Part shown: positions 1-64,000 of the stretch, one piece after another
Layout of the letters: each line of letters opens with the position of its first letter
How positions within the stretch are numbered: position 1 is the stretch's first letter
Assembly (NCBI GenBank): GCA_023485865.1
Contig: JAMCZC010000002.1
Span: 1,000 to 64,999, forward strand
Direction: 5' to 3'
DNA from: Patescibacteria group bacterium
GTDB taxonomy: Bacteria; Patescibacteriota; Microgenomatia; Levybacterales; UBA12049
DNA length: 64,000 bases
Notes under the pieces: generated by a model
What the model saw: the letters and a program-made list of their open reading frames with translations, nothing else
Told to the model about the DNA's origin: nothing
Database searches by the model: none
Position numbers and translations under genes: made by a program

Positions 1-43
1 TCAATAATATGTCGCTAAAGTTAATTTGTCAAGTGCTTTTCTG

Positions 44-400
44 TCAAAACCAAAACCTTCCTCTGCCGCCTCCTCCGCCCCCGCCATTTCCCCCACCGCC
101 GAAAATCAAAGTACTTACAATCTGGATAATGAAAAAGGAAGCGGAGATAACAATGAGTCCTACTATTGAATAAATCAGCCTATTTCTGGCAGACTGGATT
201 TTTTGCTTGTCTCCTCCCGACATTGTCCATTGAATTCCGGCAAATATTACAAAGGCCAGAGCCGCAACGTCTGCTAAGACAAACAATATGGTTAGAGCAA
301 CCTGGATAATGCCTATTCCGCTTGTGCCAAAGCCTCCGCTTGGAATGCCGCTCGGCACAGGAATAGGGCTCCCATTCATAGTCAAAGCTAACTCTTTCAT
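44..400 (-). CDS. TrbC/VirB2-like pilin (small two-helix membrane protein with Gly-rich C-terminus)
   Basis: 118 aa with two long hydrophobic helices separated by a short basic loop (QWTMSGGDKQKIQSARNRL), the TrbC/VirB2 pilin architecture. The C-terminus is a poly-Gly tail. ATGA start/stop overlap with the upstream gene on the same strand. Family assignment is from topology and motif only, not a search. Confidence 0.45.
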   Translation of the reverse strand: MKELALTMNGSPIPVPSGIPSGGFGTSGIGIIQVALTILFVLADVAALAFVIFAGIQWTMSGGDKQKIQSARNRLIYSIVGLIVISASFFIIQIVSTLIFGGGGNGGGGGGGRGRFWF

Positions 401-1548
401 GGTTTAAAAGCTGGTATATGCAATATGTCCACGCCGATTATTTGCAGTATAACAAGAGCGAAAATGATAAACAATAAGCCGACAATAGCCGCCGTAAGCT
501 GTTCCCTTGCCCCCTTAAGCGCTTCGGGATTGCCTTGGGATGATAATATTTTGTAGCCGGAAATGATAATTAATAGAAGCGCAACTCCCCCAGAAATGCT
601 CAATATTAAACCGAAAGCCCAAGCAATAAAACCTGAAGGATTAGTAGAAATACTTCCTAATGCAGTTTTGCAACTGTCTCCAAAGCAATTGATTTGGTTA
701 AACTGGTCCTGCGTTGTTCCTTTTTGACAAGTAAATTTCTGGTAGTCGGCGTCCGGCAGGCAAACGTATACCCCGTTGCCACAAGAGTTAGCCTTACTCG
801 GGTCGCACTCGCCAGTGGGAACACACGTGTAGGTAGAATTTAATGTAGGGTGGGAGCATGTAGTACTGCCTGTGCAGGCCGGAGAGCATCCTGTATTGGG
901 GACAAAATTGCATTTGCCAATTGTATTAACTCCATCTATGAAGTTGGCGTAAGTTCCAGAAGCGTATTCGCAAATTAAATTACTGCAACATGTCGCTTGG
1001 GTTCCTGCACTGCCAATGCACCCTGTTTGATCTTGTTTAATGCAGTTCGGGACAGGAGGCCTAACAGGAGAACCTTTAGGGTACGCACACCACATTTTGC
1101 CCGCATTATCAAATGAATAACAATACCCTGAACCTGAACATGAGGCTGAACCATAGCCCCATGCAGAACAATCATGGGTGCTGGTGGGGCATCTTGGATC
1201 TCTGTTGGCGCAGTTATAGATAGGGACTGGTGGCGCACCAGTTTTATAAGCACAAAAATGTGCATTATTTTCAGTAGAAAAATAACAACCATTAAGTGTA
1301 TGGCAGTCATTAGCGGGGGTTGCGCTACTTGTTAAATCCTTGCAGTTAGGGTATAGGGAGGTATTTTGCGGGTTACAAGTACTGCTAGTTGGGCTGTTAA
1401 ATCCCGCATTTGGCCTGTTTGAACAGTCAGCTGCATTAGCCTTGCCTGAGAAAGAGGTTAAGAAAAAAGAAATAAAAAAAAATGAAAAAATGAAAATAAA
1501 TATCTTCCTCACACTTTTATCGTACCTTAAGAAATAAACAAAATGCAA
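397..1548 (-). CDS. Secreted Cys-rich protein with C-terminal TrbC/VirB2-like pilin domain (putative pilus-associated adhesin)
   Basis: 383 aa. N-terminal signal-peptide-like hydrophobic segment ending AN-AAD. About 300 aa with roughly 40 Cys, rich in G/S/T/N/P. The last ~80 aa repeat the two-helix-plus-basic-loop pattern of the downstream pilin gene (GFIAWAFGL...YKILSSQGNPEALKGAREQL...IVGLLFIIFALVILQI). 4-nt overlap with the 44..400 gene. Confidence 0.5.
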   Translation of the reverse strand: MHFVYFLRYDKSVRKIFIFIFSFFFISFFLTSFSGKANAADCSNRPNAGFNSPTSSTCNPQNTSLYPNCKDLTSSATPANDCHTLNGCYFSTENNAHFCAYKTGAPPVPIYNCANRDPRCPTSTHDCSAWGYGSASCSGSGYCYSFDNAGKMWCAYPKGSPVRPPVPNCIKQDQTGCIGSAGTQATCCSNLICEYASGTYANFIDGVNTIGKCNFVPNTGCSPACTGSTTCSHPTLNSTYTCVPTGECDPSKANSCGNGVYVCLPDADYQKFTCQKGTTQDQFNQINCFGDSCKTALGSISTNPSGFIAWAFGLILSISGGVALLLIIISGYKILSSQGNPEALKGAREQLTAAIVGLLFIIFALVILQIIGVDILHIPAFKP

Positions 1549-1572
1549 GCCCTGCCCCTATAGATTTCCGAT

Positions 1573-1959
1573 TTATGATTTTTGATTAATGAATGTTTTA
1601 CTTTTTCTGATAAGGCCCTGCAAAAGCGGCCCAACGATATTTGATTGTTTACTTAAAATTGTAAATTGGCTTTCGGTTAAATAGCCTACGTCTTTTGCAA
1701 TAAGTATAAAATTTTTAAGCTCGGATAATGAACCTTTTGCTAAATAATAAAACTGGACTTTTTCTTTATAAGTTTGCCTTCCAAACCCCTCCGCGATATT
1801 TGCAGTTATTGAAGCCGCAGCTCGTCTCATCTGGTCGATTAGCGAGTAGGTTTCTTCTCTTGGGAAATCTTTGGTTATTTTATATACCAAAACAACTAAT
1901 TCATGCCCCTCTTTCCATACGTTCAGATCGGTAAATGATTCAATCTTTCCGTTATTCAT
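1573..1959 (-). CDS. four-helix-bundle protein (23S rRNA intervening-sequence protein family, TIGR02436-like)
   Basis: 128 aa, all-helical. Sequence pattern (W..GHELVVLVYKITKDFPREETYSLIDQMRRAAASITANIAEGFGR...YYLAKGSLSELKNFILIAKDVGYL) matches my memory of this family. Confidence 0.55.
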   Translation of the reverse strand: MNNGKIESFTDLNVWKEGHELVVLVYKITKDFPREETYSLIDQMRRAAASITANIAEGFGRQTYKEKVQFYYLAKGSLSELKNFILIAKDVGYLTESQFTILSKQSNIVGPLLQGLIRKSKTFINQKS

Positions 1960-1996
1960 AAATCTTTAATCAATAATCAGTAATCTTTAAATTTAC

Positions 1997-3382
1997 TTAC
2001 ACAGTAAATTTGAATCCGCGGCCTTTTACCGTTTGGATATGGTTTGGGGTATTGGGGTCGTTTTCTATTTTTTTTCTAAGCCTGAAAATAAGCTGGTCAA
2101 GGGCCTGGTTGGTAACTCCTGCAGTTGACTGCATATTTTCCCAAACTGCATTTATAATTTCTTCTCTTTCAATTATTTTTCCGGCATTTACGATAAAAAA
2201 TTTTAAGAGCTTAAATTCAGACGACGTAAGCTTATCCGAAATAACTAAATTCCCCTTTTTAACCTCATTGGAATTTTGGTCAAAAACAATCTTTTCATTT
2301 TCCGCCGAAAGCTTATTTTTTTCTAAAGCATAGTCTTTTAAAAGCGGAATCGTTAATTTGTTTTTGTCGATTAAACCAACGTTTTCAAGATAAGAAATGT
2401 CCTGATTGGCAAAATTTAAAAGCGTTAATAAGTTTTGTTCGAAAGGGTTTAGGCAGTTCCAAATGCCAAAAAGAGCGCTTCTTACGGGTTTTTGTTTAAG
2501 AAAAAACTCGCCCAGCTCCGAGCTAGACGCTAATGGTTGATTTTTGATTATTGATTTTTGATTATTGATTGTTAGAATTGCCTCCAAACAATGCCTGGTT
2601 AAATTTCCATGTCCTCCGGTTAAGGAAAGAACTTTCCCAAGCGTTTTCTTATCTATTTTTTTGCCTGTTACCTTTTCAAGATATGCAATTCTAAAATCAA
2701 GACCCGGTTTATCTAAAATAGGCAGGTACACAATTTTTCCTGCCATAAATTCGTAAAAATCTCCAAAAAATATAGGTTCAAAAATATCCTCCAGAGGTCT
2801 GGTTGCAGAAAAAACAACGGAAAAGCGGTATTTTGCCCTGTTTCTTAAAACTCTTAAGTTAGCGAAAAAATCAGCGGTTAAAGCGGGAACATATTCTTCG
2901 AACCTGTCTAAAAGGAAAACAATCGCAAGCTCTTTTTCTATGGCCAAAAAATCAATTGCCCTTTTTAGCCCCTGAAATAAAATCAACTCATCATTTAATT
3001 CGATGCTCTCTCTAAAAATTTTATTAACCGCGTCGTATTCATTTTCCATTTTTCTGCCTCTTAAAGAATCTAAAAGCCCTAGGAATATAAATTTAGTTGC
3101 GTCAAAAAGCGGTTTTTTTCTTATTTCCGAAAAATTTAAAAGCACAAAATGAAACCATTTTTGGTTTTCACCTAAATGTTTTAAGCGCACATTTCGGTTA
3201 TAAGCCAAGAGCCCTAAAAGGTTAGATCTTCCTATTCCGGGGACGCCAATTATTTGGCAGGAATTGCCCTCTTTAACAAAAGACAGAATTTTTTCAATCT
3301 CAGGAAATCTCGTATCTTCCGGATACAAAGATTCAAAATGAGAGGAATCGATTGTTAAATTGTTAAATTGTTTCATCTTCAT
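1997..3382 (-). CDS. Transcriptional regulator: N-terminal P-loop ATPase domain fused to C-terminal OmpR/PhoB-type winged-helix DNA-binding domain
   Basis: 461 aa. Walker-A-like GVPGIGRSNLLGLL near the N-terminus (Arg in place of Lys). The C-terminal ~100 aa has the OmpR trans_reg_C signature (FKLLKFFIVNAGKIIEREEIINAVWE...QALDQLIFRLRKKIE...IQTVKGRGFKFTV). Contains an in-frame 15-nt-period tandem repeat at 2536..2571. Confidence 0.55.
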   Translation of the reverse strand: MKMKQFNNLTIDSSHFESLYPEDTRFPEIEKILSFVKEGNSCQIIGVPGIGRSNLLGLLAYNRNVRLKHLGENQKWFHFVLLNFSEIRKKPLFDATKFIFLGLLDSLRGRKMENEYDAVNKIFRESIELNDELILFQGLKRAIDFLAIEKELAIVFLLDRFEEYVPALTADFFANLRVLRNRAKYRFSVVFSATRPLEDIFEPIFFGDFYEFMAGKIVYLPILDKPGLDFRIAYLEKVTGKKIDKKTLGKVLSLTGGHGNLTRHCLEAILTINNQKSIIKNQPLASSSELGEFFLKQKPVRSALFGIWNCLNPFEQNLLTLLNFANQDISYLENVGLIDKNKLTIPLLKDYALEKNKLSAENEKIVFDQNSNEVKKGNLVISDKLTSSEFKLLKFFIVNAGKIIEREEIINAVWENMQSTAGVTNQALDQLIFRLRKKIENDPNTPNHIQTVKGRGFKFTV

Positions 3383-3424
3383 ATCAAAAATAAAATTTTA
3401 AATATAGAATACACATAGTAAAAA

Positions 3425-3796
3425 TCAAATATTATTCCTTTTCCCTTTTAAAGTCAGGACGCTCGATCCGAATATTTTGGAAATTTCATCAAGTTCTGCC
3501 AAAATTGAATCTGCTTCCTCTTTCTCACCGTTACCTGTATCTCGCAATATCAAAACCCAAACCTTGCTTTCATTTGCCGACTTTAGAGAATGATGGAAAT
3601 AGTTCGTATAATCTTTCTTTGAACTTGCAGACTGGCCTTCTATGTAATTACCTAAAATACTTGTCCCGCTTCTTATTAATTGATCTCCGACAATTCTAGT
3701 TGTTTGGGACTTTTTACAATTTTCAACAAATTTAATAATCCTTAAAATAAGGCTATATAAACGTCTTTTAAATTCTCTTTCCCTATTATCTTTCAT
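3425..3796 (-). CDS. four-helix-bundle protein (TIGR02436-like), second copy
   Basis: 123 aa helical protein with the same family pattern (IVGDQLIRSGTSILGNYIEGQSASSKKDYTNYFHHSLKSANESKVWVLIL). It flanks the regulator on the other side. Confidence 0.5.
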   Translation of the reverse strand: MKDNREREFKRRLYSLILRIIKFVENCKKSQTTRIVGDQLIRSGTSILGNYIEGQSASSKKDYTNYFHHSLKSANESKVWVLILRDTGNGEKEEADSILAELDEISKIFGSSVLTLKGKRNNI

Positions 3797-3962
3797 ATTT
3801 AAAATTTAATATTTTATTTAAGTTTTGATATGTATTTTTTATATTTTATATTTAATCTTTTAATTCTCTTCCGCCTTTTGAATTGCTCTGTGGAACTATT
3901 GTAATTTTTTTGTTAGCTAAATATCAAGTTTTTTGTTTGCTTTGGGAATAGAATGACGGCAT

Positions 3963-6900
3963 ATGACAGAGCGAGGGCCAAGAGCAATTGATTTGACAAA
4001 CCAGGCTAATCCTCATAGACTGAATGTAAGAGGAGATATTTTTATGCCAGGAGAACCAGGTGGCGGAGAAACGCCGCCAATACATCATCCAGCAGCAGAA
4101 ACAAGCAAAAAGCCTAGCGAGCCAGCGGAGTCAAAACCAACCTCAAGATATTTACCTGTCACGTTTGAGAGGCAGCAAGAGGTAAGGGAAGCATGGATGA
4201 GAAGACGGGAAGAACAAGAAAGAGGCGGGGAAAGAATAACAAGGGAACAGCTCGAAACGGAAGAAAAACTTATAAGAATGGGAATTCCACCTATTTCAGG
4301 AGGTTCCGGTGATGAACCGGAAGATTCTCAAGGCCAACCTACGGAAACCGATGCGCAAGCTCCTGAAAGAAGAACATTTAAGCCATCTGCTGAATGGCAA
4401 GAAATTCCAAGAAGTGTGGCAATTCCTCCAGGGGCAACAATAAGAATGGATATGGAGTCAGGCAAAAGTTATGCCAAATGGGACACGCCTCCCGAAACAG
4501 AGATTGAATATGAATTTGGAGCAGAAAGTGCCGGAGATGGCGGAGGACAAGAGCCCCCAGTGCGAGGGGCGGGCCCTCCTGCCAGCCCCCCCGGCGGCGA
4601 TGGAGGAGGTAATGAACCGCCCGCTCCGCCAGTAACTCCACCAGGAGGAGAAGGCGGAAATGGAAATGGTGACGAAAATCCTCGGGAAGAACAAGAACCG
4701 GCAAACGAAGGAGCAGATGCGGCTCATGAGCCTGAATCTCCTACGTCGGCCGCAGATCCTATTAGCAAAGCATTGTCTAGGATTCCTGAAGACTTAACTA
4801 AGGATGAAAAAGATTTCATTAGCGAAAATTATGGTGAAGACGCAGAAGACTTAATAAAAAGAGCCACGGAACAAAGAAGGGCGCTAAAACTCTACGCAGA
4901 TCAATTTAGAGAAGAGCGATTTGATAGACTATTCGATCCGGAGCGCTCGTATTATAAATTGAGTGAAGCCATAAGAATGGGAGAGGTCTCCGCGGTAGAG
5001 GCTGAAGAGCTTCGAATGGCAATAGCAACAAGCGCTGTAGCGGAAAGATTACGAAGACAACCCCCTGAAGAAAGGGATGAGATAAGAGATCTACTAGAGA
5101 GAACAAAGGATGGTACGCCGGAAGCAAAACTAGAGAGAAGGAATGGTCTTAAGGGGTGGATTGAAAGAATTAATCCTGATTACATAACAGTTGATCCAAA
5201 TTTCATGCGAGCGGTTGCCGAAGACCCGGAAGCCGCGGAGATGTTTCTTGATAAGATAATTTCAAAACCCTTTGCCTCTCCTGAAGACCAATACAGCCTA
5301 AGCTTTTATGCGGCAATAAATTTATCGGGTTTCTTAACAGAAGTAAATGCCGTAAGTAGACAACGGCACACCGATTATGTGCGGAAAAAAGAAGCTTCGC
5401 TTAGGTTTCATGAAATGAACAGAACCATAATCTCCGAATCGGGCAATCTTGAAGCGTTTTTGAGTATCTCGCGATCGGTAACTCCTCAACACATACAAAC
5501 AGCAACAGAGATAACAGGGGCAGCGCACATGCGACATCTGATTGAAAGCGCCTTTAAAAGGCTATATGCGGCAAAAAATCAAGTAGAGGAACATGACTTT
5601 CCGGAGCAAATTATTGAACGGTCAATAAGGCAATTCTATAGAGATGCAGGGTATGAGCTTGTCGTTGAGCCCGGCGAAAATGAGGGGAAATGGGTATATA
5701 AAGGAAGAGACGTTATCAAAAGCGAATTCCGCGATGCCGATAATAACAAGAGACCCTTAGAAGTTTGGGAAATTGAAAGAGCAGTTGCATTTGGAAGAAA
5801 TATGTCTGCGGCCTTTTACCGTCTATCGGAGCTTGTTTCATGGAGTCATGTTTCCCCGGAAGCGCCGGAATGGCTTAAGTCTATGCCCTCGGAAACCGTG
5901 GTAAGAAATCTCGGAGGCCTTAAAATGCTTCAAGAAAGATTTAAATACGGCCAAACCAAAGGGGGTCCGCAGTTTGTTGCTCTTCTTTACGACAAACTAC
6001 AAAAAGGTTTTAAAGATAAATCCAAAGATTATAACGAAAAGCACGAGAAAGACGGAGAAAGAATGATTACTAAAATTGGCAAACTAAGCATTTTAACAGA
6101 CATACTTCCCACCGGTTTTTATAAGGCCTCGGGATTTGACAAGGGCTGGAGAACTATTGCCGCATACCTTGATACAAAAGTAGCAAGTATAACTATACCT
6201 GATTCAAACATTTTTCCTAATCTAACCAAAAAAGATTTTCCCGAACTCGATCCGAAAAACTTCCCTGACTATAAACCGGAGGATGTGCCAGGCATGGTGA
6301 GAAAAGCAATAGAAGAACTTATGGGTAAAATAAAAGGGAATGAAACAACCTTATATAGATTTCTTCTAAGCCAAGAGCTTGCTGCCCAGCTCGCTACCGC
6401 TGTAAGCGACAAGGAAGCTACGGCTGCCGGGGTATTAACTCCAAAGGAAGACAGACCGTTTAACGCTAAAATACAAAAAATACTTGTTGAACAAGCATTG
6501 ATGCCGCTTTTAGGATATAAATATAACCCGGAGGGAGCTAAGAAAAGAGCTAAAGAGAAAAACCCGCAAGAAGCTAATTGGATAGGTCCGTGGGAATATA
6601 AAGGAGATGCAGAAGCGGGAGATAGGATGGTAGACCAAATAAATCTATCTTTAGGGATTTTGATAGGAAATGGCTCGTCTTCGGAAAGAGTCAAAACTGC
6701 TCTCTGGAAGAAAACTGCGTCTTTCCTGCCGCTTGAAGTTGGGCAACTCTTATCAGAAGCAGGCGTCAGAGAACTTATCGATGATTATGATGTACACAAA
6801 GCCCCCAACGAAAAAATTCAAGGGGAGGGCGAGTTTCTTTTTAGCGACGAATTTGAGAGAAAATTATTCAGGGCGGAACAATCAAGAATTAGAGCGCAAG

Positions 6901-7679
6901 TTCAAGAGCAAGAGAGGGCGGTGGGCGCAGAGGCTAAAGCTGAAAGAATAGCTGGGAGAATTGAGCTCGACAGTTTTCTTGCAACAGCCGGTCTTGATGC
7001 GGATGAAATTGCTTTTGTAAGAAAACTTCAGAAGTTTGGTAAAGATAGAGCCGAACAACTTGCGATGGTTTCTTTCCCGCACATTCCCTTTCTGGAAGAC
7101 GTTCCTTTTGATAAGGCAGATTACATTAGTCTTGGCGCAGAAGTTTTTCCAAGACGAATCGGAAGAGATTTTAGCGGTTATGCAAAAGCAACAGAAGAAG
7201 GCGGAAATATTATCGGCCACCTTGAATTACCATACGAAAACTTTCTTGAAATAGTAGGAAAAGTAGAGGATAGCCTTTCGGGTCCGGAGGGTTCGATAGC
7301 TGCCCAAGATTTGGGCTCAACTTTTCTAAAAACATATATTGATCTTGCCAAACAATGGGGGATTACGCGTTTGCCGCTGGTTAAAGGGGTACGTGAGTTT
7401 AGGGGATTACCAACTTCCGGATTTCAGAAGATCTTCGGACGAGAAGCCCCCTCTTGGGGACCAACGGAGATAAACCATGAAGTTAATGTGGCGCTTGGTA
7501 AAGGACTGATAAGAAGGGAAATAATTCCTGGCGAAAAAGAGTCTCAGACGGATGAAATTTTGCATCACGCACGCGCTGCGTGGCTAAATGTTTTGAATGA
7601 GCAGGGGCCAAAAGGACTGATGTTTCTAATAATGACTGCTCTTTTTAAATTCTTCAAAGAGGTCACGAAAAGTAAGTAA
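3963..7679 (+). CDS. Large acidic hypothetical protein (1238 aa) with Pro/Gly/Glu-rich disordered N-terminal region
   Basis: Single long ORF with no competing frames. No signal peptide or TM segment is visible. Residues ~30-260 are low-complexity (PGGEGGNGNGDE, PPASPPGGDGGG) and locally GC-rich; the remainder looks globular. No domain recognised. The start could instead be the internal MPGEPGG. Confidence 0.6.
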   Translation: MTERGPRAIDLTNQANPHRLNVRGDIFMPGEPGGGETPPIHHPAAETSKKPSEPAESKPTSRYLPVTFERQQEVREAWMRRREEQERGGERITREQLETEEKLIRMGIPPISGGSGDEPEDSQGQPTETDAQAPERRTFKPSAEWQEIPRSVAIPPGATIRMDMESGKSYAKWDTPPETEIEYEFGAESAGDGGGQEPPVRGAGPPASPPGGDGGGNEPPAPPVTPPGGEGGNGNGDENPREEQEPANEGADAAHEPESPTSAADPISKALSRIPEDLTKDEKDFISENYGEDAEDLIKRATEQRRALKLYADQFREERFDRLFDPERSYYKLSEAIRMGEVSAVEAEELRMAIATSAVAERLRRQPPEERDEIRDLLERTKDGTPEAKLERRNGLKGWIERINPDYITVDPNFMRAVAEDPEAAEMFLDKIISKPFASPEDQYSLSFYAAINLSGFLTEVNAVSRQRHTDYVRKKEASLRFHEMNRTIISESGNLEAFLSISRSVTPQHIQTATEITGAAHMRHLIESAFKRLYAAKNQVEEHDFPEQIIERSIRQFYRDAGYELVVEPGENEGKWVYKGRDVIKSEFRDADNNKRPLEVWEIERAVAFGRNMSAAFYRLSELVSWSHVSPEAPEWLKSMPSETVVRNLGGLKMLQERFKYGQTKGGPQFVALLYDKLQKGFKDKSKDYNEKHEKDGERMITKIGKLSILTDILPTGFYKASGFDKGWRTIAAYLDTKVASITIPDSNIFPNLTKKDFPELDPKNFPDYKPEDVPGMVRKAIEELMGKIKGNETTLYRFLLSQELAAQLATAVSDKEATAAGVLTPKEDRPFNAKIQKILVEQALMPLLGYKYNPEGAKKRAKEKNPQEANWIGPWEYKGDAEAGDRMVDQINLSLGILIGNGSSSERVKTALWKKTASFLPLEVGQLLSEAGVRELIDDYDVHKAPNEKIQGEGEFLFSDEFERKLFRAEQSRIRAQVQEQERAVGAEAKAERIAGRIELDSFLATAGLDADEIAFVRKLQKFGKDRAEQLAMVSFPHIPFLEDVPFDKADYISLGAEVFPRRIGRDFSGYAKATEEGGNIIGHLELPYENFLEIVGKVEDSLSGPEGSIAAQDLGSTFLKTYIDLAKQWGITRLPLVKGVREFRGLPTSGFQKIFGREAPSWGPTEINHEVNVALGKGLIRREIIPGEKESQTDEILHHARAAWLNVLNEQGPKGLMFLIMTALFKFFKEVTKSK

Positions 7680-7709
7680 TAATCAGGGTCAGTCTCAAGC
7701 CTAAGATTT

Positions 7710-9428
7710 TCATTTACGCGTAAATGACGGCAATTTAGGGAGCCTTCTTCTTATATAATCCCCGGCTTCAAATACGAGCGCCTGTTTAACGATCGCACTC
7801 GCCGCAGATCCTGGAGCGCCTACAACCGCAGTTCCTGTTCCGAGGTATCTGCCTATCGGAGCAAGGTCAATTTTCGGAGCCTTAAAAGCAGCTTTTGTCA
7901 TATTTACAACACTCGGTGTGGAAAGTATGACTCCGACTGTGATTAAAGCACCTATTGCGCCGGATACTCCGGGGTTGCCAACAAGAGGAGGGACAAATTG
8001 TCCGCCGGTTTGCGTTGCGCCGACAGCAGTACTTAACATTTTTCCAATAAGGAACATAGCTATGGTTACCGGAAAAGCGGAAAGATTAGCAACTATATCT
8101 CTTAGCCAGGCACCGAAGCCTACATTTTGTGAATTCCCCCCAGGCATAAGGCCGGCTATTATCCAAAACGGCGCAAAAATAACATCCACCAAAACCATAA
8201 CGTAGGCTATAATAAGAGTAAACCAAAGCCTGATTAGCGCGGCAAAAACGGCAATAAAAATTATTAAAAATATAATTGTATTAGGGATAATTTCTCTTAA
8301 AAGGACTTCAAAGCCTGCGAGAGAAATAATTCCCGCCCCGCCCCCGATAAGAGTATTTAAGCCAGGTATGTTGCCGAAGAAACCTGCTGGATTTGCTTGA
8401 GCCACTTGTATGCCTGTCATTATTGCTGCTATGCTGCTTATTGTATGAATTAATATGTTTACAGGACTGTTATCAAGTACTCCTCCCAATGGCCCCCCGA
8501 TTCCTATAATGCTCCTAAACATATCTCCGAATGGACCTGCTACCCCCATTATTGCGTTAAAGCCTCCGCCTCCGCTTGCTCCGCCCTTTGCCATCGCATC
8601 AAAAGCTGCAAAAGGAGTGTTGCCTTGGAGAAAAACAGGATTTAGAGTACTTAAGTCAGCATTGGGAACGGACTTAGCAGTTTCAGAAAAAACATTAAAA
8701 AATAAATAAATAGCCACATACATTACGTCGATAAGAAATCCTGCAATTGCAAAGGAAAAAGTCACCATGAGTAATCCGATTATTATTTTGGGAATTTGGT
8801 TTTGAATAGTCATTACGGTTCTTGGGTCAATTTTGACTCTTAGCATGATTGCGATGCCTATAATTACAAACACTAAGATAAAAATAAGATAAACAATATT
8901 TCTGAAAACAGACCAAACGCCAATTAAGTTTAATTTGCTTAGCCCGCAAAACCCAATTCCGCGCGGGTCCTGATAGCAAGGGTTGGGGGCAGGAGATACG
9001 GCGTATGTGGGTTTTGAAATACCAAAATTTTGAGATAAATAGTTAATATAATCTCTGGAGCGTATGGGCGGAGTATATAGGATGGTAATTAAATTACCCA
9101 TTACCCCTACCGCGCCGCCGCCGTTTTCGACAAACCCGATTTTTCCGGTTTTTTGGTCAACGCCTAAGCATTTTGCCGAAGGATTGGTGGGGTCAACTCC
9201 TGCCAGCTGGCAAGTCATTGCCGACATTACTTCTATCATTACGTTTTGCGTCCAGTTGTGGAGATTATTCGGAACATCCGGATTTGTGTTTGGCGAGGTA
9301 TAAGAATTAACCGGTTGAGTTTGCGGCTGAACAGGTGCTTGGGCGAAGGTCGGTGCCTTAATAAGCAACAGCGAAAAAAATACAAGAAGAACAAAAATTA
9401 TGGATTTAAACAAGGCAGCTTTCCTCAT
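7710..9428 (-). CDS. TrbL/VirB6-like polytopic membrane protein (type IV secretion inner-membrane component-like)
   Basis: 572 aa. Signal peptide (MRKAALFKSIIFVLLVFFSLLLIKAPTFAQA) followed by a soluble N-terminal region. At least 6 TM helices and Gly-rich loops (GGASGGGGFNAIMGVAGPFG), typical of TrbL/VirB6. Assignment is from architecture; in the same locus as the pilin genes. Confidence 0.45.
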   Translation of the reverse strand: MRKAALFKSIIFVLLVFFSLLLIKAPTFAQAPVQPQTQPVNSYTSPNTNPDVPNNLHNWTQNVMIEVMSAMTCQLAGVDPTNPSAKCLGVDQKTGKIGFVENGGGAVGVMGNLITILYTPPIRSRDYINYLSQNFGISKPTYAVSPAPNPCYQDPRGIGFCGLSKLNLIGVWSVFRNIVYLIFILVFVIIGIAIMLRVKIDPRTVMTIQNQIPKIIIGLLMVTFSFAIAGFLIDVMYVAIYLFFNVFSETAKSVPNADLSTLNPVFLQGNTPFAAFDAMAKGGASGGGGFNAIMGVAGPFGDMFRSIIGIGGPLGGVLDNSPVNILIHTISSIAAIMTGIQVAQANPAGFFGNIPGLNTLIGGGAGIISLAGFEVLLREIIPNTIIFLIIFIAVFAALIRLWFTLIIAYVMVLVDVIFAPFWIIAGLMPGGNSQNVGFGAWLRDIVANLSAFPVTIAMFLIGKMLSTAVGATQTGGQFVPPLVGNPGVSGAIGALITVGVILSTPSVVNMTKAAFKAPKIDLAPIGRYLGTGTAVVGAPGSAASAIVKQALVFEAGDYIRRRLPKLPSFTRK

Positions 9429-9642
9429 AAACTATACGCTAGACGCTAATTGCTAAACGCTAAATATAGTTTGTCCTATTTTCTTATGGATGTCAACCCC
9501 GTTAAAACTCTGGTTATAAACTTGAATTTAATATGGGGATTGAAAATAGTCAGTTGAGCTTTGAACTAACAAAAGAAACAAAGTTTTAACGGGGTAAGGT
9601 TTGTTAAAAAACATAAATTGAAGTAAAATACCCTTAGGATAT

Positions 9643-9716
9643 GCTCTCGTAGCTCAGCTGGATAGAGCGCGACGTTGCGGACGTCGAGGCCGAAGGTTCG
9701 AATCCTTTCGAGAGCG
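9643..9716 (+). tRNA. tRNA-Arg (anticodon GCG)
   Basis: Manual cloverleaf. Acceptor GCTCTCG/CGAGAGC, D-stem GCTC/GAGC, anticodon stem CGACG/CGTCG with loop TTGCGGA (U33, G37). A20 present (Arg identity element). T-arm GAAGG-TTCGAAT-CCTTT, discriminator G. No CCA encoded. Confidence 0.75.
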
Positions 9717-9720
9717 CTAG

Positions 9721-9807
9721 GGAGGAGTGCAAGAGCGGTTTATTTGGCCGGTTTCGAAAACCGAGCGGGTCGTAAGACTCACACAGGTTCAAATCCTGTC
9801 TCCTCCG
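9721..9807 (+). tRNA. tRNA-Ser (anticodon CGA), type II
   Basis: Acceptor GGAGGAG/CTCCTCC. Anticodon loop TTCGAAA. Long variable arm. T-arm ACAGG-TTCAAAT-CCTGT. Closely resembles E. coli tRNA-Ser(CGA). Confidence 0.8.
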
Positions 9808-9808
9808 C

Positions 9809-10237
9809 ATGAAGTTTCAATTTTCAGCGGGCGGAGTAGTTTATAAGAAAAAAAACGGCGAGACTTTTATTTTGGTTGCCCAGCATTCCCAACATCACGG
9901 CTGGGTTTTCCCAAAAGGATTAATCGGCGATCATGTTGAAAACGAAGATAAAAACGAAACCGCCTTAAGGGAAGTTGAGGAAGAAACCGGAGTCCGTGGT
10001 AAAATTATAAAAACATTAAGCCCTACCGACTATTGGTATGTTTTTGAAGGCGAAAAAATAAAGAAAACAGTTTATTATTATTTAATGACTGTTGTTTCCG
10101 AAGACATAACGAAACATGACAAAGAAATGGAAAACGTAGAATGGCTATCTGCCGAAAAGGTGGAACAAAGATTAACCTATCCATCTGAAAAAAGAGTCTG
10201 GCAGGAAGCCTTAAAAATTTTAAATTTGAAATTTTAA
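9809..10237 (+). CDS. NUDIX hydrolase
   Basis: 142 aa. Nudix box GDHVENEDKNETALREVEEETGV (GX5EX7REUXEEXGU). Starts 2 nt after the tRNA-Ser. Confidence 0.8.
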   Translation: MKFQFSAGGVVYKKKNGETFILVAQHSQHHGWVFPKGLIGDHVENEDKNETALREVEEETGVRGKIIKTLSPTDYWYVFEGEKIKKTVYYYLMTVVSEDITKHDKEMENVEWLSAEKVEQRLTYPSEKRVWQEALKILNLKF

Positions 10238-10253
10238 ATTTGAAATTGAACTT

Positions 10254-10340
10254 GGTGGGATGTCCGAGTGGTTTAAGGAGCACGCTTGGAGAGCGTGTAT
10301 GGTCGCAAGATCATCCCGGGTTCGAATCCCGGTCCCACCG
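10254..10340 (+). tRNA. tRNA-Ser (anticodon GGA), type II
   Basis: GGTGGGA...TCCCACC acceptor. Anticodon stem-loop CACGC-TTGGAGA-GCGTG. Long variable arm. T-arm CCGGG-TTCGAAT-CCCGG. Near-identical in layout to E. coli tRNA-Ser(GGA). Confidence 0.85.
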
Positions 10341-10377
10341 CAAGTAAAACTTAGCTGGTACGTTCGATGCACCGCAC

Positions 10378-10983
10378 TTAAACGCCTTCAAGAGGGAAAT
10401 TTTTGGATAGCCAATCGGCTGATTTATCCATAAAAGTCGGTTTAATATATTCCCTGTAGGGAAGGAAAGGCAAAAGTACGGATTTAACGTGTTCTTCGCT
10501 TATATCTCCCAAAGTTATTGTTAACTCGCCCGGTATAAAAGCATGGGTTCTGACGTGTAAAATATCAATGCCATTTCTTTTTTTAAAATAAAAATCGTAA
10601 AGCTCCTGCCACAAGAAAAAATGATCTTCCACAGTTATTCCTTCAGTGCTAATTCTATAGTGAAAATCTCTGGGCGGAACAGTAGCCAGGGCAAAGGCCA
10701 CAAAAACGAGAGACAAAACAACGAGCATTAACATATATTGGGAAAAAAGAAAAAGAATTACCTCGACAAAAAGCATAATTAAAAGACTGGTTAAGTAATA
10801 CTGTTTTGTCCTTTTTTTAAAAGGCCTACCGGGAGCTGTCCAGGAAAGCAAAGTTTTAACCTCGTTTGGAACGTGATTTTGCAAAAAATCAGGAGCTCTT
10901 TGGGTTTCGTTCAGTTTTCCGCCAGAGGCGGATTTCACTTTCGCCGAGTCAGACTCGGCTTTGTTCAATTTTTGAGCAGCCAT
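10378..10983 (-). CDS. hypothetical membrane protein (two adjacent TM helices)
   Basis: 201 aa ORF with a central hydrophobic hairpin (LLIMLFVEVILFLFSQYMLMLVVLSLVFVAFALA). No recognisable catalytic motif. Confidence 0.45.
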   Translation of the reverse strand: MAAQKLNKAESDSAKVKSASGGKLNETQRAPDFLQNHVPNEVKTLLSWTAPGRPFKKRTKQYYLTSLLIMLFVEVILFLFSQYMLMLVVLSLVFVAFALATVPPRDFHYRISTEGITVEDHFFLWQELYDFYFKKRNGIDILHVRTHAFIPGELTITLGDISEEHVKSVLLPFLPYREYIKPTFMDKSADWLSKNFPLEGV

Positions 10984-11033
10984 AGTTTTACTTTATATCA
11001 ATAAAAATTTTAAGTCAACTGCGACGCTTGGCG

Positions 11034-11123
11034 TGGCGGAGAGGGTGAGATTCGAACTCACGGCTACCTATTGGCAACAAAGGTTTTCAAGACCTTCTCC
11101 TTAAGCCACTCGGACACCTCTCC
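11034..11123 (-). tRNA. tRNA-Ser (anticodon TGA), type II, CCA encoded
   Basis: Reverse complement reads GGAGAGG...anticodon stem-loop AAGGT-CTTGAAA-ACCTT...long variable arm...GTGAG-TTCGAAT-CTCAC-CCTCTCC-G-CCA. Confidence 0.8.
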
Positions 11124-11177
11124 TTAGCTTAATATTATAATTCAACTAAAGGTCGATTGCTAGAAGCTAGAGGCTGA

Positions 11178-12986
11178 CTACCTGCTGGCTCTTAAAGCGT
11201 TAATTATTACCGCAACGTCAATCGCTTCCTGGATAAACGCCCCGCCGATTGGGGGAATTAGGCCAAAAGAGGCTAAAACCATTCCCAAAACACTTATACC
11301 AATTCCCCAAAAAATGCTTTGTTTTGCAATATAAATTGTTTTTTTGGCAATATTTAGCGAATCAAGAACTAGTGAAAAATTACCGCCTAAAAAGACAATA
11401 TCGGCCGCTTCCGAAGCCGCGGTTTGTTCTTCGTTACTAAAAACCATACCAACGTCTGCTAAGGCTAGGGCCGGCGCGTCATTTATTCCGTCTCCGACCA
11501 TTGCGGTAATTTTTCCCTGTTTTTTTAGCTCGTGGATTCCTTTTTGCTTGTCTTCCGGAGCGCACTCGGCTTTTACAATGACATCTCTGCCTAATTGCGC
11601 GGCTACCTTATCTGCAGCTTCTTTTTTATCCCCGGTAAAAATAAAAATCTGAAACCCGGCCTTTTTGAGGTTGGTAATTATATTTTTTGAATCCTGTTTT
11701 ATTTCGTCTTCAAATCTAAAAATTCCGATGGATTTATTATTCTCCAAAATTTCGATTGCCATGCCGTCTGCCGATTTTAACTTGGAAAGAGTGTATTTTT
11801 CGCCGTTTACCGTTCCTGATATTCCAACCCCTACCTTTTCTTGGATTTTTTCAGCGTGGATAACATTTGCATTTTTTTCTTTGGCAAAGTTAACTATAGC
11901 TTTGGCTAAAGGATGCAAAGAGTTTCTTTCGATGCTTTCGGCAATTGCCAAAAGCTCTTTGTCCGTATAGTTTTTGGCTGAATTTTTGAATTCAAGTACT
12001 CTGGGTTTGCCAAGTGTTATGGTACCTGTTTTATCAAAAATCAGTGCCTGGGTACGGGATAGGATTTCAATGCTGGCTAACTTTTTAACGATAATGTGTT
12101 TTTTTGAGGCCGAATTTACTCCTCCCAAAAGCGCAATCGGTGTTGCAATAATTAAAGGACAGGGTGTTGCAATAGCCAAAACTGCCAAGGCCCTGGTTAA
12201 ATCAAAACCCGAGTAAATATATGAAAATCCGGTTATAATTAAAGTGACAAGAGTAAAAATTCCGCTGTATTTATCTGCCATTCTAACCAGCGGTGATTTT
12301 TCGTCCTGCGCCTTTTTAACCATATCGATAATCTTGTTGTAGGTTGAGTCCGCCTGGACTTTGGTTATTTTTATAACTATCGGGTCGCCGATATTAATGG
12401 TTCCGCTTCTGATACTGTCGCCTTTTATTTTTTCAATCGTATAGGGCTCGCCTGTTAAGGAGGATTCGTCGGTTAAGCCGGCCTCGGATTCTAAAATTCC
12501 GTCGAGCCCGATTACTTCGCCTTTTCTGATTAAGACGAAATCGCCTATTTTTACTTTGCCGATAGTTATTTTTGCCCCGGCCCTGGCGCCTGTCCCGTTT
12601 GACGGGATTTCCCACAAAATTACTTCGCTTGGAATTCTTTCCGCCAGTTTTGTCAGGGACTTTTTAGCTTGGGCAACGCCGTAATCTTCCAGGGTTCTGC
12701 CCGAGGAAATCATCAAGGCCAAAATTGAGGCAACGAGATATTCTTTGGTAATTAAAGAAACGACAATTGCCAAAATTGCAATGTAATCCAGAGCAAAGCG
12801 TTTTTTTAAAAGATTTAAGAATGTTTCCTTAAAAAGTCTGTAGCTTCCCAAAATTGTGACAAGAATGGCAATTATTACTGCGGGAGTGTTTTGCTTTAAA
12901 AGCTCTAAGGCAACATATAAAACGATGCCAAAAAGAATTATCGCGGGGACTTTGAAAGTGTTGAGCAGAGCAGTTTTGTTGTTCAT
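11178..12986 (-). CDS. Heavy-metal (Cu+/Zn-type) translocating P1B-type ATPase
   Basis: 602 aa. Phosphorylation motif DKTGTITLG, hinge GDGINDAPAL, and membrane CPC motif (ATPCPLIIATP) characteristic of P1B ATPases. No N-terminal metal-binding domain. Confidence 0.85.
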   Translation of the reverse strand: MNNKTALLNTFKVPAIILFGIVLYVALELLKQNTPAVIIAILVTILGSYRLFKETFLNLLKKRFALDYIAILAIVVSLITKEYLVASILALMISSGRTLEDYGVAQAKKSLTKLAERIPSEVILWEIPSNGTGARAGAKITIGKVKIGDFVLIRKGEVIGLDGILESEAGLTDESSLTGEPYTIEKIKGDSIRSGTINIGDPIVIKITKVQADSTYNKIIDMVKKAQDEKSPLVRMADKYSGIFTLVTLIITGFSYIYSGFDLTRALAVLAIATPCPLIIATPIALLGGVNSASKKHIIVKKLASIEILSRTQALIFDKTGTITLGKPRVLEFKNSAKNYTDKELLAIAESIERNSLHPLAKAIVNFAKEKNANVIHAEKIQEKVGVGISGTVNGEKYTLSKLKSADGMAIEILENNKSIGIFRFEDEIKQDSKNIITNLKKAGFQIFIFTGDKKEAADKVAAQLGRDVIVKAECAPEDKQKGIHELKKQGKITAMVGDGINDAPALALADVGMVFSNEEQTAASEAADIVFLGGNFSLVLDSLNIAKKTIYIAKQSIFWGIGISVLGMVLASFGLIPPIGGAFIQEAIDVAVIINALRASR

Positions 12987-12999
12987 AGAAAAGAGGACT

Positions 13000-13093
13000 T
13001 GGCGGAGGAGGTGAGATTCGAACTCACGCGAGCCTTATTCAGGCTCAAGGGTTTAGCAAACCCTCGCAATGGACCATGCTATGCGACTCCTCC
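13000..13093 (-). tRNA. tRNA-Ser (anticodon GCT), type II, CCA encoded
   Basis: Reverse complement: GGAGGAG acceptor. Anticodon stem-loop AGGGT-TTGCTAA-ACCCT. Long variable arm. T-arm GTGAG-TTCGAAT-CTCAC. 3' end CTCCTCC-G-CCA. Confidence 0.8.
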
Positions 13094-13124
13094 TTTTGGT
13101 CTTTTCGATTATACCACCAAACAG

Positions 13125-13685
13125 TTAAATTTCGTACGAGTAGATTTTGCTGGGGGTGTGCTCAAAAGAACACATTTCGTCAATTGTTATGTGCTCAAAA
13201 TATCTTCGCATCGGCCTTAAAGAGTTGCCGTGGGCCGAAATAAAAATAACATCATCTTTTTTCCAAGTTGGAATAACATCATTTAAAAACTCCAAAACCC
13301 GTTTTTCTACATCTTTTATGCTCTCTCCGCCGGCCGGGGGAACATCATATGAGCGGTGCCACTGTTTATACTGTTCGGGGCTTTGTTTTTCTATTTCAAT
13401 CTTACTTTTGCCCGTTAAGTCACCGTAGTCCCGCTCTTTAATCCTTGCATCGGTGATTATTTCTACATTTTTGTGCCAGCCGTTTAAAACAAGTTCCAGG
13501 GTGTGCTGAGATCTGATTAAATCAGATTGATAAGCTTTGGTTACTTTTTCGTTTTTTAATTTCTCCGCTATTCCTTTTACTTCTTCAATGCCTTCCGGTG
13601 TTAAATCGCTTTGCCTAAAACCCGAAAAGATTTTTTCTTTGTTGTCAAAAGTCTGACCGTGCCGAAAAACAAAAATTTTTGCCAT
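13125..13685 (-). CDS. Histidine phosphatase superfamily protein (phosphoglycerate-mutase-like)
   Basis: RHG catalytic motif at the N-terminus (MAKIFVFRHGQTFDN). Start moved to the MAK ATG; the ORF track begins 4 codons upstream. Confidence 0.75.
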   Translation of the reverse strand: MAKIFVFRHGQTFDNKEKIFSGFRQSDLTPEGIEEVKGIAEKLKNEKVTKAYQSDLIRSQHTLELVLNGWHKNVEIITDARIKERDYGDLTGKSKIEIEKQSPEQYKQWHRSYDVPPAGGESIKDVEKRVLEFLNDVIPTWKKDDVIFISAHGNSLRPMRRYFEHITIDEMCSFEHTPSKIYSYEI

Positions 13686-13792
13686 TTTTATTAGCAACTA
13701 GCAAATAGCATTTAGCAACTAGTTAAGAAATAATATAAACTAATTTACAACAACTAGCAATTAGTTAACTAAAGGCTAGTGGCTAGAAGCTG

Positions 13793-14500
13793 ATGGCTAA
13801 TTTTCTTGATTTTATTTTTCCCAAAAAATGCGTTTCTTGCAAAAAATTAGGCAGTTATCTTTGCGAAAATTGTTTTGCCTATCTTTCTTTTGATGCAAAT
13901 AGTCTTTGTCTTGTTTGTGATAAGCCTTCTTACAATGGCCTAACTCATCCAATCTGTCGAAAAAAATATACGATTGACGGCTGTTTTTCCGCGCTTTCCT
14001 ATAATAAAACTGCGCAAAAACTGATTTATAATTTTAAATACAAGCCTTACTTAACAGATTTAAAAACTGTTCTGGCTGATTTATTTTACGAAAGCTTAAT
14101 TCAAAACGAAAATTTCAACAAAGAATTGGAAAAAGGAGAATGGGCTTTTGTCCCGATTCCGCTTTTTGCCTCAAAATTTCGTAAAAGAGGCTATAACCAA
14201 GCGGAAATTCTGGCAAAAGAATTATCTAAAAACTTTAATTCTAAAACTATGAATATTCTCAAAAGAACAAGAGATACAAAAACGCAAGTAGGACTTTCAA
14301 ATATAGACAGGAAACTTAACATCAAAGATGCATTCGAATTAAATTCATCATTTATCATTAATCATTTATCACTGAAAAATGCAAACATTTTTCTTGTTGA
14401 TGATGTGGTTACAACCGGCGCGACTCTTTTGGAAGCTGCAAAAATCCTTAAAAAAGCAGGGGCAAAAAGAGTGATTGGCCTAACTCTTGCGAGAGATTGA
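13793..14500 (+). CDS. comFC: ComFC-like phosphoribosyltransferase (competence protein F family)
   Basis: 235 aa. N-terminal double CxxC zinc-finger (CVSCKKLGSYLCENC...CLVCDKP). C-terminal PRTase motif IFLVDDVVTTGATLLEAAKIL. Confidence 0.75.
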   Translation: MANFLDFIFPKKCVSCKKLGSYLCENCFAYLSFDANSLCLVCDKPSYNGLTHPICRKKYTIDGCFSALSYNKTAQKLIYNFKYKPYLTDLKTVLADLFYESLIQNENFNKELEKGEWAFVPIPLFASKFRKRGYNQAEILAKELSKNFNSKTMNILKRTRDTKTQVGLSNIDRKLNIKDAFELNSSFIINHLSLKNANIFLVDDVVTTGATLLEAAKILKKAGAKRVIGLTLARD

Positions 14501-14501
14501 A

Positions 14502-14864
14502 TTAGGCGGTGTCTGGTATTTCAGGAGTTGGTTTAGGCAGTTTTCTTGCAATGAATGAATCCAGCGCTTGTTCTAAGGCAGCGTCTATTTCTTCTTCGCC
14601 TAAGCCTGTTTTTTGTAATGCGGAGGATTTGCCATCAAGAAAATAAGCGGCTTCTGTCAATAATACAATAGCATTTGGTGTTATATTTGTTCCTGTAATT
14701 TCAATCGGAACAAATTTAGAATCTGCAGTTTTTGGTTGTCCTTCGGCTATGGCGACAATGCCGGGAATAGCAGTTGCGGCCAGTTGATAAAATGGAACAT
14801 CTTTTGAAGCAATTAAGTATGGGAATCGTACCGTGTGCAAACCATCTGCAACTGCCTCTGTCAT
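14502..14864 (-). CDS. hypothetical protein (leaderless; consensus promoter directly upstream)
   Basis: ORF with ATG at 14864 (MTEAVADGLHTV...). On the minus strand, TTGACG-17 nt-TATAAT lies immediately upstream with only 6 nt to the ATG. The ORF-track start is an upstream TTG inside the promoter. Product unknown. Confidence 0.5.
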   Translation of the reverse strand: MTEAVADGLHTVRFPYLIASKDVPFYQLAATAIPGIVAIAEGQPKTADSKFVPIEITGTNITPNAIVLLTEAAYFLDGKSSALQKTGLGEEEIDAALEQALDSFIARKLPKPTPEIPDTA

Positions 14865-14870
14865 GAAGTA

Positions 14871-14899
14871 ATTATAGTTAGGCCTTGTCCCTTCGTCAA
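14871..14899 (-). promoter_or_regulatory. sigma70-type promoter (TTGACG-17-TATAAT) for leaderless gene 14502..14864
   Basis: Read on the minus strand: TTGACGAAGGGACAAGGCCTAACTATAATTACTTCATG. Confidence 0.5.
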
Positions 14900-15007
14900 G
14901 CAATTAATAAACCCCTCGTAATCAAATTAAATGTTAATTTCCATCAGATCTGAATTAGCTTCGCAAGGCGAGGCCTTGCGAAGCTGGATGTCAAAACGGC
15001 GCAAAAT

Positions 15008-15037
15008 TTGCATTTCTATATAGAAAAGTGATATAAT
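15008..15037 (+). promoter_or_regulatory. Promoter of tmRNA gene (TTGCAT-18-TGaTATAAT, extended -10)
   Basis: TTGCAT at 15008-15013 and TATAAT at 15032-15037 preceded by TGa. The predicted TSS falls at or just before the tmRNA 5' GGGG (15048). Confidence 0.55.
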
Positions 15038-15047
15038 GCTAAGCATT

Positions 15048-15409
15048 GGGGATGCATTGCATCGACAAGATTCGCACTTTAAAAACTGCAAGCCGACAAC
15101 GACTAAATGTCGCAAAACTAGTCAAAATATAAATGCTAATCGTCAAGATTATGCACGCGCTTACGCATTTGCCTAATAACAAATTCGTAATGAGCTGTTC
15201 ATAAAGTCTTTTCTCAGCGGGACTTTTTGAGCATAAATACAGTTGAGAAATTAATAAGGAGGCCGATTAGTTCCTTATCAAATTTATAATCTTGGTTTTA
15301 TTTATTCCCTTCTATTGGAAAAGAATAGAACGACTTTTAAAAGTAGAATAAGCTTGTAGAAGTTTTTAAAATGTTTTCTTGGACTCCGGTTCATTGCCGG
15401 ACATCTCCA
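15048..15409 (+). ncRNA. ssrA: tmRNA (ssrA), standard one-piece; predicted tag peptide ANRQDYARAYAFA
   Basis: 5' end GGGGAUGCAUUGCAUCGACAAG matches the tmRNA 5' consensus (GGGG..UUCGAC). The 3' end is GGACU-CCGG-UUCAUUG-CCGG-A-CAUCUCC-A, a T-arm plus an acceptor strand pairing with the 5' GGGGAUG. That pairing includes a G3:U wobble, the AlaRS identity element, and ends with discriminator A. Internal ORF GCU AAU CGU CAA GAU UAU GCA CGC GCU UAC GCA UUU GCC UAA UAA (15135..15179) ends in the typical double stop and A-rich hydrophobic tail. Length 362 nt. Located next to smpB. Confidence 0.7.
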
Positions 15410-15413
15410 CAAA

Positions 15414-15440
15414 TAAAACCGCTCGAAAGGGCGGTTTTTT
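15414..15440. terminator. Bidirectional intrinsic terminator between ssrA and smpB
   Basis: AAAACCGC-TCGAAAGG-GCGGTTTTTT: hairpin flanked by A-run and T-run, positioned 5 nt after the tmRNA 3' end and 19 nt after the smpB stop. Confidence 0.6.
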
Positions 15441-15458
15441 ATTGACGAACGAATAAAT

Positions 15459-15893
15459 TTAGCTTGAAAGGTCGGTTTCCAACTCTCTTTGCAGGTCTTT
15501 TTTCTTAATACTTTGCTTTTTATCATATTTTTTCTTGCCTTTTCCTAAAGCCAGCTCAACTTTTACAAGATGGGATTTTAAATATAAAGATAAAGGGACA
15601 ATGCTTAAATTTTGACTGTCCATTTTTGATTTTAAAGCAATTATTTCGCTTTTGTGTAAGAGCAGTTTCCTGGTTCTTTTTTCGTCATAGTCATCACTTC
15701 TTGCATTCTCGTAAGGAAAAATTTTGGCATTAATTAAATATGCCTCACTGCCTATAATTTTAACAAAACTGCCGGTTAAATCGGCGTGTCCCAAACGGAT
15801 TGCTTTTACTTCCTGGCCATATAAATTAATCCCGGCTTCAAAGCGGTCTAAAACTTCAAAATTAAAAAAAGCTTTTCGGTTGGTTATCTTCAT
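15459..15893 (-). CDS. smpB: SsrA-binding protein SmpB
   Basis: MKITNRKAFFNFEVLDRFEAGINLYGQEVKAIRLG... is the typical SmpB N-terminus. SD AAGGAGG upstream of this ATG; the ORF-track start is an upstream TTG. Confidence 0.9.
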   Translation of the reverse strand: MKITNRKAFFNFEVLDRFEAGINLYGQEVKAIRLGHADLTGSFVKIIGSEAYLINAKIFPYENARSDDYDEKRTRKLLLHKSEIIALKSKMDSQNLSIVPLSLYLKSHLVKVELALGKGKKKYDKKQSIKKKDLQRELETDLSS

Positions 15894-16073
15894 CCCGTTA
15901 GAAAGACCTCCTTTCAAGGCTTTTAATTAGAATTGTGCAATTTATATAAAAATAAAGCTTTCTAACGGGATTCATTAGCCAATAATACCACACTTCGCTG
16001 TTTTACAGCTACGAGCGGCAGGCTTCAAAAGAGGCCAAGTGGCAATTTACCCTGTACCTAAGTGGTGCGGGGT

Positions 16074-17888
16074 TTACTTAAGGTTGATTTGATAGATTTT
16101 GCCCGAGGAGAGAGTGTAAACCTTTTTACTGCCTTCCAAGACTTCAAAATCACTTGCATTTTTTAGAATATCGGCTTGGTACTGGGCTTTATAGGTACCA
16201 TTTTTATCTAATACTACAATTCTTGAATTGCCCTGGTCTAAAATATAAACATTGCTAAAATCAACAGTTGTGTAAATTCTTAAAGGATTTGAAAAACCCT
16301 TGTCAAGTCCGCTGACAGAAAAGGCATCCGCCTTTCCTTTGGTGAATTTTTCTATTGTTCCGTCTTTAAATAAAATCCAGATTGAGCCGTCAATTGTAAT
16401 TGAAACTGCCCCTGATAAATCAGGCGAAACACCGGAGGCAAAATAATTAGCTTGTCCAAACCCGCTTGAAGTTTGGATAAATTTATTTATTTGCTTTCCG
16501 TCTTTATCTAAAATGTAAACGTTGCCATAATAAATTCCTAACCCCCCGATATTTTTTGGCAAATCACTTGGTTTAATAATCACCTTTGCGTTTCCGCCTG
16601 ATTTACTTTGGGAAGAAATTCCGCTTGAATCCGCAAAATAAACATTCTTATCATCTTGGGTAACATAACTTACTCCTGAATTTTTTATCTCCGCGGACAA
16701 AATACTGCTGACACTATTCTCAACGCTTTGTGCCTTTACCAAATTAACCCCGGAAGAAGCACTAAGAGCTTGGTTTACTTTTTGCAGAAGTGCAAGAATT
16801 TGCTGTTCTTCTTTTGATTTTGGCGGGAATTTTGCTTTTCCGTCTTCAAGCATTTTTTGCGAGGCAGTAAAACTATCGTGAGCTAAATTTTGATTAAGGC
16901 TCAACAGGTTTTGTCCCTCATCGTATTTTTTCTGAGCCGGAGGATAAACCTGATTGAACAAAGCTAAAGTTTTTTCGTCGTTTTGTTTTTTTATGGCCAG
17001 AAAAATACTTGCGGCAAAAATGACGGCAATAATAACAGCGACGGTTAGCAAAAGCTTTTTAGAATGGCTAAAAGCCTCCATTTTAGGAAACTTGATTCTC
17101 TCAAAAATTGACGATAAGAAACCCCCTAATTTTGAGAAAACGCCGGAAGAGGCAATTGCTACGGCAGCTTGCGGTATTTCTCCCGTTTCTTCTTCCGTAA
17201 CCTCTTCGGGCAGAATAGCCGCTTCTTTTTCTATTACTCCAGATTTTACTTCTTCTTCAGCCTCTGCGGATTTTTCAGGGCCTTTATAAGCAAGAATTAT
17301 CGCGGCTGCTCCGGATTGCTCTTTTTCGTTTCCGTGGATTTTGGGAGCAAGAATCTCGGCGATTTCGCTTGGAGGCTGACTATCAAGAGAAGCGGCCAGT
17401 ACTTCTGACGCGATAATCTGGGTAAATTGTTGTGTTTGCAAGACTATAACATCGCCGTCTTGTAGAAATCCCGAAGCAGCCTTAACCGACGAGGGAAGGC
17501 CTTCTTCAACCTGTAAAATTGTTCCCAACTTACCCTCTCTTTTTACATCGATTTTGCCCTTCCCGAGAATAAAAGCGTATAAAAGATTATCAACGAGAGC
17601 GCAAATTACAAAAGAACAAAAAACGTCTTCAGGTATTTTTTTAGAGGTTACAAGGACGGCGTTTTTAATTGAATCCAAGTCTTTTGTTTCAAGGGTAAAA
17701 AATTCCTGTTCCAGATTGTCTAAAATCTCTTTCCCTAAGAGATTTAAAGCGTCTTTTTCTTCTAATTCTTCCTCGTTTCTTTCAAGCGACAAAACAGCGA
17801 AAAGCTTGCCCGCGTTGTAGGCCTGTGACCAGGAATAAGGAGTCGGGTTGGCGACAATTTTTGCAAAAGTAACGTTTGTTTCCGGCAT
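16074..17888 (-). CDS. Single-pass membrane protein: cytoplasmic N-terminal domain, acidic linker, extracellular beta-propeller-like repeats
   Basis: 604 aa with one TM (LLLTVAVIIAVIFAASIFLAI) in the middle. The C-terminal half carries repeated NVYILD/NVYFAD motifs (KNVYFADSSG, GNVYILDKDGKQ, SNVYILDQGNSRIVVLDKNG) suggesting a propeller. The N-terminal domain is possibly PP2C-like but key metal-binding motifs could not be confirmed. Confidence 0.45.
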   Translation of the reverse strand: MPETNVTFAKIVANPTPYSWSQAYNAGKLFAVLSLERNEEELEEKDALNLLGKEILDNLEQEFFTLETKDLDSIKNAVLVTSKKIPEDVFCSFVICALVDNLLYAFILGKGKIDVKREGKLGTILQVEEGLPSSVKAASGFLQDGDVIVLQTQQFTQIIASEVLAASLDSQPPSEIAEILAPKIHGNEKEQSGAAAIILAYKGPEKSAEAEEEVKSGVIEKEAAILPEEVTEEETGEIPQAAVAIASSGVFSKLGGFLSSIFERIKFPKMEAFSHSKKLLLTVAVIIAVIFAASIFLAIKKQNDEKTLALFNQVYPPAQKKYDEGQNLLSLNQNLAHDSFTASQKMLEDGKAKFPPKSKEEQQILALLQKVNQALSASSGVNLVKAQSVENSVSSILSAEIKNSGVSYVTQDDKNVYFADSSGISSQSKSGGNAKVIIKPSDLPKNIGGLGIYYGNVYILDKDGKQINKFIQTSSGFGQANYFASGVSPDLSGAVSITIDGSIWILFKDGTIEKFTKGKADAFSVSGLDKGFSNPLRIYTTVDFSNVYILDQGNSRIVVLDKNGTYKAQYQADILKNASDFEVLEGSKKVYTLSSGKIYQINLK

Positions 17889-17891
17889 TTT

Positions 17892-18113
17892 CTATAGTAT
17901 AACAAGTGCTGTCAAAAAAAGCGAAAGTGCAAAAATAAGATGAGCTATAGAAGTGAAACTTAATATCCGCGACGAATTTGGTACATATACAATGGTATTC
18001 ATAGCTCTTATTTGATTAAAAACGACAAAAGCAAATACGCTATACATCCCAGTTACCAAAAGAAAAATTATTTTTATGATTAAATTAATGTTAAAAATGT
18101 TAAATAAGTCCAT
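17892..18113 (-). CDS. small hydrophobic membrane protein (hypothetical)
   Basis: 73 aa, two hydrophobic segments, 3 nt from the neighbouring genes on the same strand. Could be spurious. Confidence 0.3.
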   Translation of the reverse strand: MDLFNIFNINLIIKIIFLLVTGMYSVFAFVVFNQIRAMNTIVYVPNSSRILSFTSIAHLIFALSLFLTALVIL

Positions 18114-18115
18114 GC

Positions 18116-18781
18116 TTATCCGCTTCCGTCCCCATGTCCGATAGAGTCTGAAATTATATGCGCTCCTCTTGCCGGGTTTGGCACGCCCAATGCTTCGAGA
18201 TTTTCCCTTCCTCCCGCAGTTTGCACGAAAATATCACCGTAATTAAACAAAGAACGAAAAAATCCGACCTTTGTGTAATTGACGTCTTCTACTAAGTTGA
18301 AATTTGTGAAAGCCACATCGTGGTATAAAAGATCGGAATAATCTATGTCGACTACCCCCAAATTAGTAATTAAGGTTATGTTGTAAAACCAATTTAAGAA
18401 ATGTAAAAAAGCGTAGGCAAAAACAAGCAGGTAATAAAAAGTTAATAAAAAGGGAATAAAATTACCCGGCACGAAAGAAAAGAGATTCGTAAACAGACTG
18501 GAGAAGGCAACTGCTAAGAAAGGGACAGAAATTAAGATGAGCGTAATAACTACCCACAGGAAATTGGTAATTAAATGAGCTCTTAAGAATAAAACGATTT
18601 CTTCGTGGGTTTTTTGATTTGCAAAAGTAACTCCGTGAGGTTTTTCCACATAAGCTTTAAAAAATCCCATTTTTTTACGGGTTGATTGAGGCGGCGGGTT
18701 ATCCTCAATTTTTGTGTGGGGCAGAGGCGTTTCTATTTTTTCTTTTTTAGTTTTTGCTTCCGCTACAAAAATATCCGGCAT
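18116..18781 (-). CDS. Membrane protein with bacterial PH-like domain (DUF304/bPH_2-like)
   Basis: 221 aa. Two TM helices followed by a domain ending GDIFVQTAGGRENLEALGVPNPARGAHII, reminiscent of YdbS/YdbT-type bPH_2 proteins. Assignment from memory only. Confidence 0.4.
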   Translation of the reverse strand: MPDIFVAEAKTKKEKIETPLPHTKIEDNPPPQSTRKKMGFFKAYVEKPHGVTFANQKTHEEIVLFLRAHLITNFLWVVITLILISVPFLAVAFSSLFTNLFSFVPGNFIPFLLTFYYLLVFAYAFLHFLNWFYNITLITNLGVVDIDYSDLLYHDVAFTNFNLVEDVNYTKVGFFRSLFNYGDIFVQTAGGRENLEALGVPNPARGAHIISDSIGHGDGSG

Positions 18782-18785
18782 ATAC

Positions 18786-20522
18786 TTATCTTTGCTCTAC
18801 ATTATACAACGGTCCGACAATATTTATATTGCCCGGGGCCCTAATGTTAAAATAGGTCTTAAAAAAATCGCCTGAAAAACTGGCTGAGCCGGCATCTCCG
18901 TTAATATGGACCGTTGTGACTTTTCCAACTCCAAAGTCTGCGTCTACACTCGCACTGGAAACAAAATTAAAAGGAGAAATATTTCTGTTTCTTAATTCCT
19001 GTTTTACTCTGTCCGAACTCCAGGTGTCTGTTCCTGCAGGATTAGATTTGTCGGTTTGATATAAATGTTCTTTGGTGCCCGAGTCGGCTTGAACTAAAAG
19101 CATAACGTTGGCAATATCGGCAACTTCCTCTTGTCTTAGCCAGGCTGTTCCGCCTCTTGAGCCCCAATCGCAGTAAAACCAGGGCGAAGCTTTGTCATAG
19201 GCATTATTTTGTAAATCGGAAAAGCTGTTAATTGGTCCCGATGCGTCCTGGGCCCGTTTTGTAAATGAAGTCCCGCTCCAGCCGATATCGGAAGAAGAAA
19301 AAACATATCCTCCGTGTGTTGAGGAAAACCAGGCCTTAATCGGGCTTCCGCCCTGAACCATCGCTTTTCCGGCGGTGGCGTTGACTGCCTGTTCCCAATT
19401 CCCGCCCTTAGGATCCGTTTTAAATACCTGGCATTGGTCGGTTGGGCATATTGAGCCGCTGCCGTTATTTGTATAAGCGAGTACATAAGAGCGCGCGGCA
19501 ACCGCCTGGGCTTTAAGGGCGGCTAAATTATTGTCTGTCCAGGAATCAGGAACCTCGTAAATTCTTTTCATATAGTCTTCCAAAGATCCGGTCCAGTCAA
19601 TACCATTTCCCGATACGTGAATTTGCGTAGACTGGCTGACATCGGAAATTGAATCAAAATTATAATAAGCCTGGAGAATTTGGTTATAATCCTGGCCTGC
19701 TTTTGCTCTTCCTAAAGCTCCGAATTGGTTAAGCCCGACCCTGTTTGGAACGCCATAAGTAAAAAAGCCGATTTTAGGAGAAAATCCGGGGTCCGGCGCG
19801 CCAGGCAAAATATCGCTTTTGCACCCCCCAAGCATACTATAAGAATTTAAAGAAATTCCCAAAGAGCCGTATTTTTGCGCCAACAATTGCTGTTGGGTTG
19901 CGGAGAGTTCTGCTATTTGAGTTGAAAGATTAGCCTGATATGCTCTTGCGCCGGTTACTATTTTATCAAGCTTTGCCGATTGCTCGTCTAAATTCGATTT
20001 TGCAGCTGTTAATTTTGTCTTTTCATCTTCCAAGGCTTTTTTGTCTATCTCAAGCGTTTCAATTAAAGTCGCAAGGTTATAAATAGTGGCTTTATTCTGA
20101 TTTTCAACCGCCTGTTGGTAGCCTAAAACTCTGGTGATATCTTCAACTGATGAGCCGGATAAAAACGGTATAAGCGGAGAATCTTTATAGCTGTCGATAT
20201 AGTATCTTCTTACAGCCTGATTAAAAATTTCCTGTTGTCTTGCCAAATCTTTATATCTTTGGTCTATGCTTTTTTCTTTTGCCGCAACGCCTTGCTCAAT
20301 TGCAGCCACTCTATTTTTTATATCCTGTATTTGTGACTTTAAACTATCAAGCTGAGACTGCAAGGGCCTAGTTGCATTAATAGACATATTAAGTGCACTG
20401 GTCAAGTCGTTTATTTGTTTTGTAATATCGTCTAATTGATCAGAGGAGCTTTTAGGAACGATAACAAATGAAGCAATAAATAAAAATATGCATAAAAATA
20501 ACAGGGAAAGCACTTTTTTCAT
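18786..20522 (-). CDS. Secreted SpoIID/LytB-domain protein with N-terminal coiled-coil
   Basis: Signal peptide, ~230 aa heptad-rich region, then SpoIID-type motif NLAALKAQAVAARSYVLAYTNNGSGSICPTDQCQVF. Confidence 0.65.
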   Translation of the reverse strand: MKKVLSLLFLCIFLFIASFVIVPKSSSDQLDDITKQINDLTSALNMSINATRPLQSQLDSLKSQIQDIKNRVAAIEQGVAAKEKSIDQRYKDLARQQEIFNQAVRRYYIDSYKDSPLIPFLSGSSVEDITRVLGYQQAVENQNKATIYNLATLIETLEIDKKALEDEKTKLTAAKSNLDEQSAKLDKIVTGARAYQANLSTQIAELSATQQQLLAQKYGSLGISLNSYSMLGGCKSDILPGAPDPGFSPKIGFFTYGVPNRVGLNQFGALGRAKAGQDYNQILQAYYNFDSISDVSQSTQIHVSGNGIDWTGSLEDYMKRIYEVPDSWTDNNLAALKAQAVAARSYVLAYTNNGSGSICPTDQCQVFKTDPKGGNWEQAVNATAGKAMVQGGSPIKAWFSSTHGGYVFSSSDIGWSGTSFTKRAQDASGPINSFSDLQNNAYDKASPWFYCDWGSRGGTAWLRQEEVADIANVMLLVQADSGTKEHLYQTDKSNPAGTDTWSSDRVKQELRNRNISPFNFVSSASVDADFGVGKVTTVHINGDAGSASFSGDFFKTYFNIRAPGNINIVGPLYNVEQR

Positions 20523-20588
20523 AAGAGTAAATTCATTATACCAAATTAAGTATGCCTCGGGTTGCTAAATGCATAAAGAGGTGGTATT

Positions 20589-21197
20589 ATGCAAAAAAGC
20601 AATATGGAAGAGAATCAATTTCAAGAAATATCCCGAACTTTTACTCCGGGAAGACCAAAAAAAAGCCTTCCTAAAAAAACCGTAGTTTTGATCGTAGTCG
20701 TTGTTTTAATAATTCTGGCGTTCTTATTCGTAAAATTAAGCGGTAAATCGGCCAAACAATCAACTTCAACCGCTTCAACCACGCCTTCAGCTACAGAAAT
20801 TCCAATGCAAACCGGAACACCTATTCCTTCTTCTTCCGAAACCCCAACTCCTACCCCAACAGCAAGTCCTACCCCCAAGCCAAGCGTTAATCCTGTCGAT
20901 AAAGCAACGGGTTTGGATAGAAGCAAGCTTTCGGTTACTATTCAAAACGGAAGCGGACAGGCAGGTGTTGCCGGTACAGCTTCGGATTACCTTACGGGTT
21001 TAGGTTATAACGTGTTTTCAACAGGTAATGCGGATAATTACAATTATACCAACGTTTTTATAAAGGTAAAGGCCGGCAAAAGCGATTTCCTTAGTCTTTT
21101 GAAAAAAGATTTGGGCTTTAAGTACACAATAGGCACAAATTCAGCTGATCTTTCCGACAGCTCCTCCGAAGATGCTTTGGTTATAATAGGAAAATAA
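20589..21197 (+). CDS. LytR_C-domain membrane protein (Pro/Thr-rich linker)
   Basis: N-terminal TM. PT-rich linker (TPTPTPTASPTPKPS). C-terminal LSVTIQNGSGQAGVAGTASDYLTGLGYNV, typical LytR_C. Confidence 0.6.
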   Translation: MQKSNMEENQFQEISRTFTPGRPKKSLPKKTVVLIVVVVLIILAFLFVKLSGKSAKQSTSTASTTPSATEIPMQTGTPIPSSSETPTPTPTASPTPKPSVNPVDKATGLDRSKLSVTIQNGSGQAGVAGTASDYLTGLGYNVFSTGNADNYNYTNVFIKVKAGKSDFLSLLKKDLGFKYTIGTNSADLSDSSSEDALVIIGK

Positions 21198-21237
21198 ACT
21201 AGTTGATGGGAAATCGTTCATGGTTCATAATAAACAC

Positions 21238-21687
21238 ATGAAAGTATTTATTGCTGCGGATCACGCCGGTTTTGAATTAAAAGAAGAAGTTAAGAAATTT
21301 CTTATTGCTCAAAACTATGAAGTTGAAGACTGCGGCGCTTTTTCTTTTGAAAAAGGTGATGATTACCCCGACTTAATTGTAAAAGCGGCAGAAAAAGTAT
21401 CCCAGGATCCGCAGTCAAAAGGAATCGTTTTTGGCAAATCCGGAACAGGGGAAGCAATAGTTGCCAATAAGTTTAAAAACGTAAGAGCTGTTTTGGGATT
21501 TTCCGTGGATAACGTCAGATTATCAAGGGAACATAACGATACCAATGTTTTGTCTTTGGGCTCCGAGTTTGTCAGCGCCGAACAGGCAAAAAAGCTAGTG
21601 CAGGTTTTTCTTGAAACTCCATTCTCAAACGAAGCAAGACACGTAAGGAGAATAGAGGAAATACAGGAAATAGAGGATAGAGAGTAG
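21238..21687 (+). CDS. rpiB: Ribose-5-phosphate isomerase B (RpiB/LacAB family)
   Basis: MKVFIAADHAGFELKEEV... canonical RpiB N-terminus. Start moved to this ATG; the track start is 6 codons upstream. Confidence 0.8.
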   Translation: MKVFIAADHAGFELKEEVKKFLIAQNYEVEDCGAFSFEKGDDYPDLIVKAAEKVSQDPQSKGIVFGKSGTGEAIVANKFKNVRAVLGFSVDNVRLSREHNDTNVLSLGSEFVSAEQAKKLVQVFLETPFSNEARHVRRIEEIQEIEDRE

Positions 21688-21787
21688 AAGCTAGAGGTTA
21701 GAATTTGAGGTTAGATAGTAGAAGTTCGAAAATCTAATTTCTAATTTCAAGATCCAACTTCCAGTTTCCATTGTCCAGTATCAAACT

Positions 21788-22423
21788 ATGAGTGAAATTA
21801 TTCCCGGAATTTTGGAAAAAGATTTTGCAGAAATCGAAAAAAAAATAGAATTAGTTAAAGGTTTTGCAAAAACAATACATATAGATATTATTGACGGAAA
21901 ATTTGCTCCAAACACAACTTTTCTAAATCCCAAACCGTTTGAAAAATACTCTAAAGACATTTTTTTAGAAGCTCACCTAATGGTTGAGGAACCGATTAAT
22001 TATTTAGATTCTTTTGCAGCCGCCGGTTTTAAAAGATTTTTGGGACACATTGAACATATGTCAAGCCAGGAAGATTTTGTTGCCAAAGGAGAGCTTTTAG
22101 GAGAAGTCGGGTTGGCATTAGATGTAAATACACCTCTGGAAAGTTTAAAAGCAGATTATCAGGATCTTGATTGCGTATTAGTGATGAGTGTTAAGGCCGG
22201 TTTTTCCGCACAGGAATTTATGCCCGAAGTTTTGGAAAAAGTCAAAAAAATAAGAGAAATTAGCCCAATTCCAATTGAGATTGACGGGGGAATAAATGAC
22301 AAAACAATTACTCAGGGGTCAGGCTGTGGGGTAAGTCGTTTTGTAACAACAAGCTTTCTTTTTAATGGAGATTTCTCTCAAAATTACCAGAAGCTACGCT
22401 CGCTTTTAAAGATTAACGATTAA
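21788..22423 (+). CDS. rpe: Ribulose-phosphate 3-epimerase
   Basis: IIPGILEKDFAEIEKKIELV...IHIDIIDGKFAPN and overall TIM-barrel RPE pattern. Confidence 0.8.
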   Translation: MSEIIPGILEKDFAEIEKKIELVKGFAKTIHIDIIDGKFAPNTTFLNPKPFEKYSKDIFLEAHLMVEEPINYLDSFAAAGFKRFLGHIEHMSSQEDFVAKGELLGEVGLALDVNTPLESLKADYQDLDCVLVMSVKAGFSAQEFMPEVLEKVKKIREISPIPIEIDGGINDKTITQGSGCGVSRFVTTSFLFNGDFSQNYQKLRSLLKIND

Positions 22424-24761
22424 CCGGAATTGCGCTCGGAGTAGCAATAAAATTACAGTTAACCAAGCCTTCGGTCCCTTTTACAAAATATTCAACTCTT
22501 CCTAAACAGGGTTTTTGAATAATATCATCTGGTATTTTTAAGGGTGCGTCAGAAACGTTGCCCAAAAGAGTAGTCATAATTTTGTTCCAAATAGGAGCCG
22601 CCCCTGTGATTCCGGAAGCAAGGCTTTGACTCATCGGAGAGTTATCGTTATTTCCGACCCAAACCGCAACCAATCTTGCCGGGGTAAAGCCGATTGTCCA
22701 ATTGTCTCTTTTGTTATCCGAAGTTCCTGTTTTAACGGAAACTGTATGGTTGGGAATATTTAAAGGAGAATTTGTGCCAAATTCAAAAGAGCGGGAAAGG
22801 TTGTCGGATAAAATATTTGAGATTATAAACGCAACCCCTTCGTCAATTACAGATTTTTCTTCCGGCGTATTTTTTTGATAGACAAGATTCCCCTGATAAT
22901 CGGTTATTTTTAAAATGGGGTCAAGAGCGACTTTATTACCGGAATTTGCTACTGCGCCATAAACAGTTGCCATGTCTGTCATTTTTACTTCTGCGGCTCC
23001 TAAAGTTATTGCCAAACCATATTGATTAGGCTCTCCCCAAGTAGTAATCCCCATTTTTTTGCCCATATCAATCATATTTCCAATGCCTATTTTTTGCAGC
23101 GTCTTAACTGCAGGGATATTAAAAGAATTTGCAAAAGCAATTCTTAAAGGAATCCTTCCATGGTATGCTCCGTCGTAGTTAACAGGTGAATAGGGAGGGT
23201 TCCCTGGAAAAGTTATCGGTGAGTCGTCAAGTATTGTTGCGGCTGTAAAACCATTTGACAGAGCCGCTGCATAAGTAACAACTTTTATGGAAGAACCGGG
23301 CTGTCTTAGGGATGTAGTTAAATTTACATTGCCGCCGTTTGGGTCGTTATAGTCTCGGCTTCCCGCCATTGCCAAAATGTCACCGTTTTTGGGATTAGTT
23401 ACCAAAGCAGCCCCGTTTGTAAGATGAAGATAAAAATCGTTGTCAACTTCTGTTTTTACAATATTTTGGACTTCATCCTGAAGTTTCAAATCAAGACTCG
23501 TAGTTACGCTTAAACCGCCTTTTTCAACCAGAGGCAGTCCGTACTTTTTAATCAAGAGATCTTTAACATACATCACGAAATGAGGTGCATAAATTGGTGT
23601 TTGGGGAGGTAGGAAAGACAGGTCCTCACTTAGTGCGTTTTCCAGTTGATTTTGGCTTATGTAGTCTTGATCCTGCATTTTTTGCAATACATCTTTTTGT
23701 CTTTGCTTCCAGAGATTAGGGTTTTCTCCGTAAGGCGAGTAAACGGTTGGCGCTTGGGGCATACCTGCTAAAAAAGCACTTTCTGCAAGGTCTAAATCTT
23801 TGACGCTTTTCCCAAAGTATACTTCGGATGCGGCTTCTACCCCCCAGGCTGTCCCTCCATATGGGACTTGGTTAAAATACATCTGTAAAATTTCATCTTT
23901 TGTATAAGTTTTTTCAGTCCAAACGGCCAAAATAATTTCTTTAATCTTTCTTCCGATGCTTATTTCCGGGGTTAAAAGTGTTGATTTTATCAGCTGTTGG
24001 GTGATAGTAGACCCCCCCTGTATCGGTTTTCCTGAAAGGTCGGCAATGGCGGCTCTTGCTATCGCGTTTGCGTCAAACCCCGGATTTTTGTAAAAATCTT
24101 TATCTTCAATAGCGATTGTCGCATTAATAAGGTCTTTTGGGATAAGGTTTAAAGGTACCAAGGTTCTATTTTCATTGGCATAAATTTGATATAAAAGAGT
24201 GCCGTTTCTGTCATAGATTTTTGTCGTTTGGGAAATTTCCCGAAGTGATAAACTTTTCGGATTCGGGAGGTTTTGCAAAAAGATTAAAAATAAAAGAGGC
24301 AGGAATATAAAAATAAGGGAAAAAAATCCTCCGAAAAGAAAATATTTTATTCTTAGTCTTACTAAATGCGGTCTTTTGTAAACAACGGTTGTCTTTACTT
24401 TTTTTACTTTCTTAGGCTTTGGTTTTGCTTTTGGCAGTTTTAGCTTAAAAGAAAACCTTTTGAAAGCAGGCAATTTAAGTTTAATTTTTGGGATCTTTGG
24501 CAACGTAAGCCCAAGCTTTGGTAAAGAAAATTTTACATTCTGTTTTGTTTGCAAAATCTGATTTTTCCTAAACGCATAGCGACCGGAAATATCCTGTTTC
24601 TCCCGTTCAGTCGCTATTTTTATCCGCTTAAAACTTGTCTTAAGTTTTTTTGATGCCAAGCGAATAATTCGGAGAAAAAACTTAATAACCAGTAAAACAA
24701 CATCCCCTATTTTAATAAGAAGATTTAAAATTAAAACAATAGCGTCCAAAAACAGCTTCAT
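22413..24761 (-). CDS. Class A penicillin-binding protein (bifunctional transglycosylase/transpeptidase), copy 1
   Basis: GT51 motifs ATIAIEDKDFYKNPG and GGSTITQQL. Transpeptidase SSIK, and KTGT(S)D. Long basic N-terminal tail with TM. Confidence 0.85.
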   Translation of the reverse strand: MKLFLDAIVLILNLLIKIGDVVLLVIKFFLRIIRLASKKLKTSFKRIKIATEREKQDISGRYAFRKNQILQTKQNVKFSLPKLGLTLPKIPKIKLKLPAFKRFSFKLKLPKAKPKPKKVKKVKTTVVYKRPHLVRLRIKYFLFGGFFSLIFIFLPLLFLIFLQNLPNPKSLSLREISQTTKIYDRNGTLLYQIYANENRTLVPLNLIPKDLINATIAIEDKDFYKNPGFDANAIARAAIADLSGKPIQGGSTITQQLIKSTLLTPEISIGRKIKEIILAVWTEKTYTKDEILQMYFNQVPYGGTAWGVEAASEVYFGKSVKDLDLAESAFLAGMPQAPTVYSPYGENPNLWKQRQKDVLQKMQDQDYISQNQLENALSEDLSFLPPQTPIYAPHFVMYVKDLLIKKYGLPLVEKGGLSVTTSLDLKLQDEVQNIVKTEVDNDFYLHLTNGAALVTNPKNGDILAMAGSRDYNDPNGGNVNLTTSLRQPGSSIKVVTYAAALSNGFTAATILDDSPITFPGNPPYSPVNYDGAYHGRIPLRIAFANSFNIPAVKTLQKIGIGNMIDMGKKMGITTWGEPNQYGLAITLGAAEVKMTDMATVYGAVANSGNKVALDPILKITDYQGNLVYQKNTPEEKSVIDEGVAFIISNILSDNLSRSFEFGTNSPLNIPNHTVSVKTGTSDNKRDNWTIGFTPARLVAVWVGNNDNSPMSQSLASGITGAAPIWNKIMTTLLGNVSDAPLKIPDDIIQKPCLGRVEYFVKGTEGLVNCNFIATPSAIPVNR

Positions 24762-24824
24762 AATCTGGGGCAGAAAAACTGACCGAATTATACTATAGGA
24801 GTATCAGCTTTGAAAGGGGTAAAA

Positions 24825-27017
24825 CTAATGTCCCGGCGCGGGGGTCGGGGTAGGAGTCGGATGCGGACAACTTAGGCAATACCTATCTCCTACTGGGTCG
24901 GTATATATGTTTTCGTTTTTGGTTTCCAAATTATCCGTTTGTCCTTTTGCCGGTAAGTCTTGGGTTGTTTTGTCAACAGCAACGTTTTCGGATGAGAGTT
25001 TGCCGGTGGAGTTTTCGGTCCCCTTTATAAAATATTCAAATCTTGTAGGACAGGTTGTTCCGCCCGGCGCAATGGAGGGGAAAAATCCGACGTCGGAACA
25101 AACCTGTTTTTGAATTACCGATGGCGGTCTTGAAATTGCTTCGGGAGTTTTTCCCTTAAGAAGATAAGACATAATATCATTCCAAATTGGAGCCGCCCCG
25201 GTAATTCCGGATACCAATCCGCTCATTTGAGTGTTGTCGCTATTGCCAACCCATGTTGCAACCAGAAACGAGGGGGTGTAGCCGATTGTCCAATTGTCTT
25301 TATAGTCATTGGTGGTTCCGGTTTTAACCGATACGGTTTGTCCCCGTATCTTAAGTTGAGAATTGTCTCCGAATTCCAAAAGTCTTGCCCCGTTATCAGC
25401 TAAAATATCGGAAATTATGTAAGCGACTCCTTCGGGGAGTACTTTTTTGCCAAATATCGGACTGGACGGAGGCTTATATTCTTCCAATACTTTACCGGTT
25501 TTATCTGTAACCTTAAGAATTGGATGAAGGTTAATTCGATAACCCGAGTTTGCAAAGACCCCAAAAGCGGTTGCCATGTCTGTCATTCTTACTTCTGCTC
25601 CTCCCAAAGTTAAAGAAAGCCCGTAATTTTCAGGGTGAGTAAAAGTGGTTATTCCCATGGCCGAGGCGGTAGCGATCATACTGTTAATTCCATTTAGCTT
25701 AAGCATTTTAACGGCAGGAATATTGAGGGAATTTCCCAAGGCGTAGCGCATTTGAACAAGTCCATGCCATTTGCCGTCGTAGTTAAGCGGACAGTAGTCT
25801 TTTCCTCCCTGATTTGGAAAACAGATAGGCCCGTCTACAAATGTAGTAGCGGCGTTATACTTATTGATTAGGCCTGCGGCATAATTTATTGGCTTTATGG
25901 AAGAGCCGGGTTGTCTTAAGGCGGTAGTTATATTAAAGTTTCCGGCAATTTTTGTGTCAAAATAGTCTTTGCTTCCAACCATAGCTAAAATTTCTCCGGT
26001 TGCGGGATTTGTTACCAAAGCGGCTCCGTTTGTAACGTGATAGTAGCCGGGAAGATCGTTAACTTCTCCGGAAACAGATGCCTCGGCGTAGGCTTGGATA
26101 TTAGCATCAAGGCTGGTAATTACTTTTAAGCCCCCCTCTTCAACGGTTTTTTGTCCATATTTTGCTATCAAAAGATCTTTGACATACAAAACAAAATGCG
26201 GAGCCTCGATATTATTTGAAATCCTTTTGTAATTTAAAACTTCACTTTCGGCCTTTTTTTCCTGGTCGCGGCTTATATATCCAAGTTCTTGCATCGTCTT
26301 TAAAACCTCAACCTGCCTTGCTTTTCCAAGTTCCGGATGCGCCCCAAAGGGAGAAAATTGTGTGGGAGCTTGAGGAAGACCGGCCAAAAGTGCACTTTCT
26401 GCCAAGTCCAACTCTTTGGCGTGTTTATTAAAGTAAGCTTCGGAGGCCGTTTCAACTCCATAGGCAGGTCCTCCATACGGACTTTGATTTAGATACATTT
26501 CCAAAATCTGGTTTTTAGAATAAATAAATTCTGTTGCAAAAGCCAGAATTATTTCTTTTATTTTTCTTGGAATAGTTTGTTCTTGACTTAACAAACTGTT
26601 TTTAACCAGCTGCTGGGTTAAGGTTGAACCTCCTTGGATTTGCTTATGAAAAACTATTGATACCGCCGCTCTTACAATACCCCGCAAATCAACAGCTCCG
26701 TGGGTATAAAAATTCCTGTCTTCAATGGCAATTGTTGCTTGCTGCATTGTTTTTGGAATGCTTGACAGAGGAACAAACGACTGATTCTTCTTATCATAAA
26801 TGTTGTACAATAGTTTTCCGTTTCTATCATAAATTAGGGTTGATTGAGGTGTTGAGGAGCTGCTTAATCTGGTGGGTAAAGGAAGATCTTTTAAAATCGT
26901 AAAATAAAAAAACAAAGAAAATACTGCTAACGCTAGTATTATAAAACCAGTTACGAAACTATTTCTCTTAAAATGCCTTTTGTAAACTTTATATGGTTTT
27001 TTGAGGTAATTTTGCAT
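24825..27017 (-). CDS. Class A penicillin-binding protein, copy 2 (tandem paralog)
   Basis: ATIAIEDRNFYTHGAVD, GGSTLTQQL, SSIKP, KTGTTND. C-terminal PTPTPTPAP tail. Confidence 0.85.
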   Translation of the reverse strand: MQNYLKKPYKVYKRHFKRNSFVTGFIILALAVFSLFFYFTILKDLPLPTRLSSSSTPQSTLIYDRNGKLLYNIYDKKNQSFVPLSSIPKTMQQATIAIEDRNFYTHGAVDLRGIVRAAVSIVFHKQIQGGSTLTQQLVKNSLLSQEQTIPRKIKEIILAFATEFIYSKNQILEMYLNQSPYGGPAYGVETASEAYFNKHAKELDLAESALLAGLPQAPTQFSPFGAHPELGKARQVEVLKTMQELGYISRDQEKKAESEVLNYKRISNNIEAPHFVLYVKDLLIAKYGQKTVEEGGLKVITSLDANIQAYAEASVSGEVNDLPGYYHVTNGAALVTNPATGEILAMVGSKDYFDTKIAGNFNITTALRQPGSSIKPINYAAGLINKYNAATTFVDGPICFPNQGGKDYCPLNYDGKWHGLVQMRYALGNSLNIPAVKMLKLNGINSMIATASAMGITTFTHPENYGLSLTLGGAEVRMTDMATAFGVFANSGYRINLHPILKVTDKTGKVLEEYKPPSSPIFGKKVLPEGVAYIISDILADNGARLLEFGDNSQLKIRGQTVSVKTGTTNDYKDNWTIGYTPSFLVATWVGNSDNTQMSGLVSGITGAAPIWNDIMSYLLKGKTPEAISRPPSVIQKQVCSDVGFFPSIAPGGTTCPTRFEYFIKGTENSTGKLSSENVAVDKTTQDLPAKGQTDNLETKNENIYTDPVGDRYCLSCPHPTPTPTPAPGH

Positions 27018-27079
27018 TCATTTATAATACCATTATATCTAATGACTGACAACCATTTCGGGATTGTATATAATAGACA

Positions 27080-28111
27080 ATGTTTATGGATATTAATGCT
27101 CTTCTTTCCTTGATCTCCATATCTAGCTTAGGATTTAACTGGATTGATATTTTAATACTAATTGTTGTTATTTTTTATGGCTTCGAAGGTTACGCCCTCG
27201 GTTTTTACGTAGCTTTAGTAGATTTAATAAGTTTTATTGTTTCTTTTGCTTTCGGTCTTTTGTTTTACGCAGTTATAGGCGGGATTCTGGTTAAAGTTTT
27301 CTCGATGCCTTCCGGTTTTGCCAATGCGATAGGATTTTTTATGGTGGCATTTATTACAGAAATTATTATTAGCTACATTTTAAAACATCTTGTTTTAAGT
27401 GCGACATTTATTGCCGAGTTTGAAAATCAACCAGAGAATATTAAAATACTCAATAATTTCCTTGGCATTCTTCCGGCTGTTTTTTCCGGGCTTTTGCTTC
27501 TTTCTTTTATACTGACAATGATTATTGCTCTACCTGTTTCAACTTTTCTTAAACATTCCGTATCCTCTTCTAGAGTAGGAAACGTTTTGGTTACCAATAC
27601 CCAGGGGCTTGCAAAAGACTTAAACAGCGTTTTTGGCGGTGCGGTTAACGAAACTTTGGCTTTCCTAACGGTTGAACCAAAGAGCAACGAAGTGGTTAAT
27701 CTTAATTTTAAAACCAGTAGCTTTAGCGTCGACCAAGTTTCCGAAGAAAAAATGTTCACTATGGTAAATCGGGAAAGAACTTCCCGGGGAGTGTCCGCGC
27801 TTTTGTTGTGGGACAAGTTAACGGATGTTGGTAGGGCTCATTGTGAAGATATGCTAAAAAGAGGTTATTTTTCTCATTACACACCCGAAGGAATTTCTCC
27901 TTTTGACAGAATGGCTAAGGCTGATATTGAATTTACTTTTGCCGGGGAAAATCTTGCTCTGGCACCAAACACGGAATTGGCAATGCAGGGGTTTATGCAA
28001 AGCCCCGGGCACAGGGCAAATATTTTATCAGCAGATTTCCACAGGATCGGAATAGCGGCAATAGACGCCGGAGTTTACGGACAAATGTATTGCCAGGAAT
28101 TCTCTGACTAA
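27080..28111 (+). CDS. CvpA-family membrane domain fused to C-terminal CAP/SCP (YkwD-like) domain
   Basis: N-terminal ~170 aa with 4 TM helices of CvpA type. The C-terminal domain contains GYFSHYTPEG...SPGHRANIL...RIGIA, a CAP/SCP signature. Confidence 0.55.
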   Translation: MFMDINALLSLISISSLGFNWIDILILIVVIFYGFEGYALGFYVALVDLISFIVSFAFGLLFYAVIGGILVKVFSMPSGFANAIGFFMVAFITEIIISYILKHLVLSATFIAEFENQPENIKILNNFLGILPAVFSGLLLLSFILTMIIALPVSTFLKHSVSSSRVGNVLVTNTQGLAKDLNSVFGGAVNETLAFLTVEPKSNEVVNLNFKTSSFSVDQVSEEKMFTMVNRERTSRGVSALLLWDKLTDVGRAHCEDMLKRGYFSHYTPEGISPFDRMAKADIEFTFAGENLALAPNTELAMQGFMQSPGHRANILSADFHRIGIAAIDAGVYGQMYCQEFSD

Positions 28112-28114
28112 AAT

Positions 28115-28140
28115 AATGATAAATGATTAAGGATTAATGA
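28115..28140 (+). repeat. 26-nt conserved motif AATGATAAATGATTAAGGATTAATGA (copy 1 of 3; contains SD-ATG of pgk)
   Basis: Identical 26-mer at 60730..60755; close variant (24/26) at 41272..41297. Confidence 0.6.
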
Positions 28141-29177
28141 TTAGATTAAAAAAAATACAAGAAGCCGATGTTAAGAATAAAACGGTTCTTTTAAGAGCGG
28201 ATTTGGATATTCCTCTCGCGGGGGGGAAGATTGCAGACGATTTTCGTTTAATTACTTCTCTTGAAACTATCAATTATTTTTTAAAGCAAACAAAGACAAT
28301 AGTTATTATCGGTCACCTCGGACGTCCGGAAGAAGGAGATAAAAGTTTAAGTTTGAAAGTTGTGGCGAAGTGGTACGCCAAAAATTTCAAATTTCAAATT
28401 TCAAATTTCAAATTAAAGGATTTTACTGGATGGAAAATTGGAGAAAAGTTAATTCTTTTGGAAAATCTTAGATTCTTTCAGGGCGAAGAAAAAAATGATC
28501 AGGGTTTTTCTAAACAATTAGCCTCACTTGCCGATATTTATGTTAACGACGCTTTTGCTTCTTCGCATAGAGCGCATGCTTCAATAGTCAGTGTCACTAA
28601 ATATTTGCCTTCCTTTGCAGGATTAAGGCTTGAAAAAGAAGTCGAAGAACTTTCAAAAATTCTAAATGGCCCCAAACGGCCGCTGGTGGTGATAATAGGC
28701 GGGGCAAAAATCGAGACAAAACTTCCCCTGGTTGAAAAAATGCACCACTTTGCCGACTATGTTTTGGTGGGCGGGGAAATTGCGGAAAATGATAAAGTTC
28801 TTCTTAAAGTTCAACATGAAAAAATTACAGGCAGAAAATCAATTCTTCTGGTGGCCGATTCGAACGAAGATTTAAACGATATTACTTCCAAATCGGCTGA
28901 AAACTTTGTTCAGATAATTCAAAATGCAAAAACAATTGTTTGGAATGGTCCGATGGGTGTTACGGAAGAAAAAGAAAATCAAAACGGAACAAATATTTTG
29001 GCAGAAGGCATAGTCCAAACATCCGCGGATACAATAGTTGGGGGAGGAGACACACTGGCATTTTTAAAAGAAAAAAATCTGCTTGATAAATTTTCTTTTG
29101 TTTCAACAGGAGGCGGCGCAATGCTGGAATTTTTGGCAGATGAAAATCTCCCGGGCCTGGAAGTGTTGGATATTTAA
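28137..29177 (+). CDS. pgk: Phosphoglycerate kinase
   Basis: VLLRADLDIP..., GHLGRPEEG, and a C-terminal GGGDT-type motif (VGGGDTLAF). Carries an in-frame 7-nt-period repeat (28382..28413) encoding KNFKFQISNFKL. The 3' end (29115..29177) is duplicated downstream at 29767..29832. Confidence 0.9.
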   Translation: MIRLKKIQEADVKNKTVLLRADLDIPLAGGKIADDFRLITSLETINYFLKQTKTIVIIGHLGRPEEGDKSLSLKVVAKWYAKNFKFQISNFKLKDFTGWKIGEKLILLENLRFFQGEEKNDQGFSKQLASLADIYVNDAFASSHRAHASIVSVTKYLPSFAGLRLEKEVEELSKILNGPKRPLVVIIGGAKIETKLPLVEKMHHFADYVLVGGEIAENDKVLLKVQHEKITGRKSILLVADSNEDLNDITSKSAENFVQIIQNAKTIVWNGPMGVTEEKENQNGTNILAEGIVQTSADTIVGGGDTLAFLKEKNLLDKFSFVSTGGGAMLEFLADENLPGLEVLDI

Positions 29178-29197
29178 CTTTAATTTTTCGGGGGGTT

Positions 29198-29226
29198 GAC
29201 AATTTTGTAACTATTGTATATACTTT
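29198..29226 (+). promoter_or_regulatory. Consensus sigma70 promoter (TTGACA-17-TATACT) with flanking inverted repeat, for the relB-yafQ cassette
   Basis: TTGACAattttgtaactattgtaTATACT. An inverted repeat TTGTAAC...GTTACA brackets the -10 and is a candidate autoregulatory operator. Only ~8 nt from the -10 to the ATG (near-leaderless). Confidence 0.5.
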
Positions 29227-29234
29227 GGTTACAT

Positions 29235-29510
29235 ATGAGAACTGTAATTTATATTAAAACAGACAACGAAATAAAAAAGAACGCCCAGAAACTAGCCCTA
29301 GAGCTAGGGCTTAATCTAAGTGACGTAATTAATGCATCTCTTAGAAATTTTATAAGAACTCGAGAGGTCTATTTTTCTTCTATTCCTAAAATGACTTTAG
29401 AGCTTGAGAGAATTCTCGGGCCGATAGATGAAGACATAAAAAGAGGTAGGAATCTTTCCCGACAACTTTCTGATTCTTCTGAAGTAAATGATTACCTCAA
29501 TTCCTTATGA
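29235..29510 (+). CDS. RelB/DinJ-family antitoxin
   Basis: MRTVIYIKTDNEIKKNAQKLALELGLNLSDVINASLRNFI is the RelB/DinJ RHH pattern. 4-nt ATGA overlap with the downstream toxin. Confidence 0.7.
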   Translation: MRTVIYIKTDNEIKKNAQKLALELGLNLSDVINASLRNFIRTREVYFSSIPKMTLELERILGPIDEDIKRGRNLSRQLSDSSEVNDYLNSL

Positions 29511-29764
29511 TAGTTCGCGTTCATAAAAACTTTGAAAAACAATATAAGAAATTAAAAAAAACAGAGAAAGATAAATTTAAAGAGAGAATTAATATTTTTA
29601 TTACAGATGAATTCAATCCAATACTTAATAATCACCCGCTTAGAGGTAAATATTTAGGTTATAGAAGTATTAATGTGACAGGAGATCTTCGGGCAATATA
29701 TAAAAGAGAAGAAAATCTAACAATTTTTGTTGCAGTTAATTCGCACAGCAACCTATATCGATAA
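29507..29764 (+). CDS. RelE/YafQ-family mRNA-interferase toxin
   Basis: 85 aa, basic. Matches the YafQ/RelE pattern (…FKERINIFITDEF…LRGKYLGYRSINVTGDLRAIY…IFVAVNSHSNLY). Confidence 0.7.
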   Translation: MIVRVHKNFEKQYKKLKKTEKDKFKERINIFITDEFNPILNNHPLRGKYLGYRSINVTGDLRAIYKREENLTIFVAVNSHSNLYR

Positions 29765-29766
29765 TT

Positions 29767-29832
29767 GGCGCAATGCTTGAATTTTTAGCCGGCGAAAATC
29801 TCCCGGGCCTGGAAGTCTTGGAACAAAGCTAA
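29767..29832 (+). repeat. Diverged duplicate of the pgk 3' end (~85% identical to 29115..29177), right boundary of the TA cassette
   Basis: GGCGCAATGCTTGAATTTTTAGCCGGCGAAAATCTCCCGGGCCTGGAAGTCTTGGAACAAAGCTAA compared with GGCGCAATGCTGGAATTTTTGGCAGATGAAAATCTCCCGGGCCTGGAAGTGTTGGATATTTAA. The reverse-strand six-frame ORFs at both sites share the same peptide (…LPGPGDF…). Confidence 0.8.
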
Positions 29833-29878
29833 ATAAAAGCACACAATAAGATAAATAAAATAGATCTATTTTTGATAT

Positions 29879-29907
29879 CTTGACAAATAGATTTATTTTT
29901 GTTATTA
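29879..29907 (+). promoter_or_regulatory. sigma70-type promoter (TTGACA-17-TATTAT), near-leaderless, for the DGQHR gene
   Basis: TTGACAaatagatttatttttgtTATTATaattttgttATG. Confidence 0.45.
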
Positions 29908-29917
29908 TAATTTTGTT

Positions 29918-31054
29918 ATGCAAAAAGATAGTATAAGTTTCAAAATTCCAGCAATACGCCTTTTCCAAAGAGAGACAGAGGGGAAAGCAATTTACGTAGG
30001 AGTTATTAAGGCTTCAGATTTATCTTCTCATCCGCAAGAAAGATTTAGGATTGCCTATTTTGACAGAGAAAACAAAAATGCAGGTTATCAAAGAAGACTT
30101 CAGGATAATAAAGTCGAGAAACTTAAGGAATTTATACTTAAAGAGACTAAGACCCCATTGTTCCCAACTGCAATATTAGTTAATTCAAGAGAAATGTTAG
30201 ATTTTAAAGAAATCTCTAAGGGGGTAGGAACACTTCATGTAAATGAGCCACTTTTTGTGATTGATGGACAGCATCGTGTTACAGCGTGGAGAGCAATTGT
30301 GGATGAAACCGATCTTGCGGATAAATGGAAGGATTATGAATTTCCAATTGTACTAATGAGCGGTTTTAAAATCCTAGAAGAGATGGAGCAATTTTATGTG
30401 ATAAATTCTAGGCAAACGAAAATCAAAACAGATCTGGTTCACAGCTTGCTACTTGAGTTTGAGAAAAAAGATGAGACTAGAAATTTAGTTAAAGAAAAAG
30501 ACAAATGGATACCTAGGGCAGTAGTAATAACAGAAAATTTAAACAAATCTGGGGCATGGAAAGATAGAATTGGTTACGATTCAGATAGCGATTTAATGCG
30601 AAAGACAAGAGTTATTCAGGCCACGTCAGTTGTCGGAGCTTTAAAGCATTTATTTGTAGGAAATAAAAAGTTATTTGACATAGAAAATCCTAAAATTGAC
30701 GAGTGGATAAAATTTCTAAATGATTATTGGGAAATTATTGCAGATATTTATCCAAATGCAGTTAACAATGCAAACGATTATTCGTTAATGAAGACGGTTG
30801 GAATAAATGTAATGCATATTTTACTAGCCGATAAGTCTTACGATTTAGGCTTAGGCATAGAACAAAAAGAGGAACTCTTAAAAAAAATGAGAGAAACTTT
30901 AGTTCGTGCTGCGATTAGCGATATCCCTGAGGATTTTTGGAGATCTGATGTTTCTAAACAAACAAGAGAGAGAGGAAGATATGCCGGAGCTTTTTCATCC
31001 TCTGCGGGACATAAGAGACTAGCCACAGCAATATTCATAAACAGATTTGATTAA
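29918..31054 (+). CDS. DGQHR-domain protein (DndB-like, ParB/sulfiredoxin-fold nuclease superfamily)
   Basis: 378 aa containing the eponymous motif FVIDGQHRVTAW, with the surrounding pattern of DndB/DGQHR proteins. No dndCDE or other partner genes nearby. Confidence 0.6.
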   Translation: MQKDSISFKIPAIRLFQRETEGKAIYVGVIKASDLSSHPQERFRIAYFDRENKNAGYQRRLQDNKVEKLKEFILKETKTPLFPTAILVNSREMLDFKEISKGVGTLHVNEPLFVIDGQHRVTAWRAIVDETDLADKWKDYEFPIVLMSGFKILEEMEQFYVINSRQTKIKTDLVHSLLLEFEKKDETRNLVKEKDKWIPRAVVITENLNKSGAWKDRIGYDSDSDLMRKTRVIQATSVVGALKHLFVGNKKLFDIENPKIDEWIKFLNDYWEIIADIYPNAVNNANDYSLMKTVGINVMHILLADKSYDLGLGIEQKEELLKKMRETLVRAAISDIPEDFWRSDVSKQTRERGRYAGAFSSSAGHKRLATAIFINRFD

Positions 31055-31099
31055 TCTCCTCTTGCTCATTTTTTAATTCCTCTGTTATACTAAATTACT

Positions 31100-32158
31100 A
31101 TGATTAAAGTCGCGATTAATGGATACGGAAGAATTGGCAGGTTGGCACATCGGGTTGTTTTGGAAAGATATACTCAAGACATTGATATAGTTGCTATAAA
31201 TGCGGGCTCCTCAACGGATATTAAGGGTTGGATGTATTTGTTAAAATACGATACTACCTACGGGCCGATACTTGATAGGCCTATTTCTTATCAGGAAGCC
31301 GAGGGGAATTCGGTAACGAGCAAACTTTTGGGTTATCTTCTTGTCGGAAACGCAAAAATCCCGGTTTACTCCGAAAAAGACCCGACACTTTTACCTTGGA
31401 AAGATTTAAACGTTGACGTTGTAATAGAATCAACCGGTCATTTTACAACGGAAGAAAAATTAAAAACTCATCTTCAGGCGGGTGCAAAAGCGGCAGTTTT
31501 ATCCGCTCCGGTAAAAGAAGGGGACATTAATACTTACGTTTTATCGGTTAACGCCCAAAACTACAACGGAGAAAATTTAATCAGTAATGCCTCTTGTACT
31601 ACCAATTGCATTGCTCCAGTTGCAAAAATTATGGTAAATCATTTTGGGGTTGAAAAGGCAATGATGACAACTGTCCATGGATATACATCTGATCAAAAAC
31701 TTCAAGACGGAGGACACAAAGATTATAGACGCGCCAGGGCGGCCGCTTTGAATATTGTCCCAACTTCAACCGGCGCGACAATTGCGGCGGCAAAAGCGGT
31801 GCCGGAACTTGCGGGACTTTTTTCTGGTCTTGCGATTAGGGTCCCTGTTCCTGCGGGTTCGCTTTCGGATTTTACCTTCATTTTAAAAAAAGAAACTACA
31901 AAAGAAGAAGTAAATAGTATTTTTAAACAGGAAGCGCAAAGCCAGAATTTTGAAGGAATACTGATGGTAACGGAAGATCCTTTGGTTTCTAGTGATATAA
32001 TCGGAAATCCATACTCGGCTATTGTAGATTTATCTTTAACCCAAGTTTTGGGAAATTTAGTAAAGGTAATTGCCTGGTACGATAATGAATACGGATATGC
32101 TAATAGGCTGGTTGAGGAAACCATAATGATTGGCAGTAAGCTTACAAGTACAATATGA
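31100..32158 (+). CDS. gap: Glyceraldehyde-3-phosphate dehydrogenase
   Basis: MIKVAINGYGRIGR, SNASCTTNCIAP active site, WYDNEYGY. Confidence 0.9.
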   Translation: MIKVAINGYGRIGRLAHRVVLERYTQDIDIVAINAGSSTDIKGWMYLLKYDTTYGPILDRPISYQEAEGNSVTSKLLGYLLVGNAKIPVYSEKDPTLLPWKDLNVDVVIESTGHFTTEEKLKTHLQAGAKAAVLSAPVKEGDINTYVLSVNAQNYNGENLISNASCTTNCIAPVAKIMVNHFGVEKAMMTTVHGYTSDQKLQDGGHKDYRRARAAALNIVPTSTGATIAAAKAVPELAGLFSGLAIRVPVPAGSLSDFTFILKKETTKEEVNSIFKQEAQSQNFEGILMVTEDPLVSSDIIGNPYSAIVDLSLTQVLGNLVKVIAWYDNEYGYANRLVEETIMIGSKLTSTI

Positions 32159-32742
32159 AAACTCCCGTTGAACTTCCCGGCATTAGAAATATTACTATCT
32201 CCGGCAGAATCGGAGCAGGAGCAACTACCTTGGCTAAAAAACTTTCCGAAAAACTAAACTGGCCTTTGCTTGAGGGAGGGGAAATATTTGCAAAAATCCA
32301 CAAAGAGTTAGATATCAGCCAAGTAGATGTTTTACAAAGGCCGGATAGTTTCGATCTTAAATTTGAAGCACAAATAAAAAAAACACTTGCCAAAGAAAAG
32401 CATCAAATCATCCAAAGCCATTTGGCAGGATTTGACGCCCAGGGAATTGAGGGCGTTTTTAAAATTTTGATTATTTGCCGCGATGAAGAAGGCGATGACA
32501 AGGCTGATATTAGGATAGACAGGCTTATGAATAGAGATGGTATTTCTCTTGAGCAGGCAAAACATGAAATTCTAGAAAGAGAAAAAGCTAATATAGAAAA
32601 ATTCAGAAAACTTTATGCTAAAAACGACCCGAATTGGGTTTATTGGAATAAAAAATATTACGATTTTATAGTAAATACATATTCGCATAATCAGGAAGAA
32701 ACTCTAGATCTGGTCTTACGGGGGATAGGATATGGAAAATAG
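32155..32742 (+). CDS. Cytidylate-kinase-like P-loop NMP kinase
   Basis: ITISGRIGAGATTLAKKL P-loop at the N-terminus; size and layout as (d)CMP kinase family. 4-nt overlap with gap. Confidence 0.55.
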   Translation: MKTPVELPGIRNITISGRIGAGATTLAKKLSEKLNWPLLEGGEIFAKIHKELDISQVDVLQRPDSFDLKFEAQIKKTLAKEKHQIIQSHLAGFDAQGIEGVFKILIICRDEEGDDKADIRIDRLMNRDGISLEQAKHEILEREKANIEKFRKLYAKNDPNWVYWNKKYYDFIVNTYSHNQEETLDLVLRGIGYGK

Positions 32743-32792
32743 AATCAACCTCTTTATCTACTGTGCTATAATACCAGCTAGCTTTAATAACA

Positions 32793-33338
32793 ATGAAAAA
32801 AATTTTATTTTTAGTAATTTTAAGTTTAATATTTTTTATTAATATCGGACGCGCTTATGCGCAACAGACGGCCAGTCCAACTTCCACTGCATCTGTTGAT
32901 TATTCTCTTCCATATCCCGGAATTTTGCCCGATAACCCTTTATATTTTATGAAAGCCTTAAGAGATAGAATTGTTTCATTTTTCATTTCCGATCCTTTGA
33001 AAAAAGCTGAATTTGATTTATTAATGGCGGACGTTAGGTTAAATGCGGCTCAATATCTTTTTGCAAAAGGAGAAAACAAATATAGTCTTGCCGAAACAAC
33101 AATTTCTAAAGGAGAAAATTATTTTTATAACTCACTAGCGATGACTAACGACGCAAAGCAGCAGGGGATGAGGTTTAATGATTTTGTTCCAAAACTTATA
33201 ATTGCCGCCAAGAAACACCAACAAGTTATCAAAGGCTTGGAAGTTAAAAGCCCGCCTTTTATAAGGGATAGACTTGCGGAAGATGAAAAACGGGCCAAAG
33301 ATTTTGAAATAAGAGCAATTCAGATAAAGCTTAATTAA
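32793..33338 (+). CDS. secreted hypothetical protein
   Basis: Signal peptide MKKILFLVILSLIFFINIGRAYAQQ. No recognisable domain. Confidence 0.5.
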   Translation: MKKILFLVILSLIFFINIGRAYAQQTASPTSTASVDYSLPYPGILPDNPLYFMKALRDRIVSFFISDPLKKAEFDLLMADVRLNAAQYLFAKGENKYSLAETTISKGENYFYNSLAMTNDAKQQGMRFNDFVPKLIIAAKKHQQVIKGLEVKSPPFIRDRLAEDEKRAKDFEIRAIQIKLN

Positions 33339-33497
33339 CAATCCAAAAACCAAATAAAGAACAATTTTTATATTAGTCATTTTAGGACAGTCTTTACATC
33401 GAACAAATTTTCTTATTCAAATTTCCCCTCTTTTTAAAATCAACAAAGATTTGAAGCTAAAAATTAACTTGGCCTAGTTTGATATAGAAATTAATAG

Positions 33498-33549
33498 TTG
33501 ACAGGGTAGATCTAGTGTCATACTATCCTTCTTGGCACTACAAGTAGTG
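33498..33549 (+). promoter_or_regulatory. nrdR-nrdJ promoter (TTGACA-17-TACTAT) with NrdR-box
   Basis: CACTACAAGTAGTG (33536..33549) fits the palindromic NrdR-box consensus acaCwAtATaTwGtgt. A weaker half-palindrome TAGTGTCATACTAT overlaps the -10. Confidence 0.5.
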
Positions 33550-33605
33550 ATTTAAAGTTAAAATTCAAAAGTCAAAGGTCAAAAGTTAATAATTTTGAAT
33601 TTTTT

Positions 33606-34055
33606 ATGAAATGTCCTTATTGCGGTAGCAAAGATACAGAAGTAGTAGAAACAAGAGACAGCGAAGACTTGGAAACCATTAGGAGAAGAAGGGCTTGCCT
33701 TAAGTGTGAGAAGAGATTTACTACTTACGAAAGAGTTGAAAATGTCAATTTGGTAGTAATAAAAAAAGACGGAAGACGAGAACAATTTAACAGAGATAAA
33801 TTAAAAAACGGAATAATCAGGTCTTGCGAGAAAACAAAAGTATCTCTTGATGACATAGAAAGAATAGTAACGGAAGTTGAAAGAGAATTAAGGGGAGAGT
33901 CGGGTGTCGAAGTGGAAAGCAAAAAAATAGGACAGCTGGTTGCAACAAGACTTAAGAAAATTGACAAGGTTGCATACATAAGATTTTCGAGCGTCTTCAG
34001 AAGGTTTGTTGACGTAGAAGATTTTGAAAAAGAAGTAAAAAAACTAATTAAATAA
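33606..34055 (+). CDS. nrdR: Transcriptional repressor NrdR
   Basis: MKCPYCGSKDTEVVETRDSEDLETIRRRRACLKCEKRFTTYERVE: zinc ribbon plus ATP-cone, highly conserved. Confidence 0.9.
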   Translation: MKCPYCGSKDTEVVETRDSEDLETIRRRRACLKCEKRFTTYERVENVNLVVIKKDGRREQFNRDKLKNGIIRSCEKTKVSLDDIERIVTEVERELRGESGVEVESKKIGQLVATRLKKIDKVAYIRFSSVFRRFVDVEDFEKEVKKLIK

Positions 34056-34058
34056 ATT

Positions 34059-36500
34059 ATGAAACTTGACGGAATAAGACAAAAAGTATTTTTAGACAGA
34101 TATTCTTTTAAAGATAAACAGGGTAATCCTATGGAAAAAACTCCCGAGGAAATGTGGAGGAGGGTTGCCAAAGGAATTGCCGGAGTTGAAAAACCGAAAG
34201 AGCGAAAAAAATGGGAAAAGAAATTTTATGATGTAATGGATGATTTCAAATTCTTGCCCGGCGGAAGAATTCTGGCAGGCGCCGGAACCGGATTTGATGT
34301 TACTTATTACAACTGTTTTGTTATCCCAAATCCGCCTGATTCTAGGGGCGGAATAATGGCAAACCTTACCCAGATGATAGAAATTATGGCCCACGGTGGC
34401 GGAGTCGGGCTTAATCTTTCAAGTCTTCGTCCAAGGGGTTCAAGGGTTAAAAAAGTAAATGGCTTTTCTTCGGGTCCGTTAAACTGGGCGGAACTTTATT
34501 CTCTGGCGACAAAAGATATTGTCCAGCAGGGTGGAAGTCGAAGGGGCGCTTTAATGCTTATGCTTTGGGATTGGCATCCCGATATCGAAGAGTTTATAAC
34601 CGTTAAACAGGATTTAAATAAAATAAACGGTGCCAATCTTTCGGTCTGCATTTCGGACGCTTTTATGGAAGCGGTAAAAAAGAACGCCGATTGGGATTTG
34701 GTTTATCCGGACTTGGATGATCCAAAATATGATAAAAAATGGACAGGAGATTTAAGTGCATGGAAAAAAGCGGGCGGGAAAATAGTTGTTAAAAAAACAG
34801 TTAAGGCGCAATATCTTTGGGATTTAATTTGTCAGGCAGCCTGGAGAAGTGCCGAGCCGGGACTCCACTTCTTAGATAGAAGCAATAAACGAAGCAATAC
34901 CTGGTATTTTGAGACATTGCTTTCAACAAATCCCTGCGGTGAACAACCTCTTTCCGCTTGGGCAGTTTGCAATTTGGGCGCAATGAATTTAGCGGCTTAT
35001 GTAAGAAGCGGAAAATTTGATTTTGAAAATTTTGGCAAAGACGTAAAAGTTGCGATGAGATTTTTGGACAATGTTATTGATGATACGTATTATTTCTACA
35101 AAGAAAACGAGAAAGTTGCCAAAGACATAAGAAGAACGGGCTTAGGAATTTTAGGCCTTGCCGATGCTTTAATAAAAATGAAAGTTAAATACGGCTCGGA
35201 AGAATCTTTAAAAATTATTGACAAAATCTTTAAAACCCTAAGGGATAATGCCTATATTGCTTCATCGGATATTGCCGAAGAAAAAGGTACTTTTCCAAAA
35301 TATAACAAGGAAAAATATCTTGCGGGATGGCATATTAAAAAATTACCGGAGGAAATAAAAGCAAAAATTGCTAAACAAGGAATAAGAAATGCAGTTTTGC
35401 TAACGGTTGCTCCGACCGGAACAACATCGCTTATCTCGGGAGTTTCATCGGGGATAGAACCGGTTTACGAATTTGAATTTTTAAGAAACGACAGACTTGG
35501 CCAGCATTTAATGTATCATCCTTTGTATGAAGAATGGAAAAAAACAAATCCCGGGAGAGCAAAACCCGACTATTTTGTTTCGGCAAACGACTTAACTCCG
35601 GAAGAGCATGTTAAAGTTCAGGCAATTGCGCAGGAATACGTTGATTCTTCGATTAGCAAAACAGTAAATGCTCCAAAGGAACATACAGTTGACGATGTAA
35701 AAAATCTCTATATGCTTTCTTATGACTCCGGTCTTAAAGGCGTTACTTATATGCGGGATGGTTCCCGTCAGGGAGTTTTGGAAAGAATAGATGATAAAAA
35801 AGAAAAAACGCAAGAAAAAGCGTCAATTCCTGTTGTAGCTCCGGTTGTTCCAAGACCTGTTATGGTTGAAGGAGTTACTTATCAAACCGAAACTCCGGTT
35901 GGAAAAACTTTTATAACGATTAATCATAACGAGAATAAAGACCCGTTTGAGGTATTTATAACCGTTGGTAAATCAGGTTCCGATGTTACCGCAATGGCAG
36001 ACGCATTGGGCAGAATGATCTCTTTAAACCTTCGTCTTAACGGAGCGCTTTCCTCAAGAGAAAGAATAAAACAGGTGGTGGCCCAGCTTATAGGTATCGG
36101 CGGAGCAAGAAGCGTTGGTTTTGGAGAAAACAAAGTCCGTTCTCTTCCTGATGCAATTGCTAAAGTTTTGTCAAAACACTTTGAATTTAGAGTAAACGGA
36201 GTTGTTGAAGATAAATCTAAGAACGGAACAAGCGGCAATGGAGCAGTTTATAAAAACGGCACCACAAACGGTCTTTCTAATGAGCATATAAAGCTTACAG
36301 CTGACGGAGTTGAAAAAAAACAAACGGATGAAATAATTAAGCTGGAACAGTTAACGCTTGGGACACAAGAAGGGCCTATGATAGCAGGGGAGGATCCGGC
36401 AACAGGACTTTCCGATATCTGCCCCGAGTGCGGAGGAGCGAGCCTTGCCTACGAAGAGGGCTGTAAAAAATGCTACGCCTGCGGATATTCGGAATGTTAA
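34059..36500 (+). CDS. nrdJ: Class II (adenosylcobalamin-dependent) ribonucleotide reductase
   Basis: 813 aa. Catalytic NPCGEQPL motif. C-terminal Zn-ribbon CPECGG...CKKCYACGYSEC typical of monomeric NrdJ. Confidence 0.85.
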   Translation: MKLDGIRQKVFLDRYSFKDKQGNPMEKTPEEMWRRVAKGIAGVEKPKERKKWEKKFYDVMDDFKFLPGGRILAGAGTGFDVTYYNCFVIPNPPDSRGGIMANLTQMIEIMAHGGGVGLNLSSLRPRGSRVKKVNGFSSGPLNWAELYSLATKDIVQQGGSRRGALMLMLWDWHPDIEEFITVKQDLNKINGANLSVCISDAFMEAVKKNADWDLVYPDLDDPKYDKKWTGDLSAWKKAGGKIVVKKTVKAQYLWDLICQAAWRSAEPGLHFLDRSNKRSNTWYFETLLSTNPCGEQPLSAWAVCNLGAMNLAAYVRSGKFDFENFGKDVKVAMRFLDNVIDDTYYFYKENEKVAKDIRRTGLGILGLADALIKMKVKYGSEESLKIIDKIFKTLRDNAYIASSDIAEEKGTFPKYNKEKYLAGWHIKKLPEEIKAKIAKQGIRNAVLLTVAPTGTTSLISGVSSGIEPVYEFEFLRNDRLGQHLMYHPLYEEWKKTNPGRAKPDYFVSANDLTPEEHVKVQAIAQEYVDSSISKTVNAPKEHTVDDVKNLYMLSYDSGLKGVTYMRDGSRQGVLERIDDKKEKTQEKASIPVVAPVVPRPVMVEGVTYQTETPVGKTFITINHNENKDPFEVFITVGKSGSDVTAMADALGRMISLNLRLNGALSSRERIKQVVAQLIGIGGARSVGFGENKVRSLPDAIAKVLSKHFEFRVNGVVEDKSKNGTSGNGAVYKNGTTNGLSNEHIKLTADGVEKKQTDEIIKLEQLTLGTQEGPMIAGEDPATGLSDICPECGGASLAYEEGCKKCYACGYSEC

Positions 36501-36640
36501 AAAAGCTAATTGCTGAGGTCGCTTACGAAATTTTTTCCGGTACGTGCGCGATGGGACTTAATCAGTCCATCAACTAATGCCCGCTAATCCGTTCCTCAAA
36601 AATTTGTAAGCTCCCCGCAATTATAATTTTGAATTAATTT

Positions 36641-37180
36641 ATGTCAGTCTATACAAGATTTGGGGATAAAGGTAAAACTTCTTTATACGGCGGGAAAGCG
36701 GTTTCTAAAGGCAGTTTAAGAATTGATGCATATGGTAGTCTTGATGAATTAAATAGCGCGATAGGGGTTGTTCTTACCGAAATTCAAAACCCCGGCGTAA
36801 AAAAAGAGTTGTTGCTTATCCAAAACGACTTATTTGCAATCGGCGCAAGTCTTGCAAGCAACATGGAGAATAAAAAACTTGGAGAATATTTAAAAAAGAG
36901 GGTTAGGGATTTTGAAAAACAAATAGACAGCTTATCGGAAAAGCTTCCCGAGCTTATGAATTTTATACTTCCGGGAGGGGGAAAAGCGGGTTCGTTTTTG
37001 CACCTTGCAAGAACTGTTTGCAGACGCTCCGAAAGAAGGGTCGTTGAACTTTTGGAAAAAGAGAACGTCAATAAAGAAACGTTAATCTATATTAATAGGC
37101 TTTCGGACTTGCTTTTTACTTTCGCAAGATATATAAATTACCAAGAAAAGAAAAAAGAAATTATCTGGTCTTCCAGATAA
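36641..37180 (+). CDS. PduO-type ATP:cob(I)alamin adenosyltransferase
   Basis: MSVYTRFGDKGKTSLYGGKAVSKGSLRIDAYGSLDELNSAIG matches the PduO/MMAB N-terminal signature. Confidence 0.8.
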   Translation: MSVYTRFGDKGKTSLYGGKAVSKGSLRIDAYGSLDELNSAIGVVLTEIQNPGVKKELLLIQNDLFAIGASLASNMENKKLGEYLKKRVRDFEKQIDSLSEKLPELMNFILPGGGKAGSFLHLARTVCRRSERRVVELLEKENVNKETLIYINRLSDLLFTFARYINYQEKKKEIIWSSR

Positions 37181-37184
37181 AATC

Positions 37185-37330
37185 TTTCGGGTGAAGAGGG
37201 TGGAATTCCCTCGCTGTGCCGCAACTGTATAGTCAGAACCCCGTTCTGCAAAGCAGAATTTGCAGAGAAAAATCTTCCGAGCAGAAGTGCATTTTTATTT
37301 TACACAACTTCTCGGAATGGGGAGTTTTTT
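37185..37330 (+). promoter_or_regulatory. Candidate cobalamin riboswitch (B12 element) in 5' leader of gene 37332..38444
   Basis: Contains GAGGG-UGGAAUU-CCCUC (the GGUGnnAAnUCC hairpin of B12 elements). This is followed by GCUGUGCCGCAACUGUA, matching the conserved GCUGnnCCGCAACnGUAA junction, then AGUCAGAACCCCG resembling the B12-box AGYCMGGAGACCKGCC. Called from memory of the consensus; not verified by a covariance model. Confidence 0.4.
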
Positions 37331-37331
37331 T

Positions 37332-38444
37332 ATGGCCGAAGCGCAATCTTACAATTACCAAAGACCAAGGGAGCTTGCCGATTCTAAAAATTTTGCCGTT
37401 GAGTACGCACCGATTGTTAACAGAAGAGAAATAGAAGACGATATCATTGCTTATCTTGGTGAATTCAGATTTGGATTAAAGAAATCCGATTATCGTTTGG
37501 TATTTTCTCGCACAGACGATGAGGGTTGGAGACTTCGTGACCCCCACAGGCTGGAATCAATGGCAATTAAAGCGCAAAGGGCGATAACAGAAAGAAGACA
37601 ACGGGGGGAAATTACGCCTAGGGAAACAGCGGAGGCTAGTGGTCTTAATTTTTTAGATCAACAGTTGCAAACTGCAAGCGAAGAGGGTTCAATCGTTTGG
37701 GCCAGTCCGCCGGGAGCAGAAAGCCAAGGCTACGGAGATTATGGATTCTTCTACATCGGACAAATTGGGAGAATGATTGCCAACAGAAGAGAAGTTGCAA
37801 TGACGGCAATCAGAGTTAACGGAAGAAGCCTTCCTGATTATGAAAAAGCTTTTAAAAGGTTGTCCGGAATTGACTTCAAATTTAAAAACCCGGAAGATTT
37901 TTTAAGAATGCCGGTGATTTTAAATGACAGTTTGCCTAAAGAGCTTATTGACAGTACTCTGGGTACTATTTTTCCAAATCAAGAAAATGTAAGCGACAAT
38001 TCGGTTGAATTTCAGTTAGCTATTGCAAGAATAAAAAATAGAATAGGAGAATTCATAGATTATTGTGCTTTTGCAACTCCGACCGAAAAAGCTAAAGCTT
38101 TTCATGCCTTAGAGAATTATTTTCTTGAGGTTAGAGAAGAGATTAGATCCGGAAAAACAGTTGTTTATCAAAAGAAACGGGAGTTCAAACAGTTGGTTGC
38201 TGACTATGGTAGCAGAAAAACTCCTGAAGTTAAAGGAAGCTGTCCTATCTCAAGCCAGAACCCTTTAAATAGCAGTAACATTTTTAATGGTGGATTTGAA
38301 GCTTTGAACAACCTAATAAACCAGGAATGGTTTACTTGTCCCAAATGTCATTACAAAGCAGACGGGCCGGTTGGAAATACCTGTCCAGGTTGTGGTTTGA
38401 CAAAGGAGGCTTATGCGCAAGAATCAGGGCAAATCTGCGAGTGA
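37332..38444 (+). CDS. hypothetical protein with C-terminal Zn-ribbon (CPKCHYK...CPGCG)
   Basis: ATG at 37332 with GGGGAG SD 9 nt upstream. The ORF-track N-terminal extension would overlap the structured leader. No family recognised. Confidence 0.5.
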   Translation: MAEAQSYNYQRPRELADSKNFAVEYAPIVNRREIEDDIIAYLGEFRFGLKKSDYRLVFSRTDDEGWRLRDPHRLESMAIKAQRAITERRQRGEITPRETAEASGLNFLDQQLQTASEEGSIVWASPPGAESQGYGDYGFFYIGQIGRMIANRREVAMTAIRVNGRSLPDYEKAFKRLSGIDFKFKNPEDFLRMPVILNDSLPKELIDSTLGTIFPNQENVSDNSVEFQLAIARIKNRIGEFIDYCAFATPTEKAKAFHALENYFLEVREEIRSGKTVVYQKKREFKQLVADYGSRKTPEVKGSCPISSQNPLNSSNIFNGGFEALNNLINQEWFTCPKCHYKADGPVGNTCPGCGLTKEAYAQESGQICE

Positions 38445-38488
38445 GAGTTCATTGTCGAAGACCTTCAATCGTGTTATGATTATTATGT

Positions 38489-38896
38489 ATGGATGATACG
38501 TCTCAAAAGCAAAATCAACATCAAGTTCAAGGTCAAAATCAAACCCAACAACCTGTAAGTCCCGTAAGCACTCCTCAAAAAGAGGTTGAAGCGGCCCCTG
38601 TTAGTGACTATATTGTGCCTTCGGAGGTAACGCCTAGAATCGAAAAGGAAGTTTCTGAAGCGGGAGTCAAAGAAGTGGGTAAGGCTCCACAACTTACAGA
38701 AGAGCATTTTAAAACCGGGATTAAGCATGCGCCGGAGTCAACTCCGGTTCCAAAAGAACCAACGGGAGCAGTTAAATTGCCAATGACGAAAAGCCAAGCA
38801 GAGCAACAAGCTAAAGGAAATCCCGACGACGCTGCTACTTGGCTTGCGAATTTTATTTTAAGACTGTTAAAGAAAATGCGACTGGTAAATAATTAA
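38489..38896 (+). CDS. Gln/Pro-rich low-complexity small protein with C-terminal amphipathic helix (hypothetical)
   Basis: 135 aa, QNQHQVQGQNQTQQP... Ends 4 nt before the ATPase gene and is probably co-transcribed. Confidence 0.45.
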   Translation: MDDTSQKQNQHQVQGQNQTQQPVSPVSTPQKEVEAAPVSDYIVPSEVTPRIEKEVSEAGVKEVGKAPQLTEEHFKTGIKHAPESTPVPKEPTGAVKLPMTKSQAEQQAKGNPDDAATWLANFILRLLKKMRLVNN

Positions 38897-38899
38897 AGT

Positions 38900-41272
38900 A
38901 TGTTTTTACGAACTTTTTCTCTGGACAATTTGATGTCTCTTTTTATTTCCTTATTGATTGGTCTTTTTATTGCGGCCATTTTAGTTTTGCTTTTGGTTTT
39001 GCTGTCTTATGTTTTTGTTCTTTGGTATAGAAATAGAGACAGAGAAAGGCAGTCTTTAGAATCGACTCTTTTACAAGTTACTCTTCCCAGGGACAACGAG
39101 ATAAAAATCGATGCGGCAGAGCAGCTTTTTTCAAGTTTTGGCTCAATGAGAAAAGGCGGAAGGCTGTCTTTTTTAAAGCTTCAGCCCCATTTGTCTTTTG
39201 AAATTGTCGGAATGCCGGGAGATATCCGTTTTTACGTTAACACCCCTAATAAATTTAAAGATTTAGTTGAAAAACAAATAAACGGAGCATATCCTGATGC
39301 GGAGATTAAGGTAGTCGATGAAAAATCCCAGAAGCCGGGTTATGTCTTAGGCAACGAATATAATATTTTTGCCGACAATGCCAAGGTTGCTTTTGCAAGC
39401 CTTAGACTCAAAAGTTCAAACTACGCACCGATAAAAGTATTTAAGGATTTGCCAACAGACCCCCTGTCTTCAATTACTTCAGTTCTGGCAAAAATGACTT
39501 TGGGGGAGGGAGCGGCAATTCAGGTCTTAATCAGTCCTGCCGATTCAAAATGGAAAAAAATGGGAAGAAAGTACATTGCCAGAACAAAAAAGAACGAGTC
39601 AAATCCCGAGACGGCAAAGTATTCGGCAGATCCAAAAGAGCTTGAGGGAATAGAAAATAAAATAGGCAAACCCGGGTTTAATACGGTTGTAAGAATTGTT
39701 GTTTCTTCAAGCTCCGTGGAGGCTGCTTCTGCGCATCTTGGTAATATAACCAGTGCCTTTTCCCAATTTGACGGGGCAAATTCATTCACTAAAAACAAGC
39801 ATCGGTTTAAAGGAATGTTTATGACAGATTTTATCTATAGATTTTTGCCGATGAGAGGGCAAACGTCGGTTTTAACCAGCGAAGAATTGGCAACAATTTT
39901 TCATTTCCCAAATAAAAGTGTTTCAACGCCTCATATCTTTTGGATTTCCTCCAAAAGAGCACCTGCTCCGGCTCAAATTCCGGACAGCGGTTTATACCTT
40001 GGAATGAGTACTTTTAGAGGCTTGAGCAGGCCTGTTTATATGCAAAGAGATGACAGAAGAAGGCATATGTATGTAATTGGAAAAACCGGTGTCGGAAAAT
40101 CGGAATTTCTAAAAGATATGATTTTGCAGGATATTAAAAACGGGGAAGGGGTTTGTTTTATAGACCCTCACGACACAATAGACAAACTGTTGCCGCTTAT
40201 TCCGCCCGAGCGAGCCGAAGACGTAATCCTTTTTGACCCTTCGGATACCGACAGGCCGATGGGTTTGAATATGCTTGAGGCAAATACCGAATCGGAAAAA
40301 CATTACGTTGTCTCATCAATTGTCGGTCTTATGTACAAACTTTACGATCCCAATAAAACAGGTATTATCGGGCCTCGTTTTGAACACGCAATAAGAAACG
40401 CAATGTTAACCGTAATGTATGAAAAAGGCAGTACTTTTGTCGAGGTTGTAAGAGCTTTGACAGACGCAACTTTTGTCCAGGAGCTTTTGCCAAAAGTTCA
40501 GGACCCTATTATCAGACGTTATTGGACAGACCAGATTGCCCAGACTTCAGACTTTCACAAATCCGAAGTTTTAGATTACATTGTTTCCAAATTCGGCCGT
40601 TTTGTTACCAATAAAATGATGAGAAACATTATCGGCCAATCTTCCTCGGCTTTTGATTTTAGAAAAGTTATGGATGAGGGAAAAATTCTTTTAGTTTCTC
40701 TTTCTAAAGGGAAAATAGGAGAGGAAAATGCCAGCTTTTTAGGCTTAATTCTGGTCCCTAAAATTTTGGTGGCCGCAATGAGCAGGCAAGATATCCCTGA
40801 AGAACAAAGACGGGATTTCTTTCTGTATGTTGACGAGTTCCAAAACTTCGCCACTCCCGATTTTGCCCAAATATTGTCGGAGGCAAGAAAATACAGGCTT
40901 GATTTAATTGTTGCCAATCAGTTTATCGGGCAAATGGACGAAGAGGTTAAGAACGCAATTTTTGGCAATGTCGGAACGCTTGTTTCTTTTAGGGTAGGAG
41001 TAACGGATGCAAATTATCTTGCGCATGAATTCCAGCCGACTTTTACGGAAGCCGATTTAATCAATGTAGACGTCTACAATACTTATGTTAAAACAATAGT
41101 GCATAATGAACCGGTTACGCCTTTTTCTATGGATTTAACCCGTGATATGAGTAAAGAAAAAGATCTTGCCAATCCAAGAGTGGCAGAGTTAATAAGAGAG
41201 CTTTCAAGGCTAAAATTCGGTAAAGATGTCCGAACGATAGAAGGAGAAATTGCCCAAAGAGCCAGGCTCTAA
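38900..41272 (+). CDS. Type-IV-secretion coupling-protein-like ATPase (VirD4/TraG/TraD-VirB4 superfamily) with N-terminal TM anchor
   Basis: 790 aa. N-terminal TM helix. Walker A GKTGVGKSEF. Walker B FFLYVDEFQNF, followed by RKYRLDLIVANQFIGQ...IFGNVGTLVSFRV, the pattern seen after the DEF box in TraG/VirD4-type T4CPs. Subfamily cannot be settled by eye. Confidence 0.55.
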   Translation: MFLRTFSLDNLMSLFISLLIGLFIAAILVLLLVLLSYVFVLWYRNRDRERQSLESTLLQVTLPRDNEIKIDAAEQLFSSFGSMRKGGRLSFLKLQPHLSFEIVGMPGDIRFYVNTPNKFKDLVEKQINGAYPDAEIKVVDEKSQKPGYVLGNEYNIFADNAKVAFASLRLKSSNYAPIKVFKDLPTDPLSSITSVLAKMTLGEGAAIQVLISPADSKWKKMGRKYIARTKKNESNPETAKYSADPKELEGIENKIGKPGFNTVVRIVVSSSSVEAASAHLGNITSAFSQFDGANSFTKNKHRFKGMFMTDFIYRFLPMRGQTSVLTSEELATIFHFPNKSVSTPHIFWISSKRAPAPAQIPDSGLYLGMSTFRGLSRPVYMQRDDRRRHMYVIGKTGVGKSEFLKDMILQDIKNGEGVCFIDPHDTIDKLLPLIPPERAEDVILFDPSDTDRPMGLNMLEANTESEKHYVVSSIVGLMYKLYDPNKTGIIGPRFEHAIRNAMLTVMYEKGSTFVEVVRALTDATFVQELLPKVQDPIIRRYWTDQIAQTSDFHKSEVLDYIVSKFGRFVTNKMMRNIIGQSSSAFDFRKVMDEGKILLVSLSKGKIGEENASFLGLILVPKILVAAMSRQDIPEEQRRDFFLYVDEFQNFATPDFAQILSEARKYRLDLIVANQFIGQMDEEVKNAIFGNVGTLVSFRVGVTDANYLAHEFQPTFTEADLINVDVYNTYVKTIVHNEPVTPFSMDLTRDMSKEKDLANPRVAELIRELSRLKFGKDVRTIEGEIAQRARL

Positions 41273-41297
41273 AATGATTAATGATTAAGGATTAAAG
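41272..41297 (+). repeat. Variant copy of the 26-nt AATGAT(A/T)AATGATTAAGGATTAA(T/A)GA motif
   Basis: AATGATTAATGATTAAGGATTAAAGA immediately after the ATPase stop codon; 24/26 identical to the other two copies. Confidence 0.5.
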
Positions 41298-41358
41298 AAA
41301 TTTAAATTCCTCGATTATTCTTGCCTAATTAAGAGCCATTTGTTAAAATCGTTTTGTT

Positions 41359-41431
41359 GGAGCTGTAGTTCATCGGTCAGAACGCGACTCTTATAAAGTC
41401 GATGCAGATGGTTCAACTCCATCCAGCTCCA
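41359..41431 (+). tRNA. tRNA with anticodon UAU (tRNA-Ile decoding AUA)
   Basis: Acceptor GGAGCTG/CAGCTCC. D-stem GTTC/GAAC. Anticodon stem-loop CGACT-CTTATAA-AGTCG with U33 and anticodon T-A-T. T-arm GATGG-TTCAACT-CCATC. Discriminator A. No CCA. Confidence 0.7.
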
Positions 41432-41523
41432 CAAGCAGATGTTCTTGCCTGCCCTTCCGAAGTTTTAACGAAGGAGGGGTTCGAACCCAAGCAGACGCAC
41501 CGCGTCAAACGCTGCTTCGCCTA

Positions 41524-42390
41524 TTAGAGTTCGGTAAGCGCGGCGCCTTCTTTGCTTTTTCCAACCTCTCCGACGTATTGAAGATATCTTTCGGTTGTTG
41601 AAAGTCTTTTGTGTCCTAAAACTTTGGACAAAACAATTAATGAAACGCCGTGTTTTAAGTGGTGGGCGACAAAAGTGTGCCTCAAATCGTTAACTTTCGC
41701 TTCTCTTATTTCTGCTAAGCGGAAATATCTTTCAACAGCCGTTCTAATATTTCTTATCAAAAACGGCTTGCCGGATTTTGTTATGAACAAATGGTCCTCT
41801 TTAACGCTTGGCCGAATATTCATGTACCTAGTTAAAGCTTCCCTGGCGCTTTTATTAAGGGGAACAATTCTGTCTTCATGCTTTTCAAAAGGAGCTATGT
41901 GCAGGCTGTCTTTGGTAACATCCGAAAGTCTTAAGTTTGAAAGCTCGCCGATTCTAATCCCCGTTTGTAAAAGAAGCTCTATAATTGCAAACATTCTCGG
42001 GTCGTTTTTTGCGGCGTCTCTTAATGCCCTATATTCTGTTGGGGTTAAGATTCGCGGGGGCGCCAGCTGATATTTGGGGTGGGATACCAAAAGGGAGGGG
42101 TCATCCGTAACGTATTCGTTTACTTTTAAAAATCGATAAAAGGTTCTGGTTGAATTTATTTTTCTTGAAATTGATTTAGGTGTATAGTTATCCTTGCTCA
42201 TTTTGGCTAGAAAAGCTTCGATGTCTTCCTTAGATACCTCGTGGACCTCGTTTCTTTGCAGTTCTTCCAGGAACGAAAGTAATTGGTCAATATCTTTTCC
42301 GTACGCAATTACGGTGGAGTTTGATTTATTATTTTCCTTTAAATATTTTTTAAATTCTTCGTGGGCATCGCGAAGCTTAATCGGCTTCAT
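41524..42390 (-). CDS. Tyrosine site-specific recombinase (XerC/XerD-like)
   Basis: 288 aa. N-terminal SAM-like core-binding domain. C-terminal catalytic residues within LRHTFVAHHLKHGVSLIVLSKVLGHKRLSTTERYLQY (H-x-x-R ... Y). Its size suits Xer better than a phage integrase. Lies ~90 nt from the tRNA 3' end. Confidence 0.7.
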   Translation of the reverse strand: MKPIKLRDAHEEFKKYLKENNKSNSTVIAYGKDIDQLLSFLEELQRNEVHEVSKEDIEAFLAKMSKDNYTPKSISRKINSTRTFYRFLKVNEYVTDDPSLLVSHPKYQLAPPRILTPTEYRALRDAAKNDPRMFAIIELLLQTGIRIGELSNLRLSDVTKDSLHIAPFEKHEDRIVPLNKSAREALTRYMNIRPSVKEDHLFITKSGKPFLIRNIRTAVERYFRLAEIREAKVNDLRHTFVAHHLKHGVSLIVLSKVLGHKRLSTTERYLQYVGEVGKSKEGAALTEL

Positions 42391-42522
42391 ATTTCAATTC
42401 CTTCAATATTCCCTTGAGCTTGTCGACGGGTCATAGTGTCCTATAATATCACTAATTTGGGTTATAGTCAAGGCCAAGAATTTAGGAATCTTTGAAATGT
42501 GCTAGTATGTTTAAAGATAAAT

Positions 42523-42858
42523 ATGCTAAAAAAAGCCATCTTTATAGTTGTTGTAATCGTTCTTTTGGTTATTATTAATAACCTTGTGCGTTCCATTTAT
42601 GATATTTGGAGTAAGCAAGACTTATTAAATCAGGCTCAAAAAGAATTAACCAGGGAAGAGCAGAAAAACCAAAAACTAAAAGCGGAATTGTCTTTCGTCC
42701 AAACTCCTAAATTTATCGAAGAAGAGGCAAGGAATAAGCTGTTTTTAGTAAAACCGGGAGAACAGCAAGTGTTAATACCAAATAAATCTACGGAAAGCTC
42801 AAAAAAGCAGGAGGTTCAAATCCCTAATTGGCAAAAATGGCTCAATTTGTTCTTTTAA
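42523..42858 (+). CDS. FtsB/DivIC-like septum formation initiator
   Basis: N-terminal TM, coiled-coil, then EEEARNKLFLVKPGEQQVLIP, the conserved FtsB/DivIC C-terminal motif. Start moved to MLKKAIF. Confidence 0.55.
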   Translation: MLKKAIFIVVVIVLLVIINNLVRSIYDIWSKQDLLNQAQKELTREEQKNQKLKAELSFVQTPKFIEEEARNKLFLVKPGEQQVLIPNKSTESSKKQEVQIPNWQKWLNLFF

Positions 42859-43849
42859 CCGGTCCGACAGGGAAGATTTCAACTCGCTCCGCATCTGCCG
42901 GTTTAGGTTTTTTATTCTCAGGATGAACTTTCTGCCAAATACCCCTAAGCTTAGCATGGATTTTAAGAAAGGGAACAGCAAATGAGGCCTCATCTATTTT
43001 GCCGTTAAGTTTGTACACGTCAAATGGGAGATTCATGCCTAAGACGGTCCACACATGTCCTTTGTCTGTTCTGGTTTCTCTATTTTTTTGTTCCAGCACA
43101 TTGTAATCAAAGCCAGGCATATTGATAACTAATTTTTTTAATAATTCATAGGGTGGATACAAAAGTCCAAATCTGGAAAATTTCCATCTTCTGTAGAGAT
43201 GCGCATAATGATTGTGTTCGTGTTCGACATAAACAGGCTCTTGGTATACTACTCCGGTTGGGTGGGTTTTTATTCTTACATAATCTCTGCTGAATTTATG
43301 AGCGCCTTTTTCTTTTATAATGTCTTCAACAGATTTAAATTCAACGCCTTCCTTTCCCGGAGTTCTGCGAAGAAATGAGAGGAAGCCTTTTAAATAACCC
43401 ATTATTGATTTAGGATTGTGGTTTATCCCATCCGGATGGTTAAATAACCATTTAATTGTTCTAAAATGTGTTCCGTGCGCAATATCTATCGTTTTTATAG
43501 ATTCAGATGGTAGGGCGGCTTGAACCTCCCCCAAGGTGCTATATGCGTCTCCTTGTCTAACTATTGCTTCAGGCGGTACTTCGCGAGATTTAATATCGCT
43601 TGCCATGCTCTCGCCTTCGTTTTGATTTTGCGGCCCCCATAAGTGGCCTAACGGCAACACTATCTGCGGGGGTTTTTCGTCTCTTGCAATAGCTTGATCC
43701 GCCTGAGCTTGGTTTTCTAAAGCGGTTGCTAAATCTACAAGTCGGGTCATTAGACCTATTCCGGTTATATGTTCGCTGGGCCAATAACCGTGAGATAATA
43801 TTTTTACTCGCACTGATTCCTTGTGTTGAGTGGGTGCTTCTACTGTCAT
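42842..43849 (-). CDS. hypothetical protein (His-rich patch HEHNHYAH; possible metal-dependent enzyme)
   Basis: 335 aa clean ORF. No family recognised. Confidence 0.5.
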   Translation of the reverse strand: MTVEAPTQHKESVRVKILSHGYWPSEHITGIGLMTRLVDLATALENQAQADQAIARDEKPPQIVLPLGHLWGPQNQNEGESMASDIKSREVPPEAIVRQGDAYSTLGEVQAALPSESIKTIDIAHGTHFRTIKWLFNHPDGINHNPKSIMGYLKGFLSFLRRTPGKEGVEFKSVEDIIKEKGAHKFSRDYVRIKTHPTGVVYQEPVYVEHEHNHYAHLYRRWKFSRFGLLYPPYELLKKLVINMPGFDYNVLEQKNRETRTDKGHVWTVLGMNLPFDVYKLNGKIDEASFAVPFLKIHAKLRGIWQKVHPENKKPKPADAERVEIFPVGPVKRTN

Positions 43850-43891
43850 AGGGGGGAATTATAGCGCTGGAGTTACTATAAGTCAAATTAG

Positions 43892-43964
43892 TACCAGGGG
43901 CGAGGATCGAACTCGCGACCACCGGGATATGAATCCGGCGCTACTACCACTGAGCTACCCTGGC
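43892..43964 (-). tRNA. tRNA-Met (anticodon CAT; elongator-type, could alternatively be lysidine-modified tRNA-Ile2)
   Basis: Reverse complement: GCCAGGG-TA-GCTC-AGTGGTAG-TAGC-G-CCGGA-TTCATAT-CCCGG-TGGTC-GCGAG-TTCGATC-CTCGC-CCCTGGT-A. The 1:72 pair is G:U, not the C-A mismatch of initiators. Confidence 0.75.
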
Positions 43965-44024
43965 TTCAAAAACTATTTTATCATCTGCTTTAATTGAAAG
44001 CAATTTTATGCTACAATACACAAA

Positions 44025-44340
44025 CACGCGGGGTAGTGTACAGTGCACGTGAGGCTTAACATAATGGGCCGTTTTGATAGTAATAACAAAACAGTATTCA
44101 GCTATATCGGTGAACTCCTAAAATTTTAGGACAATACCGAGGGAAGACTCGCCTAGGCGAGAACCCGTAGAGACTACACGCTGGGCCCCCCGATTAAATC
44201 GGGGGTGAAGATATAGTCCGACACTTCAAGTAATTGAAGAAACAGATGCATAATCTCACAGGCTAGGCGCAACTCCTAGCCCCGCAACACTTCGACTCAC
44301 TTACGTTCACTCAGTGTAAGCACTTTAAGAATGAAAAGAA
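44025..44340 (+). ncRNA. Candidate structured ncRNA or long structured murD leader (unclassified)
   Basis: ~320 nt with no ORF over 20 codons. GC content is clearly above the surrounding intergenic DNA. Promoter-like TGcTACAAT at 44009..44017. At least five strong hairpins, including CUUCAA-GUAA-UUGAAG (GNRA loop), CCCCCG-AUUAAAU-CGGGGG, GGCUAGG-CGCAACU-CCUAGCC and CUCGC-CUAG-GCGAG. Does not fit RNase P, SRP, tmRNA or 6S consensus by eye. Confidence 0.35.
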
Positions 44341-44371
44341 TGAAGTGAGTTTTTATTGTATAATTGGGCGT

Positions 44372-45724
44372 ATGGATTTTAAAAATTCCAGATCTGCCTT
44401 TGGCGGAAAGAAAATTGCAGTGATAGGGGAAGGTCTGGAGGGCATATCGAGCGCTAAGTATTTAAAAAAGCACGGCGCTGATGTTAATATCTTAGACCAA
44501 AAGCAAGGAAAGGACTACCTAGAAAATTTAGATAAATACGATTTAATTGTCAGAAGCCCGGGTGTCAAGATTTCTGATTTAGAAAAGTATGTTCCTAAAG
44601 GGAAAATTACTTCTCAAACAAGAATTTTTATGGAGCTTTGTCCTTGTAAAATAATCGGAGTAACGGGAACAAAAGGAAAAGGAACCACATCCTCTTTAAT
44701 CTACGAAATGCTTAAAAAACAATCCTCCTTCGCCAAGGCTTCAGGGGATAGGGGCTTTGATGTGTATTTAGGTGGTAATATTGGTAAGCCTCCATTAGAG
44801 TTTTTGGATAAATTAAATGTTCAATCGATAGTTGTCCTGGAGTTATCTAGTTTTCAGCTTTTAGACCTTACCCAAAGTCCTCATATTGCCGTAATGCTTA
44901 TGACAACCAGCGAACATCTTGATTACCATCAAGATGTTGATGAGTATGTTGATGCGAAACGAAACATTTTAAAATTTCAAACCGAAAATGACTTTGCTAT
45001 CGTTAACAGAGATTATCCTGCCAGTAACGAATCGGATATTCATACAAACGGTAAAGTATTTTATGTAAGCACAGAAAGAAATGGATACGAGGGATGTTCT
45101 GTGAAAAAGAATGCAGTTTTTCTAAAACTAAACGGAAAAGAAGAGAGGGTTATTGACGCTTCGCAAATTCTTTTGCCCGGGAAACACAATCTGGAAAATG
45201 TCTGCGCAGCTTCTATGGCTGCATATTTGGCTGGGGTTTCGGTTCAAAATATTGCCTATGTTCTAAAAACTTTTAAAGGCCTTGAGCATAGGCTGGAACT
45301 TGTTGCGGAAGTTAACGGCGTTAAATATTATGATGATTCTTTTTCAACAATTCCAGAGACAACAATAGCAGCTATAAATGCTTTTAAAAATCCGGAGATT
45401 TTAATTCTTGGAGGATCAAGCAAAAGCAGTAATTTTAAAGAATTAGGAGAGGTTATTGCAAAAGCGGAAAATATAAAAGCAATAATAGGCATTGGGGTTG
45501 AATGGGGAAAAATAAAATCAAAAATCAAAAATCAAAAATCAAAAATCCTTTTAGTTGAAGGAGCAGATAGTATGGAAAAAATAGTCAAAGCAGCTTCAAA
45601 AATCGCCTTGCCGGGAGACTTAGTTTTGTTAACACCTGCCTGCGCCTCTTTTGATATGTTTAAAAACTATAAAGACAGAGGAAGCCAGTTTAAGTCGGAA
45701 GTTTTAAAACTTAAAACTCCCTAA
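44372..45724 (+). CDS. murD: UDP-N-acetylmuramoylalanine--D-glutamate ligase
   Basis: KKIAVIGEGLEGISSAKYL, IIGVTGTKGKGTTSSLIYEML (Mur ligase P-loop). In-frame 7-nt repeat at 45512..45548 encoding KIKSKIKNQKSKI. Start set at MDFKNS; the track start is an upstream GTG. Confidence 0.85.
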   Translation: MDFKNSRSAFGGKKIAVIGEGLEGISSAKYLKKHGADVNILDQKQGKDYLENLDKYDLIVRSPGVKISDLEKYVPKGKITSQTRIFMELCPCKIIGVTGTKGKGTTSSLIYEMLKKQSSFAKASGDRGFDVYLGGNIGKPPLEFLDKLNVQSIVVLELSSFQLLDLTQSPHIAVMLMTTSEHLDYHQDVDEYVDAKRNILKFQTENDFAIVNRDYPASNESDIHTNGKVFYVSTERNGYEGCSVKKNAVFLKLNGKEERVIDASQILLPGKHNLENVCAASMAAYLAGVSVQNIAYVLKTFKGLEHRLELVAEVNGVKYYDDSFSTIPETTIAAINAFKNPEILILGGSSKSSNFKELGEVIAKAENIKAIIGIGVEWGKIKSKIKNQKSKILLVEGADSMEKIVKAASKIALPGDLVLLTPACASFDMFKNYKDRGSQFKSEVLKLKTP

Positions 45725-45846
45725 ATTTTCAATTTCAAATTTTTAATTTTTAATGAATTTCCAATGACCCAATTTTAAAATTAAAGAATTTAAATATATT
45801 TAATCTGTGTTTTTAATATTTAATTTTTGATATTTAATATTGAATT

Positions 45847-47082
45847 ATGAGGCCGACTTTCAAAATAATCAAAAAAGACAAGAAATCAAAAGCCAGAGCT
45901 GGTATTATCAAAACCCCCCATGGTGAGATCGAAACGCCGATTTTTATTCCGGTCGGGACCCAAGGGACGGTAAAAGCAGTTTCACCGCGTGACCTAAAAG
46001 AAATGGGGGCGCAAATAGTTTTGGCAAATACCTATCATTTACACTTAAGGCCGGGAGAAGACCTTATTCAAAAGTTCGGAGGTTTGGCAAAGTTCATGGG
46101 GTGGGAAGACGGTCCCCACTTCGCCAAGACTTCGAGGGGCAGGCCGACGATGACAGACTCCGGAGGTTTTCAGGTTTTTTCTTTAGGGGTAGGAAAGATG
46201 GGCGGAGGGGTGAAATTCCTCAAAGAGGAAATATCAAATTTAAAATATCAAATTTCAAATATAGAAGAGGCAAGGCCAAGACTTAATAAAATTACTGAAG
46301 AAGGGGTGACTTTTCAGTCGCATATTGACGGGTCAAGCCATAAACTGACTCCGGAAAGCTCAATCAAAATTCAGGAAAAGCTCGGAGCCGATTTAATTGT
46401 TGCTTTTGACGATTTGGAGTCGCCCAAATACTCTTTTGAAGAAACAAAAAAATCACTCGAACTTACAAACAGATGGGAGTTGCGTTCGAAAAAAGCTCAC
46501 AAAAGGAAAGATCAATTGCTGTACGGCGTAACTCACGGAGGGCCGTTTAGAGACTTAAGAGAACTTTCCGCCAAATTTGTTGACGAGAACTTTGACGCTA
46601 TTGGTATGGGCGGAGCACACTTGTCAAAGAAAAATTTATATGAGGTAGTTAGTTGGACAACGGATATTGTTTCGGATGAAAAGCCGAGGCATCTTTTGGG
46701 AATTGGAGAAGTTGATGATATTTTTGAAATTATTCAAAGGGGCGTTGATACTTTTGACTGCGTAATTCCAACAAGAATTGGAAGAACTGGATTTTTCTTT
46801 GTTTTCCCGCCCAAAGGCACAGTCAAAAACCGCTTTAGAACAGACATAGACAAGCCAAATTTTAGAACCGACCCAAAACCTTTGGATTTAAATTGCAAAT
46901 GTTATGCTTGTCAGAATTTCAGTAGAGCTTACATCCATCACTTATTTCGAAGCAAGGAACTATTGTCGTATCATCTTTTAAGCCTTCACAACGTCCGTTT
47001 TCTCATTAACCTTACAAAACAAATTAGGAAAGCGATTTTAGAAGATAAGTTTCAAAACCTAAAAAAAGACTGGATTGGTTGA
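45847..47082 (+). CDS. tgt: Queuine tRNA-ribosyltransferase (tRNA-guanine transglycosylase)
   Basis: TPIFIPVGTQGTVK, DSGGFQVFSLG. Zn site CKCYACQNFSRAYIHHLF. Carries an in-frame repeat-derived insertion (46229..46263, KYQISNIEE). The 3' ~90 nt is duplicated downstream at 48709..48796. Confidence 0.85.
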   Translation: MRPTFKIIKKDKKSKARAGIIKTPHGEIETPIFIPVGTQGTVKAVSPRDLKEMGAQIVLANTYHLHLRPGEDLIQKFGGLAKFMGWEDGPHFAKTSRGRPTMTDSGGFQVFSLGVGKMGGGVKFLKEEISNLKYQISNIEEARPRLNKITEEGVTFQSHIDGSSHKLTPESSIKIQEKLGADLIVAFDDLESPKYSFEETKKSLELTNRWELRSKKAHKRKDQLLYGVTHGGPFRDLRELSAKFVDENFDAIGMGGAHLSKKNLYEVVSWTTDIVSDEKPRHLLGIGEVDDIFEIIQRGVDTFDCVIPTRIGRTGFFFVFPPKGTVKNRFRTDIDKPNFRTDPKPLDLNCKCYACQNFSRAYIHHLFRSKELLSYHLLSLHNVRFLINLTKQIRKAILEDKFQNLKKDWIG

Positions 47083-47107
47083 TATTACAATATAGATTTG
47101 ATACTAT

Positions 47108-47719
47108 TTGAGTATGTCAGAGGCCAAAGATGTTTCAGGATCTTATTCAGAAACAGAAGCCCCTACCATAAAAAGATTTTCTAAAGAAGCACTTTCGGCG
47201 CTGGAAAGAAATGGTTTTTGGTTAGGAGAATTAACAGGACAAAGCATAGCAGGTTATGAAAAAGCAGGGAGAAGATTTTATACTAAAACAATTGATAGAT
47301 ACCCTGAGATTAAAGATTTGCTTTCAAGAGCCTCTGAGGTAGCAATAGGAGATCCTCTTAATAAACCATACGATTATATTCTTCCTGATTATAACTGGAA
47401 GAGTTTTAGTGATTATTTTGGGATGATTGATGAATATAATAAAGATTTGCAGGAAAAGATTCCGGACGTAGAGGCTGTAATAGGTGAAGCTCCGGATTAT
47501 GTTGAACTTCTTTGTTCTTTTAGGGATGAAACAGGATTAATACTACTTGATGGTTTGGCATATGCCGCAACAAAAACAAGAGTTGGTAAGAGTACAGTAT
47601 CTGTAGGTCATCAAGATTTTACACCTGATTATGAAATGATCATTCATGCGAATGAAATGCCGGCAGATTATAAATATTTTCTTTCTATGTATTGCGTGCC
47701 CCTTGTTTTTCCTAAGTAA
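47108..47719 (+). CDS. hypothetical protein (cargo of the tgt-associated insertion)
   Basis: 203 aa, no recognised motif. Lies between the two copies of the tgt 3' end. Confidence 0.45.
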   Translation: MSMSEAKDVSGSYSETEAPTIKRFSKEALSALERNGFWLGELTGQSIAGYEKAGRRFYTKTIDRYPEIKDLLSRASEVAIGDPLNKPYDYILPDYNWKSFSDYFGMIDEYNKDLQEKIPDVEAVIGEAPDYVELLCSFRDETGLILLDGLAYAATKTRVGKSTVSVGHQDFTPDYEMIIHANEMPADYKYFLSMYCVPLVFPK

Positions 47720-47899
47720 ATATTATTAATAAAATTTAACTTCTGTGATAATATAGAGGAAATGAGTAAAGTTGTTTTTTCGGGGGTTCAGCTAAGCGAA
47801 ATCTTAAGAGTCAAATAAATGATATGCTAAAAATATGCCTATTGTTTTTTCGACCCACTCCAAAAATCAGCTCAAAAGGCGGCTAAAGAGAAAAATAAT

Positions 47900-48106
47900 A
47901 TGAAAGTTCAATACGCCCCTAAAATAGACGCAATTTATATAGAATTAGCAAAAGGAACATACAAAAATACACGTAAAGTTTCCGATGCTATCTTAGTGGA
48001 TGAAGATAAAAAGGGAAAAGTTTTGGGGATTGAAATTTTAGATGCGACAAAAAACGTTAACGCTTTTAATCCTAAAAATCCAAAACTTTTTATAAGCCCC
48101 CAATAA
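47900..48106 (+). CDS. DUF2283-family small protein
   Basis: 68 aa. MKVQYAPKIDAIYIELAKGTYKNTRKVSDAILVDEDKKGKVLGIEILDA matches the DUF2283 pattern as I remember it, often the small partner in two-gene TA-like pairs. Confidence 0.5.
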   Translation: MKVQYAPKIDAIYIELAKGTYKNTRKVSDAILVDEDKKGKVLGIEILDATKNVNAFNPKNPKLFISPQ

Positions 48107-48138
48107 TCACAAAACTGCTATAATTGCCTCATAGGAAA

Positions 48139-48624
48139 ATGAAGACTTTAAGGATTAAGATTATACTTACTTGTTGGGAAAAAGAACTCGTATGGCGCGT
48201 GATTGAGATTCCTGAAAACAAAACGCTTCATCAGCTGCATCTTGCAATTCAGAAAGCATTTGGCTGGTACAACGATCATTTATATTCATTTTTCATGAGC
48301 AACAACAGGATGGATAGAAAGGGAGAATACACGAGTCCGGTTGACATTGAAGAAGCAGGAGAGGATGCGTTATCGGCAGCAGAAACAAAGTTAAAAGATT
48401 TGAACTTACAGTTAAAGAAAAAATTTCTCTACCTCTATGATTTTGGTGATAATTTAGATCATGAAGTAGAAGTGGTAGGCTTTGGTGAAACGGACGACTT
48501 CCATAAATATCCTCAACTCATAGGCGCATTCGGCGCAGCGCCTGAACAGTACGCAATCCGGCGAGCAGGTATGGAAGAGACAGAGAATGAGAAGTCCCCA
48601 AAATATACAGAAGAGAAAAATTAG
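48139..48624 (+). CDS. pRiA4b ORF-3-like family protein
   Basis: LHQLHLAIQKAFGWYNDHLYSFFM...YLYDFGDNLDHEV. The W..DHLY.F core matches my memory of this family. Start moved to MKTLRIK. Confidence 0.45.
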   Translation: MKTLRIKIILTCWEKELVWRVIEIPENKTLHQLHLAIQKAFGWYNDHLYSFFMSNNRMDRKGEYTSPVDIEEAGEDALSAAETKLKDLNLQLKKKFLYLYDFGDNLDHEVEVVGFGETDDFHKYPQLIGAFGAAPEQYAIRRAGMEETENEKSPKYTEEKN

Positions 48625-48708
48625 TTCTAAACTACAGCACTACATAGTACTATACTTTAGTGAGGTATATCAAAAATTCTCGGGTTAAATCATAATGTTT
48701 ATTTTTTG

Positions 48709-48796
48709 ATTAACCTTACAAAACAAATAAGAAATTCAATTTTGGAAGATAAATTTCAGAAAATGAAAAAAGAATGGCTGGTGTGATAATATAGGG
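48709..48796 (+). repeat. Diverged duplicate (~80% identity) of the tgt 3' end, right boundary of the 1.6-kb insertion
   Basis: ATTAACCTTACAAAACAAATAAGAAATTCAATTTTGGAAGATAAATTTCAGAAAATGAAAAAAGAATGGCTGGTGTGATAATATAG compared with copy 47005..47096. It keeps the in-frame stop at the corresponding position. Confidence 0.75.
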
Positions 48797-48798
48797 AT

Positions 48799-49797
48799 AT
48801 GAAAAGAGTTTTAACAGGAGATACGCCAACCGGCAAACTTCATTTAGGCCATTATGTCGGGACACTCGAAAACAGAATAAAACTGCAAAACGAATATGAA
48901 ATGTTTATTCTTTTTGCAGACACACATGCCTTAACTACGCTAAGTTCCACTCCGAAAATGATTGCGGAATATACAAAAGAAGTTCTTTTGGACAATTTAT
49001 CTGTCGGTTTAGACCCTAAAAGTGTCACTTTTTTTGTTGAATCGGCAATTCCGGAAATATATGAACTAGCTGCAATTTTTAGCATGTACGTTTCCCATAA
49101 TAGGGCATTAAGAAATCCCACAATAAAAGATGAGATTAAATCAAAAGGACTTGGAGATCAATATAGTTTAGGCTTCATAAATTATCCGATTTTCCAGGCT
49201 GCGGATATTCTCTGCGTTAAAGGTCAAGTTGTCCCGGTCGGAAGAGATCAGGAAGCACATCTTGAGCAAACAAGAGAAATCGCAAGAGAATTGAATAAGC
49301 TTACTAATTCAGATATTTTCCCCGAGCCGCAGGCTTTAGCCGGAAGAGTAGGGAAGTTAATTGGAACCGACGGCAATCCTAAGATGGGAAAAAGCCTTAA
49401 TAACACAATTTATCTTTCCGATTCAAAGGATGAAGTTGAAAAAAGGGTTATGAACATGTATACCGACCCAAAAAGAATTCATCCGAGCGATCCGGGAACA
49501 GTGGAAGGGAACCCCGTTTTTATTTATCTCGATACCTTTGCGGCAGAAAAGGACAAAAGACAAATTGAAGAATACAAAAATAAATATAAAAAAGGAGAAG
49601 TAGGGGATGTAGAAGTTAAGAAGTTTTTAACAGGTATCTTGAACGAATTTCTGGAGCCGATAAGACAAAGGCGTGCAGAATATGAAAAAAAACCCGATCT
49701 TTTGCAATCAATTTTGGACAAAGGAAACGTAAGGGTCAGGGAAGATGCAGCAAGGACATTAAATGAATTAAAGCAAAAAATGGGATTGGACCTCTAA
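48799..49797 (+). CDS. trpS: Tryptophan--tRNA ligase
   Basis: Class I HIGH-type motif TGDTPTGKLHLGHYVG and KMSKS-type KMGKSLNN. Confidence 0.85.
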   Translation: MKRVLTGDTPTGKLHLGHYVGTLENRIKLQNEYEMFILFADTHALTTLSSTPKMIAEYTKEVLLDNLSVGLDPKSVTFFVESAIPEIYELAAIFSMYVSHNRALRNPTIKDEIKSKGLGDQYSLGFINYPIFQAADILCVKGQVVPVGRDQEAHLEQTREIARELNKLTNSDIFPEPQALAGRVGKLIGTDGNPKMGKSLNNTIYLSDSKDEVEKRVMNMYTDPKRIHPSDPGTVEGNPVFIYLDTFAAEKDKRQIEEYKNKYKKGEVGDVEVKKFLTGILNEFLEPIRQRRAEYEKKPDLLQSILDKGNVRVREDAARTLNELKQKMGLDL

Positions 49798-49832
49798 TTC
49801 TTTCAAGAAATGGTGGTAATTGAGTTCAGGCT

Positions 49833-51710
49833 GTGGTATACTTTGCCGTACCTATGGCAAACGGAAAAAGAACAAAAAACTTAAAACGCATCAAGTTAAA
49901 GATGAATCTTTCGTGGAAAAACCTGATTATTTATGCATTTCTGCTTCTTTTTGTGAGTTTTATTTTCTTAGGGCTTAACGAGCAAAACGGGTCTTTCCAG
50001 GAAACAAAAACCGTTCCTCTTTCTAAAGTTATCTCCGATGTAAAAGCAGGAAAAGTTACAAGCATCGAGGTTTTACCTAACAAGCTGACTGTTCACGAAA
50101 AGACGGGAGATTTGCAAAGCTTTAAAGAGCAAAGCTCAAACATTTATCAGCTTTTCAAGGATGCGGGAGTGCCTTTGGACAAAACAAACGTTGTTATAAA
50201 AGATGAAACTACTATTAATAACTGGATAAATATTATTTCTTCAATTCTTCCGGTTATTTTAATGGTGGCTTTTTTCTACTTTATTTTTAGGCAGGCTAGG
50301 GGAGCACAGGAAAGCGTTTTTTCTTTTGGCCAATCAAAAGCAAAAGTATTTAACAAAGACAACCCAAAAATTACTTTTGCAGATGTTGCGGGAGTTGATG
50401 AAGCTAAGCAAGAATTAATGGAAATTGTTGATTTTCTAAAAAATCCCGGCAAATACAAAGCAATGGGGGCTCGTACGCCAAAGGGCGTATTAATGATTGG
50501 TCCTTCGGGAACAGGAAAAACACTTTTAGCAAGGGCAACAGCTGGGGAAGCCGGCGTTCCGTTTTTTTCAATGGCAGGAAGTGAATTTATGGAAATGCTA
50601 GTTGGAGTTGGAGCTTCTAGAGTCAGAGATTTATTCTCAACTGCCAAAAAAGCCCAGCCCGCAATTATTTTTATAGATGAGATAGATGCAATTGGAAGGC
50701 AGAGAGGGTATGGGCTAATGGGCGGACACGACGAAAGAGAGCAGACTTTAAATCAAATTCTAGTTGAAATGGATGGGTTTTCCCCCACAGAGCAATTAGT
50801 AGTAATAGCGGCAACCAATAGGCCCGATGTTTTGGACCCTGCGCTTGTCAGGCCCGGAAGATTTGACAGACGTGTGGCTTTGGATATGCCGGATGTTAAC
50901 GGCAGGAAAGCAATTTTGGCAATCCACGCAAGAGGCAAGCCTTTTGTAAAAAATGTAATTTGGGAAAAAATTGCCAAGAGAACAGTCGGTTTTTCCGGAG
51001 CGGATTTGGAAAATATGTTAAACGAAGCTGCAATTTTAGCAGCGCGTCTTGGCAAAAAAGCAATTGATATGAGCGATTTGGAAGAGGCGGCTACTAAAGT
51101 AAAATTAGGGCCGGAAAAAAAGAGATTGCAGACGGAAGAAGATAGGAAAATGACGGCTTATCACGAGGCCGGTCACGCCTTAGTCTCATGGTTTATGCCG
51201 GGCATGGACCCAGTACATAGAATTTCAATTGTTTCAAGGGGAATGTCTTTGGGGCATACAATGATGGAGCCAATGGACAGAATTCATGAAACCAAAACCC
51301 ATCTTTTGGAACAAATTGCCGTAATGCTTGGCGGAAGAGCCGCGGAAAACCTCGTTTTCAAAGAAATGACAACCGGCGCATCCGATGATATTGCCAAAGC
51401 AACAGAGGTGGCAAGGACAATGGTGGTTGAATTCGGAATGAGCGAGTTAGGGCCCATTAACCTGGACGGAGAAAGACGCATGCCATACGAGCAATCTCAA
51501 GTTTCTCCGGAAATGGCTGCTAAAATTGACGGGCAAGTTAAAAAAATAACCGATGAGGCTTATGGGAAAGCTTCGGATATTCTTAAAAAATTAATGGACA
51601 AATTGGATGTTTTGGCCGAAGAGCTTTTGAAAAAAGAAACAATAGAATCCGAAGAGTTTGTCAGAATAATCGGTCCTAAGAAAGTTGTTTTGGCAAAAGT
51701 CAGAGCCTAG
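49833..51710 (+). CDS. ftsH: ATP-dependent zinc metalloprotease FtsH
   Basis: AAA motif [16 protein letters not shown] region, HEAGHAL zinc site. The true start is probably an internal ATG (e.g. MNLSWKN at 49902). Confidence 0.9.
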
Positions 51711-51748
51711 TTGACAATTATCCTCCCCCGTGAGATTATCAAAAAGAT

Positions 51749-52408
51749 ATGGCAGCAGCTAAAAAGAATTCGTCTTCAAAAACTTCGGCAAAACCGCACT
51801 TTTCTAAAAAAGAAGCCATAAACTTTGGGTTTGAAATTGCCAAGAAAAACATAATATTTTTTATCGGACTTTTTGTTGTAGTTGTTGTTGTCTCTGCCTT
51901 GACATCACTTATTCAATTTGGAGCAACCTTAGAAAAACAGCCTCTTTTATATATTGTTTTGTATGTCGTAACATTTATTATCAATACAATTATCGGAATG
52001 GGGCTTATTAAGATATCTTTAGAATTTGTAGATAAGAAAAAACCCAAATTCAAAGACCTTTTTCACACGAAAAATCTGGTAAATTTTATTTTAGTTTCTT
52101 TAATAAGAGGAGTAATAACTCTAATTGGATTTATTTTACTGATTATCCCCGGAATAATTTTTTCTATAAGACTTCAATATGCTACCTATCTTGTTATTGA
52201 TAAAAATCTGTCGCCTGTTGATGCCGTTAAAAAAAGTTGGGATATGACAAGGGGAAATGTTTGGAACTTATTCTTTTTTGTAATCTTACTTGCTCTTGTA
52301 AATATTTTAGGAGCTCTTCTTCTTTTGGTGGGGCTTTTTGTAACAGTGCCTTTGATGATGATTGCTACAACCTTTGTCTACCGTAAGCTCCTCAATGTAA
52401 GTAAATAG
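51749..52408 (+). CDS. polytopic membrane protein (hypothetical)
   Basis: 219 aa with 5-6 TM helices. Confidence 0.5.
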   Translation: MAAAKKNSSSKTSAKPHFSKKEAINFGFEIAKKNIIFFIGLFVVVVVVSALTSLIQFGATLEKQPLLYIVLYVVTFIINTIIGMGLIKISLEFVDKKKPKFKDLFHTKNLVNFILVSLIRGVITLIGFILLIIPGIIFSIRLQYATYLVIDKNLSPVDAVKKSWDMTRGNVWNLFFFVILLALVNILGALLLLVGLFVTVPLMMIATTFVYRKLLNVSK

Positions 52409-52447
52409 CGATTAGCGTATAGCGTTTAGTTCTTGTATAATCAACCC

Positions 52448-53374
52448 ATGCAGAAACTGGTTATAATTGACGGCAATGCGATTGTGCACCGTGCCTTCCA
52501 CGCTTTACCTTCGATGAATACTCAAGACGGCCAGTTAACAAACGCAGTATATGGGTTTTTTGCCATGCTGTTAAAGCTGTTAAATGACCTTAAGCCTCAA
52601 TATCTGATTGTTTGTTTTGACCGCCCCAAACCTACTTTTAGGAAGCAAATGTATGTCGGGTATCAGGCAAAAAGACCCAAGATGTCGGATGATTTAGCTC
52701 CGCAAATAGACCTTTTGCATAAAGTTTTGGAAAGAGCAAAAATTGAGCATTTTGAAATAGACGGATATGAGGCCGACGATATTATCGGAACAATTGCCAC
52801 CCAATCCGCTGCAAAAAACCTTCAGACAATTATTGTTTCGGGGGATAGGGATATGCTTCAGCTTGTAAATCATAAAGTTCTTGTTCTGGCGCCAATTTCG
52901 GGAATTACTAAAATGGCACTTTTTGACGACGAAAAAGTAAAAGAAAAATACGGTTTAAAAGCCTCTCAATTCATAGACTACAAAGCTTTGGTGGGTGATA
53001 GTTCGGATAATTACCCGGGAGTTTCGGGAATCGGGCCAAAAACAGCAGCAGAGCTTATTAATAAATATCAAACTTTTGAAAATCTCTACGCGCATATTTC
53101 GGAACTGCCTCAAAATTTAAGTTCAAAACTGGCTACGGATGCGGAACAGGCGGCTCTTGCCAAAAAACTGGCAACAATCGCCCTTGACGCGCCTATTAAA
53201 ATAAATTTGGAAAAAGCAAAGGTAGGAAAGATTGATAAACTTGGACTCTTGGAGGCTTTTAAAGAGCTTGGCTTCAAAACCTTAATAGGAAGAGTATTAA
53301 ATTCAGATTCGAGTAAAAATATGAATAAGCCTAAAGAGAAGAAGAGCAATGATGAACAGTTGGGGCTTTTGTAA
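52448..53374 (+). CDS. 5'-3' exonuclease (Pol I N-terminal/FEN-like domain only)
   Basis: MQKLVIIDGNAIVHRAFHALP, plus downstream acidic clusters and a helix-hairpin-helix region. No polymerase domain. TATAAT sits 7 nt upstream of the ATG, so the gene is probably leaderless. Confidence 0.8.
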   Translation: MQKLVIIDGNAIVHRAFHALPSMNTQDGQLTNAVYGFFAMLLKLLNDLKPQYLIVCFDRPKPTFRKQMYVGYQAKRPKMSDDLAPQIDLLHKVLERAKIEHFEIDGYEADDIIGTIATQSAAKNLQTIIVSGDRDMLQLVNHKVLVLAPISGITKMALFDDEKVKEKYGLKASQFIDYKALVGDSSDNYPGVSGIGPKTAAELINKYQTFENLYAHISELPQNLSSKLATDAEQAALAKKLATIALDAPIKINLEKAKVGKIDKLGLLEAFKELGFKTLIGRVLNSDSSKNMNKPKEKKSNDEQLGLL

Positions 53375-53470
53375 ATTTCTAATTTCTAATTCTTAATTTC
53401 TAATGAAATCAAAATGCTTAAATTTAAAACATTAAAAATTGATTGAAAATTGAAAATTAATAATTGAAAA
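53375..53470. repeat. A/T-rich 7-nt tandem repeat tract (AATTTCT / TGAAAAT units), intergenic
   Basis: aaatttctaatttctaattcttaatttctaatg...attgaaaattgaaaattaataattgaaaatt. Belongs to the same repeat family seen inside CDSs at 28382, 45512, 46229, 61053 and 63254, and in intergenic DNA at 21688..21780, 45725..45846, 10206..10252, 33551..33600 and 59561..59626. Confidence 0.7.
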
Positions 53471-53474
53471 TTAT

Positions 53475-54692
53475 ATGCGAGTTGCAATTGTTCACGATTA
53501 TATAAAAGAATATGGTGGGGCAGAGAGGGTTTTGGAAAAACTCCATGAAGTTTTTCCCGACGCGCCAATCTACACAACGGTTTACTTGCCTTCGTTTTTA
53601 GGGCCTCATAAAAAAAGGTTTGAGGGGATGAATATTAAAACGTCGTTCTTGCAATTTTTTCCGTTTAAATCAAAGCTAATCAGCCCTTTTAGACTTTTGG
53701 CACAAACGGCATTCAGAAGCTTTGATTTTTCCGCATATGATGTAATAATTGTTTCCCAAACCGGTTCGTATTTTCCAAACGCGGTTAAAAAAAGAGGAGC
53801 TAAGCTTATTTGTTATTGCCATACGCCGCCAAGGTATCTTTATGGGTTTGAAACGGCAAGAGACTGGAAAAAAAATAAGCTATTTATGGTTTTGAGCATG
53901 ATTTCGATTCACTTTTTAAGAATGACAGATTTTAAATCTTCGCAAAACGTAGATTATTTTATCGCGAACTCGGAAAACGTCAGAAAAAGAATCCAGAAGT
54001 TTTATCGCAAAGACGCTGTTGTAATCTATCCGCCGGTTTCGGTGGGTGACGGTAGAGGATCGAAAATAGATGGTAGAACTTCGAAGACGGAAGATAGAAG
54101 ATTGATCCATCCTCAATCCTCAACCCTCAAAAATCTATCTTCTGCCCTCCATGATCTATCGTCTAGGGAATACTATCTGGCCGGAGGAAGGCTGGCAAGG
54201 CCCAAACACGTTGATTTAATAGTGGAGACTTTTTCAAAACTAAATCTTCCCTTAAAAATATTCGGAAAGGAATTTGCAGGGCATGGAGAAGAATTGAAAT
54301 CAAAAATCATCCATTCGACAAGCTCAGGACAAAAATCAAAAATAGAATTTCTGGGAGAAATAACGGACGAAGAAAAATATGAGCTTATGAAAAGAGCAAA
54401 AGCATTTGTTTTTGCTTCGGAAGATGAGGATTTCGGCATAACTCCGGTTGAAGCGGAAAGCTTGGGGACGCCCGTTATAGCTTTTGCATCGGGAGGAACA
54501 TTGGAAACCGTAGTTGACGGGAAAACAGGGGTATTTTTTAATAAATTATCAGTTGAGTCACTTTCAAAAGCAATAGAAAAGTTTAATAAAGCCAAGTTCA
54601 ATATTGAAGTTATTAGAAATCAGGGTAAAAAGTTTTCGGAAAGCATTTTTAAATCTAAAATAAAGGAGTTTGTAGCTTCTAAAATAAAGTAA
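53475..54692 (+). CDS. Glycosyltransferase family 4 (GT-B fold)
   Basis: MRVAIVHDYIKEYGGAERVLEKL at the N-terminus; EDFGITPVEAESLGTPVIA (EX7E-type) at the C-terminus. Unusual ~45-aa low-complexity insert (GRGSKIDGRTSKTEDRRLIHPQSSTLKNLSSALHDLSS). Confidence 0.75.
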   Translation: MRVAIVHDYIKEYGGAERVLEKLHEVFPDAPIYTTVYLPSFLGPHKKRFEGMNIKTSFLQFFPFKSKLISPFRLLAQTAFRSFDFSAYDVIIVSQTGSYFPNAVKKRGAKLICYCHTPPRYLYGFETARDWKKNKLFMVLSMISIHFLRMTDFKSSQNVDYFIANSENVRKRIQKFYRKDAVVIYPPVSVGDGRGSKIDGRTSKTEDRRLIHPQSSTLKNLSSALHDLSSREYYLAGGRLARPKHVDLIVETFSKLNLPLKIFGKEFAGHGEELKSKIIHSTSSGQKSKIEFLGEITDEEKYELMKRAKAFVFASEDEDFGITPVEAESLGTPVIAFASGGTLETVVDGKTGVFFNKLSVESLSKAIEKFNKAKFNIEVIRNQGKKFSESIFKSKIKEFVASKIK

Positions 54693-55211
54693 TTAGCGTC
54701 GTTTTACGGCAGGAACAACAATGTCTTTGCCAGTGGCGGGATAAAAGTAACCATCGCTTGCTTTTGCAACCATCTCCGGAGCTTTTCCGCCTGATTGTGC
54801 CCAATCCAAAGCTTTCCTGCCTGCATATTCCATTTTAGCAGCTTCCTCCGGAGTAAATAATTTAACATAGTCTCCTACCCAGATATTTCTAGATTCTGGT
54901 ACCGCTTCTAAAAAATCAGTTGACTTACCATCAATTGCAACTCTTACTTTTCTTCTGATCTCTTCATGAATACCCAGAAATCTCTCTGTGCCAGTACTGC
55001 CTGGCATTGAATTATTTTGATGAACAATTACCATGCTCGCATAATCGCCTGTATCTTTTCCAAATTGTCCTTGATTAGCAACGAGGCTTTCATCCAAAGG
55101 CTCTATTAATAATCCACTTCGACCCCTGACAACTAAAAGTTCTCTTTTTATTTCAGGGGGTAGTACTTCTACGCTTTCAGCAGATGGTTTATATTCACCT
55201 GATTCTGACAT
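54693..55211 (-). CDS. hypothetical protein
   Basis: 172 aa ORF with SD. No motif recognised. Confidence 0.4.
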   Translation of the reverse strand: MSESGEYKPSAESVEVLPPEIKRELLVVRGRSGLLIEPLDESLVANQGQFGKDTGDYASMVIVHQNNSMPGSTGTERFLGIHEEIRRKVRVAIDGKSTDFLEAVPESRNIWVGDYVKLFTPEEAAKMEYAGRKALDWAQSGGKAPEMVAKASDGYFYPATGKDIVVPAVKRR

Positions 55212-55338
55212 ATCTTGCTTATTATATGAGTTTTTTTCTAAAAATCAAGTTAATGATTTGGTATAATCAAAAATAAAATATATTTTCTATTTACTATGTG
55301 TATTTACTATTTAATATTTAATATTTTATATTTCAAAC

Positions 55339-56202
55339 ATGCCTGAACTTCCAGAAATAGAAACAGTCAAATTAGGGCTGAAAAAATATCTTGTCGGGCA
55401 CAAGATCGAAAATATTGAGGTCAGAATTCCTAAAATGTTTGCCGGATCTGCAAAGCAGATTATAGGAGTAAAAATAATCAATATTAAGAGGATAGGTAAG
55501 GGATTAATTATTGAATTTGAGAATGATTATCTTTTGGCGGTGCATTTTAAAATGACCGGCCAGCTGGTTTTTAGAGACGCTAAAAATAATCAACCCCTTT
55601 CTCCAAAAGTCGGCGGAGATATTCTTCCGTCCAAATATTCCCATATTATTTTTACTTTAGATAAAGGAGCAATGCTTTATTATAACGATCTTCGCCAGTT
55701 TGGCTGGGTAAAGGTTTTAAAAAAAGATGAGTTAATGCATATGCCCTTTTTTGGCGAAATGGGACCTGAACCAAAAGTAGGAAATGATTTGGCAGGTAAA
55801 GAATTAACATTTGATTATTTCAAGAGCGTTTTGTTAAAAAGTAATTTACCTATCAAGGTAATTTTAATGGACCAGAAAAAAATCGGCGGAATAGGCAATA
55901 TCTATGCCAACGACGCTTTATTTAAAGCAGGAATTGACCCGAGAAAAAAAGGAAAAACGCTTTCTGGGGAAGAATTAGATAAGCTGTATAAGGCAATATT
56001 TTTTGTTTTGGAAAAAAGTTTAGAATACGGGGGTTCTTCGGATGAGAATTTCGTCAACGCGCTTGGACAAGATGGGGCATATCAAAATCACACTTTAGTT
56101 TATGGTAAAAAAGGCGAGAAATGTCCTAATGGAAACGGAACAATTGAAAAAATCCAGCTTGGCGGCCGCGGAACTTTCTTTTGCCCCGCCTGCCAGCGCT
56201 AG
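55339..56202 (+). CDS. mutM: Formamidopyrimidine-DNA glycosylase
   Basis: MPELPEIETV N-terminus (catalytic Pro2, Glu3). C-terminal zinc finger CPNGNG...CPACQR. Confidence 0.85.
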   Translation: MPELPEIETVKLGLKKYLVGHKIENIEVRIPKMFAGSAKQIIGVKIINIKRIGKGLIIEFENDYLLAVHFKMTGQLVFRDAKNNQPLSPKVGGDILPSKYSHIIFTLDKGAMLYYNDLRQFGWVKVLKKDELMHMPFFGEMGPEPKVGNDLAGKELTFDYFKSVLLKSNLPIKVILMDQKKIGGIGNIYANDALFKAGIDPRKKGKTLSGEELDKLYKAIFFVLEKSLEYGGSSDENFVNALGQDGAYQNHTLVYGKKGEKCPNGNGTIEKIQLGGRGTFFCPACQR

Positions 56203-56339
56203 GCGCAGGCTTTGCGGGCAGGCCCAAATGCCAAAATAATGCATTTGATTTATTTGACAATTAATGATAGTATTTACATCTAGCACTATCCGAACAGGAA
56301 AATGCTAGTTTTTTATGGTTCGGCAAGCTCACCATTATT

Positions 56340-57041
56340 ATGGCGTATAAAGATAGAATCGTAATGTCCATAGGAGGATCCCTCATCGTTCCAAACGGAG
56401 GGATTGACACTAAGTTTCTTAAGGAACTTAATCAATTCGTTAGAAAAGAACTGGCAGAAAATAAAAATCGCCAGTTTTTTTTGATAATTGGGGGAGGAAA
56501 AATTTCCAGAAAATATAGAGACGCCGGAAGAGAGGTAATAGGCCACGAGTTAACAAGAGACGATTTGGATTGGCTGGGAATACACGCAACCAAGCTCAAC
56601 GCGCATCTTGTCCGCACTATCTTCAGGGACATTGCCCACCCCTACATCATTAAACACTACGAAATTATCAGAAAAGCCGAAGAACCGGTTGTTGTTGCCG
56701 CCGGCTGGAAGCCAGGATGGTCAACTGATTACCCAGCGGTTTTACTTTGTGAAGATTATAATGTAAAAGAAATGCTCAATTTAAGTAATGTTGCCCAAGT
56801 TTATGACAAGGACCCAAAACAAAACAAAGACGCAAAGCCGATAAAGAAAATTTCCTGGCCGGATTTTAGAGAATTGGTTGGGGATGAATGGATTCCCGGA
56901 ATGAACGCTCCTTTTGATCCGGTTGCGTCTAAAAAAGCTCAAGAACTTGGTGTTAAAGTGGTAGTTATATCAGGCCACGATTTTGCTAATTTAGAAAAAT
57001 ATTTTAAAGGCGAAGATTTTGTTGGCACTGTGATAGAATAA
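56340..57041 (+). CDS. pyrH: Amino-acid-kinase-fold protein, probable UMP kinase
   Basis: IVMSIGGSLIVP...FFLIIGGGKISRKYR matches the AAK fold of uridylate kinases. Confidence 0.6.
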   Translation: MAYKDRIVMSIGGSLIVPNGGIDTKFLKELNQFVRKELAENKNRQFFLIIGGGKISRKYRDAGREVIGHELTRDDLDWLGIHATKLNAHLVRTIFRDIAHPYIIKHYEIIRKAEEPVVVAAGWKPGWSTDYPAVLLCEDYNVKEMLNLSNVAQVYDKDPKQNKDAKPIKKISWPDFRELVGDEWIPGMNAPFDPVASKKAQELGVKVVVISGHDFANLEKYFKGEDFVGTVIE

Positions 57042-57045
57042 CCTC

Positions 57046-58155
57046 GTGTTAAAAAGTATTTCTCTTCAAAACTTCAGAAGCTATAAGAAGGCAGAATTTA
57101 ATTTCTCAGGCGGCACGACTATTGTTATTGGTCCTAACACCTCGGGTAAAACCAATTTTATTGAGGCTATTTTTCTTCTCTCAACCGGTAAAAGTTTTCG
57201 GACGGATAAAGATACTCAAATGATCTCTTTTAGGGAAGATTTGGCAAGGGTTAAGGCTAGGGTCGGTGATCCTTCGGCAAACTCAGGACAAGTTACGGAA
57301 CTTGAGGTAATAATCACAAACGGGCAAATAGGCGGGAAAACGTCTCAATATAAAAAGTTTCTGGTAAACGGAGTTAGTAAAAGAAGGGTTGATTTTGCCG
57401 AAAATTTAACTGCTGTTTTGTTTTCGCCGGAAGACTTAGAAATTATTGTTGATTCCCCCTCGCTTCGCAGGAAATTCCTGGACAGCGTTTTAGAGCAAGT
57501 TGATAGGGAATATCGGCTAGCTGTTAGTGCATATACAAAGGCCCTGCGGCAAAGAAATGCGCTTTTGGAAAATGCCAGGGAAACGGGGGTTAGGAACGAA
57601 AAACAGTTTGAGTACTGGGATAATTTGGTAATTGAAAACGGGGAGTTGATTACTAAGAAAAGAGAAGAATTTATTAATTTTGTGAATAACGAGGCCAAGG
57701 ATATTTTTGATTTTGTGGCATTTTACGATAAAAGCGTAATTTCAAAACAAAGGCTTCTGCAGTATAAAGAAGCGGAAGTGGCCTCAGGGGTAACCTTAGT
57801 AGGCCCTCATAGAGACGATTTTTCTGTTTCAATGTTCAATCCTTCGACCAGCTCAGGACAAGCAACGACGCATGATATCAAATTTTACGGCTCCCGCGGT
57901 CAGCAAAGATTGACAATTCTGCAGCTTAAAATGCTCGAACTTTTGTTTGTTGAAAAAAAATTAGGGCAAAGGCCGGTTTTAATACTTGATGACATTTTTT
58001 CGGAATTAGACGAAGGACACATAAAGCTTATTTTAGAAATGATTAATCTTCAGCAGACGATTATTACAACAACTCACAAGGAATTTATTCCGGCCAATGT
58101 TCTAAATAAGATGCAAGTCCTGCATTTTTCTAAAGAGCAACAAAAAACAGGATAA
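57046..58155 (+). CDS. recF: DNA replication and repair protein RecF
   Basis: LQNFRSYKKAEFNFSGGTTIVIGPNTSGKTNFIEAI (Walker A). C-terminal signature/Walker B LILDDIFSELD. Contains two copies of the CTCAGGACAAG short repeat encoding SGQ. Confidence 0.8.
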   Translation: MLKSISLQNFRSYKKAEFNFSGGTTIVIGPNTSGKTNFIEAIFLLSTGKSFRTDKDTQMISFREDLARVKARVGDPSANSGQVTELEVIITNGQIGGKTSQYKKFLVNGVSKRRVDFAENLTAVLFSPEDLEIIVDSPSLRRKFLDSVLEQVDREYRLAVSAYTKALRQRNALLENARETGVRNEKQFEYWDNLVIENGELITKKREEFINFVNNEAKDIFDFVAFYDKSVISKQRLLQYKEAEVASGVTLVGPHRDDFSVSMFNPSTSSGQATTHDIKFYGSRGQQRLTILQLKMLELLFVEKKLGQRPVLILDDIFSELDEGHIKLILEMINLQQTIITTTHKEFIPANVLNKMQVLHFSKEQQKTG

Positions 58156-58184
58156 ATGATAAAATTAGCTAAGGAGGAAAAATA

Positions 58185-59003
58185 ATGGAAGAATTTAACG
58201 TTAATGATTTAAAGAAACTTTATGTCCCGGTAAAGGATTCTCATAAAGGACAAAACGGAAAGTTGATGGTTATCGGCGGATCAGTTCTTTTCCACGCCGC
58301 ATCGCTTTGGGCGTTGAATATTGCATCGCGAATTGTCGATATGGTGTTTTATTCTTCGGTTGATTCGAATAACGAAATTGTTCAGAAAGAAAAGCAGGAA
58401 TTTAGAGACGGAATCATTGTTCCAAGAGATAAAATTGAGCATTATATTGACGAAGCGGACGCTATTTTAATCGGTCCCGGCCTTCCCAGAGAAGAGGGAG
58501 TTGAAAAAGGAGACGACGATACAAAACTCCTTACGGAAAGTCTTCTTCAAAAATATCCCCAAAAAAAGTGGGTTATAGACGGAGGGTCTTTGCAGGTAAT
58601 AAATCCTGAAGTTTTGCCAGAAACAACAATAATAACTCCTCACAAAAAAGAGTTTGAAACCCTTTTTTCTTTAGAGCCTGCATTTGACAATGCTGAAAAA
58701 ATGGCGCAAAAATATAACATAACGATACTTTTAAAAGGAAAAGAGGACATTATCTGTAATGATAAAAAATCAATTATCATTAAGGGAGGAAATCAGGGCA
58801 TGACAAAAGGTGGAACAGGCGATGTTTTGGCAGGTTTGGTGGCAGCCTTATATTGCAAAAACGATGCATTTCTATCAGCAAAATGCGCTTCTTTTATTAA
58901 CAAAAAAGCAGGAGGGGAACTTTACAAAACTATGGGGCTATACTATAATGCCTCCGATTTAGCTTTAGAAATACCAAAAGTTATGAAGAAATTTATTTTA
59001 TAA
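58185..59003 (+). CDS. nnrD: ADP-dependent NAD(P)H-hydrate dehydratase (YjeF C-terminal family)
   Basis: GGTGDVLAGLVAAL motif and carbohydrate-kinase fold layout. Confidence 0.7.
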   Translation: MEEFNVNDLKKLYVPVKDSHKGQNGKLMVIGGSVLFHAASLWALNIASRIVDMVFYSSVDSNNEIVQKEKQEFRDGIIVPRDKIEHYIDEADAILIGPGLPREEGVEKGDDDTKLLTESLLQKYPQKKWVIDGGSLQVINPEVLPETTIITPHKKEFETLFSLEPAFDNAEKMAQKYNITILLKGKEDIICNDKKSIIIKGGNQGMTKGGTGDVLAGLVAALYCKNDAFLSAKCASFINKKAGGELYKTMGLYYNASDLALEIPKVMKKFIL

Positions 59004-59021
59004 AGAAAGGAGGAGAATGAT

Positions 59022-59258
59022 ATGAGAGCGCGATGTGAATTACCTAGCGACCCTGCATTACTAGAATCTATACAGATTTGTCACGAAAGGGGAAGGGGAA
59101 GGGTTTATACCGCTGGCTTAGATCCAGAGGTTTTTGCTGACAGACAAATTTTGGGACATGAAAGACATACAAACGGAGCAGTAGAGGCACAGCGTCAAGA
59201 CTTAGATTATCACGGTGGATCAAGCACAGTAGATATAGTAGACAGCTTGGATTTGTAA
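59022..59258 (+). CDS. small hypothetical protein (78 aa)
   Basis: Strong SD AAGGAGG 8 nt upstream of the ATG. GC content is above neighbours. The overlapping reverse ORF 59068..59307 lacks an SD. Confidence 0.4.
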   Translation: MRARCELPSDPALLESIQICHERGRGRVYTAGLDPEVFADRQILGHERHTNGAVEAQRQDLDYHGGSSTVDIVDSLDL

Positions 59259-59260
59259 AT

Positions 59261-59554
59261 TTATTCATTAATTTTTTCGCTAAGTTTTGAAAGTTGGTAA
59301 GTAACAAACACTGCCAATGCAGTTATCGCTACGGCATAAATCAGAAGAGAAATTATTCCGCTATTTGCAGGAAGCCACTTTTTAACGTAAGAATTTACAA
59401 ACTCCTGAATAAGACTGTTCCACGCTAAAGCCGCGACTAAACCAAAACCGCTTGTTGCAAGGGTTAGCATCTGTCTTATAAGTTCAATATGTAATTTCTT
59501 ATCAGCGACTGTTTCTTTTCGGGAATTCTTCGGCATATATTTGATATAATACAA
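59261..59554 (-). CDS. small membrane protein (two TM helices), hypothetical
   Basis: 97 aa; TM segments LATSGFGLVAALAW and ISLLIYAVAITALAVFV. Confidence 0.45.
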   Translation of the reverse strand: MYYIKYMPKNSRKETVADKKLHIELIRQMLTLATSGFGLVAALAWNSLIQEFVNSYVKKWLPANSGIISLLIYAVAITALAVFVTYQLSKLSEKINE

Positions 59555-59640
59555 GATAGAAAGTCAAAATTCAAAGGTTAAAACTCAAAAGTTTAAGTAA
59601 AAGGTCAAAAGTTTTTAATTTTGCCTTTTAACTTTTTATT

Positions 59641-60717
59641 ATGTATCAGCCCAAATTTACCATTACCAATAAAATCCTCAAAAATATCGGCAGTATTGAA
59701 GCCTCAAAAGAAATAATCGATAAAGCTCCGCTTTTACCTTACTACGAAAAAGAATTCAGGCAAGACGCAATTGTCAGAAGTGTTCACTTTGGAACGCACA
59801 TTGAGGGAAACGAGCTTAATCTTTCGCAGGCTGAAAAAGTTTTGGAGGGAGTAGAGATTGCCGCCAGAGAAAGAGATATCCAGGAAGTTATTAATTACCG
59901 GAAAGTAATGGAGTATATAGGAGAATCTAGGATTCAGAATTCCCCAGCCTCGACAAGCGAAGCGGGGCGGGCAGAATTTAAAATAGACGAAGAATTAATA
60001 AAACATCTTCACAAGCTTACTGTTAATAAAATTCTGGAGCCTGAAAAGTGCGGAATTTTTAGAAAAACACAGGTTGTGGTTAAAAATAGCCTTACGGGTG
60101 AAGTTTCGTTTAAACCGCCGATGGCGGTTGCGGTGCCTTTTCAAATTAAAGATTTGCTTTTATTTATTAACACTCCGTCCGAAATCCACCCGGTTTTAAA
60201 AGGGGGGATAGTCCATTACGAATTAGTCAGAATCCATCCCTTTTTGGATGGCAACGGAAGGGTTGCCAGGGTACTTTCAACCTTAATCTTGTTTCAGGAA
60301 GGCTATGATATTAGAAAATTTTTCTCTTTGGAAGAATACTTTGACTCCGACGCCGGAGCATATTATGATGCTTTGCAAAGCGTTTCCAAAAGTGAAGGGG
60401 ATTTGACGGGTTGGCTTGAGTATTTTTCCCTGGGGCTTTCTATAGAGCTTTCCAAAATAAAAGAGAAGGTGGAAAATATTTCAATTGACGCAAAATTAAA
60501 GGAAAAATTGGGGGGAAAACCGCTGCTTTTATCAAATAGACAGTTAAGAATAATTGAATATATTCAGAAAACGGGGTTTTTGCAAAATCAAGCTTTCGGA
60601 AGTCTTTTTCCAATGGTTTCCGAAGATACGATTTTAAACGAATTAAAATCTCTGGTTGCTTCGGGAATTGTAAAAAAACACGGAGTTACCAAAGGCGCGA
60701 AGTACATTATGGCCTAA
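59641..60717 (+). CDS. Fic/DOC family protein (AMPylation-type motif) with C-terminal winged-helix domain
   Basis: Canonical Fic motif HPFLDGNGRVARVL, with the N-terminal helical extension and C-terminal wHTH found in long Fic proteins. Confidence 0.8.
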   Translation: MYQPKFTITNKILKNIGSIEASKEIIDKAPLLPYYEKEFRQDAIVRSVHFGTHIEGNELNLSQAEKVLEGVEIAARERDIQEVINYRKVMEYIGESRIQNSPASTSEAGRAEFKIDEELIKHLHKLTVNKILEPEKCGIFRKTQVVVKNSLTGEVSFKPPMAVAVPFQIKDLLLFINTPSEIHPVLKGGIVHYELVRIHPFLDGNGRVARVLSTLILFQEGYDIRKFFSLEEYFDSDAGAYYDALQSVSKSEGDLTGWLEYFSLGLSIELSKIKEKVENISIDAKLKEKLGGKPLLLSNRQLRIIEYIQKTGFLQNQAFGSLFPMVSEDTILNELKSLVASGIVKKHGVTKGAKYIMA

Positions 60718-60729
60718 AGGCCAATAATT

Positions 60730-60755
60730 AATGATAAATGATTAAGGATTAATGA
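60730..60755 (+). repeat. 26-nt motif AATGATAAATGATTAAGGATTAATGA (copy identical to 28115..28140)
   Basis: Exact 26/26 match, located just upstream of the ligase gene start. Confidence 0.6.
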
Positions 60756-60762
60756 ATAAAAT

Positions 60763-62499
60763 ATGAAGTATAAAGACTTATCAGAATATTTTGAAAAATT
60801 GGAATATACGTCATCCCGTTTGGTGTTGATAGAAATTCTCTCGGAACTATTCAAAGAAACGCCAGGCAGTGAAATTGAAAAAATAGTTTATCTATTACAA
60901 GGAAGGCTGTCGCCTTTTTTTGTACAGGTTGAAATCGGGATGGCGGAAAAAACAGTTGCTCAATCAATTGCCAATGCTTATGGCTCAACAAGAGAGGAAG
61001 TTCTAAAACTTTATCAAAGGTTTGGGGATATGGGATTAGTCGCAGAGCGACTAAATATCAAATATAAAATATCAAATATAAAATATCCAATAGACGTTGA
61101 TGAGGCGTTCAATACTCTTACAGAGATTGCCAATACCAAAGGCGAAGGAACTGTGGAAAAAAGGCAAAAACTTTTATCGGATTTGCTGCAAAAACTCGAC
61201 CCTATTTCCGCAAAACATCTGGTTAGAATTCCTTTAGGCAATACGCGCCTGGGGATTGGTGACCCGACAGTTTTAGACGCCTTAGCAACTGCAAAATTGG
61301 GAGATAAAAGCAACAGAAAACTTTTAGAAGGCGCTTATAATAGAACTTCGGATTTGGGTTTAATCGCAAAGACTTTATGGGAAAAGGGATTAACAGGCGT
61401 TGAAAAACTGCAAGTAAGGGTTGGTGCGCCTATACGTTCGGAATTATGTGAAAGGCTTCCGACTCCTGAAAAAGTAATAGAGAAAATGGAAGAAGTTGAT
61501 GTCCAGTATAAATACGACGGATTTAGAGTTCAAATCCATAAAAAAGGCGACGAAATTAGAATGTTTTCCAGAAACTTGGAAGAAATGACGCATATGTTTC
61601 CCGAGCTTACCAAAGCCGCAAAGAAGCAAATTAAAGCCGATTCGGTAATTTTGGATTCGGAAGCGCTGGCTTATAATCCGCAGTCCGAGGAGTTTTTGCC
61701 TTTCCAGGAAACAACCAAAAGAAGAAGAAAGCACGGTATTGAGGAAATGGCGGGGAAGCTTCCTCTAAAAGCTTTTGTTTTTGACATTTTGTATAAAAAC
61801 GGAAAACAGCTTTTAGACGAACCGCTTAAAAAAAGAATGGAGATTTTGTCTTCAACAATTGCAGAAGACGGCGTTTTAATCAGAACGAAAAACCAGACCG
61901 TAAGGGATGCAAAAACTTTGGGAATTTTGTTGGAGGACGCTATTTCAAAAGGTCTGGAGGGGTTAGTTGTAAAGCGCTTGAAAAGCCCGTACGAAGCCGG
62001 TGGGCGCAACTTTAATTGGGTTAAGCTGAAAAGACACAGTAGCGGCGAATTAAGCGATACAATTGATTGTGTCATTTTGGGATACATTACGGGAAAAGGT
62101 AAGAGAGCGGAGTTCGGAGCAGGAGCATTATTGGTTGGTGTTTACGACGACAAAAAAGACGAATTTGTTACCGTTTCTAAAATCGGCACCGGTCTTACGG
62201 ATGAAGAGTGGAGAGAAGTCCATAAGAGAGCAGACAGAATAAAACTTGATCACAAACCTGCAAGAGTTAACTCACAAATTATTCCTTCGGTTTGGATAAA
62301 ACCGGAAATTGTTATTGAGGTTTTGGCAGACGAAATAACGAGAAGTCCTATTCATACGGCAGGAAAAACAGATGGAGAGCCGGGGTACGCACTTAGATTT
62401 CCGCGTTTAGTATCTTTCAGGAGTTTAGACAAAAAGGCCGAAGACGCAACTTCGGTTTCCGAATTAATAGAAATGTACAAACAGCAGGGCCGAGTCTGA
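60763..62499 (+). CDS. ATP-dependent DNA ligase
   Basis: Adenylation motif I KYDGFRVQIH (KxDG). OB-fold domain motifs EGLVVK and WVKLK. In-frame 7-nt repeat insertion (61053..61088, NIKYKISNIKY). Confidence 0.85.
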   Translation: MKYKDLSEYFEKLEYTSSRLVLIEILSELFKETPGSEIEKIVYLLQGRLSPFFVQVEIGMAEKTVAQSIANAYGSTREEVLKLYQRFGDMGLVAERLNIKYKISNIKYPIDVDEAFNTLTEIANTKGEGTVEKRQKLLSDLLQKLDPISAKHLVRIPLGNTRLGIGDPTVLDALATAKLGDKSNRKLLEGAYNRTSDLGLIAKTLWEKGLTGVEKLQVRVGAPIRSELCERLPTPEKVIEKMEEVDVQYKYDGFRVQIHKKGDEIRMFSRNLEEMTHMFPELTKAAKKQIKADSVILDSEALAYNPQSEEFLPFQETTKRRRKHGIEEMAGKLPLKAFVFDILYKNGKQLLDEPLKKRMEILSSTIAEDGVLIRTKNQTVRDAKTLGILLEDAISKGLEGLVVKRLKSPYEAGGRNFNWVKLKRHSSGELSDTIDCVILGYITGKGKRAEFGAGALLVGVYDDKKDEFVTVSKIGTGLTDEEWREVHKRADRIKLDHKPARVNSQIIPSVWIKPEIVIEVLADEITRSPIHTAGKTDGEPGYALRFPRLVSFRSLDKKAEDATSVSELIEMYKQQGRV

Positions 62500-62518
62500 C
62501 TCGGCAGGGGAAATAAGT

Positions 62519-63931
62519 ATGGAATACGTAGCGGATCTTCATTTACACTCAAAATATTCAAGAGCAGTCTCCCGCGATATGGTTTTGCCGACAATGGCTT
62601 TATGGGCCAAGAAAAAAGGAATTAATATTCTTTCAACCGGAGACTTTACTCATCCGTTATGGTTTAGAGAAATAAAAGATCAGCTTGAAGAGGCGAGCGA
62701 AGGCCTCTTTAAACTCAAATCAGCAATCAGCAACCCGCCAGCTGGCGAGGCAGGTCAGCAATCAGCAATCAGCAAGGATCTGTTGTTTTTATTATCGGTT
62801 GAGATTTCCAGTATTTATTCGCAAGGCGGAAGAGGGCATAGGATACATAATCTGGTTTTTGCACCGAGTTTTGAAACAGCGGAAAAAATAAACAAGGAGC
62901 TTGTCAAAAGAGGGTCTAACTTAGCTTCGGATGGGCGTCCGATAATAGGACTTTCTTCAATTCAACTATTAGAGCTTATTCTCTCTATTGATAAAAACGC
63001 GATTCTTATTCCTTGCCATGCCTGGACGCCGTGGTTTTCTTTATATGGTTCAAGCTCGGGCTTTGATTCAATAGACGAGGCTTTCGGAGGTTATGCAAAA
63101 TATATTTATGGGGTTGAAACCGGTCTTTCAAGCGATCCTTATATGAATTGGCAAATTCCCGAGCTTGAAAAGCGTTCGATTTTATCTTTTTCCGATGCCC
63201 ATTCTCCAATGAAAATGGGAAGAGAAGCGACCGTCTTTGTCCGCAAAGACGGAATTTCCAATTCTCAATTTCCAATTTCCAATGACGATAAGATTTCATA
63301 TCAAGATATAATATCAGCCATAAAAAAAGAAGAATCGGCAAAATTCAAAATTGGATACACAATAGAATTTTATCCGGAAGAGGGAAAGTATCACTACAAT
63401 GGACACAGGAATTGTCAGGTTGTGCAAACACCTGGCGAAACAAAAGAAAAAGGGGCAATTTGTCCTGTCTGCCACCGCCCGCTAACGGTTGGCGTAATGC
63501 ATAGAGTTGAGGAACTGGCAAAAGGAAATGATTGGTTCGGGAACGAAACAATAAAGTCGAATGCAAACGGAGTCAAGTGGATTCTGGACGAAAACGGTAA
63601 ACATCCGCCTTTTGTAAAACTTGTGCAGCTTATTCAAATTATTGCTGAAAGCCTTTCTTCGACGGTATCAAGCCTTAAAGTCATAAACGCGTACGACGAG
63701 CTTTGTTTGAAATTCGGTTCGGAACTTACGGTTTTATTAAAAACTCCGGTTGATGAAATAAAAAAAGAAGCGGGGGAAAAAATTGCGGAAGGCATAGACA
63801 AAGTCAGAAAAGGAGACATAGTTATATTACCCGGATTTGACGGTCAGTATGGAATTGTAAAAATCTGGGATGATAAGAAAGTTTCCGAAAAGCAAACGAA
63901 TCTAGTTAGCCAACTCGGTATTGATTTTTAA
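62519..63931 (+). CDS. PHP-domain protein, endonuclease-Q-like
   Basis: N-terminal ADLHLHSKYSRA (PHP metal-binding His). Internal CPVCHRPLTVGVMHRVEEL zinc-binding cluster. Size and layout resemble the EndoQ/TIGR00375 family. Two in-frame low-complexity repeat insertions. Confidence 0.55.
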   Translation: MEYVADLHLHSKYSRAVSRDMVLPTMALWAKKKGINILSTGDFTHPLWFREIKDQLEEASEGLFKLKSAISNPPAGEAGQQSAISKDLLFLLSVEISSIYSQGGRGHRIHNLVFAPSFETAEKINKELVKRGSNLASDGRPIIGLSSIQLLELILSIDKNAILIPCHAWTPWFSLYGSSSGFDSIDEAFGGYAKYIYGVETGLSSDPYMNWQIPELEKRSILSFSDAHSPMKMGREATVFVRKDGISNSQFPISNDDKISYQDIISAIKKEESAKFKIGYTIEFYPEEGKYHYNGHRNCQVVQTPGETKEKGAICPVCHRPLTVGVMHRVEELAKGNDWFGNETIKSNANGVKWILDENGKHPPFVKLVQLIQIIAESLSSTVSSLKVINAYDELCLKFGSELTVLLKTPVDEIKKEAGEKIAEGIDKVRKGDIVILPGFDGQYGIVKIWDDKKVSEKQTNLVSQLGIDF

Positions 63932-64000
63932 TCGTGGTTGGTTTACTATCAATTTATAAGGAACCCGCCTAAGTTTTCCGTTCGAACCCGTCAGACGGGT

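Follow-up and report, generated by a model that had tools for sequence, protein, structure and literature searches.

The tRNA-Ile(UAU) locus

The window (the whole 64-kb stretch of DNA that was analyzed) groups with relatives among the Levyi-, Gottesman- and Curtissbacteria, i.e., with the Microgenomates group, and carries a gene for tRNA-Ile with the anticodon UAU at 41359..41431 on the + strand. Upstream of the tRNA lies its conserved neighbor, a gene at 38900..41272 (+) whose 790-aa product is identified by Pfam and NCBIfam as a VirD4/TrwB-like type IV coupling protein and which is syntenic in 19 species genomes. A consensus scan picked out a promoter-like site, TTGCCT-17-TAAAAT with a TG-extended -10, at 41321..41349 (+), which ends 10 nt 5' of the tRNA and is, as a consensus match only, a candidate promoter for it; its -10 region aligns colinearly with TTTGTTACAAT of the related contig L251. 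On the other side of the tRNA, convergent with it, a gene at 41524..42390 (-) encodes a 288-aa Xer-like tyrosine recombinase (Pfam Phage_integrase plus a SAM-like N domain). An earlier reading of this DNA, the sequence-only reading, had placed the recombinase ~90 nt from the tRNA, and the measured distance from the tRNA 3' end to this opposite-strand gene is indeed 91 nt. The order TrwB - tRNA - Xer - DivIC - tRNA-Met/initiator - MurD - Tgt is conserved over many species.

Structure and identity of the tRNA

ARAGORN assigns a tRNA-Ile to 41359..41432 (+), with the anticodon tat at position 34, and Rfam model RF00005, for which the gathering score is 29, matches 41359..41431 with 67.8 bits (E = 1.3e-12), the top tRNA score in the window. 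The MFE fold is a perfect cloverleaf with stems of 7/4/5/5 bp at -25.4 kcal/mol (z = -3.6), and none of 200 shuffles folded equally well. As read from the sequence, the anticodon loop is C32 U33 U34 A35 U36 A37 A38, with TAT at 41392..41394, and this loop (CUUAUAA) has all of the anticodon features of bacterial tRNA-Ile, namely NAU, A35, U36, A37 and A38. The acceptor features listed by Silva et al. 2006 (A73 and a pair other than C3-G70) are present as well, in the form of discriminator A73 and the Ile-type pair A3-U70; the tRNA also has U12-A23, and CCA is not encoded. Among the UAU tRNAs compared, of which there were at least 117, A73 occurs in 113/117 and a non-C3-G70 pair likewise in 113/117. 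Across 19 syntenic orthologs, double compensatory changes are seen in 14 of the 21 stem pairs, with one cell broken.

No other anticodon register was predicted for this tRNA, and both a pseudogene and a shifted register were rejected on the results from ARAGORN, Rfam, the cloverleaf fold and the covariation among orthologs. These same results bear out the claim of the sequence-only reading that a genuine UAU-anticodon tRNA lies at 41359-41431, including the register of its loop, since ARAGORN confirms the tat anticodon. As judged from these features, the gene specifies a genuine tRNA-Ile, which is predicted to be charged with Ile and to pair directly with AUA.

AUA codon usage and meaning

AUA is a sense codon in this genome and is read as Ile. 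Its usage, which had been suggested as a check, proves to be heavy: AUA makes up 23.4 per 1000 codons and 30% of the Ile codons in the window ORFs, where it is more frequent than AUG. At 298 aligned ATA positions, the residues found in orthologs are I (58%), V (22%), L (8%) and M (1.3%), which is the profile of ATT/ATC; ATG positions align with M in 60% of cases. The assignment of AUA to Ile follows from the alignment of ATA sites with Ile, Val and Leu in orthologs, and reassignment of the codon was rejected on this substitution profile.

Distribution of UAU tRNA-Ile genes

UAU tRNA-Ile genes have the reputation of a rarity; a 2026 preprint still terms them "rare cases", and the sequence-only reading held them to be known from a few reduced genomes. 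In a scan of one genome per species, true tRNA(TAT) genes were found at no fewer than 119 loci, many of them from CPR lineages and some from Bifidobacterium (L070, L088); at least 116 viral contigs (of 120 among the matches listed) carry such a gene as well. The scan pattern fixed positions 30-40 and the T-loop; the uniform loops are therefore a product of the search itself, and the counts represent minimum numbers.

Ninety-five complete CPR/Patescibacteria genomes were also cross-tabulated from Table S2 of PMC13011429, which counts tRNAs by amino acid and not by anticodon, such that the identification of the second Ile tRNA in these genomes as the UAU type is our inference. Two or more non-CAU Ile tRNAs are present in 45 of the 95 genomes. 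Two or more Ile tRNAs go together with at most two CAU tRNAs in 40/95, and a single Ile tRNA goes together with three or more CAU tRNAs in 50/95; a second Ile tRNA and a third CAU tRNA occur together in five genomes, which means that redundancy does exist in CPR, and no genome lacks both. The reciprocity between the second Ile tRNA and the third CAU tRNA is thus nearly perfect (Fisher p = 1.2e-21). All 12 complete Microgenomatia belong to the class with at least two Ile tRNAs and no more than two CAU tRNAs, and the three-CAU signature marks about half of the complete CPR genomes, e.g., 33/36 Saccharimonadia. The counts of species loci, viral contigs and complete Patescibacteria given above do not support the notion of rarity for this lineage, and UAU tRNA-Ile is the normal arrangement in this CPR branch.

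Decoding of AUA without lysidine

In most bacteria, AUA is read by the lysidine system, which consists of tRNA-Ile2(CAU) and TilS. The task of that system, AUA-specific decoding as Ile, is the same as the one considered here, but it is accomplished by modification of C34 in a CAU anticodon, whereas the window tRNA has UAU and offers no C34. We think it rather likely that the functional tRNA-Ile(UAU) stands in place of tRNA-Ile2(CAU) and TilS as the dedicated AUA decoder of this Microgenomates-group bacterium, and that its gene is a replacement allele with the scar of the native gene beside it and no resident mobile element. Under this interpretation, the UAU anticodon would pair directly with AUA and the tRNA would fill the role that tRNA-Ile2(CAU) and TilS hold in most bacteria. 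By analogy with the Mycoplasma and Bacillus tRNAs described below, U34 is probably left unmodified and accepted by IleRS, and misreading of AUG would be kept low because U34-G pairing on the cognate ribosome is weak in itself and because tRNA-Met competes.

The tRNA-Ile2(UAU) of Mycoplasma mobile (Taniguchi et al. 2013, PMC3575796) shares with the window tRNA a genomically encoded UAU anticodon, A37/A38, the meaning of AUA as Ile and a small genome, and the lineage of the window is probably also without tRNA-Ile2(CAU). Experiments on M. mobile established that tilS is lost, that U34 is unmodified, that IleRS is adapted (Arg865) and that binding on cognate ribosomes is specific for AUA, with exclusion of AUG (PMC3575796), whereas for the window such traits are presumptive. 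M. mobile is also one species within a tilS-positive clade, whereas the arrangement described here extends to 12/12 complete Microgenomatia and to about half of the complete CPR genomes. In Bacillus subtilis, the delta-tilS suppressor tRNA1-Ile(G34U) (Kohrer et al. 2014, PMC3919564) demonstrates that a UAU tRNA-Ile suffices for AUA in the absence of lysidine, and provides a precedent for an unmodified U34 that combines strong binding to AUA with weak binding to AUG; this suppressor is a laboratory mutant of tRNA-Ile1, whereas the window tRNA is encoded by a natural, long-conserved and separate gene. Bifidobacterium and Neorickettsia are further examples of tilS-less bacteria with a TAT tRNA, but their solution is bound to a eukaryote-type IleRS2 that was acquired horizontally (PMC3575796). 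An IleRS adapted to U34 would be of this IleRS2 type or have Arg/Lys at the position of E. coli W905 (R865 in M. mobile); no IleRS gene was found in the 64-kb window or in the fetched loci. We regard the window as a probable further case of AUA decoding of the M. mobile type, a kind that is already known.

It is unlikely, in our judgment, that U34 instead bears a specific modification that enforces the reading of AUA only, be it the pseudouridine familiar from eukaryotic tRNA-Ile or one not yet described. Wobble uridines are nearly always modified (PMC3919564), Taniguchi et al. left the possibility open for M. suis (PMC3575796), and the use of AUA far above the level of a rare codon, at 23.4 per 1000, would create a high pressure for fidelity. 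Against this stand the two bacterial UAU tRNA-Ile molecules analyzed to date, in both of which U34 is unmodified (PMC3575796, PMC3919564), and an archaeal mutant tRNA that had a modified U34 and read AUG as well (PMC3919564); nor is a candidate enzyme encoded near tRNA-Ile(UAU). We give about as little credence to a broader proposition, by which the Microgenomates and about half of the CPR lineages would do without TilS and lysidine and read a heavily used AUA codon with a UAU tRNA, would discriminate between AUA and AUG by some undescribed means (a U34 modification of a new kind, or an adaptation of IleRS or of the ribosome that is peculiar to CPR and unlike that of Mycoplasma), and would have a tRNA gene that can be swapped between lineages beside a conserved Xer-type recombinase.

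The window is one case of a pattern that runs across a large uncultured radiation, in which UAU tRNA-Ile sits at a fixed chromosomal site and AUA is used more than AUG. Should the absence of tilS be confirmed, no other natural group that decodes AUA without lysidine would come near the CPR in size, and the CPR would be a good place to study how U34 escapes the reading of AUG.

Fate of TilS and tRNA-Ile2(CAU)

TilS is usually seen as essential and near-universal, being found in 98% of surveyed bacterial genomes (PMC6063277). The 64-kb window encodes neither a PP-loop protein nor anything TilS-like, as judged from an SGGxDS motif scan and Pfam searches of essentially all ORFs, and the gene upstream of ftsH in the window is trpS, not tilS/hpt. 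When the same motif scan was applied to ~0.9 Mb of fetched loci, its hits were limited to a PP-loop protein of Mycoplasma and a single chance match, and a search for literature tying CPR/Patescibacteria to tilS or lysidine found nothing relevant.

The two CAU tRNAs of the window are both of the Met or initiator type, and neither is of the Ile2 type. The first, at 43891..43964 (-), was found by ARAGORN and Rfam, has the loop UUCAUAU and A73, and falls into the Met class by the criteria of Silva et al. (C3-G70, A4-U69, G5-C68), as the sequence-only reading had supposed for a CAU tRNA at 43892..43964; syntenic orthologs are present in L052, L243 and L248. The second, at 44027..44288 (+), is split by an intron into exon 1 (44027..44056, +) and exon 2 (44249..44288, +), and has the initiator features C1xA72, G2-C71, C3-G70 and A29G30G31/U39C40U41, along with an atypical D-loop and T-loop and with U11-A24 where the bacterial initiator has A11-U24. 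By these sequence features, the two neighbors are an elongator-type tRNA-Met and an initiator-like tRNA; in annotation, the CAU tRNAs of such genomes should not be forced into the Ile2 class.

The sequence-only reading took the UAU tRNA to imply the loss or absence of tilS, which is plausible: the loss of tRNA-Ile2(CAU) and TilS from the lineage of the window appears likely, because 40 of the 45 genomes with two or more Ile tRNAs, including 12/12 Microgenomatia, have at most two CAU tRNAs. Class-level data of this kind suggest that the genome has no third CAU tRNA, in which case TilS would be useless to it. A redundant arrangement, in which tilS and a lysidine-type tRNA-Ile2(CAU) would also exist elsewhere in the genome and the UAU tRNA would supplement the decoding of AUA, has precedents, since some bacteria retain both tilS and a TAT tRNA and such redundancy has been proposed for Lactobacillus casei/plantarum, Cyanothece and Ferrimonas (PMC3575796). 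The five complete CPR genomes with at least two Ile and at least three CAU tRNAs speak for it too, and the window represents 64 kb of the genome. We nevertheless hold redundancy to be quite improbable, given the limit of two CAU tRNAs in every complete Microgenomatia genome, the classification of both CAU tRNAs of the conserved locus as Met and initiator, and the absence of a TilS-like protein from the window and from the site beside ftsH.

A probable replacement allele and the scar of the native gene

Immediately downstream of the intact tRNA are two pieces of a second tRNA-Ile(UAU) gene, which were detected by eye and by BLAST against the tRNAs of relatives. Piece 1, AGATGTTCTT at 41437..41446 (+), corresponds in an alignment with L251 to native positions ~42-51 (AGATGTCCTT). 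Piece 2, GGTTCGAACCCAAGCAGACGCAC at 41478..41500 (+), covers the stretch between the T-loop and the very 3' terminus of the tRNA. The pieces are separated by a 31-nt insertion at 41447..41477 (+), which is predicted to form a hairpin with an 8-bp stem, is absent from L251 and had no BLAST match in any fetched locus. In a search of 444 tRNAs, the best full-length BLAST matches of piece 2 were all to tRNA-Ile(tat) (E = 5e-4 to 2e-3), and in 8/10 metagenome contigs, L251 included, an intact tRNA-Ile(tat) at this locus has precisely these 23 nt as its 3' terminus. The scar thus begins 5 nt 3' of the intact gene and preserves ~33 nt of the native 3' end, and 32/33 of these nucleotides are identical to the native allele, which implies that the truncation was recent.

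The closest relative, L251 (TrwB 95% and Xer 94% identical), has the native allele only, within colinear flanks. The intact tRNA of the window is 90-93% identical to those of L016 and L065 and only 74% identical to that of the nearest relative L052; across relatives, similarity to the remnant follows species relatedness (rho 0.55, p 0.014) and identity to the intact tRNA does not (rho -0.04). Because the allele represented by the remnant is intact in a 95%-identical relative, we interpret the present tRNA-Ile(UAU) gene as a foreign allele that recently replaced the original copy of the lineage. In the proposed course of events, a complete allele of the type found in more distant Microgenomates would have taken the place of the first ~41 nt of the native gene, of which the last ~33 nt would survive as a scar next to the conserved gene for the Xer-like recombinase. 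Such a scar would be a dated example of tRNA gene exchange between lineages. No donor with matching flanks emerged when the tRNA flanks and the 31-nt hairpin were compared by BLAST with all fetched loci; the matches were to the tRNA itself only.

Alternatively, the intact gene and the remnant could go back to two tRNA-Ile(UAU) genes that once stood in tandem in a distant ancestor and were lost differentially between lineages, with no horizontal replacement. Both allele types do occur at the same TrwB-adjacent locus in different Microgenomates, and the failure to find donor flanks in the fetched loci is compatible with such a history. Two copies were seen in none of the ~29 syntenic relatives examined, however, and a tandem pair would require long-term retention of both copies in the lineage of the window alone; the colinear, native-only locus of the closest relative and the recent truncation indicated by the remnant also count against it. 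We hold a tandem origin to be quite improbable and favor horizontal replacement.

Phages were considered as a source of the replacement allele and rejected: an allele-specific 25-mer is absent from the viral contigs, and the best viral tRNA(TAT) among the matches listed is 81% identical.

The Xer-like recombinase and its neighbors

The sequence-only reading raised the possibility that the tRNA is a mobile-element attachment locus. What stands of this suggestion is a past recombination event at exactly tRNA-Ile(UAU), as follows from the native-tRNA scar 5 nt downstream; what does not stand is an element, in view of the conserved syntenic Xer gene and the lack of an element, of att repeats and of a composition shift. 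The Xer-like protein gives full-length alignments to the XerC/XerD models TIGR02224 and TIGR02225 (172.1 and 171.8 bits; cut-offs ~330) and to the XerA model NF040815 (161.8 bits; cut-off 220), with all scores below the equivalog cut-offs. Its gene keeps its syntenic position in no fewer than 11 species, with identities of 43-83% (94% in L251), and has diverged in step with housekeeping genes. No direct repeats were found in the 36-48 kb region of the window, the last 25 nt of the tRNA have no further copy in the whole window at up to three mismatches, and GC content is flat.

Known integration sites in tRNA genes, with an attL tRNA and an attR 3' fragment, likewise present an intact tRNA followed by a 3' fragment in direct orientation, with a tyrosine recombinase alongside. 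Here, in contrast, the gap between the intact tRNA and the main remnant is 46 nt, too short to accommodate an element. The intact gene represents a different allele throughout; its two acceptor strands pair with each other as parts of one allele, which shows that it is no native/foreign hybrid. The recombinase is a syntenic Xer-like protein with full-length matches to XerC/D/A models. The segment that would be bounded by the two copies holds no cargo, the remnant being 5-46 nt away, and at the homologous site of many relatives Xer, DivIC, MurD and Tgt are all in place. The VirD4-like gene upstream could be taken as a sign of an element, but homologs of this coupling protein are ordinary chromosomal genes that are widespread in CPR (bioRxiv 10.1101/2025.01.22.634366). 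In other species, the TrwB-tRNA-Xer interval does contain variable cargo, and 5/20 have the tRNA in inverted orientation. That the tRNA is now part of an integrated element, or the attachment site of one, with the tyrosine recombinase 91 nt away as its integrase and the attR-like 3' copy as its far end, is very improbable and largely refuted by the synteny of the genes from TrwB to Tgt. As read from this conservation, the Xer-like recombinase is a chromosomal neighbor of the tRNA and no part of a resident mobile element.

A group I intron in the initiator-like tRNA(CAU)

The initiator-like tRNA(CAU) is a third AUN-box tRNA of the window that was missing from the sequence-only reading. Its 192-nt group I intron lies at 44057..44248 (+), at position 33/34, and is recognized by Rfam RF00028 with 78.8 bits. 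None of the closest relatives examined (L027, L052, L068, L243) has the intron, and the spliced tRNA is 100% identical to the intron-less tRNAs of L027 and L068. Nakagawa et al. 2026 (PMC13011429) described a group I intron at 33/34 of tRNA(CAU) in Microgenomatia, in the same unusual 70-nt tRNA and at the same insertion site, and their Table S3 lists this tRNA and intron for two complete Microgenomatia genomes; the intron of the window does not differ substantively from theirs and is a further example.

The tRNA-Ile(UAU) gene and its neighbours

ARAGORN calls a tRNA-Ile(tat) gene at 41359..41432 on the + strand, and the Rfam tRNA model matches 41359..41431 (+) with 67.8 bits, the top tRNA score of the window. 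Unaided folding of 41359..41431 yields a perfect cloverleaf (z = -3.6), in which the anticodon loop reads directly as C32-U33-U34-A35-U36-A37-A38 with TAT at 41392..41394; no other anticodon register came from ARAGORN, Rfam or folding, and the sequence-only reading of a real UAU-anticodon tRNA at this place is borne out. The discriminator is A73 and CCA is not encoded. Met and fMet tRNAs carry C3-G70, and Ile tRNAs carry G3 or A3 with C70 or T70 (Silva et al. 2006, PMC1635315); by these criteria the A3-U70 pair of the window tRNA is of the Ile type. A degenerate pattern that combined the UAU anticodon arm with the T-arm, run against a single genome of each species, matched at least 120 stretches, and a true tRNA(tat) is present in at least 119 of the fetched species-genome loci. 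Positions 30-40 were fixed by the pattern, so their uniformity among the matches is uninformative; 113 of 117 UAU tRNAs among the matches listed lack C3-G70 and have A73. Synteny with the window, i.e., the same VirD4/TrwB-like gene adjoining and usually the same Xer-like gene, was found in 20 loci among the matches listed. Across 19 syntenic orthologues, double compensatory changes occur at 14 of 21 stem pairs, with hardly any pair broken, which shows that selection maintains the gene as a tRNA.

The tRNA(CAU) at 43891..43964 (-) has the elongator-type pairs C3-G70, A4-U69 and G5-C68, which upholds the earlier assignment of 43892..43964 to Met. A third gene for the AUN codon box, absent from that earlier reading and missed by ARAGORN, is a split, initiator-like tRNA(CAU) at 44027..44288 (+), with C1xA72, G2-C71, C3-G70 and A29G30G31/U39C40U41. 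It is interrupted between U33 and C34, a classical fMet intron site, by a group I intron of 192 nt (Rfam, 78.8 bits). Without the intron the sequence is 100% identical to that of unsplit tRNAs in two species-representative genomes (L027, L068), and close species thus differ in whether they have the intron; two complete Microgenomatia genomes are already listed with the same tRNA and intron (PMC13011429 Table S3). With the neighbouring CAU tRNAs being of Met and initiator-like type, the locus encodes Ile(UAU), Met and initiator-like tRNAs and no Ile2(CAU).

The initiator-like exons (44027..44056 and 44249..44288, +) splice to 70 nt, with a 5-nt D-loop without G18G19, a 4-nt variable loop, the T-loop CGCAACU without T54-Psi55, and U11-A24 instead of A11-U24. 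This odd form is kept in Microgenomates relatives (L011 5558..5628, L027 5873..5942, L052 4752..4821, L068 1792..1861), and a similar 70-nt tRNA lies in a Pirellulales tRNA array (L013 6062..6131). The anticodon stem of the elongator tRNA-Met ends, at its bottom, in a conserved A31-C39 mismatch (window 43891..43964 (-); L052 4611..4685; L011 5336..5410); U38 (loop UUCAUAU) is common to the window and L052, between which there is a compensatory change at 28-42.

Use and decoding of AUA

In the 62 predicted genes of the window (19,169 codons), ATA occurs at 23.4 per 1000 codons vs 16.8 for ATG and makes up 30% of Ile codons. Opposite window ATA codons, orthologues, counted only where their own codon is not ATA, have I at 58%, V at 22%, L at 8% and M at 1.3% of 298 aligned positions, a profile indistinguishable from that of ATT/ATC; ATG sites align with M at 60%. 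Here AUA is thus an Ile codon like the others and a common one, for which an efficient decoder is needed.

Direct reading of AUA by such tRNAs has been documented. In M. mobile, U34 of tRNA-Ile2(UAU) is unmodified and position 37 is t6A; an IleRS adapted at Arg865 charges the tRNA, which on the organism's own ribosome binds AUA but not AUG (PMC3575796). U34 is likewise unmodified in the UAU tRNA of B. subtilis delta-tilS suppressors; the binding of this tRNA is strong to AUA and weak to AUG, and it causes misincorporation at ~1e-3 (PMC3919564). By analogy with these two cases, U34 of the window tRNA-Ile(UAU) would pair directly with the A of AUA, and AUG would for the most part be kept out, through the weakness of U-G pairs on the cognate ribosome and through competition by the elongator tRNA-Met encoded next to it. 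The dedicated U34 modification that the sequence-only reading had thought necessary is unlikely. The window shares with the M. mobile type a UAU tRNA-Ile, AUA used as Ile and Ile-type identity features, and on this analogy its AUA decoding is probably of the same, TilS-independent type.

Distribution and the lysidine system

Published accounts give tRNA-Ile(UAU) in 19 species in tRNADB-CE, report nine tilS-less species with it (PMC3575796) and, in a 2026 preprint, term it "rare cases"; TilS was found in 98% of surveyed bacteria (PMC6063277). Taniguchi et al. noted 371 unique metagenomic tDNA-Ile(TAT) sequences of unknown origin (PMC3575796). The rarity assumed in the sequence-only reading does not hold: beside the at least 119 species-representative loci, many of them CPR, 116 of 120 viral contigs among the matches listed carry tRNA(TAT). 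It is the scale of the UAU arrangement that has been less appreciated, and the searchable literature still terms such tRNAs rare.

As a proxy for tilS, we cross-tabulated Table S2 of Nakagawa et al. 2026 (PMC13011429), which covers 95 complete Patescibacteria genomes and nowhere mentions UAU, tilS or lysidine. ARAGORN labels all CAU tRNAs "Met", and "Ile" is possible only for GAU/UAU-type anticodons; the table gives no anticodons, and that the second Ile tRNA is UAU is our inference. At least two Ile with at most two CAU tRNAs are found in 40 of the 95 genomes, one Ile with at least three CAU in 50, both at least two Ile and at least three CAU in 5, and neither in 0, a near-perfect reciprocity (Fisher p = 1.2e-21). 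All 12 Microgenomatia and all 7 Dojkabacteria belong to the first class; among 36 Saccharimonadia, 34 have one Ile and at least three CAU tRNAs (33 with three, one with four) and 2 have both. Absence of tRNA-Ile2(CAU) is thereby supported at class level, and a UAU tRNA-Ile seems to be the norm among Microgenomates and in roughly half of the complete CPR genomes. No PP-loop protein is encoded within the 64-kb window. The position upstream of ftsH is a frequent site of tilS-hpt in Firmicutes and other phyla; here it holds trpS. Taken together, the cross-tabulation and these two features of the window sequence make it likely that the organism lacks the lysidine system; tilS and a TAT tRNA are known together in other bacteria (PMC3575796).

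On the viral (IMG/VR) contigs, 33 listed loci have at least five tRNAs. tRNA(UAU) also lies inside dense arrays of 8-35 tRNA genes in Planctomycetota MAGs (L006, L009, L010, L013, L028, L063), Chitinophagales (L034) and Mycobacterium sp. (L039), some with 4-base anticodon calls; they resemble arrays of some bacteria and phages.

Probable replacement of the native allele

The 91-nt spacer 3' of the tRNA holds GGTTCGAACCCAAGCAGACGCAC at 41478..41500, whose best matches are the 3'-terminal 23 nt of tRNA-Ile(tat) genes (E = 5e-4 to 2e-3 against 444 tRNAs), with 21/23 identity to L052, the nearest genome relative among the matches listed. As predicted beforehand, an intact tRNA-Ile(tat) ending exactly in GGTTCGAACCCAAGCAGACGCAC occupies the same locus in 8 of 10 contigs of the metagenome scan. 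The closest relative among the matches, L251 (an 863-kb contig; TrwB 94.9%, Xer 93.8% and DivIC 92.4% identical), carries only this native allele. Its flanks are colinear with the window, in which the last ~33 nt of the native gene are left as AGATGTTCTT (41437..41446) and the 23-mer, separated by a 31-nt hairpin insertion. The intact window tRNA is 90-93% identical to the genes of two species genomes (L016, L065), though TrwB there is only 65-69% identical, and only 74% identical to the L052 tRNA. Across species, relatedness goes with similarity to the remnant (rho 0.55, p = 0.014) and not with identity to the intact tRNA (rho -0.04). By these alignments the intact tRNA and the native one are different alleles. 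They are most simply explained by the arrival of a complete foreign tRNA-Ile(UAU) in place of the first ~41 nt of the native gene, once this lineage had parted from that of L251. Neither a donor with matching flanks among the fetched loci nor a phage copy of the allele on the viral contigs was found.

Two metagenome contigs, L242 (Ga0172372_10045191, 3255..3331) and L250 (Ga0172373_10055128, 673..749), carry a tRNA(CAU) whose anticodon loop is CUCAUAA, whose acceptor stem has G3-C70 (Ile2-like) and whose last 27 nt are exactly those of the native tRNA-Ile(UAU) allele; it is possibly a lysidine-type tRNA related to the UAU one. Neither contig has matches to the proteins of the window.

The Xer-like gene and the genomic setting

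The 288-aa tyrosine recombinase at 41524..42390 (-) is Xer-like, with full-length matches to XerC, XerD and XerA models below their equivalog cut-offs. Many species share the gene order TrwB-like, tRNA-Ile(UAU), Xer, DivIC, tRNA-Met/initiator, MurD, Tgt, the identity of Xer (43-83%; 94% in L251) rises and falls with that of its housekeeping neighbours, and VirD4-like genes are a normal part of CPR chromosomes (bioRxiv 10.1101/2025.01.22.634366). No element, repeat pair or composition anomaly was found in the window, and a resident mobile element is therefore rejected; of the proposed attachment locus, what stands is past recombination at the tRNA, as recorded by the native remnant. The TrwB-tRNA-Xer interval ranges from 7 nt to 2.6 kb across species with differing cargo; in 5 of 20 syntenic loci (L027, L040, L041, L068, L069) the tRNA lies in reverse orientation to TrwB. 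A ~360-aa ORF (start MRIAF..NxRHV..) recurs in the interval (L018 5653..6726, L054 5532..6689, L100 3254..4330); small or unrelated ORFs are also found there (L103 3456..4122, L100 6578..7072, L043 4518..5699).

The gene complement of the window is of the usual CPR housekeeping kind, with MurD, Tgt, TrpRS, FtsH, PBPs, a VirD4-like ATPase and T4SS pilins, glycolytic enzymes, tmRNA/SmpB and a class II RNR that has a B12 riboswitch, at a flat GC of ~39%. The most protein-similar relatives are labelled Levyibacteriota, Gottesmanbacteria, Curtissbacteria or Microgenomates, all within the Microgenomates group. The Microgenomates TrwB-tRNA-Xer block also occurs in MAGs labelled "uncultured Gammaproteobacteria" or "Candidatus Bathyarchaeia archaeon" (L003, L018, L027, L042, L069, L100, L114 and others), probably through taxonomic mislabelling or bin contamination. 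The end of a cobalamin adenosyltransferase gene overlaps an AdoCbl-II riboswitch (37171..37251, +; 46.4 bits). Downstream of the riboswitch is a 394-aa ORF without a Pfam match, and the B12-dependent class II RNR and NrdR are encoded nearby. A 461-aa protein with a winged-helix regulator domain at its C-terminus lies between two "23S rRNA intervening sequence" family proteins (1573..1959 and 3425..3796, -). A DndB-like (DNA sulfur modification-associated) protein (29918..31054, +) stands alone between the PGK and GAPDH genes, and a plasmid pRiA4b ORF-3-like protein (48124..48624, +) is encoded directly upstream of trpS-ftsH.

Follow-up and report, generated by a model that had tools for sequence, protein, structure and literature searches.

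Between positions 44027 and 44287 of its forward strand, the window (the whole 64-kb stretch of DNA that was analysed) very probably carries a tRNA(CAU) gene whose anticodon loop is interrupted between positions 33 and 34 by a group I intron devoid of an ORF. The host is a Levybacteria-like bacterium of the Patescibacteria (CPR). The sequence-only reading had presented 44025–44340 as a GC-rich, hairpin-dense, non-coding segment between tRNA-Met and murD. The features it singled out are all present where it placed them, but it had overlooked that a tRNA gene, cut in two, flanks the core of this segment. The elements of the locus are:

44009–44017, +: putative extended −10 promoter TGCTACAAT of the split tRNA gene, read from the sequence
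44027–44056, +: tRNA(CAU) 5′ exon, tRNA positions 1–33, last base U33 (ARAGORN; match to uninterrupted genes)
44057–44248, +: group I intron of 192 nt without an ORF, with its omega-G at 44248 (Rfam; covariation; fold)
44053–44070, +: P1 hairpin, in which exon GGCU plus intron UA (44053–44058) pair with the guide UGGGCC (44065–44070) (Rfam alignment)
44071–44092, +: P2 hairpin with GUAA tetraloop at 44080–44083 (double changes in 7 of 8 pairs)
44097–44102, +: P3 5′ strand UUCAGC, partner 44180–44185 (double changes in 4 of 6 pairs, 100% paired)
44107–44140, +: P4-P5-P4′ domain, P4 being 44107–44112 with 44135–44140 and P5 44116–44131
44141–44166, +: P6 (GGG/CCC) and the P6a hairpin CUCGC-CUAG-GCGAG at 44148–44161 (covariation)
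44170–44176, +: P7 5′ strand GAGACUA with bulged A44171, partner 44214–44219 (pseudoknot)
44180–44185, +: P3 3′ strand GCUGGG (alignment; covariation; larger intron set)
44187–44205, +: P8 hairpin CCCCCGA-UUAAA-UCGGGGG (double changes in 5 of 7 pairs)
44214–44219, +: P7 3′ strand UAGUCC, directly preceded by the conserved J8/7 GAAGAUA (invariant)
44224–44239, +: P9 hairpin with GUAA tetraloop at 44230–44233 (double changes in 4 of 6 pairs, 100% paired)
44249–44287, +: tRNA(CAU) 3′ exon, positions 34–73, beginning with the CAU anticodon (ARAGORN; match to uninterrupted genes)
44294–44357, +: 3′ flank, with a long-loop hairpin ACUCACUU / AAGUGAGU followed by UUUUUAUU (fold)

Gene Architecture and the Splice Junction

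Given the unspliced region and permitted introns as long as 400 nt, ARAGORN reports no tRNA. We therefore located the junction by trying all junction combinations and submitting the joined products to ARAGORN, which detects a 70-nt tRNA-Met(cat) with a cloverleaf structure only when 44056 is joined to 44249. Other junctions, such as 44057/44250, also generate cloverleaves (Ile-UAU, Leu-UAA); these were rejected, since they leave an intron without a terminal G and a product unlike the uninterrupted homologues. The join 44056/44249 is the sole one that combines a tRNA product with the group I rule of an exon ending in U and an intron ending in G. The joined exons are 100% identical to the uninterrupted 70-nt genes at the syntenic loci L001, L002 and L005. 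Moreover, U33 before the intron and a G at its end are seen in 103 of the 103 interrupted alleles with both exon halves, comprising 14 distinct alleles from genome and MurD loci and 89 from metagenomes. Without the intron the gene in the window measures 69 nt, and its encoded 3′ end lacks CCA.

The region 44025–44340 is, as had been proposed, elevated in GC (0.462 against a window mean of 0.389), yet not extreme, since 5.6% of 316-nt windows reach this value; the exons stand at 0.594 and the intron at 0.438. Its lack of coding capacity was likewise borne out: just two ORFs that reach 30 aa (34 and 32 aa) fall entirely between tRNA-Met and murD, both of them on the minus strand.

Structure and Conservation of the Intron

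The Rfam scan that had been suggested returned RF00028 at 78.8 bits (E = 2.4e-18; gathering score, 50; window positions 44047–44240, +), with the alignment spanning model positions 1–253 of 253. Hence, the earlier idea of a ribozyme-like element was right in kind, the element having a group I intron core, whereas the epithet "unclassified" falls with this end-to-end match above the gathering score. RNase P, SRP and 6S RNA, which had been discounted by eye, are found by Rfam nowhere in the window, and tmRNA solely at 15048–15412. The homologous intron of L003 scores 74.6 bits, while those of L006 and L007 go unreported at the gathering score despite clear homology, indicating that some members of the family score near the threshold of this model. 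The minimum free energy of 44057–44248 is −59.2 kcal/mol (z = −5.05), with 0 of 200 shuffles folding as well, and the free-energy fold alone recovers P2–P9.

A search for compensatory changes in relatives, also proposed earlier, proved productive. In an alignment of 14 introns, 93.3% of cells pair and compensatory double changes occur in 30 of 59 base pairs; none of 500 shuffles equals this, and sliding the register lowers the pairing to 34–45%. The peripheral helices were handled by anchor-based parsing, since plain MAFFT misaligns their variable hairpin tips, and a larger fold set was obtained by parsing 85 of 101 distinct introns. In this set P3, P4 and P9 stay paired in practically every member, with at most five pair types per position: P3 pairs at every position in 85/85, and P9 in 81/81 at five positions and 80/81 at the sixth, its loop always being GNAA. 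P4, 100% paired in the alignment, displays compensatory changes of U-A to G-C and C-G, and P5 has double changes in three of its five pairs. The P6a stem is present in all 14 introns though the sequences are unrelated, and the P8 hairpins of L003, L057, L063 and L118 retain pairing with entirely different sequences. A GNAA motif occurs in the P2 segment of 83 of the 85 parsed introns, counting the first match.

The elements noticed by eye find their place in this fold. The 16-nt palindrome TCCTAAAATTTTAGGA at 44116–44131 is P5; the GNRA-capped hairpin CTTCAA-GTAA-TTGAAG at 44224–44239 is P9, the second GUAA-capped hairpin (44071–44092) being P2; and the G/C stems correspond to P6a (CTCGC/GCGAG, 44148–44161), P8 (CCCCCGA/TCGGGGG, 44187–44205) and the T-arm of the tRNA (CTAGG/CCTAG).

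Within P1 the 5′ splice site coincides with a U44056-G44067 wobble pair, and the guide AUG (44064–44066) can form P10 with the anticodon CAU (44249–44251); GGCU/GGCC and AUG/CAU show no variation in 14 of 14 aligned introns. P7 is equally invariant in all 14, so that covariation neither supports nor opposes it. Accordingly, P1, P7 and P10, which never vary, are predicted helices grounded in conservation and analogy. The P7 pseudoknot presumably holds the guanosine-binding site, as in group I introns generally. Taken together, the invariant core strands and junctions and the helices kept by compensation across approximately 100 distinct sequences are clear signs of purifying selection on the ribozyme fold.

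We infer that the element is catalytic and self-splicing. The split gene would be transcribed from its own extended −10 promoter (44009–44017), and the intron would adopt the standard P1–P9 fold with a P3/P7 pseudoknot, P2 and P9 being capped by GNRA tetraloops. An external guanosine would then attack after U33, held in the U-G wobble pair of P1, following which the terminal G of the intron (44248) would replace it and the exons be ligated, held in alignment by the 3-bp P10 between the anticodon CAU and the guide AUG. The predicted product is a 69-nt tRNA body (positions 1–73), to which CCA would be added afterwards.

Relationship to Known Introns and Subgroup

The intron was found in 15 of 57 sampled loci carrying the split-type tRNA (genome-collection and MurD-linked), and we recovered at least 101 distinct intron sequences of 176–292 nt across genomes and metagenomes. 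Among the carriers is L035, which belongs to the complete genome CP066685.1; L072 is an outlier, its intron identity being 97% and its MurD identity 73%. None of the surveyed members of the family encodes a homing endonuclease. The apparent exception, L171, proved to be a chimera: on this 1-kb contig the 5′ half of the tRNA intron runs into the 3′ half of a 23S rRNA intron that bears LAGLIDADG, and the contig was for this reason left out of the counts.

Judging by sequence, the closest relatives of the intron appear to be two Microgenomatia "Met (CAU) 33/34" group I introns in Nakagawa et al. 2026 (GCA_001029755.1 and GCA_013426185.1; mSystems 2026, PMC13011429, Tables 1 and S3). These attain the top two scores (120.1 and 93.2 bits, respectively) when an nhmmer profile built from the 14 introns is tested on 16 published tRNA introns. 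As here, their hosts are short-D-arm 70-nt tRNA(CAU) genes interrupted at 33/34 that match the pattern ...GGGGTAGTGTA....GCACG.....GGCT/CATAATCT...; they share the ...AUGGGCC-type guide and the core strings GGCUAUAUCGG, CCGAGGGAAG, AGAGACUAYACGCC and GAUAUAGUCCG, and at 190 and 216 nt are similarly ORF-less with GNAA-capped P2 and P9. They differ in their peripheral hairpins and in their exons, which have U1 rather than C1 and an anticodon stem of GCGAGG or GGAAGG instead of GTGAGG. The published survey lists them without structure, covariation or splicing assay and calls the tRNA "Met" (PMC13011429).

The window intron shares its host tRNA type (as read here) and its insertion after U33 with the cyanobacterial tRNA-fMet introns, together with the P1 logic (GGCU with GGGCY) and P10 (CAU with AUG). 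Insertion at position 33/34 of tRNA-fMet has reportedly been known since the work of Biniszkiewicz, Cesnaviciene and Shub in 1994. PMC13011429 calls the site well characterised in the case of tRNA-fMet, and the entries for its cyanobacterial occupants (e.g., Gloeobacter, Synechocystis) in Table S5 of that paper class them as IC3. However, the cyanobacterial introns are longer (244–266 nt, or about 650 nt with a PD-(D/E)XK endonuclease gene), possess a large L1 insert and an extended P9 that the window intron lacks, and differ from it in core sequence (AAAUUCGGGGAAGCC, GAGCCAAGC...GAAGGU, GAAGGGACAGUCC). With profile scores of only 21–31 bits (Gloeobacter 30.8, another cyanobacterium 20.6), recent shared ancestry finds no support. 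Nor does a special kinship, as these scores fall below those of introns in other tRNAs (Phe 31/32, 60.1; Arg 34/35, 59.9).

The next-best scores after the Microgenomatia pair, 51–60 bits, belong to introns of Elusimicrobiota tRNA-Phe 31/32, Bacteroidota tRNA-Arg(UCU) 34/35 and Doudnabacteria tRNA-Tyr 35/36. These share the core strings UAUAUCGGUG, AAUACCGAGG, CCGUA(G/A)(A/C)GACUACACG and GAUAUAGUC but reside in other tRNAs at other insertion positions, with other guides and longer P9 regions. The textbook minimal self-splicing IC3 introns of Azoarcus tRNA-Ile(CAU) and Anabaena tRNA-Leu(UAA) resemble the window intron in being ORF-less elements of about 200 nt in a tRNA anticodon loop, with a minimal P1–P10 architecture that lacks P2.1, P5abc and P7.1/7.2 and bears GNRA loops on P2 and P9. 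They are inserted at 36/37 (Azoarcus) and 34/35 (Anabaena), and the former is GC-rich as against 44% GC here.

As regards subgroup, Michel and Westhof are said to have distinguished in 1990 between IA introns, with extra helices P7.1/P7.2 between P7 and P3′, and IC3 introns, with a minimal core free of them. In the window intron J7/3 is just 3 nt (CAC) and J3/8 0–2 nt, as in 14 of 14 aligned introns, and hence there is no P7.1/P7.2. On these grounds the architecture of 44057–44248 looks IC3-like, with the limit that its nearest outside relative, the Elusimicrobiota tRNA-Phe 31/32 intron, is labelled IA3 in the entries of Tables S3 and S5 of PMC13011429, where the Bacteroidota tRNA-Arg(UCU) 34/35 intron is IC3. 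Published subgroup labels disagree among look-alike introns (IA3, IC3, IB3). The same paper classes no Patescibacteria tRNA intron as IC, and reports self-splicing of subgroup IA introns at position 35/36 of Patescibacteria tRNA-Asn and tRNA-Asp. The latter are of the same phylum and element class, and their host tRNA genes are likewise missed by standard annotation. Nevertheless, they occupy other tRNAs and another site, some carry HNH endonuclease genes, and they have the IA-type extra sequence between P7 and P3′ that is absent here; an IA1 Asn 35/36 intron from Nitrospirota, the sole Asn 35/36 IA reference compared, scored 21.6 bits against the profile.

Initiator or Elongator Identity of the Host tRNA

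The split tRNA(CAU) is most likely the initiator tRNA (fMet) and not the elongator tRNA-Met. It shares a C1xA72 mismatch, G2-C71, C3-G70 and A73 with 56 related loci, and has the anticodon loop CU-CAU-AA. We take its acceptor stem, CGCGGGG/CCCCGCA, to be identical to that of classical bacterial initiators, going by the E. coli tRNA. The opposite assignment, with the split gene as elongator tRNA-Met and the neighbouring tRNA(CAU) at 43891–43964 as initiator, would leave the reading of the intron unchanged, and we regard it as rather unlikely while granting it some weight. In place of the three consecutive G-C pairs of the initiator anticodon stem, the split tRNA has A29-U41, G30-C40 and G31-U39, and in place of the A11:U24 of initiators it has U11:A24, while the neighbour has G29-C41 and G30-C40. 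Further, both published homologues have a U1-A72 pair and are labelled "Met (CAT)" in PMC13011429. Against this, the label reflects the best BLAST hit among tRNAscan names rather than a test, and the neighbour pairs G1 with U72 and has UU-CAU-AU as its loop; moreover, tRNAs whose D arm is that of a canonical initiator, such as those of L126 and L095, carry the same anticodon arm. Some bacterial initiators are known to have fewer anticodon-stem G-C pairs, and for that reason the non-standard stem lowers confidence in the initiator assignment but is not fatal to it.

The other tRNA genes seen within the 64 kb would fit an initiator identity. A second, ordinary tRNA-Met(CAU) accompanies the split-type tRNA everywhere (in the window at 43891–43964, minus strand). 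With a tRNA-Ile(UAU) at 41359–41432, no Ile2(CAU) tRNA is needed; the same trio recurs in L001 and L005. The unusual D- and T-loops of the split-type tRNA covary, TACAG occurring with CGC or TGC and TACGG with TTC, TCC or CTC (25 versus 28 loci), a pattern that argues for a functional tRNA.

Promoter, Flanks and Competing Explanations

The promoter-like box noted earlier, TGCTACAAT at 44009–44017, belongs to a recurrent pattern: 38 of 57 related loci have a TGnTAnnnT box in the 45 nt that precede the tRNA, and in most of these the distance to its 5′ end is 9–11 nt, with or without the intron. At the other end, the structured part of 44025–44340 stands, while its last ~50 nt (44290–44340) are ordinary 3′ flank. 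The hairpin at 44294–44357 folds no better than shuffles (z = −0.48), and may perhaps end the tRNA transcript as a weak terminator; a terminator scan reported none after the tRNA, its sole match being P1 of the intron. A candidate GC-rich repeat common to the tRNA 3′ flank and the MurD segment "FAKASGDRG" was dropped, as a 20-mer search with 3 mismatches returned the MurD copy only.

These observations bear on the proposal that the region is an independent structured small RNA or else a long leader regulating murD in cis. The region is indeed structured, with a promoter-like box, and murD follows it directly on the same strand. However, the tRNA and the group I intron account for all of its structure, and the box keeps its distance to the tRNA whether or not an intron follows, which speaks against both readings. 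As for a leader, murD (ATG at 44372) has its own TGTATAAT box, the final base of which is 7 nt before the ATG, and uninterrupted alleles have no such "leader" at all. Moreover, most relatives have a glutamate racemase gene between the tRNA and murD or the tRNA on the opposite strand: the racemase gene precedes murD in L001, L003, L006 and L007 (in the latter two with the tRNA on the strand of murD and the racemase gene in between), and the tRNA is on the minus strand relative to murD in L001 and on the plus strand in L005. In the window, the minus-strand tRNA-Met flanks the split gene on the side away from murD. We accordingly consider the sRNA or leader reading extremely unlikely.

It is also improbable, if less so, that the intron is real but no longer self-splices, whether because splicing in vivo requires a protein cofactor or because the tRNA gene is a pseudogene carrying a dead insertion. 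The published splicing assays (PMC13011429) are confined to the tRNA-Asn and tRNA-Asp 35/36 introns, and an intron this compact and AT-rich (GC 0.44) is of a kind that can need chaperones. This reading is difficult to reconcile with core strands and junctions that stay invariant, and helices that change in compensation, across the ~100 distinct sequences, or with exons still identical to uninterrupted genes. No second copy of the split tRNA(CAU) gene lies within the 64-kb window, the part of the genome that the copy count covers, and a genome with an interrupted copy of a given tRNA seldom has an uninterrupted one as well (PMC13011429). A self-splicing intron in a functional tRNA gene remains our preferred interpretation.

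A more speculative proposal is that the intron is retained as a guanosine/Mg2+-dependent splicing gate that is rate-limiting for the supply of the sole initiator tRNA. Were this so, it would represent control of translation initiation at the RNA level by nucleotide or energy state in a regulator-poor, genome-reduced CPR bacterium, and RNA-level regulation was raised by Nakagawa et al. as one possible cause of intron retention (PMC13011429). We hold this to be very unlikely: close relatives share identical exons yet only some of them carry the intron (15 of 57 loci), a patchiness that speaks for an element the cell can do without and not for one built into its regulation.

Implications for Genome Annotation and Biology

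The intron family opens no new RNA class; as such elements are already catalogued in this phylum, what the locus exposes is an annotation gap. The split tRNA(CAU) gene is invisible to standard tools: ARAGORN misses it even in its intron mode, and the Rfam tRNA model at its gathering score does not report even the uninterrupted 70-nt version. Because the tools miss the gene, genomes with the split tRNA would be scored as if an essential tRNA were absent, and this distorts inferences of tRNA sets as well as estimates of completeness for CPR bacteria. The family is far commoner than the two published cases suggest, and constitutes a well-defined set of very compact natural group I ribozymes with rich covariation. 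The organism probably has no initiator tRNA gene other than the split one, the copy search having spanned 64 kb. If the initiator identity and splicing of this tRNA are as we propose, translation initiation in these reduced genomes would depend on RNA-catalysed maturation.

The Intron and Its Junction

The sequence-only reading had left the hairpin-dense segment upstream of murD open between a structured sRNA, a ribozyme-like element and a murD leader, and had suggested an Rfam scan and a search for compensatory changes in relatives. In the scan of the whole window, the group I intron model (RF00028) is matched along its entire length at 44047-44240 (+), scoring 78.8 bits with E = 2.4e-18 (gathering score 50), which favors the ribozyme option over the other two. 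The 192-nt core folds with an MFE of -59.2 kcal/mol (z = -5.05), and none of 200 shuffles is equally stable.

Bacterial group I introns usually reside in tRNA or rRNA genes; hence, we examined the flanks. ARAGORN, even in its intron mode, detects no tRNA at the unspliced locus. When all candidate 5′ ends (44050-44063) are joined to all candidate 3′ starts (44240-44261), the joined exons yield a tRNA around one register only, with 44056|44249 being the sole join at which the exon ends in U and the intron in G, as the group I rule demands. The product is a 70-nt tRNA-Met(CAU), in which the 3′ exon opens with the anticodon. Among loci that encode relatives of MurD, L001, L002 and L005 have the 70-nt tRNA(CAU) in one piece, base-for-base identical to window positions 44027-44056 plus 44249-44288, while L003, L006 and L007 have interrupted alleles with the same exons as in the window. 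The identity of the joined exons with the uninterrupted genes fixes the bounds of the intron:

44057-44248, + strand: group I intron, 192 nt, between tRNA positions 33 and 34
L001:3004-3073 and L005:3878-3947: uninterrupted copies of the tRNA in related loci

Accordingly, the element is a ribozyme-type group I intron in a tRNA gene, predicted to be self-splicing, and the sRNA reading is rejected.

Fold and Covariation

All 14 introns from the genome loci can be parsed into P1-P10 (the numbered group I helices) with the same anchors, and each helix forms in each sequence. Upon projecting the window's pairs onto the 14-intron alignment, with P7 and P10 entered as pseudoknots, 93.3% of the cells are paired, and the anticipated compensatory changes are seen as both-side changes in 30 of the 59 pairs (94 cells). 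None of 500 shuffle controls attains any of the five measures used, and sliding the 3′ partners by 1-3 columns lowers the pairing to 34-45%. Clean covariation is seen in P3, P4, P9 and the base of P6; P2, P5, P6a and P8 show wholesale replacement between lineages with pairing kept; and P1 (GGCU/GGCC, with the splice-site U-G), P10 (CAU/AUG) and P7 are invariant. The larger set, with 85 of 101 distinct introns parsed, has P3 and P4 paired at every position in all 85, and P9 in 81/81 at five positions and 80/81 at the sixth; individual positions show as many as five pair types. The loop of P9 (L9) is always GNAA in this set, and a GNAA motif is present in P2 of 83 of the 85.

Each of the features noticed by eye is present, and the parsed structure places the hairpins and stems among them: the 16-nt palindrome (44116-44131) is P5, the GNRA-capped hairpin is P9 (44224-44239, GUAA-capped, with a second such hairpin at 44071-44092), and the G/C stems, found at 44148-44161 and 44187-44205, correspond to P6a, P8 and the tRNA T-arm. 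The elevated GC is likewise real (0.462, the window averaging 0.389, so that the region ranks within the top 5.6% of 316-nt segments), and the impression of a segment lacking ORFs holds, as just two ORFs reaching 30 aa fit wholly inside the gap, one of 34 and one of 32 aa, each of them minus-strand.

The Host tRNA and the Initiator Question

The host tRNA (44027-44056 plus 44249-44287; about 70 nt) combines a D stem of 3 bp with a D loop of 7 nt (TACAGTG) devoid of GG and a T loop of the form CGCAACT, with GG and T-Psi-C absent from this tRNA in Levybacteria. Even its uninterrupted copies are not reported by the Rfam tRNA model at the gathering score. While unusual, it is widespread and conserved (at least 57 loci), with a strict covariation between the D and T loops: 25 loci combine TACAG with CGC or TGC, and 28 have TACGG together with TTC, TCC or CTC. 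This is the pattern expected of a swap at the tertiary 18:55 contact and suggests that the elbow of this tRNA is altered rather than decayed.

This tRNA is probably the initiator, as indicated by C1xA72, G2-C71, C3-G70, A73 and the CU-CAU-AA loop, and by its anticodon arm, which recurs at other loci in tRNAs whose D arm is of the canonical initiator type. Moreover, both in the window and in those MurD-linked loci that were examined, its neighbor is a second, ordinary tRNA(CAU), and a tRNA-Ile(UAU) gene is close by in three cases (the window, L001 and L005). The absence of the three G-C pairs and of A11:U24 speaks against this reading, as does the name ‘Met’ given to the published homologues (PMC13011429). 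The tRNA-Ile(UAU) genes close to the two CAU tRNAs (window 41359-41432 (+); L001:1173-1245; L005:1105-1177) suggest that AUA is decoded in this lineage by tRNA-Ile(UAU) and not by a lysidine-modified tRNA-Ile2(CAU).

Promoters and Neighboring Genes

The promoter-like box proposed from sequence is present as TGCTACAAT at 44009-44017. In 38 of the 57 loci, the 45 nt preceding the tRNA 5′ end include a TGnTAnnnT box, which in most of these is 9-11 nt upstream, and its position holds for interrupted and uninterrupted genes; thus, the element has its own putative promoter. A murD leader is further contradicted by murD's own TGTATAAT box (within 44356-44374 (+)), whose last base is 7 nt before the murD ATG, by a non-significant fold for the hairpin 3′ of the tRNA, and by synteny. 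The strand of the tRNA pair varies across relatives, in which murD usually follows a glutamate racemase gene; this murI-like gene is directly before murD in L001, L003 and L006/L007 and is absent from the same part of the window. Taken together, these results led us to reject the leader.

On the opposite strand, a near-consensus promoter (TTGACT-17-TATAAT, 11/12 matches; 43858-43886 (-)) ends 9 nt before the ATG of a 335-aa ORF, and the mRNAs of this ORF and murD may be leaderless or nearly so. The ORF (42842-43849 (-)) occupies the variable stretch that separates DivIC from the tRNA pair and is only 28-36% identical to same-place ORFs in six related loci (L003, L005, L006/L007, L034 and L123).

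Other RNA features of the window include an AdoCbl-II (cobalamin) riboswitch at 37171-37251 (+) (46.4 bits versus a gathering score of 36.5), which overlaps the 3′ end of a 179-aa ORF (36641-37180), by eye resembling a corrinoid adenosyltransferase of the PduO type, and stops 9 nt short of a 394-aa ORF (37260-38444); a tmRNA at 15048-15412 (+) (118.5 bits; tag peptide ANRQDYARAYAFA); and a five-tRNA cluster at 9643-13093 (one Arg, four Ser).

Host Organism and Distribution

MurD (44372-45724) is matched at 100% by an NCBI MAG labeled ‘Patescibacteria group bacterium’ and at 67-79% by many others, the few named sources of which are, with one exception, Levybacteria/Levyibacteriota or ‘Patescibacteria group’. 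By this protein, the host belongs in Patescibacteria, close to Candidatus Levybacteria. A 5′-exon pattern scan of a genome collection, combined with the MurD-linked loci and the window, recovered the tRNA in 57 loci among the matches listed, 42 uninterrupted and 15 interrupted, with at least 14 distinct introns of 184-220 nt. Their host labels include Levyibacteriota, Chisholmbacteria, Microgenomates, ‘Patescibacteria group’ MAGs and several Gammaproteobacteria/Pseudomonadales bins. The last are TPA_asm loci (L017, L025, L047 and others, labeled ‘uncultured Gammaproteobacteria’ or ‘Pseudomonadales’) with a Levybacteria-type tRNA; XerC/D of L017 and L047 is 76-77% identical to that of the window, MurD of L017, L025 and L047 66-67%, and the GC of these three is 37-38%. 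By flanking genes and GC, these labels are almost certainly wrong and the genomes Levybacteria-like.

A metagenome scan for interrupted alleles added 100 with a recognizable 3′ exon, representing 89 distinct introns (176-292 nt), all with a terminal G; every metagenome intron recovered lacks ORF-sized space. One apparent LAGLIDADG-bearing member, L171 (Ga0172371_10387055), was rejected as a chimeric 1-kb contig (L171:1-1056) ending in 23S rRNA: the tRNA 5′ exon and intron P1-P6 are joined to a 158-aa LAGLIDADG ORF (218-694 on the minus strand), beyond which come the 3′ half of a group I intron and 23S rRNA (AAGTTCCGACC..., near E. coli position 1917). Either similar intron cores led to a misassembly, or the contig is a real tRNA/23S intron recombinant.

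Intron presence is patchy across genomes ranked by MurD identity, and intron similarity roughly tracks MurD similarity, with L072 as an outlier (intron 97.4% identical to the window's, MurD only 73%). L003 has a MurD 76% identical and an intron only 87% identical. Peripheral hairpins are shared in a mosaic fashion, with the window's P8 in L006 and its P6a in L003, which along with these identities may reflect exchange between intron alleles. The distribution fits mainly vertical descent with losses, perhaps with occasional exchange. Separately, XerC/D of L003 is 97% identical to the window's, as against only 76% for MurD at a distance of about 2 kb, pointing to mosaic divergence along the locus.

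Relationship to Known Introns

Group I introns at 33/34 of tRNA-fMet have been known in cyanobacteria since 1994 and are a recognized reason for ‘missing’ fMet tRNAs (PMC8450103; PMC13011429). Nakagawa et al. (mSystems 2026, PMC13011429) surveyed 95 complete Patescibacteria genomes and listed ‘Met (CAU) 33/34’ introns in two of Microgenomatia; in both, as the supplementary sequences show, the tRNA has the same short D arm and the intron is a clear homologue. A profile of our 14 introns scores 120 and 93 bits against these two, next best 51-60 bits against small introns in other tRNAs, and only 21-31 bits against cyanobacterial fMet introns. Thus, the insertion site is shared with cyanobacteria, but these last scores leave a common intron lineage unsupported. 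The intron lacks P7.1/P7.2 and, judged by architecture alone, looks IC3-like; no Patescibacteria tRNA intron was classed as IC in the above survey, whose splicing assays concern the Asn and Asp 35/36 introns only (PMC13011429).

The element therefore belongs to a known, recently catalogued kind, a compact intron family common in Microgenomatia-type CPR bacteria. Its main significance lies in the annotation gap that it exposes: an essential tRNA gene overlooked by standard tools.

Follow-up and report, generated by a model that had tools for sequence, protein, structure and literature searches.

The 1.7 kb separating tgt from trpS in the 64,000-nt stretch of Patescibacteria DNA analyzed here (the window) are best read as something other than a self-mobile element. 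We interpret this tgt-trpS junction of a Levybacteria chromosome as a recombination scar at an accessory-gene hotspot, left by homology-anchored illegitimate recombination ("tail displacement"), and assign that interpretation a probability of roughly 0.57. The features on which the argument draws are the following.

29115..29832, + strand: sister instance at pgk, comprising the pgk tail (29115-29177), a RelB/YafQ-type toxin-antitoxin pair (29235-29764) and a displaced pgk tail (29767-29832)
45847..47082, + strand: tgt (queuine tRNA-ribosyltransferase), intact; Pfam TGT, E = 7e-122
46986..47096, + strand: left repeat copy, the tgt tail in use plus a few bases past the stop, read as the incoming (donor) tail
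47114..47719, + strand: ORF203, hypothetical, without Pfam family
47741..47792, + strand: relic of a foreign tgt/trpS junction, with promoter-like TGTGATAATATAG (47744-47756) and then the first 31 nt of a type-2 trpS (47762-47792)
47835..47903, + strand: putative truncated DUF4258-type toxin gene of 22 codons (MPIVFSTHSKNQLKRRLKRKII, then stop), upstream of its DUF2283 partner
47900..48106, + strand: DUF2283 gene, antitoxin-like partner, now orphaned; Pfam DUF2283, E = 3e-12
48115..48627, + strand: PRiA4_ORF3 block, with -10-like TGCTATAAT followed by the gene (48139-48624); Pfam E = 1e-28
48625..48689, + strand: spacer 3' of PRiA4_ORF3, homologous to a spacer in genome L118, ending at the putative illegitimate joint 48689/48690
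48690..48798, + strand: right repeat copy, read as the resident tgt tail after displacement (31-32 codons plus stop) with the native 12-nt spacer before trpS
48799..49797, + strand: trpS (type 1), from Pfam tRNA-synt_1b and synteny; directly 3' of tgt in uninserted relatives

The cargo named by the first-pass annotation (a hypothetical gene, DUF2283 and a pRiA4-ORF3-like gene) agrees with these Pfam results, ORF203 being the member without a family. Two gene relics are added to that list, namely the 31-nt trpS 5' end and the DUF4258 stub.

Repeat finding in the window located the tgt tail (46986-47087) a second time at 48690-48791 (102 nt, 76% identity), the second copy lying downstream at an offset of 1704 nt. 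Counted on the alignment, 46986-47082 and 48690-48786 are identical at 74 of 97 positions, without indels before the stop. Identity rises to 79.5% over the coding stretch 47005-47082 versus 48709-48786, which opens with a 20-nt identical core (ATTAACCTTACAAAACAAAT, at 47005 and 48709), and both tails end in a common in-frame stop (after NVRFLINLTKQIRKAILEDKFQNLKKDWIG on the left and NVYFLINLTKQIRNSILEDKFQKMKKEWLV on the right). The first-pass annotation, which had described a duplicated tgt 3' end of ~90 nt at ~80% identity with a conserved stop, was therefore right about the copy; its starting position, 47005, has to be moved, as the repeat begins ~19 nt further upstream (46986). The local alignment of the two tails scores 85, against a maximum of 27 in shuffled controls, and the copy is recovered by tblastn at E = 1.4e-13. 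Logan contigs from three runs (SRR10244963, SRR10278331 and SRR10267473) are 100% identical to the window over the region, one of the three covering both copies. Among the 62 gene tails in the 64-kb window, a downstream copy was found for tgt and pgk only.

The DNA between the two tails is an insertion, as had been proposed: nine relatives carry murD-tgt-trpS-ftsH with a tgt-trpS gap of ~12-25 nt, and because tgt directly adjoins trpS in them, the 1.7 kb must have been added, although these empty-site relatives include no very close one and the joints are not placeable to the base. The proposal of a discrete 1.6-1.7 kb integrative cassette, on the other hand, did not hold. The insert combines at least three modules in a patchwork, among them a captured fragment of the tgt-ORF203-trpS junction of another genome. 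Genome L042 carries tgt-ORF203 in the same arrangement (79% nt identity), and the whole run from the left tail copy through ORF203 to the junction relic is collinear with it at 79%. The relic matches the start of the L009 trpS at 30 of 31 nt and, with its spacer included, L005 at 47 of 56 nt; its 13-mer TGTGATAATATAG is also present, identical, at 48782. The type-2 trpS start breaks off after 31 nt at 47792, the joint 47792/47793 showing no extended homology, and homology to relatives stops abruptly there as well as at the spacer/tail joint 48689/48690. This trpS fragment bears on the further claim that such insertions target the 3' ends of genes: the process is not limited to 3' ends, as a 5' fragment was also left behind.

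The remaining modules have other affinities. The stub at 47835..47903 is probably of DUF4258 type, a call that follows from an N-terminus 12/16 identical, by eye, to that encoded by an intact L122 gene beside DUF2283, the protein of which matches Pfam DUF4258 at E = 1.4e-8; the stub itself gave no DUF4258 match in Pfam, only CheR_N at E = 0.029, far below cutoff. The DUF2283 gene is 78% identical at the nucleotide level to L122 7135-7309, and DUF2283 precedes PRiA4_ORF3 in the window, the order being reversed in L122. PRiA4_ORF3 has a sharp left boundary and is 83-88% identical (nt) to its counterparts in L118, L122 and L125, whereas the tgt genes of these genomes are only ~65-70% identical to that of the window. 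In every long contig checked, PRiA4_ORF3 lies within the tgt-trpS interval and is followed by a tgt-tail copy. As judged from these identities, it is exchanged horizontally among Levybacteria and evidently confined to the tgt-trpS locus; cargo identity that exceeds tgt identity at a constant locus is as expected for transfer dependent on flanking homology. The spacer 48625..48689 is 72% identical to L118 7574-7648 over 76 nt.

The two tgt tails are orthologues from different lineages rather than decaying duplicates. Their differences fall at codon positions 1/2/3 in the proportion 5/2/15 (compared with 11/4/28 for the tail pair of L006 and 0/1/6 for pgk), with frame and stop kept. The 20-24% divergence of the copies mirrors their lineages of origin and not age, and the suggestion of an active or recently active element class is not supported. 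Among correctly framed tails, the left copy is closest to L042 (76%), to which the right copy is 71% identical. In a comparison without the correctly framed L042 tail, the left copy reached up to 74% with L001, L005 and L046, and the right copy was closest to L009 (82.8%). The right copy and its spacer form a junction (GTGTGATAATATAG..ATGAAAAG) that matches the native tgt-trpS junction of relatives, and both the central part of the window tgt (82%) and ftsH (92% aa) likewise match L009 best. Taken together, the right copy looks like the resident, L009-like lineage, and the left copy, which is in use, like an L042-like lineage.

The same change of affinity is visible within tgt itself. Identity to L009 is 82% over 46450-46749 and falls to 70.6% over 46750-47082, while identity to L042 rises from 63% to 74.2% between the same two segments; the switch near 46750 gave Fisher p values of 7e-4 and 3e-3, with these pairs among the most extreme of all compared. 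The mosaic signal is modest (74% versus 71% in the last third), and other tgt pairs in the clade are also mosaic. On this comparison, the 3' third of tgt and its middle part seem to have separate lineages of origin, and the donor-like stretch apparently extends into the gene for ~240 nt beyond the 5' edge of the repeat. A clearer mosaic anchor with apparently the same pattern is offered by L118 and L125, whose identity is 96% upstream, drops to 75-79% across murD-tgt and returns to 92% from where the displaced tail starts.

That a second, independent housekeeping gene shows this signature was also confirmed, the pgk tails at 29115-29170 and 29767-29822 being identical at 50 of 56 positions around the RelB/YafQ pair. 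A search of other genomes for further 3'-end duplications revealed them at tgt (L006, L122, L118, L125 and L078), at pgk (L134, in addition to the window) and at eno (L014), and the cargo at these loci is accessory or toxin-antitoxin-like, as had been suggested. At the pgk-gap junction, L133 has no insert, and L134 and the window differ in cargo; the pgk-tail copy of L134 is independent and begins at the same codon as that of the window. Comparison of tgt-trpS spacing, which had been recommended, gave intervals from ~12 nt to ~3 kb across genomes, filled by no fewer than eight distinct sets of cargo, and the slot contains three very different, xenologous types of trpS. Both tgt-trpS and pgk-gap are therefore variable hotspots in Levybacteria, in which the same flanking genes enclose differing cassettes or none, without mobility genes. 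The tail duplications vary from 8 to 150 nt, and their boundaries in tgt fall at three different positions, between ~-8 and -123 nt counted from the stop. In L118, L122 and L125, the tail copies begin 22-24 nt before the tgt stop, measure 19-24 nt and follow different modules, the L122 copy being an exact 23-nt direct repeat. Several cargo genes stop 0-2 nt short of a tail copy, and in arrays the modules are separated by one.

Under tail displacement, DNA from another Levybacterium would pair with the resident tgt by ordinary homology—the anchor—and bring its own tgt tail together with accessory genes, its far end being joined without extended homology, or by a short patch, within the 3'-terminal ~100 nt of the resident gene. 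The tail brought in would now complete tgt, and the resident tail, shifted 1.7 kb downstream, would still overlap the trpS promoter and remain fused to trpS, thereby appearing as the "second copy"; no element-encoded recombinase would be required. The inserted block may have been built earlier by like events, which would have contributed the trpS stub, the decayed DUF4258/DUF2283 pair and the circulating PRiA4_ORF3. The observed displaced 3' end is downstream, in the same orientation and contiguous with the native trpS, as displacement predicts. A promoter-like site for trpS lies within the right copy (ATGAAA-16-GATAAT with TG upstream, 48763-48790). If, as in these compact genomes, the promoter of the next gene sits in or against the tail of the preceding one, tail-duplicating insertions would leave both genes working.

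Four other explanations deserve consideration. Site-specific integration is possible, though we judge it unlikely: integrase-less cassettes (cf. CIMEs, IMEX and pdif modules) would use the tgt tail as att site, a recombinase acting in trans (host Xer-like, or a phage or plasmid integrase) would insert them at the tgt 3' end, and successive insertions would build arrays with tail copies between the units. The 20-nt core, the exact repeat in L122 and the near-equal left edges of the short copies in L118, L122 and L125, the shared pgk starting codon, the cargo stops abutting tail copies, the constant position of PRiA4_ORF3 before a tail copy at tgt and the Xer-like tyrosine recombinase gene 4.6 kb upstream all speak in its favor. 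The recurring boundaries also count against tail displacement. Abutting stops and tail copies between array modules indeed look att-like, and random illegitimate joints predict them only with extra assumptions (shared joint ancestry, GC-rich microhomology hot spots or deletional streamlining). A tentative and rather improbable extension would make gene tails the portable att-like arms of a CPR cassette system, recombinase-free or host-Xer-driven, whose units (promoter, one to three accessory or TA genes, target tail copy) would insert repeatedly at tgt, pgk and other housekeeping gene ends, build arrays, cross species and always restore the target; its signature would be the recurring boundaries, which three genomes place 22-24 nt ahead of the tgt stop and two at one and the same pgk codon, together with the abutting stop codons. 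Against site-specific integration, no recombinase gene is encoded at the examined loci with cargo or a tail copy (eight at tgt, two at pgk, one at eno), as the earlier description of recombinase-free cassettes implied, and recombinase and transposase domains are absent from the cargo of the window and of L006, L026, L059, L118, L122 and L125. The nearest tyrosine recombinase, the Xer-like gene at 41524-42390 that had been put forward as the integrase, is a housekeeping-type gene in conserved synteny, with the same neighborhood in L118, and its protein scores far below integron-integrase cutoffs. The three tgt positions and pgk share no att motif, so that several unseen recombinases would be needed. 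No dyad symmetry was seen by eye in the 20-nt core, CCTCAAAAAAGCCTGGATTTAA or the 22-nt tgt-tail site; the 22-nt motif had no relevant match in viral contigs; and an inverted-repeat scan revealed no attC-like structure. A chromosomal trpS stub inside the insert and donor-like sequence upstream of the repeat are likewise at odds with an att-bounded unit.

Defined element types fare similarly. A prophage, ICE, IME or CIME is disfavored, as no integrase gene lies in or next to the insert and the foreign DNA does not seem confined between att sites (tgt affinity shifts near 46750, and the trpS relic lies inside). For a shared att core the evidence points both ways: the window has the identical 20-nt core and L122 its 23-nt repeat, but the tgt boundaries range between -8 and -123 nt, and tgt and pgk have no motif in common. 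Integrons and CALINs were dismissed for want of attC hairpins and an adjacent intI; IMEX/pdif modules, because inspection revealed no 28-bp dif-like sites with two inverted Xer-binding arms, although a host Xer-like gene is present; and transposons or MITEs, because the insert ends lack terminal inverted repeats (the scan gave only chance-level pairs) and duplications of 8-150 nt are not of fixed length. No Rfam family was found. The proposed new class of small integrative cassettes is thus not upheld: terminal inverted repeats and a common att motif are lacking, and a known process, 3'-end displacement, fits better. A RecA-dependent Campbell-type insertion, in which a circle looped out between two tail copies reinserts by a single crossover in ~100 nt of tail homology, would provide a recombinase-free cycle and is, in our estimate, distinctly improbable. 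It would explain recurrent left boundaries (inherited with the circle), tails that resemble local functional alleles and, by circular permutation, the reversed DUF2283/PRiA4_ORF3 order in L122, and repeats of ~100-150 nt (window, L006) could support RecA pairing; however, the left copy is wholly donor-like and the right wholly resident-like, with no crossover visible inside the repeat, and 76% identity over ~100 nt, or 22 nt elsewhere, is a poor RecA substrate. Local tandem duplication of the tgt tail, followed by cargo insertion and divergence in place, would also give two same-orientation copies with an in-frame stop, but it is barely plausible given the third-position bias of the differences, the preservation of frame and stop in a non-functional copy, the different closest relatives of the two copies and the foreign trpS-type stub between them. 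An artefact or another kind of repeat (chimeric metagenome assembly, a terminator-like repeat or a DGR VR/TR pair) is hardly credible at all. The window is a metagenome-assembled contig, and distant homologues of ORF203 are variable proteins of diversity-generating retroelements (DGRs), with VR/TR pairs in L043 and L044 that show 17/17 and 20/22 adenine-specific changes. Yet three independent single-run assemblies are identical, which settles the doubt about assembly; the repeat is specific to tgt, with tgt and pgk the only ones of the 62 genes whose tails recur, and no terminator-like site was found, both of which speak against a generic terminator; and the 23 mismatches between the tgt tails are of ten different kinds, not adenine-specific, with no reverse transcriptase match in the 64-kb window, so a VR/TR pair was rejected.

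Several known systems resemble the locus in part. Elements that integrate at gene 3' ends and supply a replacement tail include e14 and phage 21 at icd, SGI1 at trmE, and ICESt3 and CIMEs at fda. There too the gene tail brackets the insert as a direct repeat, and the copy brought by the element keeps the gene intact; unlike the present locus, where no such features were found, those elements combine an integrase (own or cognate) with a fixed att core and defined ends. Integron cassette arrays, CALINs and Xer-dependent pdif modules consist of small cargo units, often TA pairs, that lack a recombinase of their own and are set apart by a short recurring site. The tgt arrays share these small, TA-like, recombinase-free units separated by a short recurring site, but that site is the tail of a neighboring housekeeping gene, without attC hairpins or dif-like dyads, and the units carry their own promoter-like hexamers (read by eye, and not above chance in a consensus scan). 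Similar in slot logic are the minimal mobile elements of Neisseria, in which a slot between conserved genes holds whole-gene cassettes that differ by strain, lack mobility genes and are exchanged through flanking homology. The tgt-trpS slot follows the same logic, without mobility genes and probably with exchange by flanking homology; in contrast, the flanking trpS is itself swapped among the three xenologous types, and minimal mobile elements are not known to be defined by tail duplications or gene stubs. The term is in use, for example, in PMC3082526.

The process itself has precedents. Displacement of 3' (C-terminal) ends by homology-facilitated illegitimate recombination is described for Rhs, CDI and T6SS effector-immunity loci (Kirchberger et al., 2017, PMC5361080; Jackson et al., 2009, cited there). 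As presented in that account, an anchor lies in the conserved part of a gene, a new 3' end arrives with extra genes, the old end is orphaned downstream and arrays grow by successive events, all without an integrase, and the tgt locus would share each of these traits. The difference lies in the anchors, which here are the housekeeping genes tgt and pgk of a CPR bacterium instead of polymorphic toxins, and in the displaced piece, a conserved tail over the next promoter instead of a toxin tip. Homology-facilitated illegitimate recombination in transformable bacteria (de Vries and Wackernagel, 2002; Prudhomme et al., 2002; Meier and Wackernagel, 2003, as cited in PMC5361080; also PMC3240628) similarly combines one homologous end with one illegitimate joint and traps foreign genes beside the anchor. 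The cases cited there are laboratory events, whereas the mechanism proposed here is deduced from sequence, and the joint here would lie upstream of the anchor end, giving a duplication and not a deletion.

CPR bacteria (Patescibacteria) have very small genomes and few recognizable mobile elements, yet they carry variable accessory, defence-like and toxin-antitoxin genes. The tgt and pgk loci may represent one concrete entry route for such genes, in which a housekeeping-gene anchor and a tail-duplicating joint would keep both the gene and its neighbor's promoter intact. Displaced tails and gene stubs could serve as markers to date and trace horizontal transfer in uncultured lineages, and such tails should be neither annotated as pseudogenes of unknown origin nor read as a new class of mobile element. 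The tgt-trpS slot also shows that an essential gene, trpS, has been replaced by three very different versions.

The 3' end of tgt recurs 1704 nt downstream, directly before trpS, and ORF203, a trpS stub, a DUF4258 stub, a DUF2283 gene and a PRiA4_ORF3 gene lie between the two copies. The features referred to are as follows, types of trpS being xenologous versions found at the same slot:

45847-47082, tgt, whose tail recurs 1704 nt downstream
46986-47082, left copy, the tgt tail in use
48690-48786, right copy, the displaced tail
48799-49797, trpS of type 1; the window additionally holds a 31-nt stub of type 2

The two copies are identical at 74 of 97 nt (79.5% over the coding stretch considered in the first-pass annotation), share a 20-nt identical core, contain no indels before the stop and both keep the in-frame stop. 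Their alignment scores 85, compared with at most 27 against shuffled downstream sequence, which confirms the duplicated tgt 3' end claimed by that annotation, and when each of the 62 gene tails in the window was tested alike, only those of tgt and pgk stood out. Logan assemblies from three single runs are 100% identical to the window at the tgt locus, and one of them spans both copies; thus, the repeat is not an assembly artefact, an explanation that the annotation had named as a possible refutation. Two contigs from different runs (L040, equal to window 46819-48802, and L041, equal to 47794-48802) both stop at 48802, four bases into trpS, and L040 starts near the inferred breakpoint in tgt; these ends may mean that strains diverge at the borders of the transferred block and split the assembly graph there, or simply that coverage was low.

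The window is a chromosomal stretch from Candidatus Levybacteria (CPR/Patescibacteria) with a GC content of 39%, and its tgt protein is at most 79% identical to those of Levyibacteriota MAGs. Its surroundings are of a housekeeping nature (penicillin-binding proteins, pgk, gap, ribonucleotide reductase, murD, tgt, trpS, ftsH, a 5'-3' exonuclease, fpg, recF and an ATP-dependent ligase). Nine relatives have the empty arrangement murD-tgt-trpS-ftsH with a tgt-trpS gap of roughly 12-25 nt, so the spacing comparison proposed earlier shows that the DNA between the two tgt tails was inserted. Elsewhere in Levybacteria, the cargo between tgt and trpS comprises TrpR-like regulators, RelB/YafQ and RHH/PIN toxin-antitoxin pairs, a DUF4258/DUF2283 pair, a PaaX/Cas2-like protein and several unknowns, and the 418-437-aa proteins beside tgt in contigs L122 and L059 gave only sub-threshold matches of winged-helix/HTH type. 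A YafQ-type toxin downstream of tgt (L118 6661-6916) is split by a frameshift in L118-L121 and intact in L125. Copies of the tgt tail bound such cargo in L006 (39 codons, E 1e-15), L118 (two copies), L122 (one exact repeat of 23 nt, and another copy behind PRiA4_ORF3) and L125 (one copy matching at 19/20 nt); because the scanned loci were chosen for tgt, pgk or cargo, these counts are not an estimate of frequency. The murD-tgt spacer of L006 (1710-4290) also contains cargo, namely a DUF2283 gene plus unknown ORFs of 465 aa and 261 aa, so variability extends to the region upstream of tgt. The trpS slot between tgt and ftsH is occupied by three versions that are mutually only ~29-38% identical (window; L001-L009, L026, L048, L059, L118, L125), a pattern that looks as if an essential gene had been replaced in situ more than once.

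The pgk-gap junction shows a comparable range of states: it is empty in L133, carries a TrpR-like gene and a displaced pgk tail in L134, and in the window carries a RelB/YafQ pair, a displaced pgk tail and a DGQHR (DpdB-like) gene. This DGQHR-domain gene of DndB/DpdB-like type (29918-31054) stands alone between the displaced tail and gap; since gap directly follows pgk in relatives, it is a second cargo piece in the slot. The idea of one cassette at two target genes was rejected: the toxin-antitoxin pair at pgk in the window shares only 32-38% identity with the one at tgt in L125, the TrpR-like gene at pgk in L134 is unrelated to those at tgt, and no movement between the two loci was seen among the cargo compared.

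The first-pass annotation correctly listed ORF203 (which has no family), DUF2283 and PRiA4_ORF3 between the tgt tails. Its broader view, that tail duplications recurrently flank small accessory cargo in the absence of local recombinases, also holds, whereas the proposed discrete 1.6-kb cassette does not, as the insert is a patchwork from multiple events. ORF203 and the sequence following it are collinear with L042 (79% nt), in which tgt is likewise followed by an ORF203 homologue. ORF203 is immediately followed by TGTGATAATATAG, a 13-mer that recurs at 48782, where it overlaps the stop of the displaced tail; then come the initial 31 nt of a type-2 trpS (30/31 identical to L009), with homology ending abruptly at 47792. 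The 13-mer and stub are a tgt/trpS junction captured from a genome with the other trpS type, and they break off at an illegitimate joint.

Immediately before DUF2283 lies a stub (47835-47903), 22 codons long, of a DUF4258-type toxin gene. By eye, 12 of its 16 N-terminal residues match the toxin of L122, where the DUF4258/DUF2283 pair is intact (~6790-7334), and Pfam returned no DUF4258 match for the stub itself; given this remnant, the DUF2283 gene of the window appears to be an orphaned, antitoxin-like member of a pair that has lost its toxin. The PRiA4_ORF3 block (48115-48627) starts sharply at a -10-like element, and its DNA is 83-88% identical to the copies in L118, L122 and L125, compared with only 65-70% (nt) for the tgt genes of these contigs, so PRiA4_ORF3 has moved horizontally. 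All the long contigs nonetheless place the gene in the tgt-trpS interval, with a tgt-tail copy behind it. More distant homologues are located elsewhere, one of them within a type I restriction-modification operon; this 49%-identical homologue (L130 3138-3581; L131 2740-3183) lies between the methylase and specificity genes of an operon that adjoins a LexA-like gene, a setting that gives a hint that the family may act in defence.

Homologues of ORF203 in L043 (8565-8680 / 8979-9094) and L044 (8598-8716 / 9017-9135) are variable proteins of diversity-generating retroelements, in which 17/17 and 20/22 differences, respectively, between the C-terminal VR and the downstream TR fall at template adenines; in L043, bAvd and a reverse transcriptase adjoin the VR/TR pair. 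Neither a TR nor a reverse transcriptase was found near ORF203 in the window, and a retroelement origin, true for these homologues, was rejected for the tgt and pgk repeats.

The two tgt tails show 5/2/15 differences at codon positions 1/2/3, and the corresponding counts are 11/4/28 for L006, 0/1/6 for pgk in the window and 6/4/15 for pgk in L134. Given this excess at third positions, both tails diverged as working gene ends in different lineages, and neither is a duplicate that decayed in place. The displaced copy with its 12-nt spacer corresponds to the native tgt-trpS junction of relatives. Of the tails compared, that of L009 resembles it most (82.8%), and L009 likewise ranks first for the middle of tgt in the window (82%) and for ftsH (92% aa). 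The copy in use is nearer to L042 than the displaced copy is (76% vs 71%). Affinity within tgt switches near 46750, from 82% to L009 and 63% to L042 upstream to 70.6% and 74.2%, respectively, downstream (Fisher p = 7e-4 and 3e-3). The shift is among the most extreme of all pairs compared, although the signal is modest and tgt genes of this clade are generally mosaic. It suggests that donor DNA reaches ~240 nt upstream of the repeat, unlike in a site-specific insertion. A cleaner mosaic is seen between L118 and L125, which are 96% identical upstream, 75-79% across murD-tgt and 92% from the displaced tail onward. Arrival of the displaced tail with the type-1 trpS from a donor of that type was rejected, as this tail is closest to tgt tails from genomes with a type-2 trpS, such as L009.

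Homology-anchored displacement is thus the best explanation for the tgt tail duplication, with a probability of roughly 0.57. Incoming DNA would have been anchored at one end in a conserved gene and joined at the other, without extended homology, inside the tail of that gene, such that the resident tail was pushed downstream. The mosaic anchors, visible illegitimate joints, trpS 5' stub and locus-bound spread of PRiA4_ORF3 best fit a known process, homology-facilitated illegitimate recombination, and the same reasoning has been applied to orphan 3' ends and arrays of immunity genes at Rhs and T6SS loci (PMC5361080). A further inference is that, with genomes so compact, tgt and trpS would both stay functional only where the insertion duplicates the tail. 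Within the displaced tail, at 48763-48790 and overlapping the stop codon, is a promoter-like site for trpS (ATGAAA-16-GATAAT with an upstream TG); this is no more than a match to the consensus, and such sites are no more numerous in the region than in shuffles.

Several features stand against homology-anchored displacement: tail copies in L118, L122 and L125 begin 22-24 nt before the stop, both pgk tail copies begin at the same codon despite different cargo, several cargo genes end 0-2 nt before a tail copy, and arrays carry a tail copy between modules. These recurring boundaries, abutting cargo ends and tail-separated arrays look att-like, and a site-specific recombinase acting in trans is an unlikely but serious competitor, with a RecA-dependent circle cycle considerably less probable still. 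Scans with Pfam, NCBIfam and PADLOC found no integrase among the cargo proteins of the window and related loci, nor a recombinase or transposase domain in any cargo gene scanned. The Xer-like gene at 41524-42390, earlier put forward as a candidate integrase, scores equally as XerC, XerD and XerA, below the family cutoffs, and is disfavoured in this role because its housekeeping-looking synteny is conserved in L118 (Xer, DivIC, SAM hydrolase-like, murD, tgt). The sites used (three tgt positions, one pgk and one eno) share no motif, a viral-contig scan for the 22-nt tgt-tail site on phages or plasmids gave only unrelated chance matches, and a literature search found nothing specific on a described CPR element of the tail-duplication kind. 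A structured RNA, terminator or MITE was likewise rejected, given no Rfam match, no terminator-like site and no terminal inverted repeats. Recombination could still account for the att-like features if a joint, after forming a single time, is passed on and spread through flanking homology, if microhomology hot spots lie in GC-rich conserved motifs, or if useless DNA is trimmed by deletion.

In the relatives L007 (8269-11505), L048 (9922-13038) and L057 (9269-12505), ftsH matches in two pieces ~1.1-1.3 kb apart, which suggests an insertion within the gene, possibly an intein or other element. In L078 (8168-8545), which belongs to a more remote lineage, two copies of the tgt tail (62% over 32 aa; E 4e-13) enclose an insert of 375 nt that is GC-rich and non-coding, has no Rfam match and carries GGGAGACAGGC close to each end; the insert folds far more strongly than shuffled sequence (z = -4.7). 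In L014 (9328-12902), a MAG contig labelled Rickettsiales, a second copy of the enolase tail (16 aa, 94% identical) lies 2.2 kb downstream; it follows a 684-aa ORF and is fused in frame to a 5' fragment of an aminotransferase-like gene, the same architecture of head stub and tail copy.
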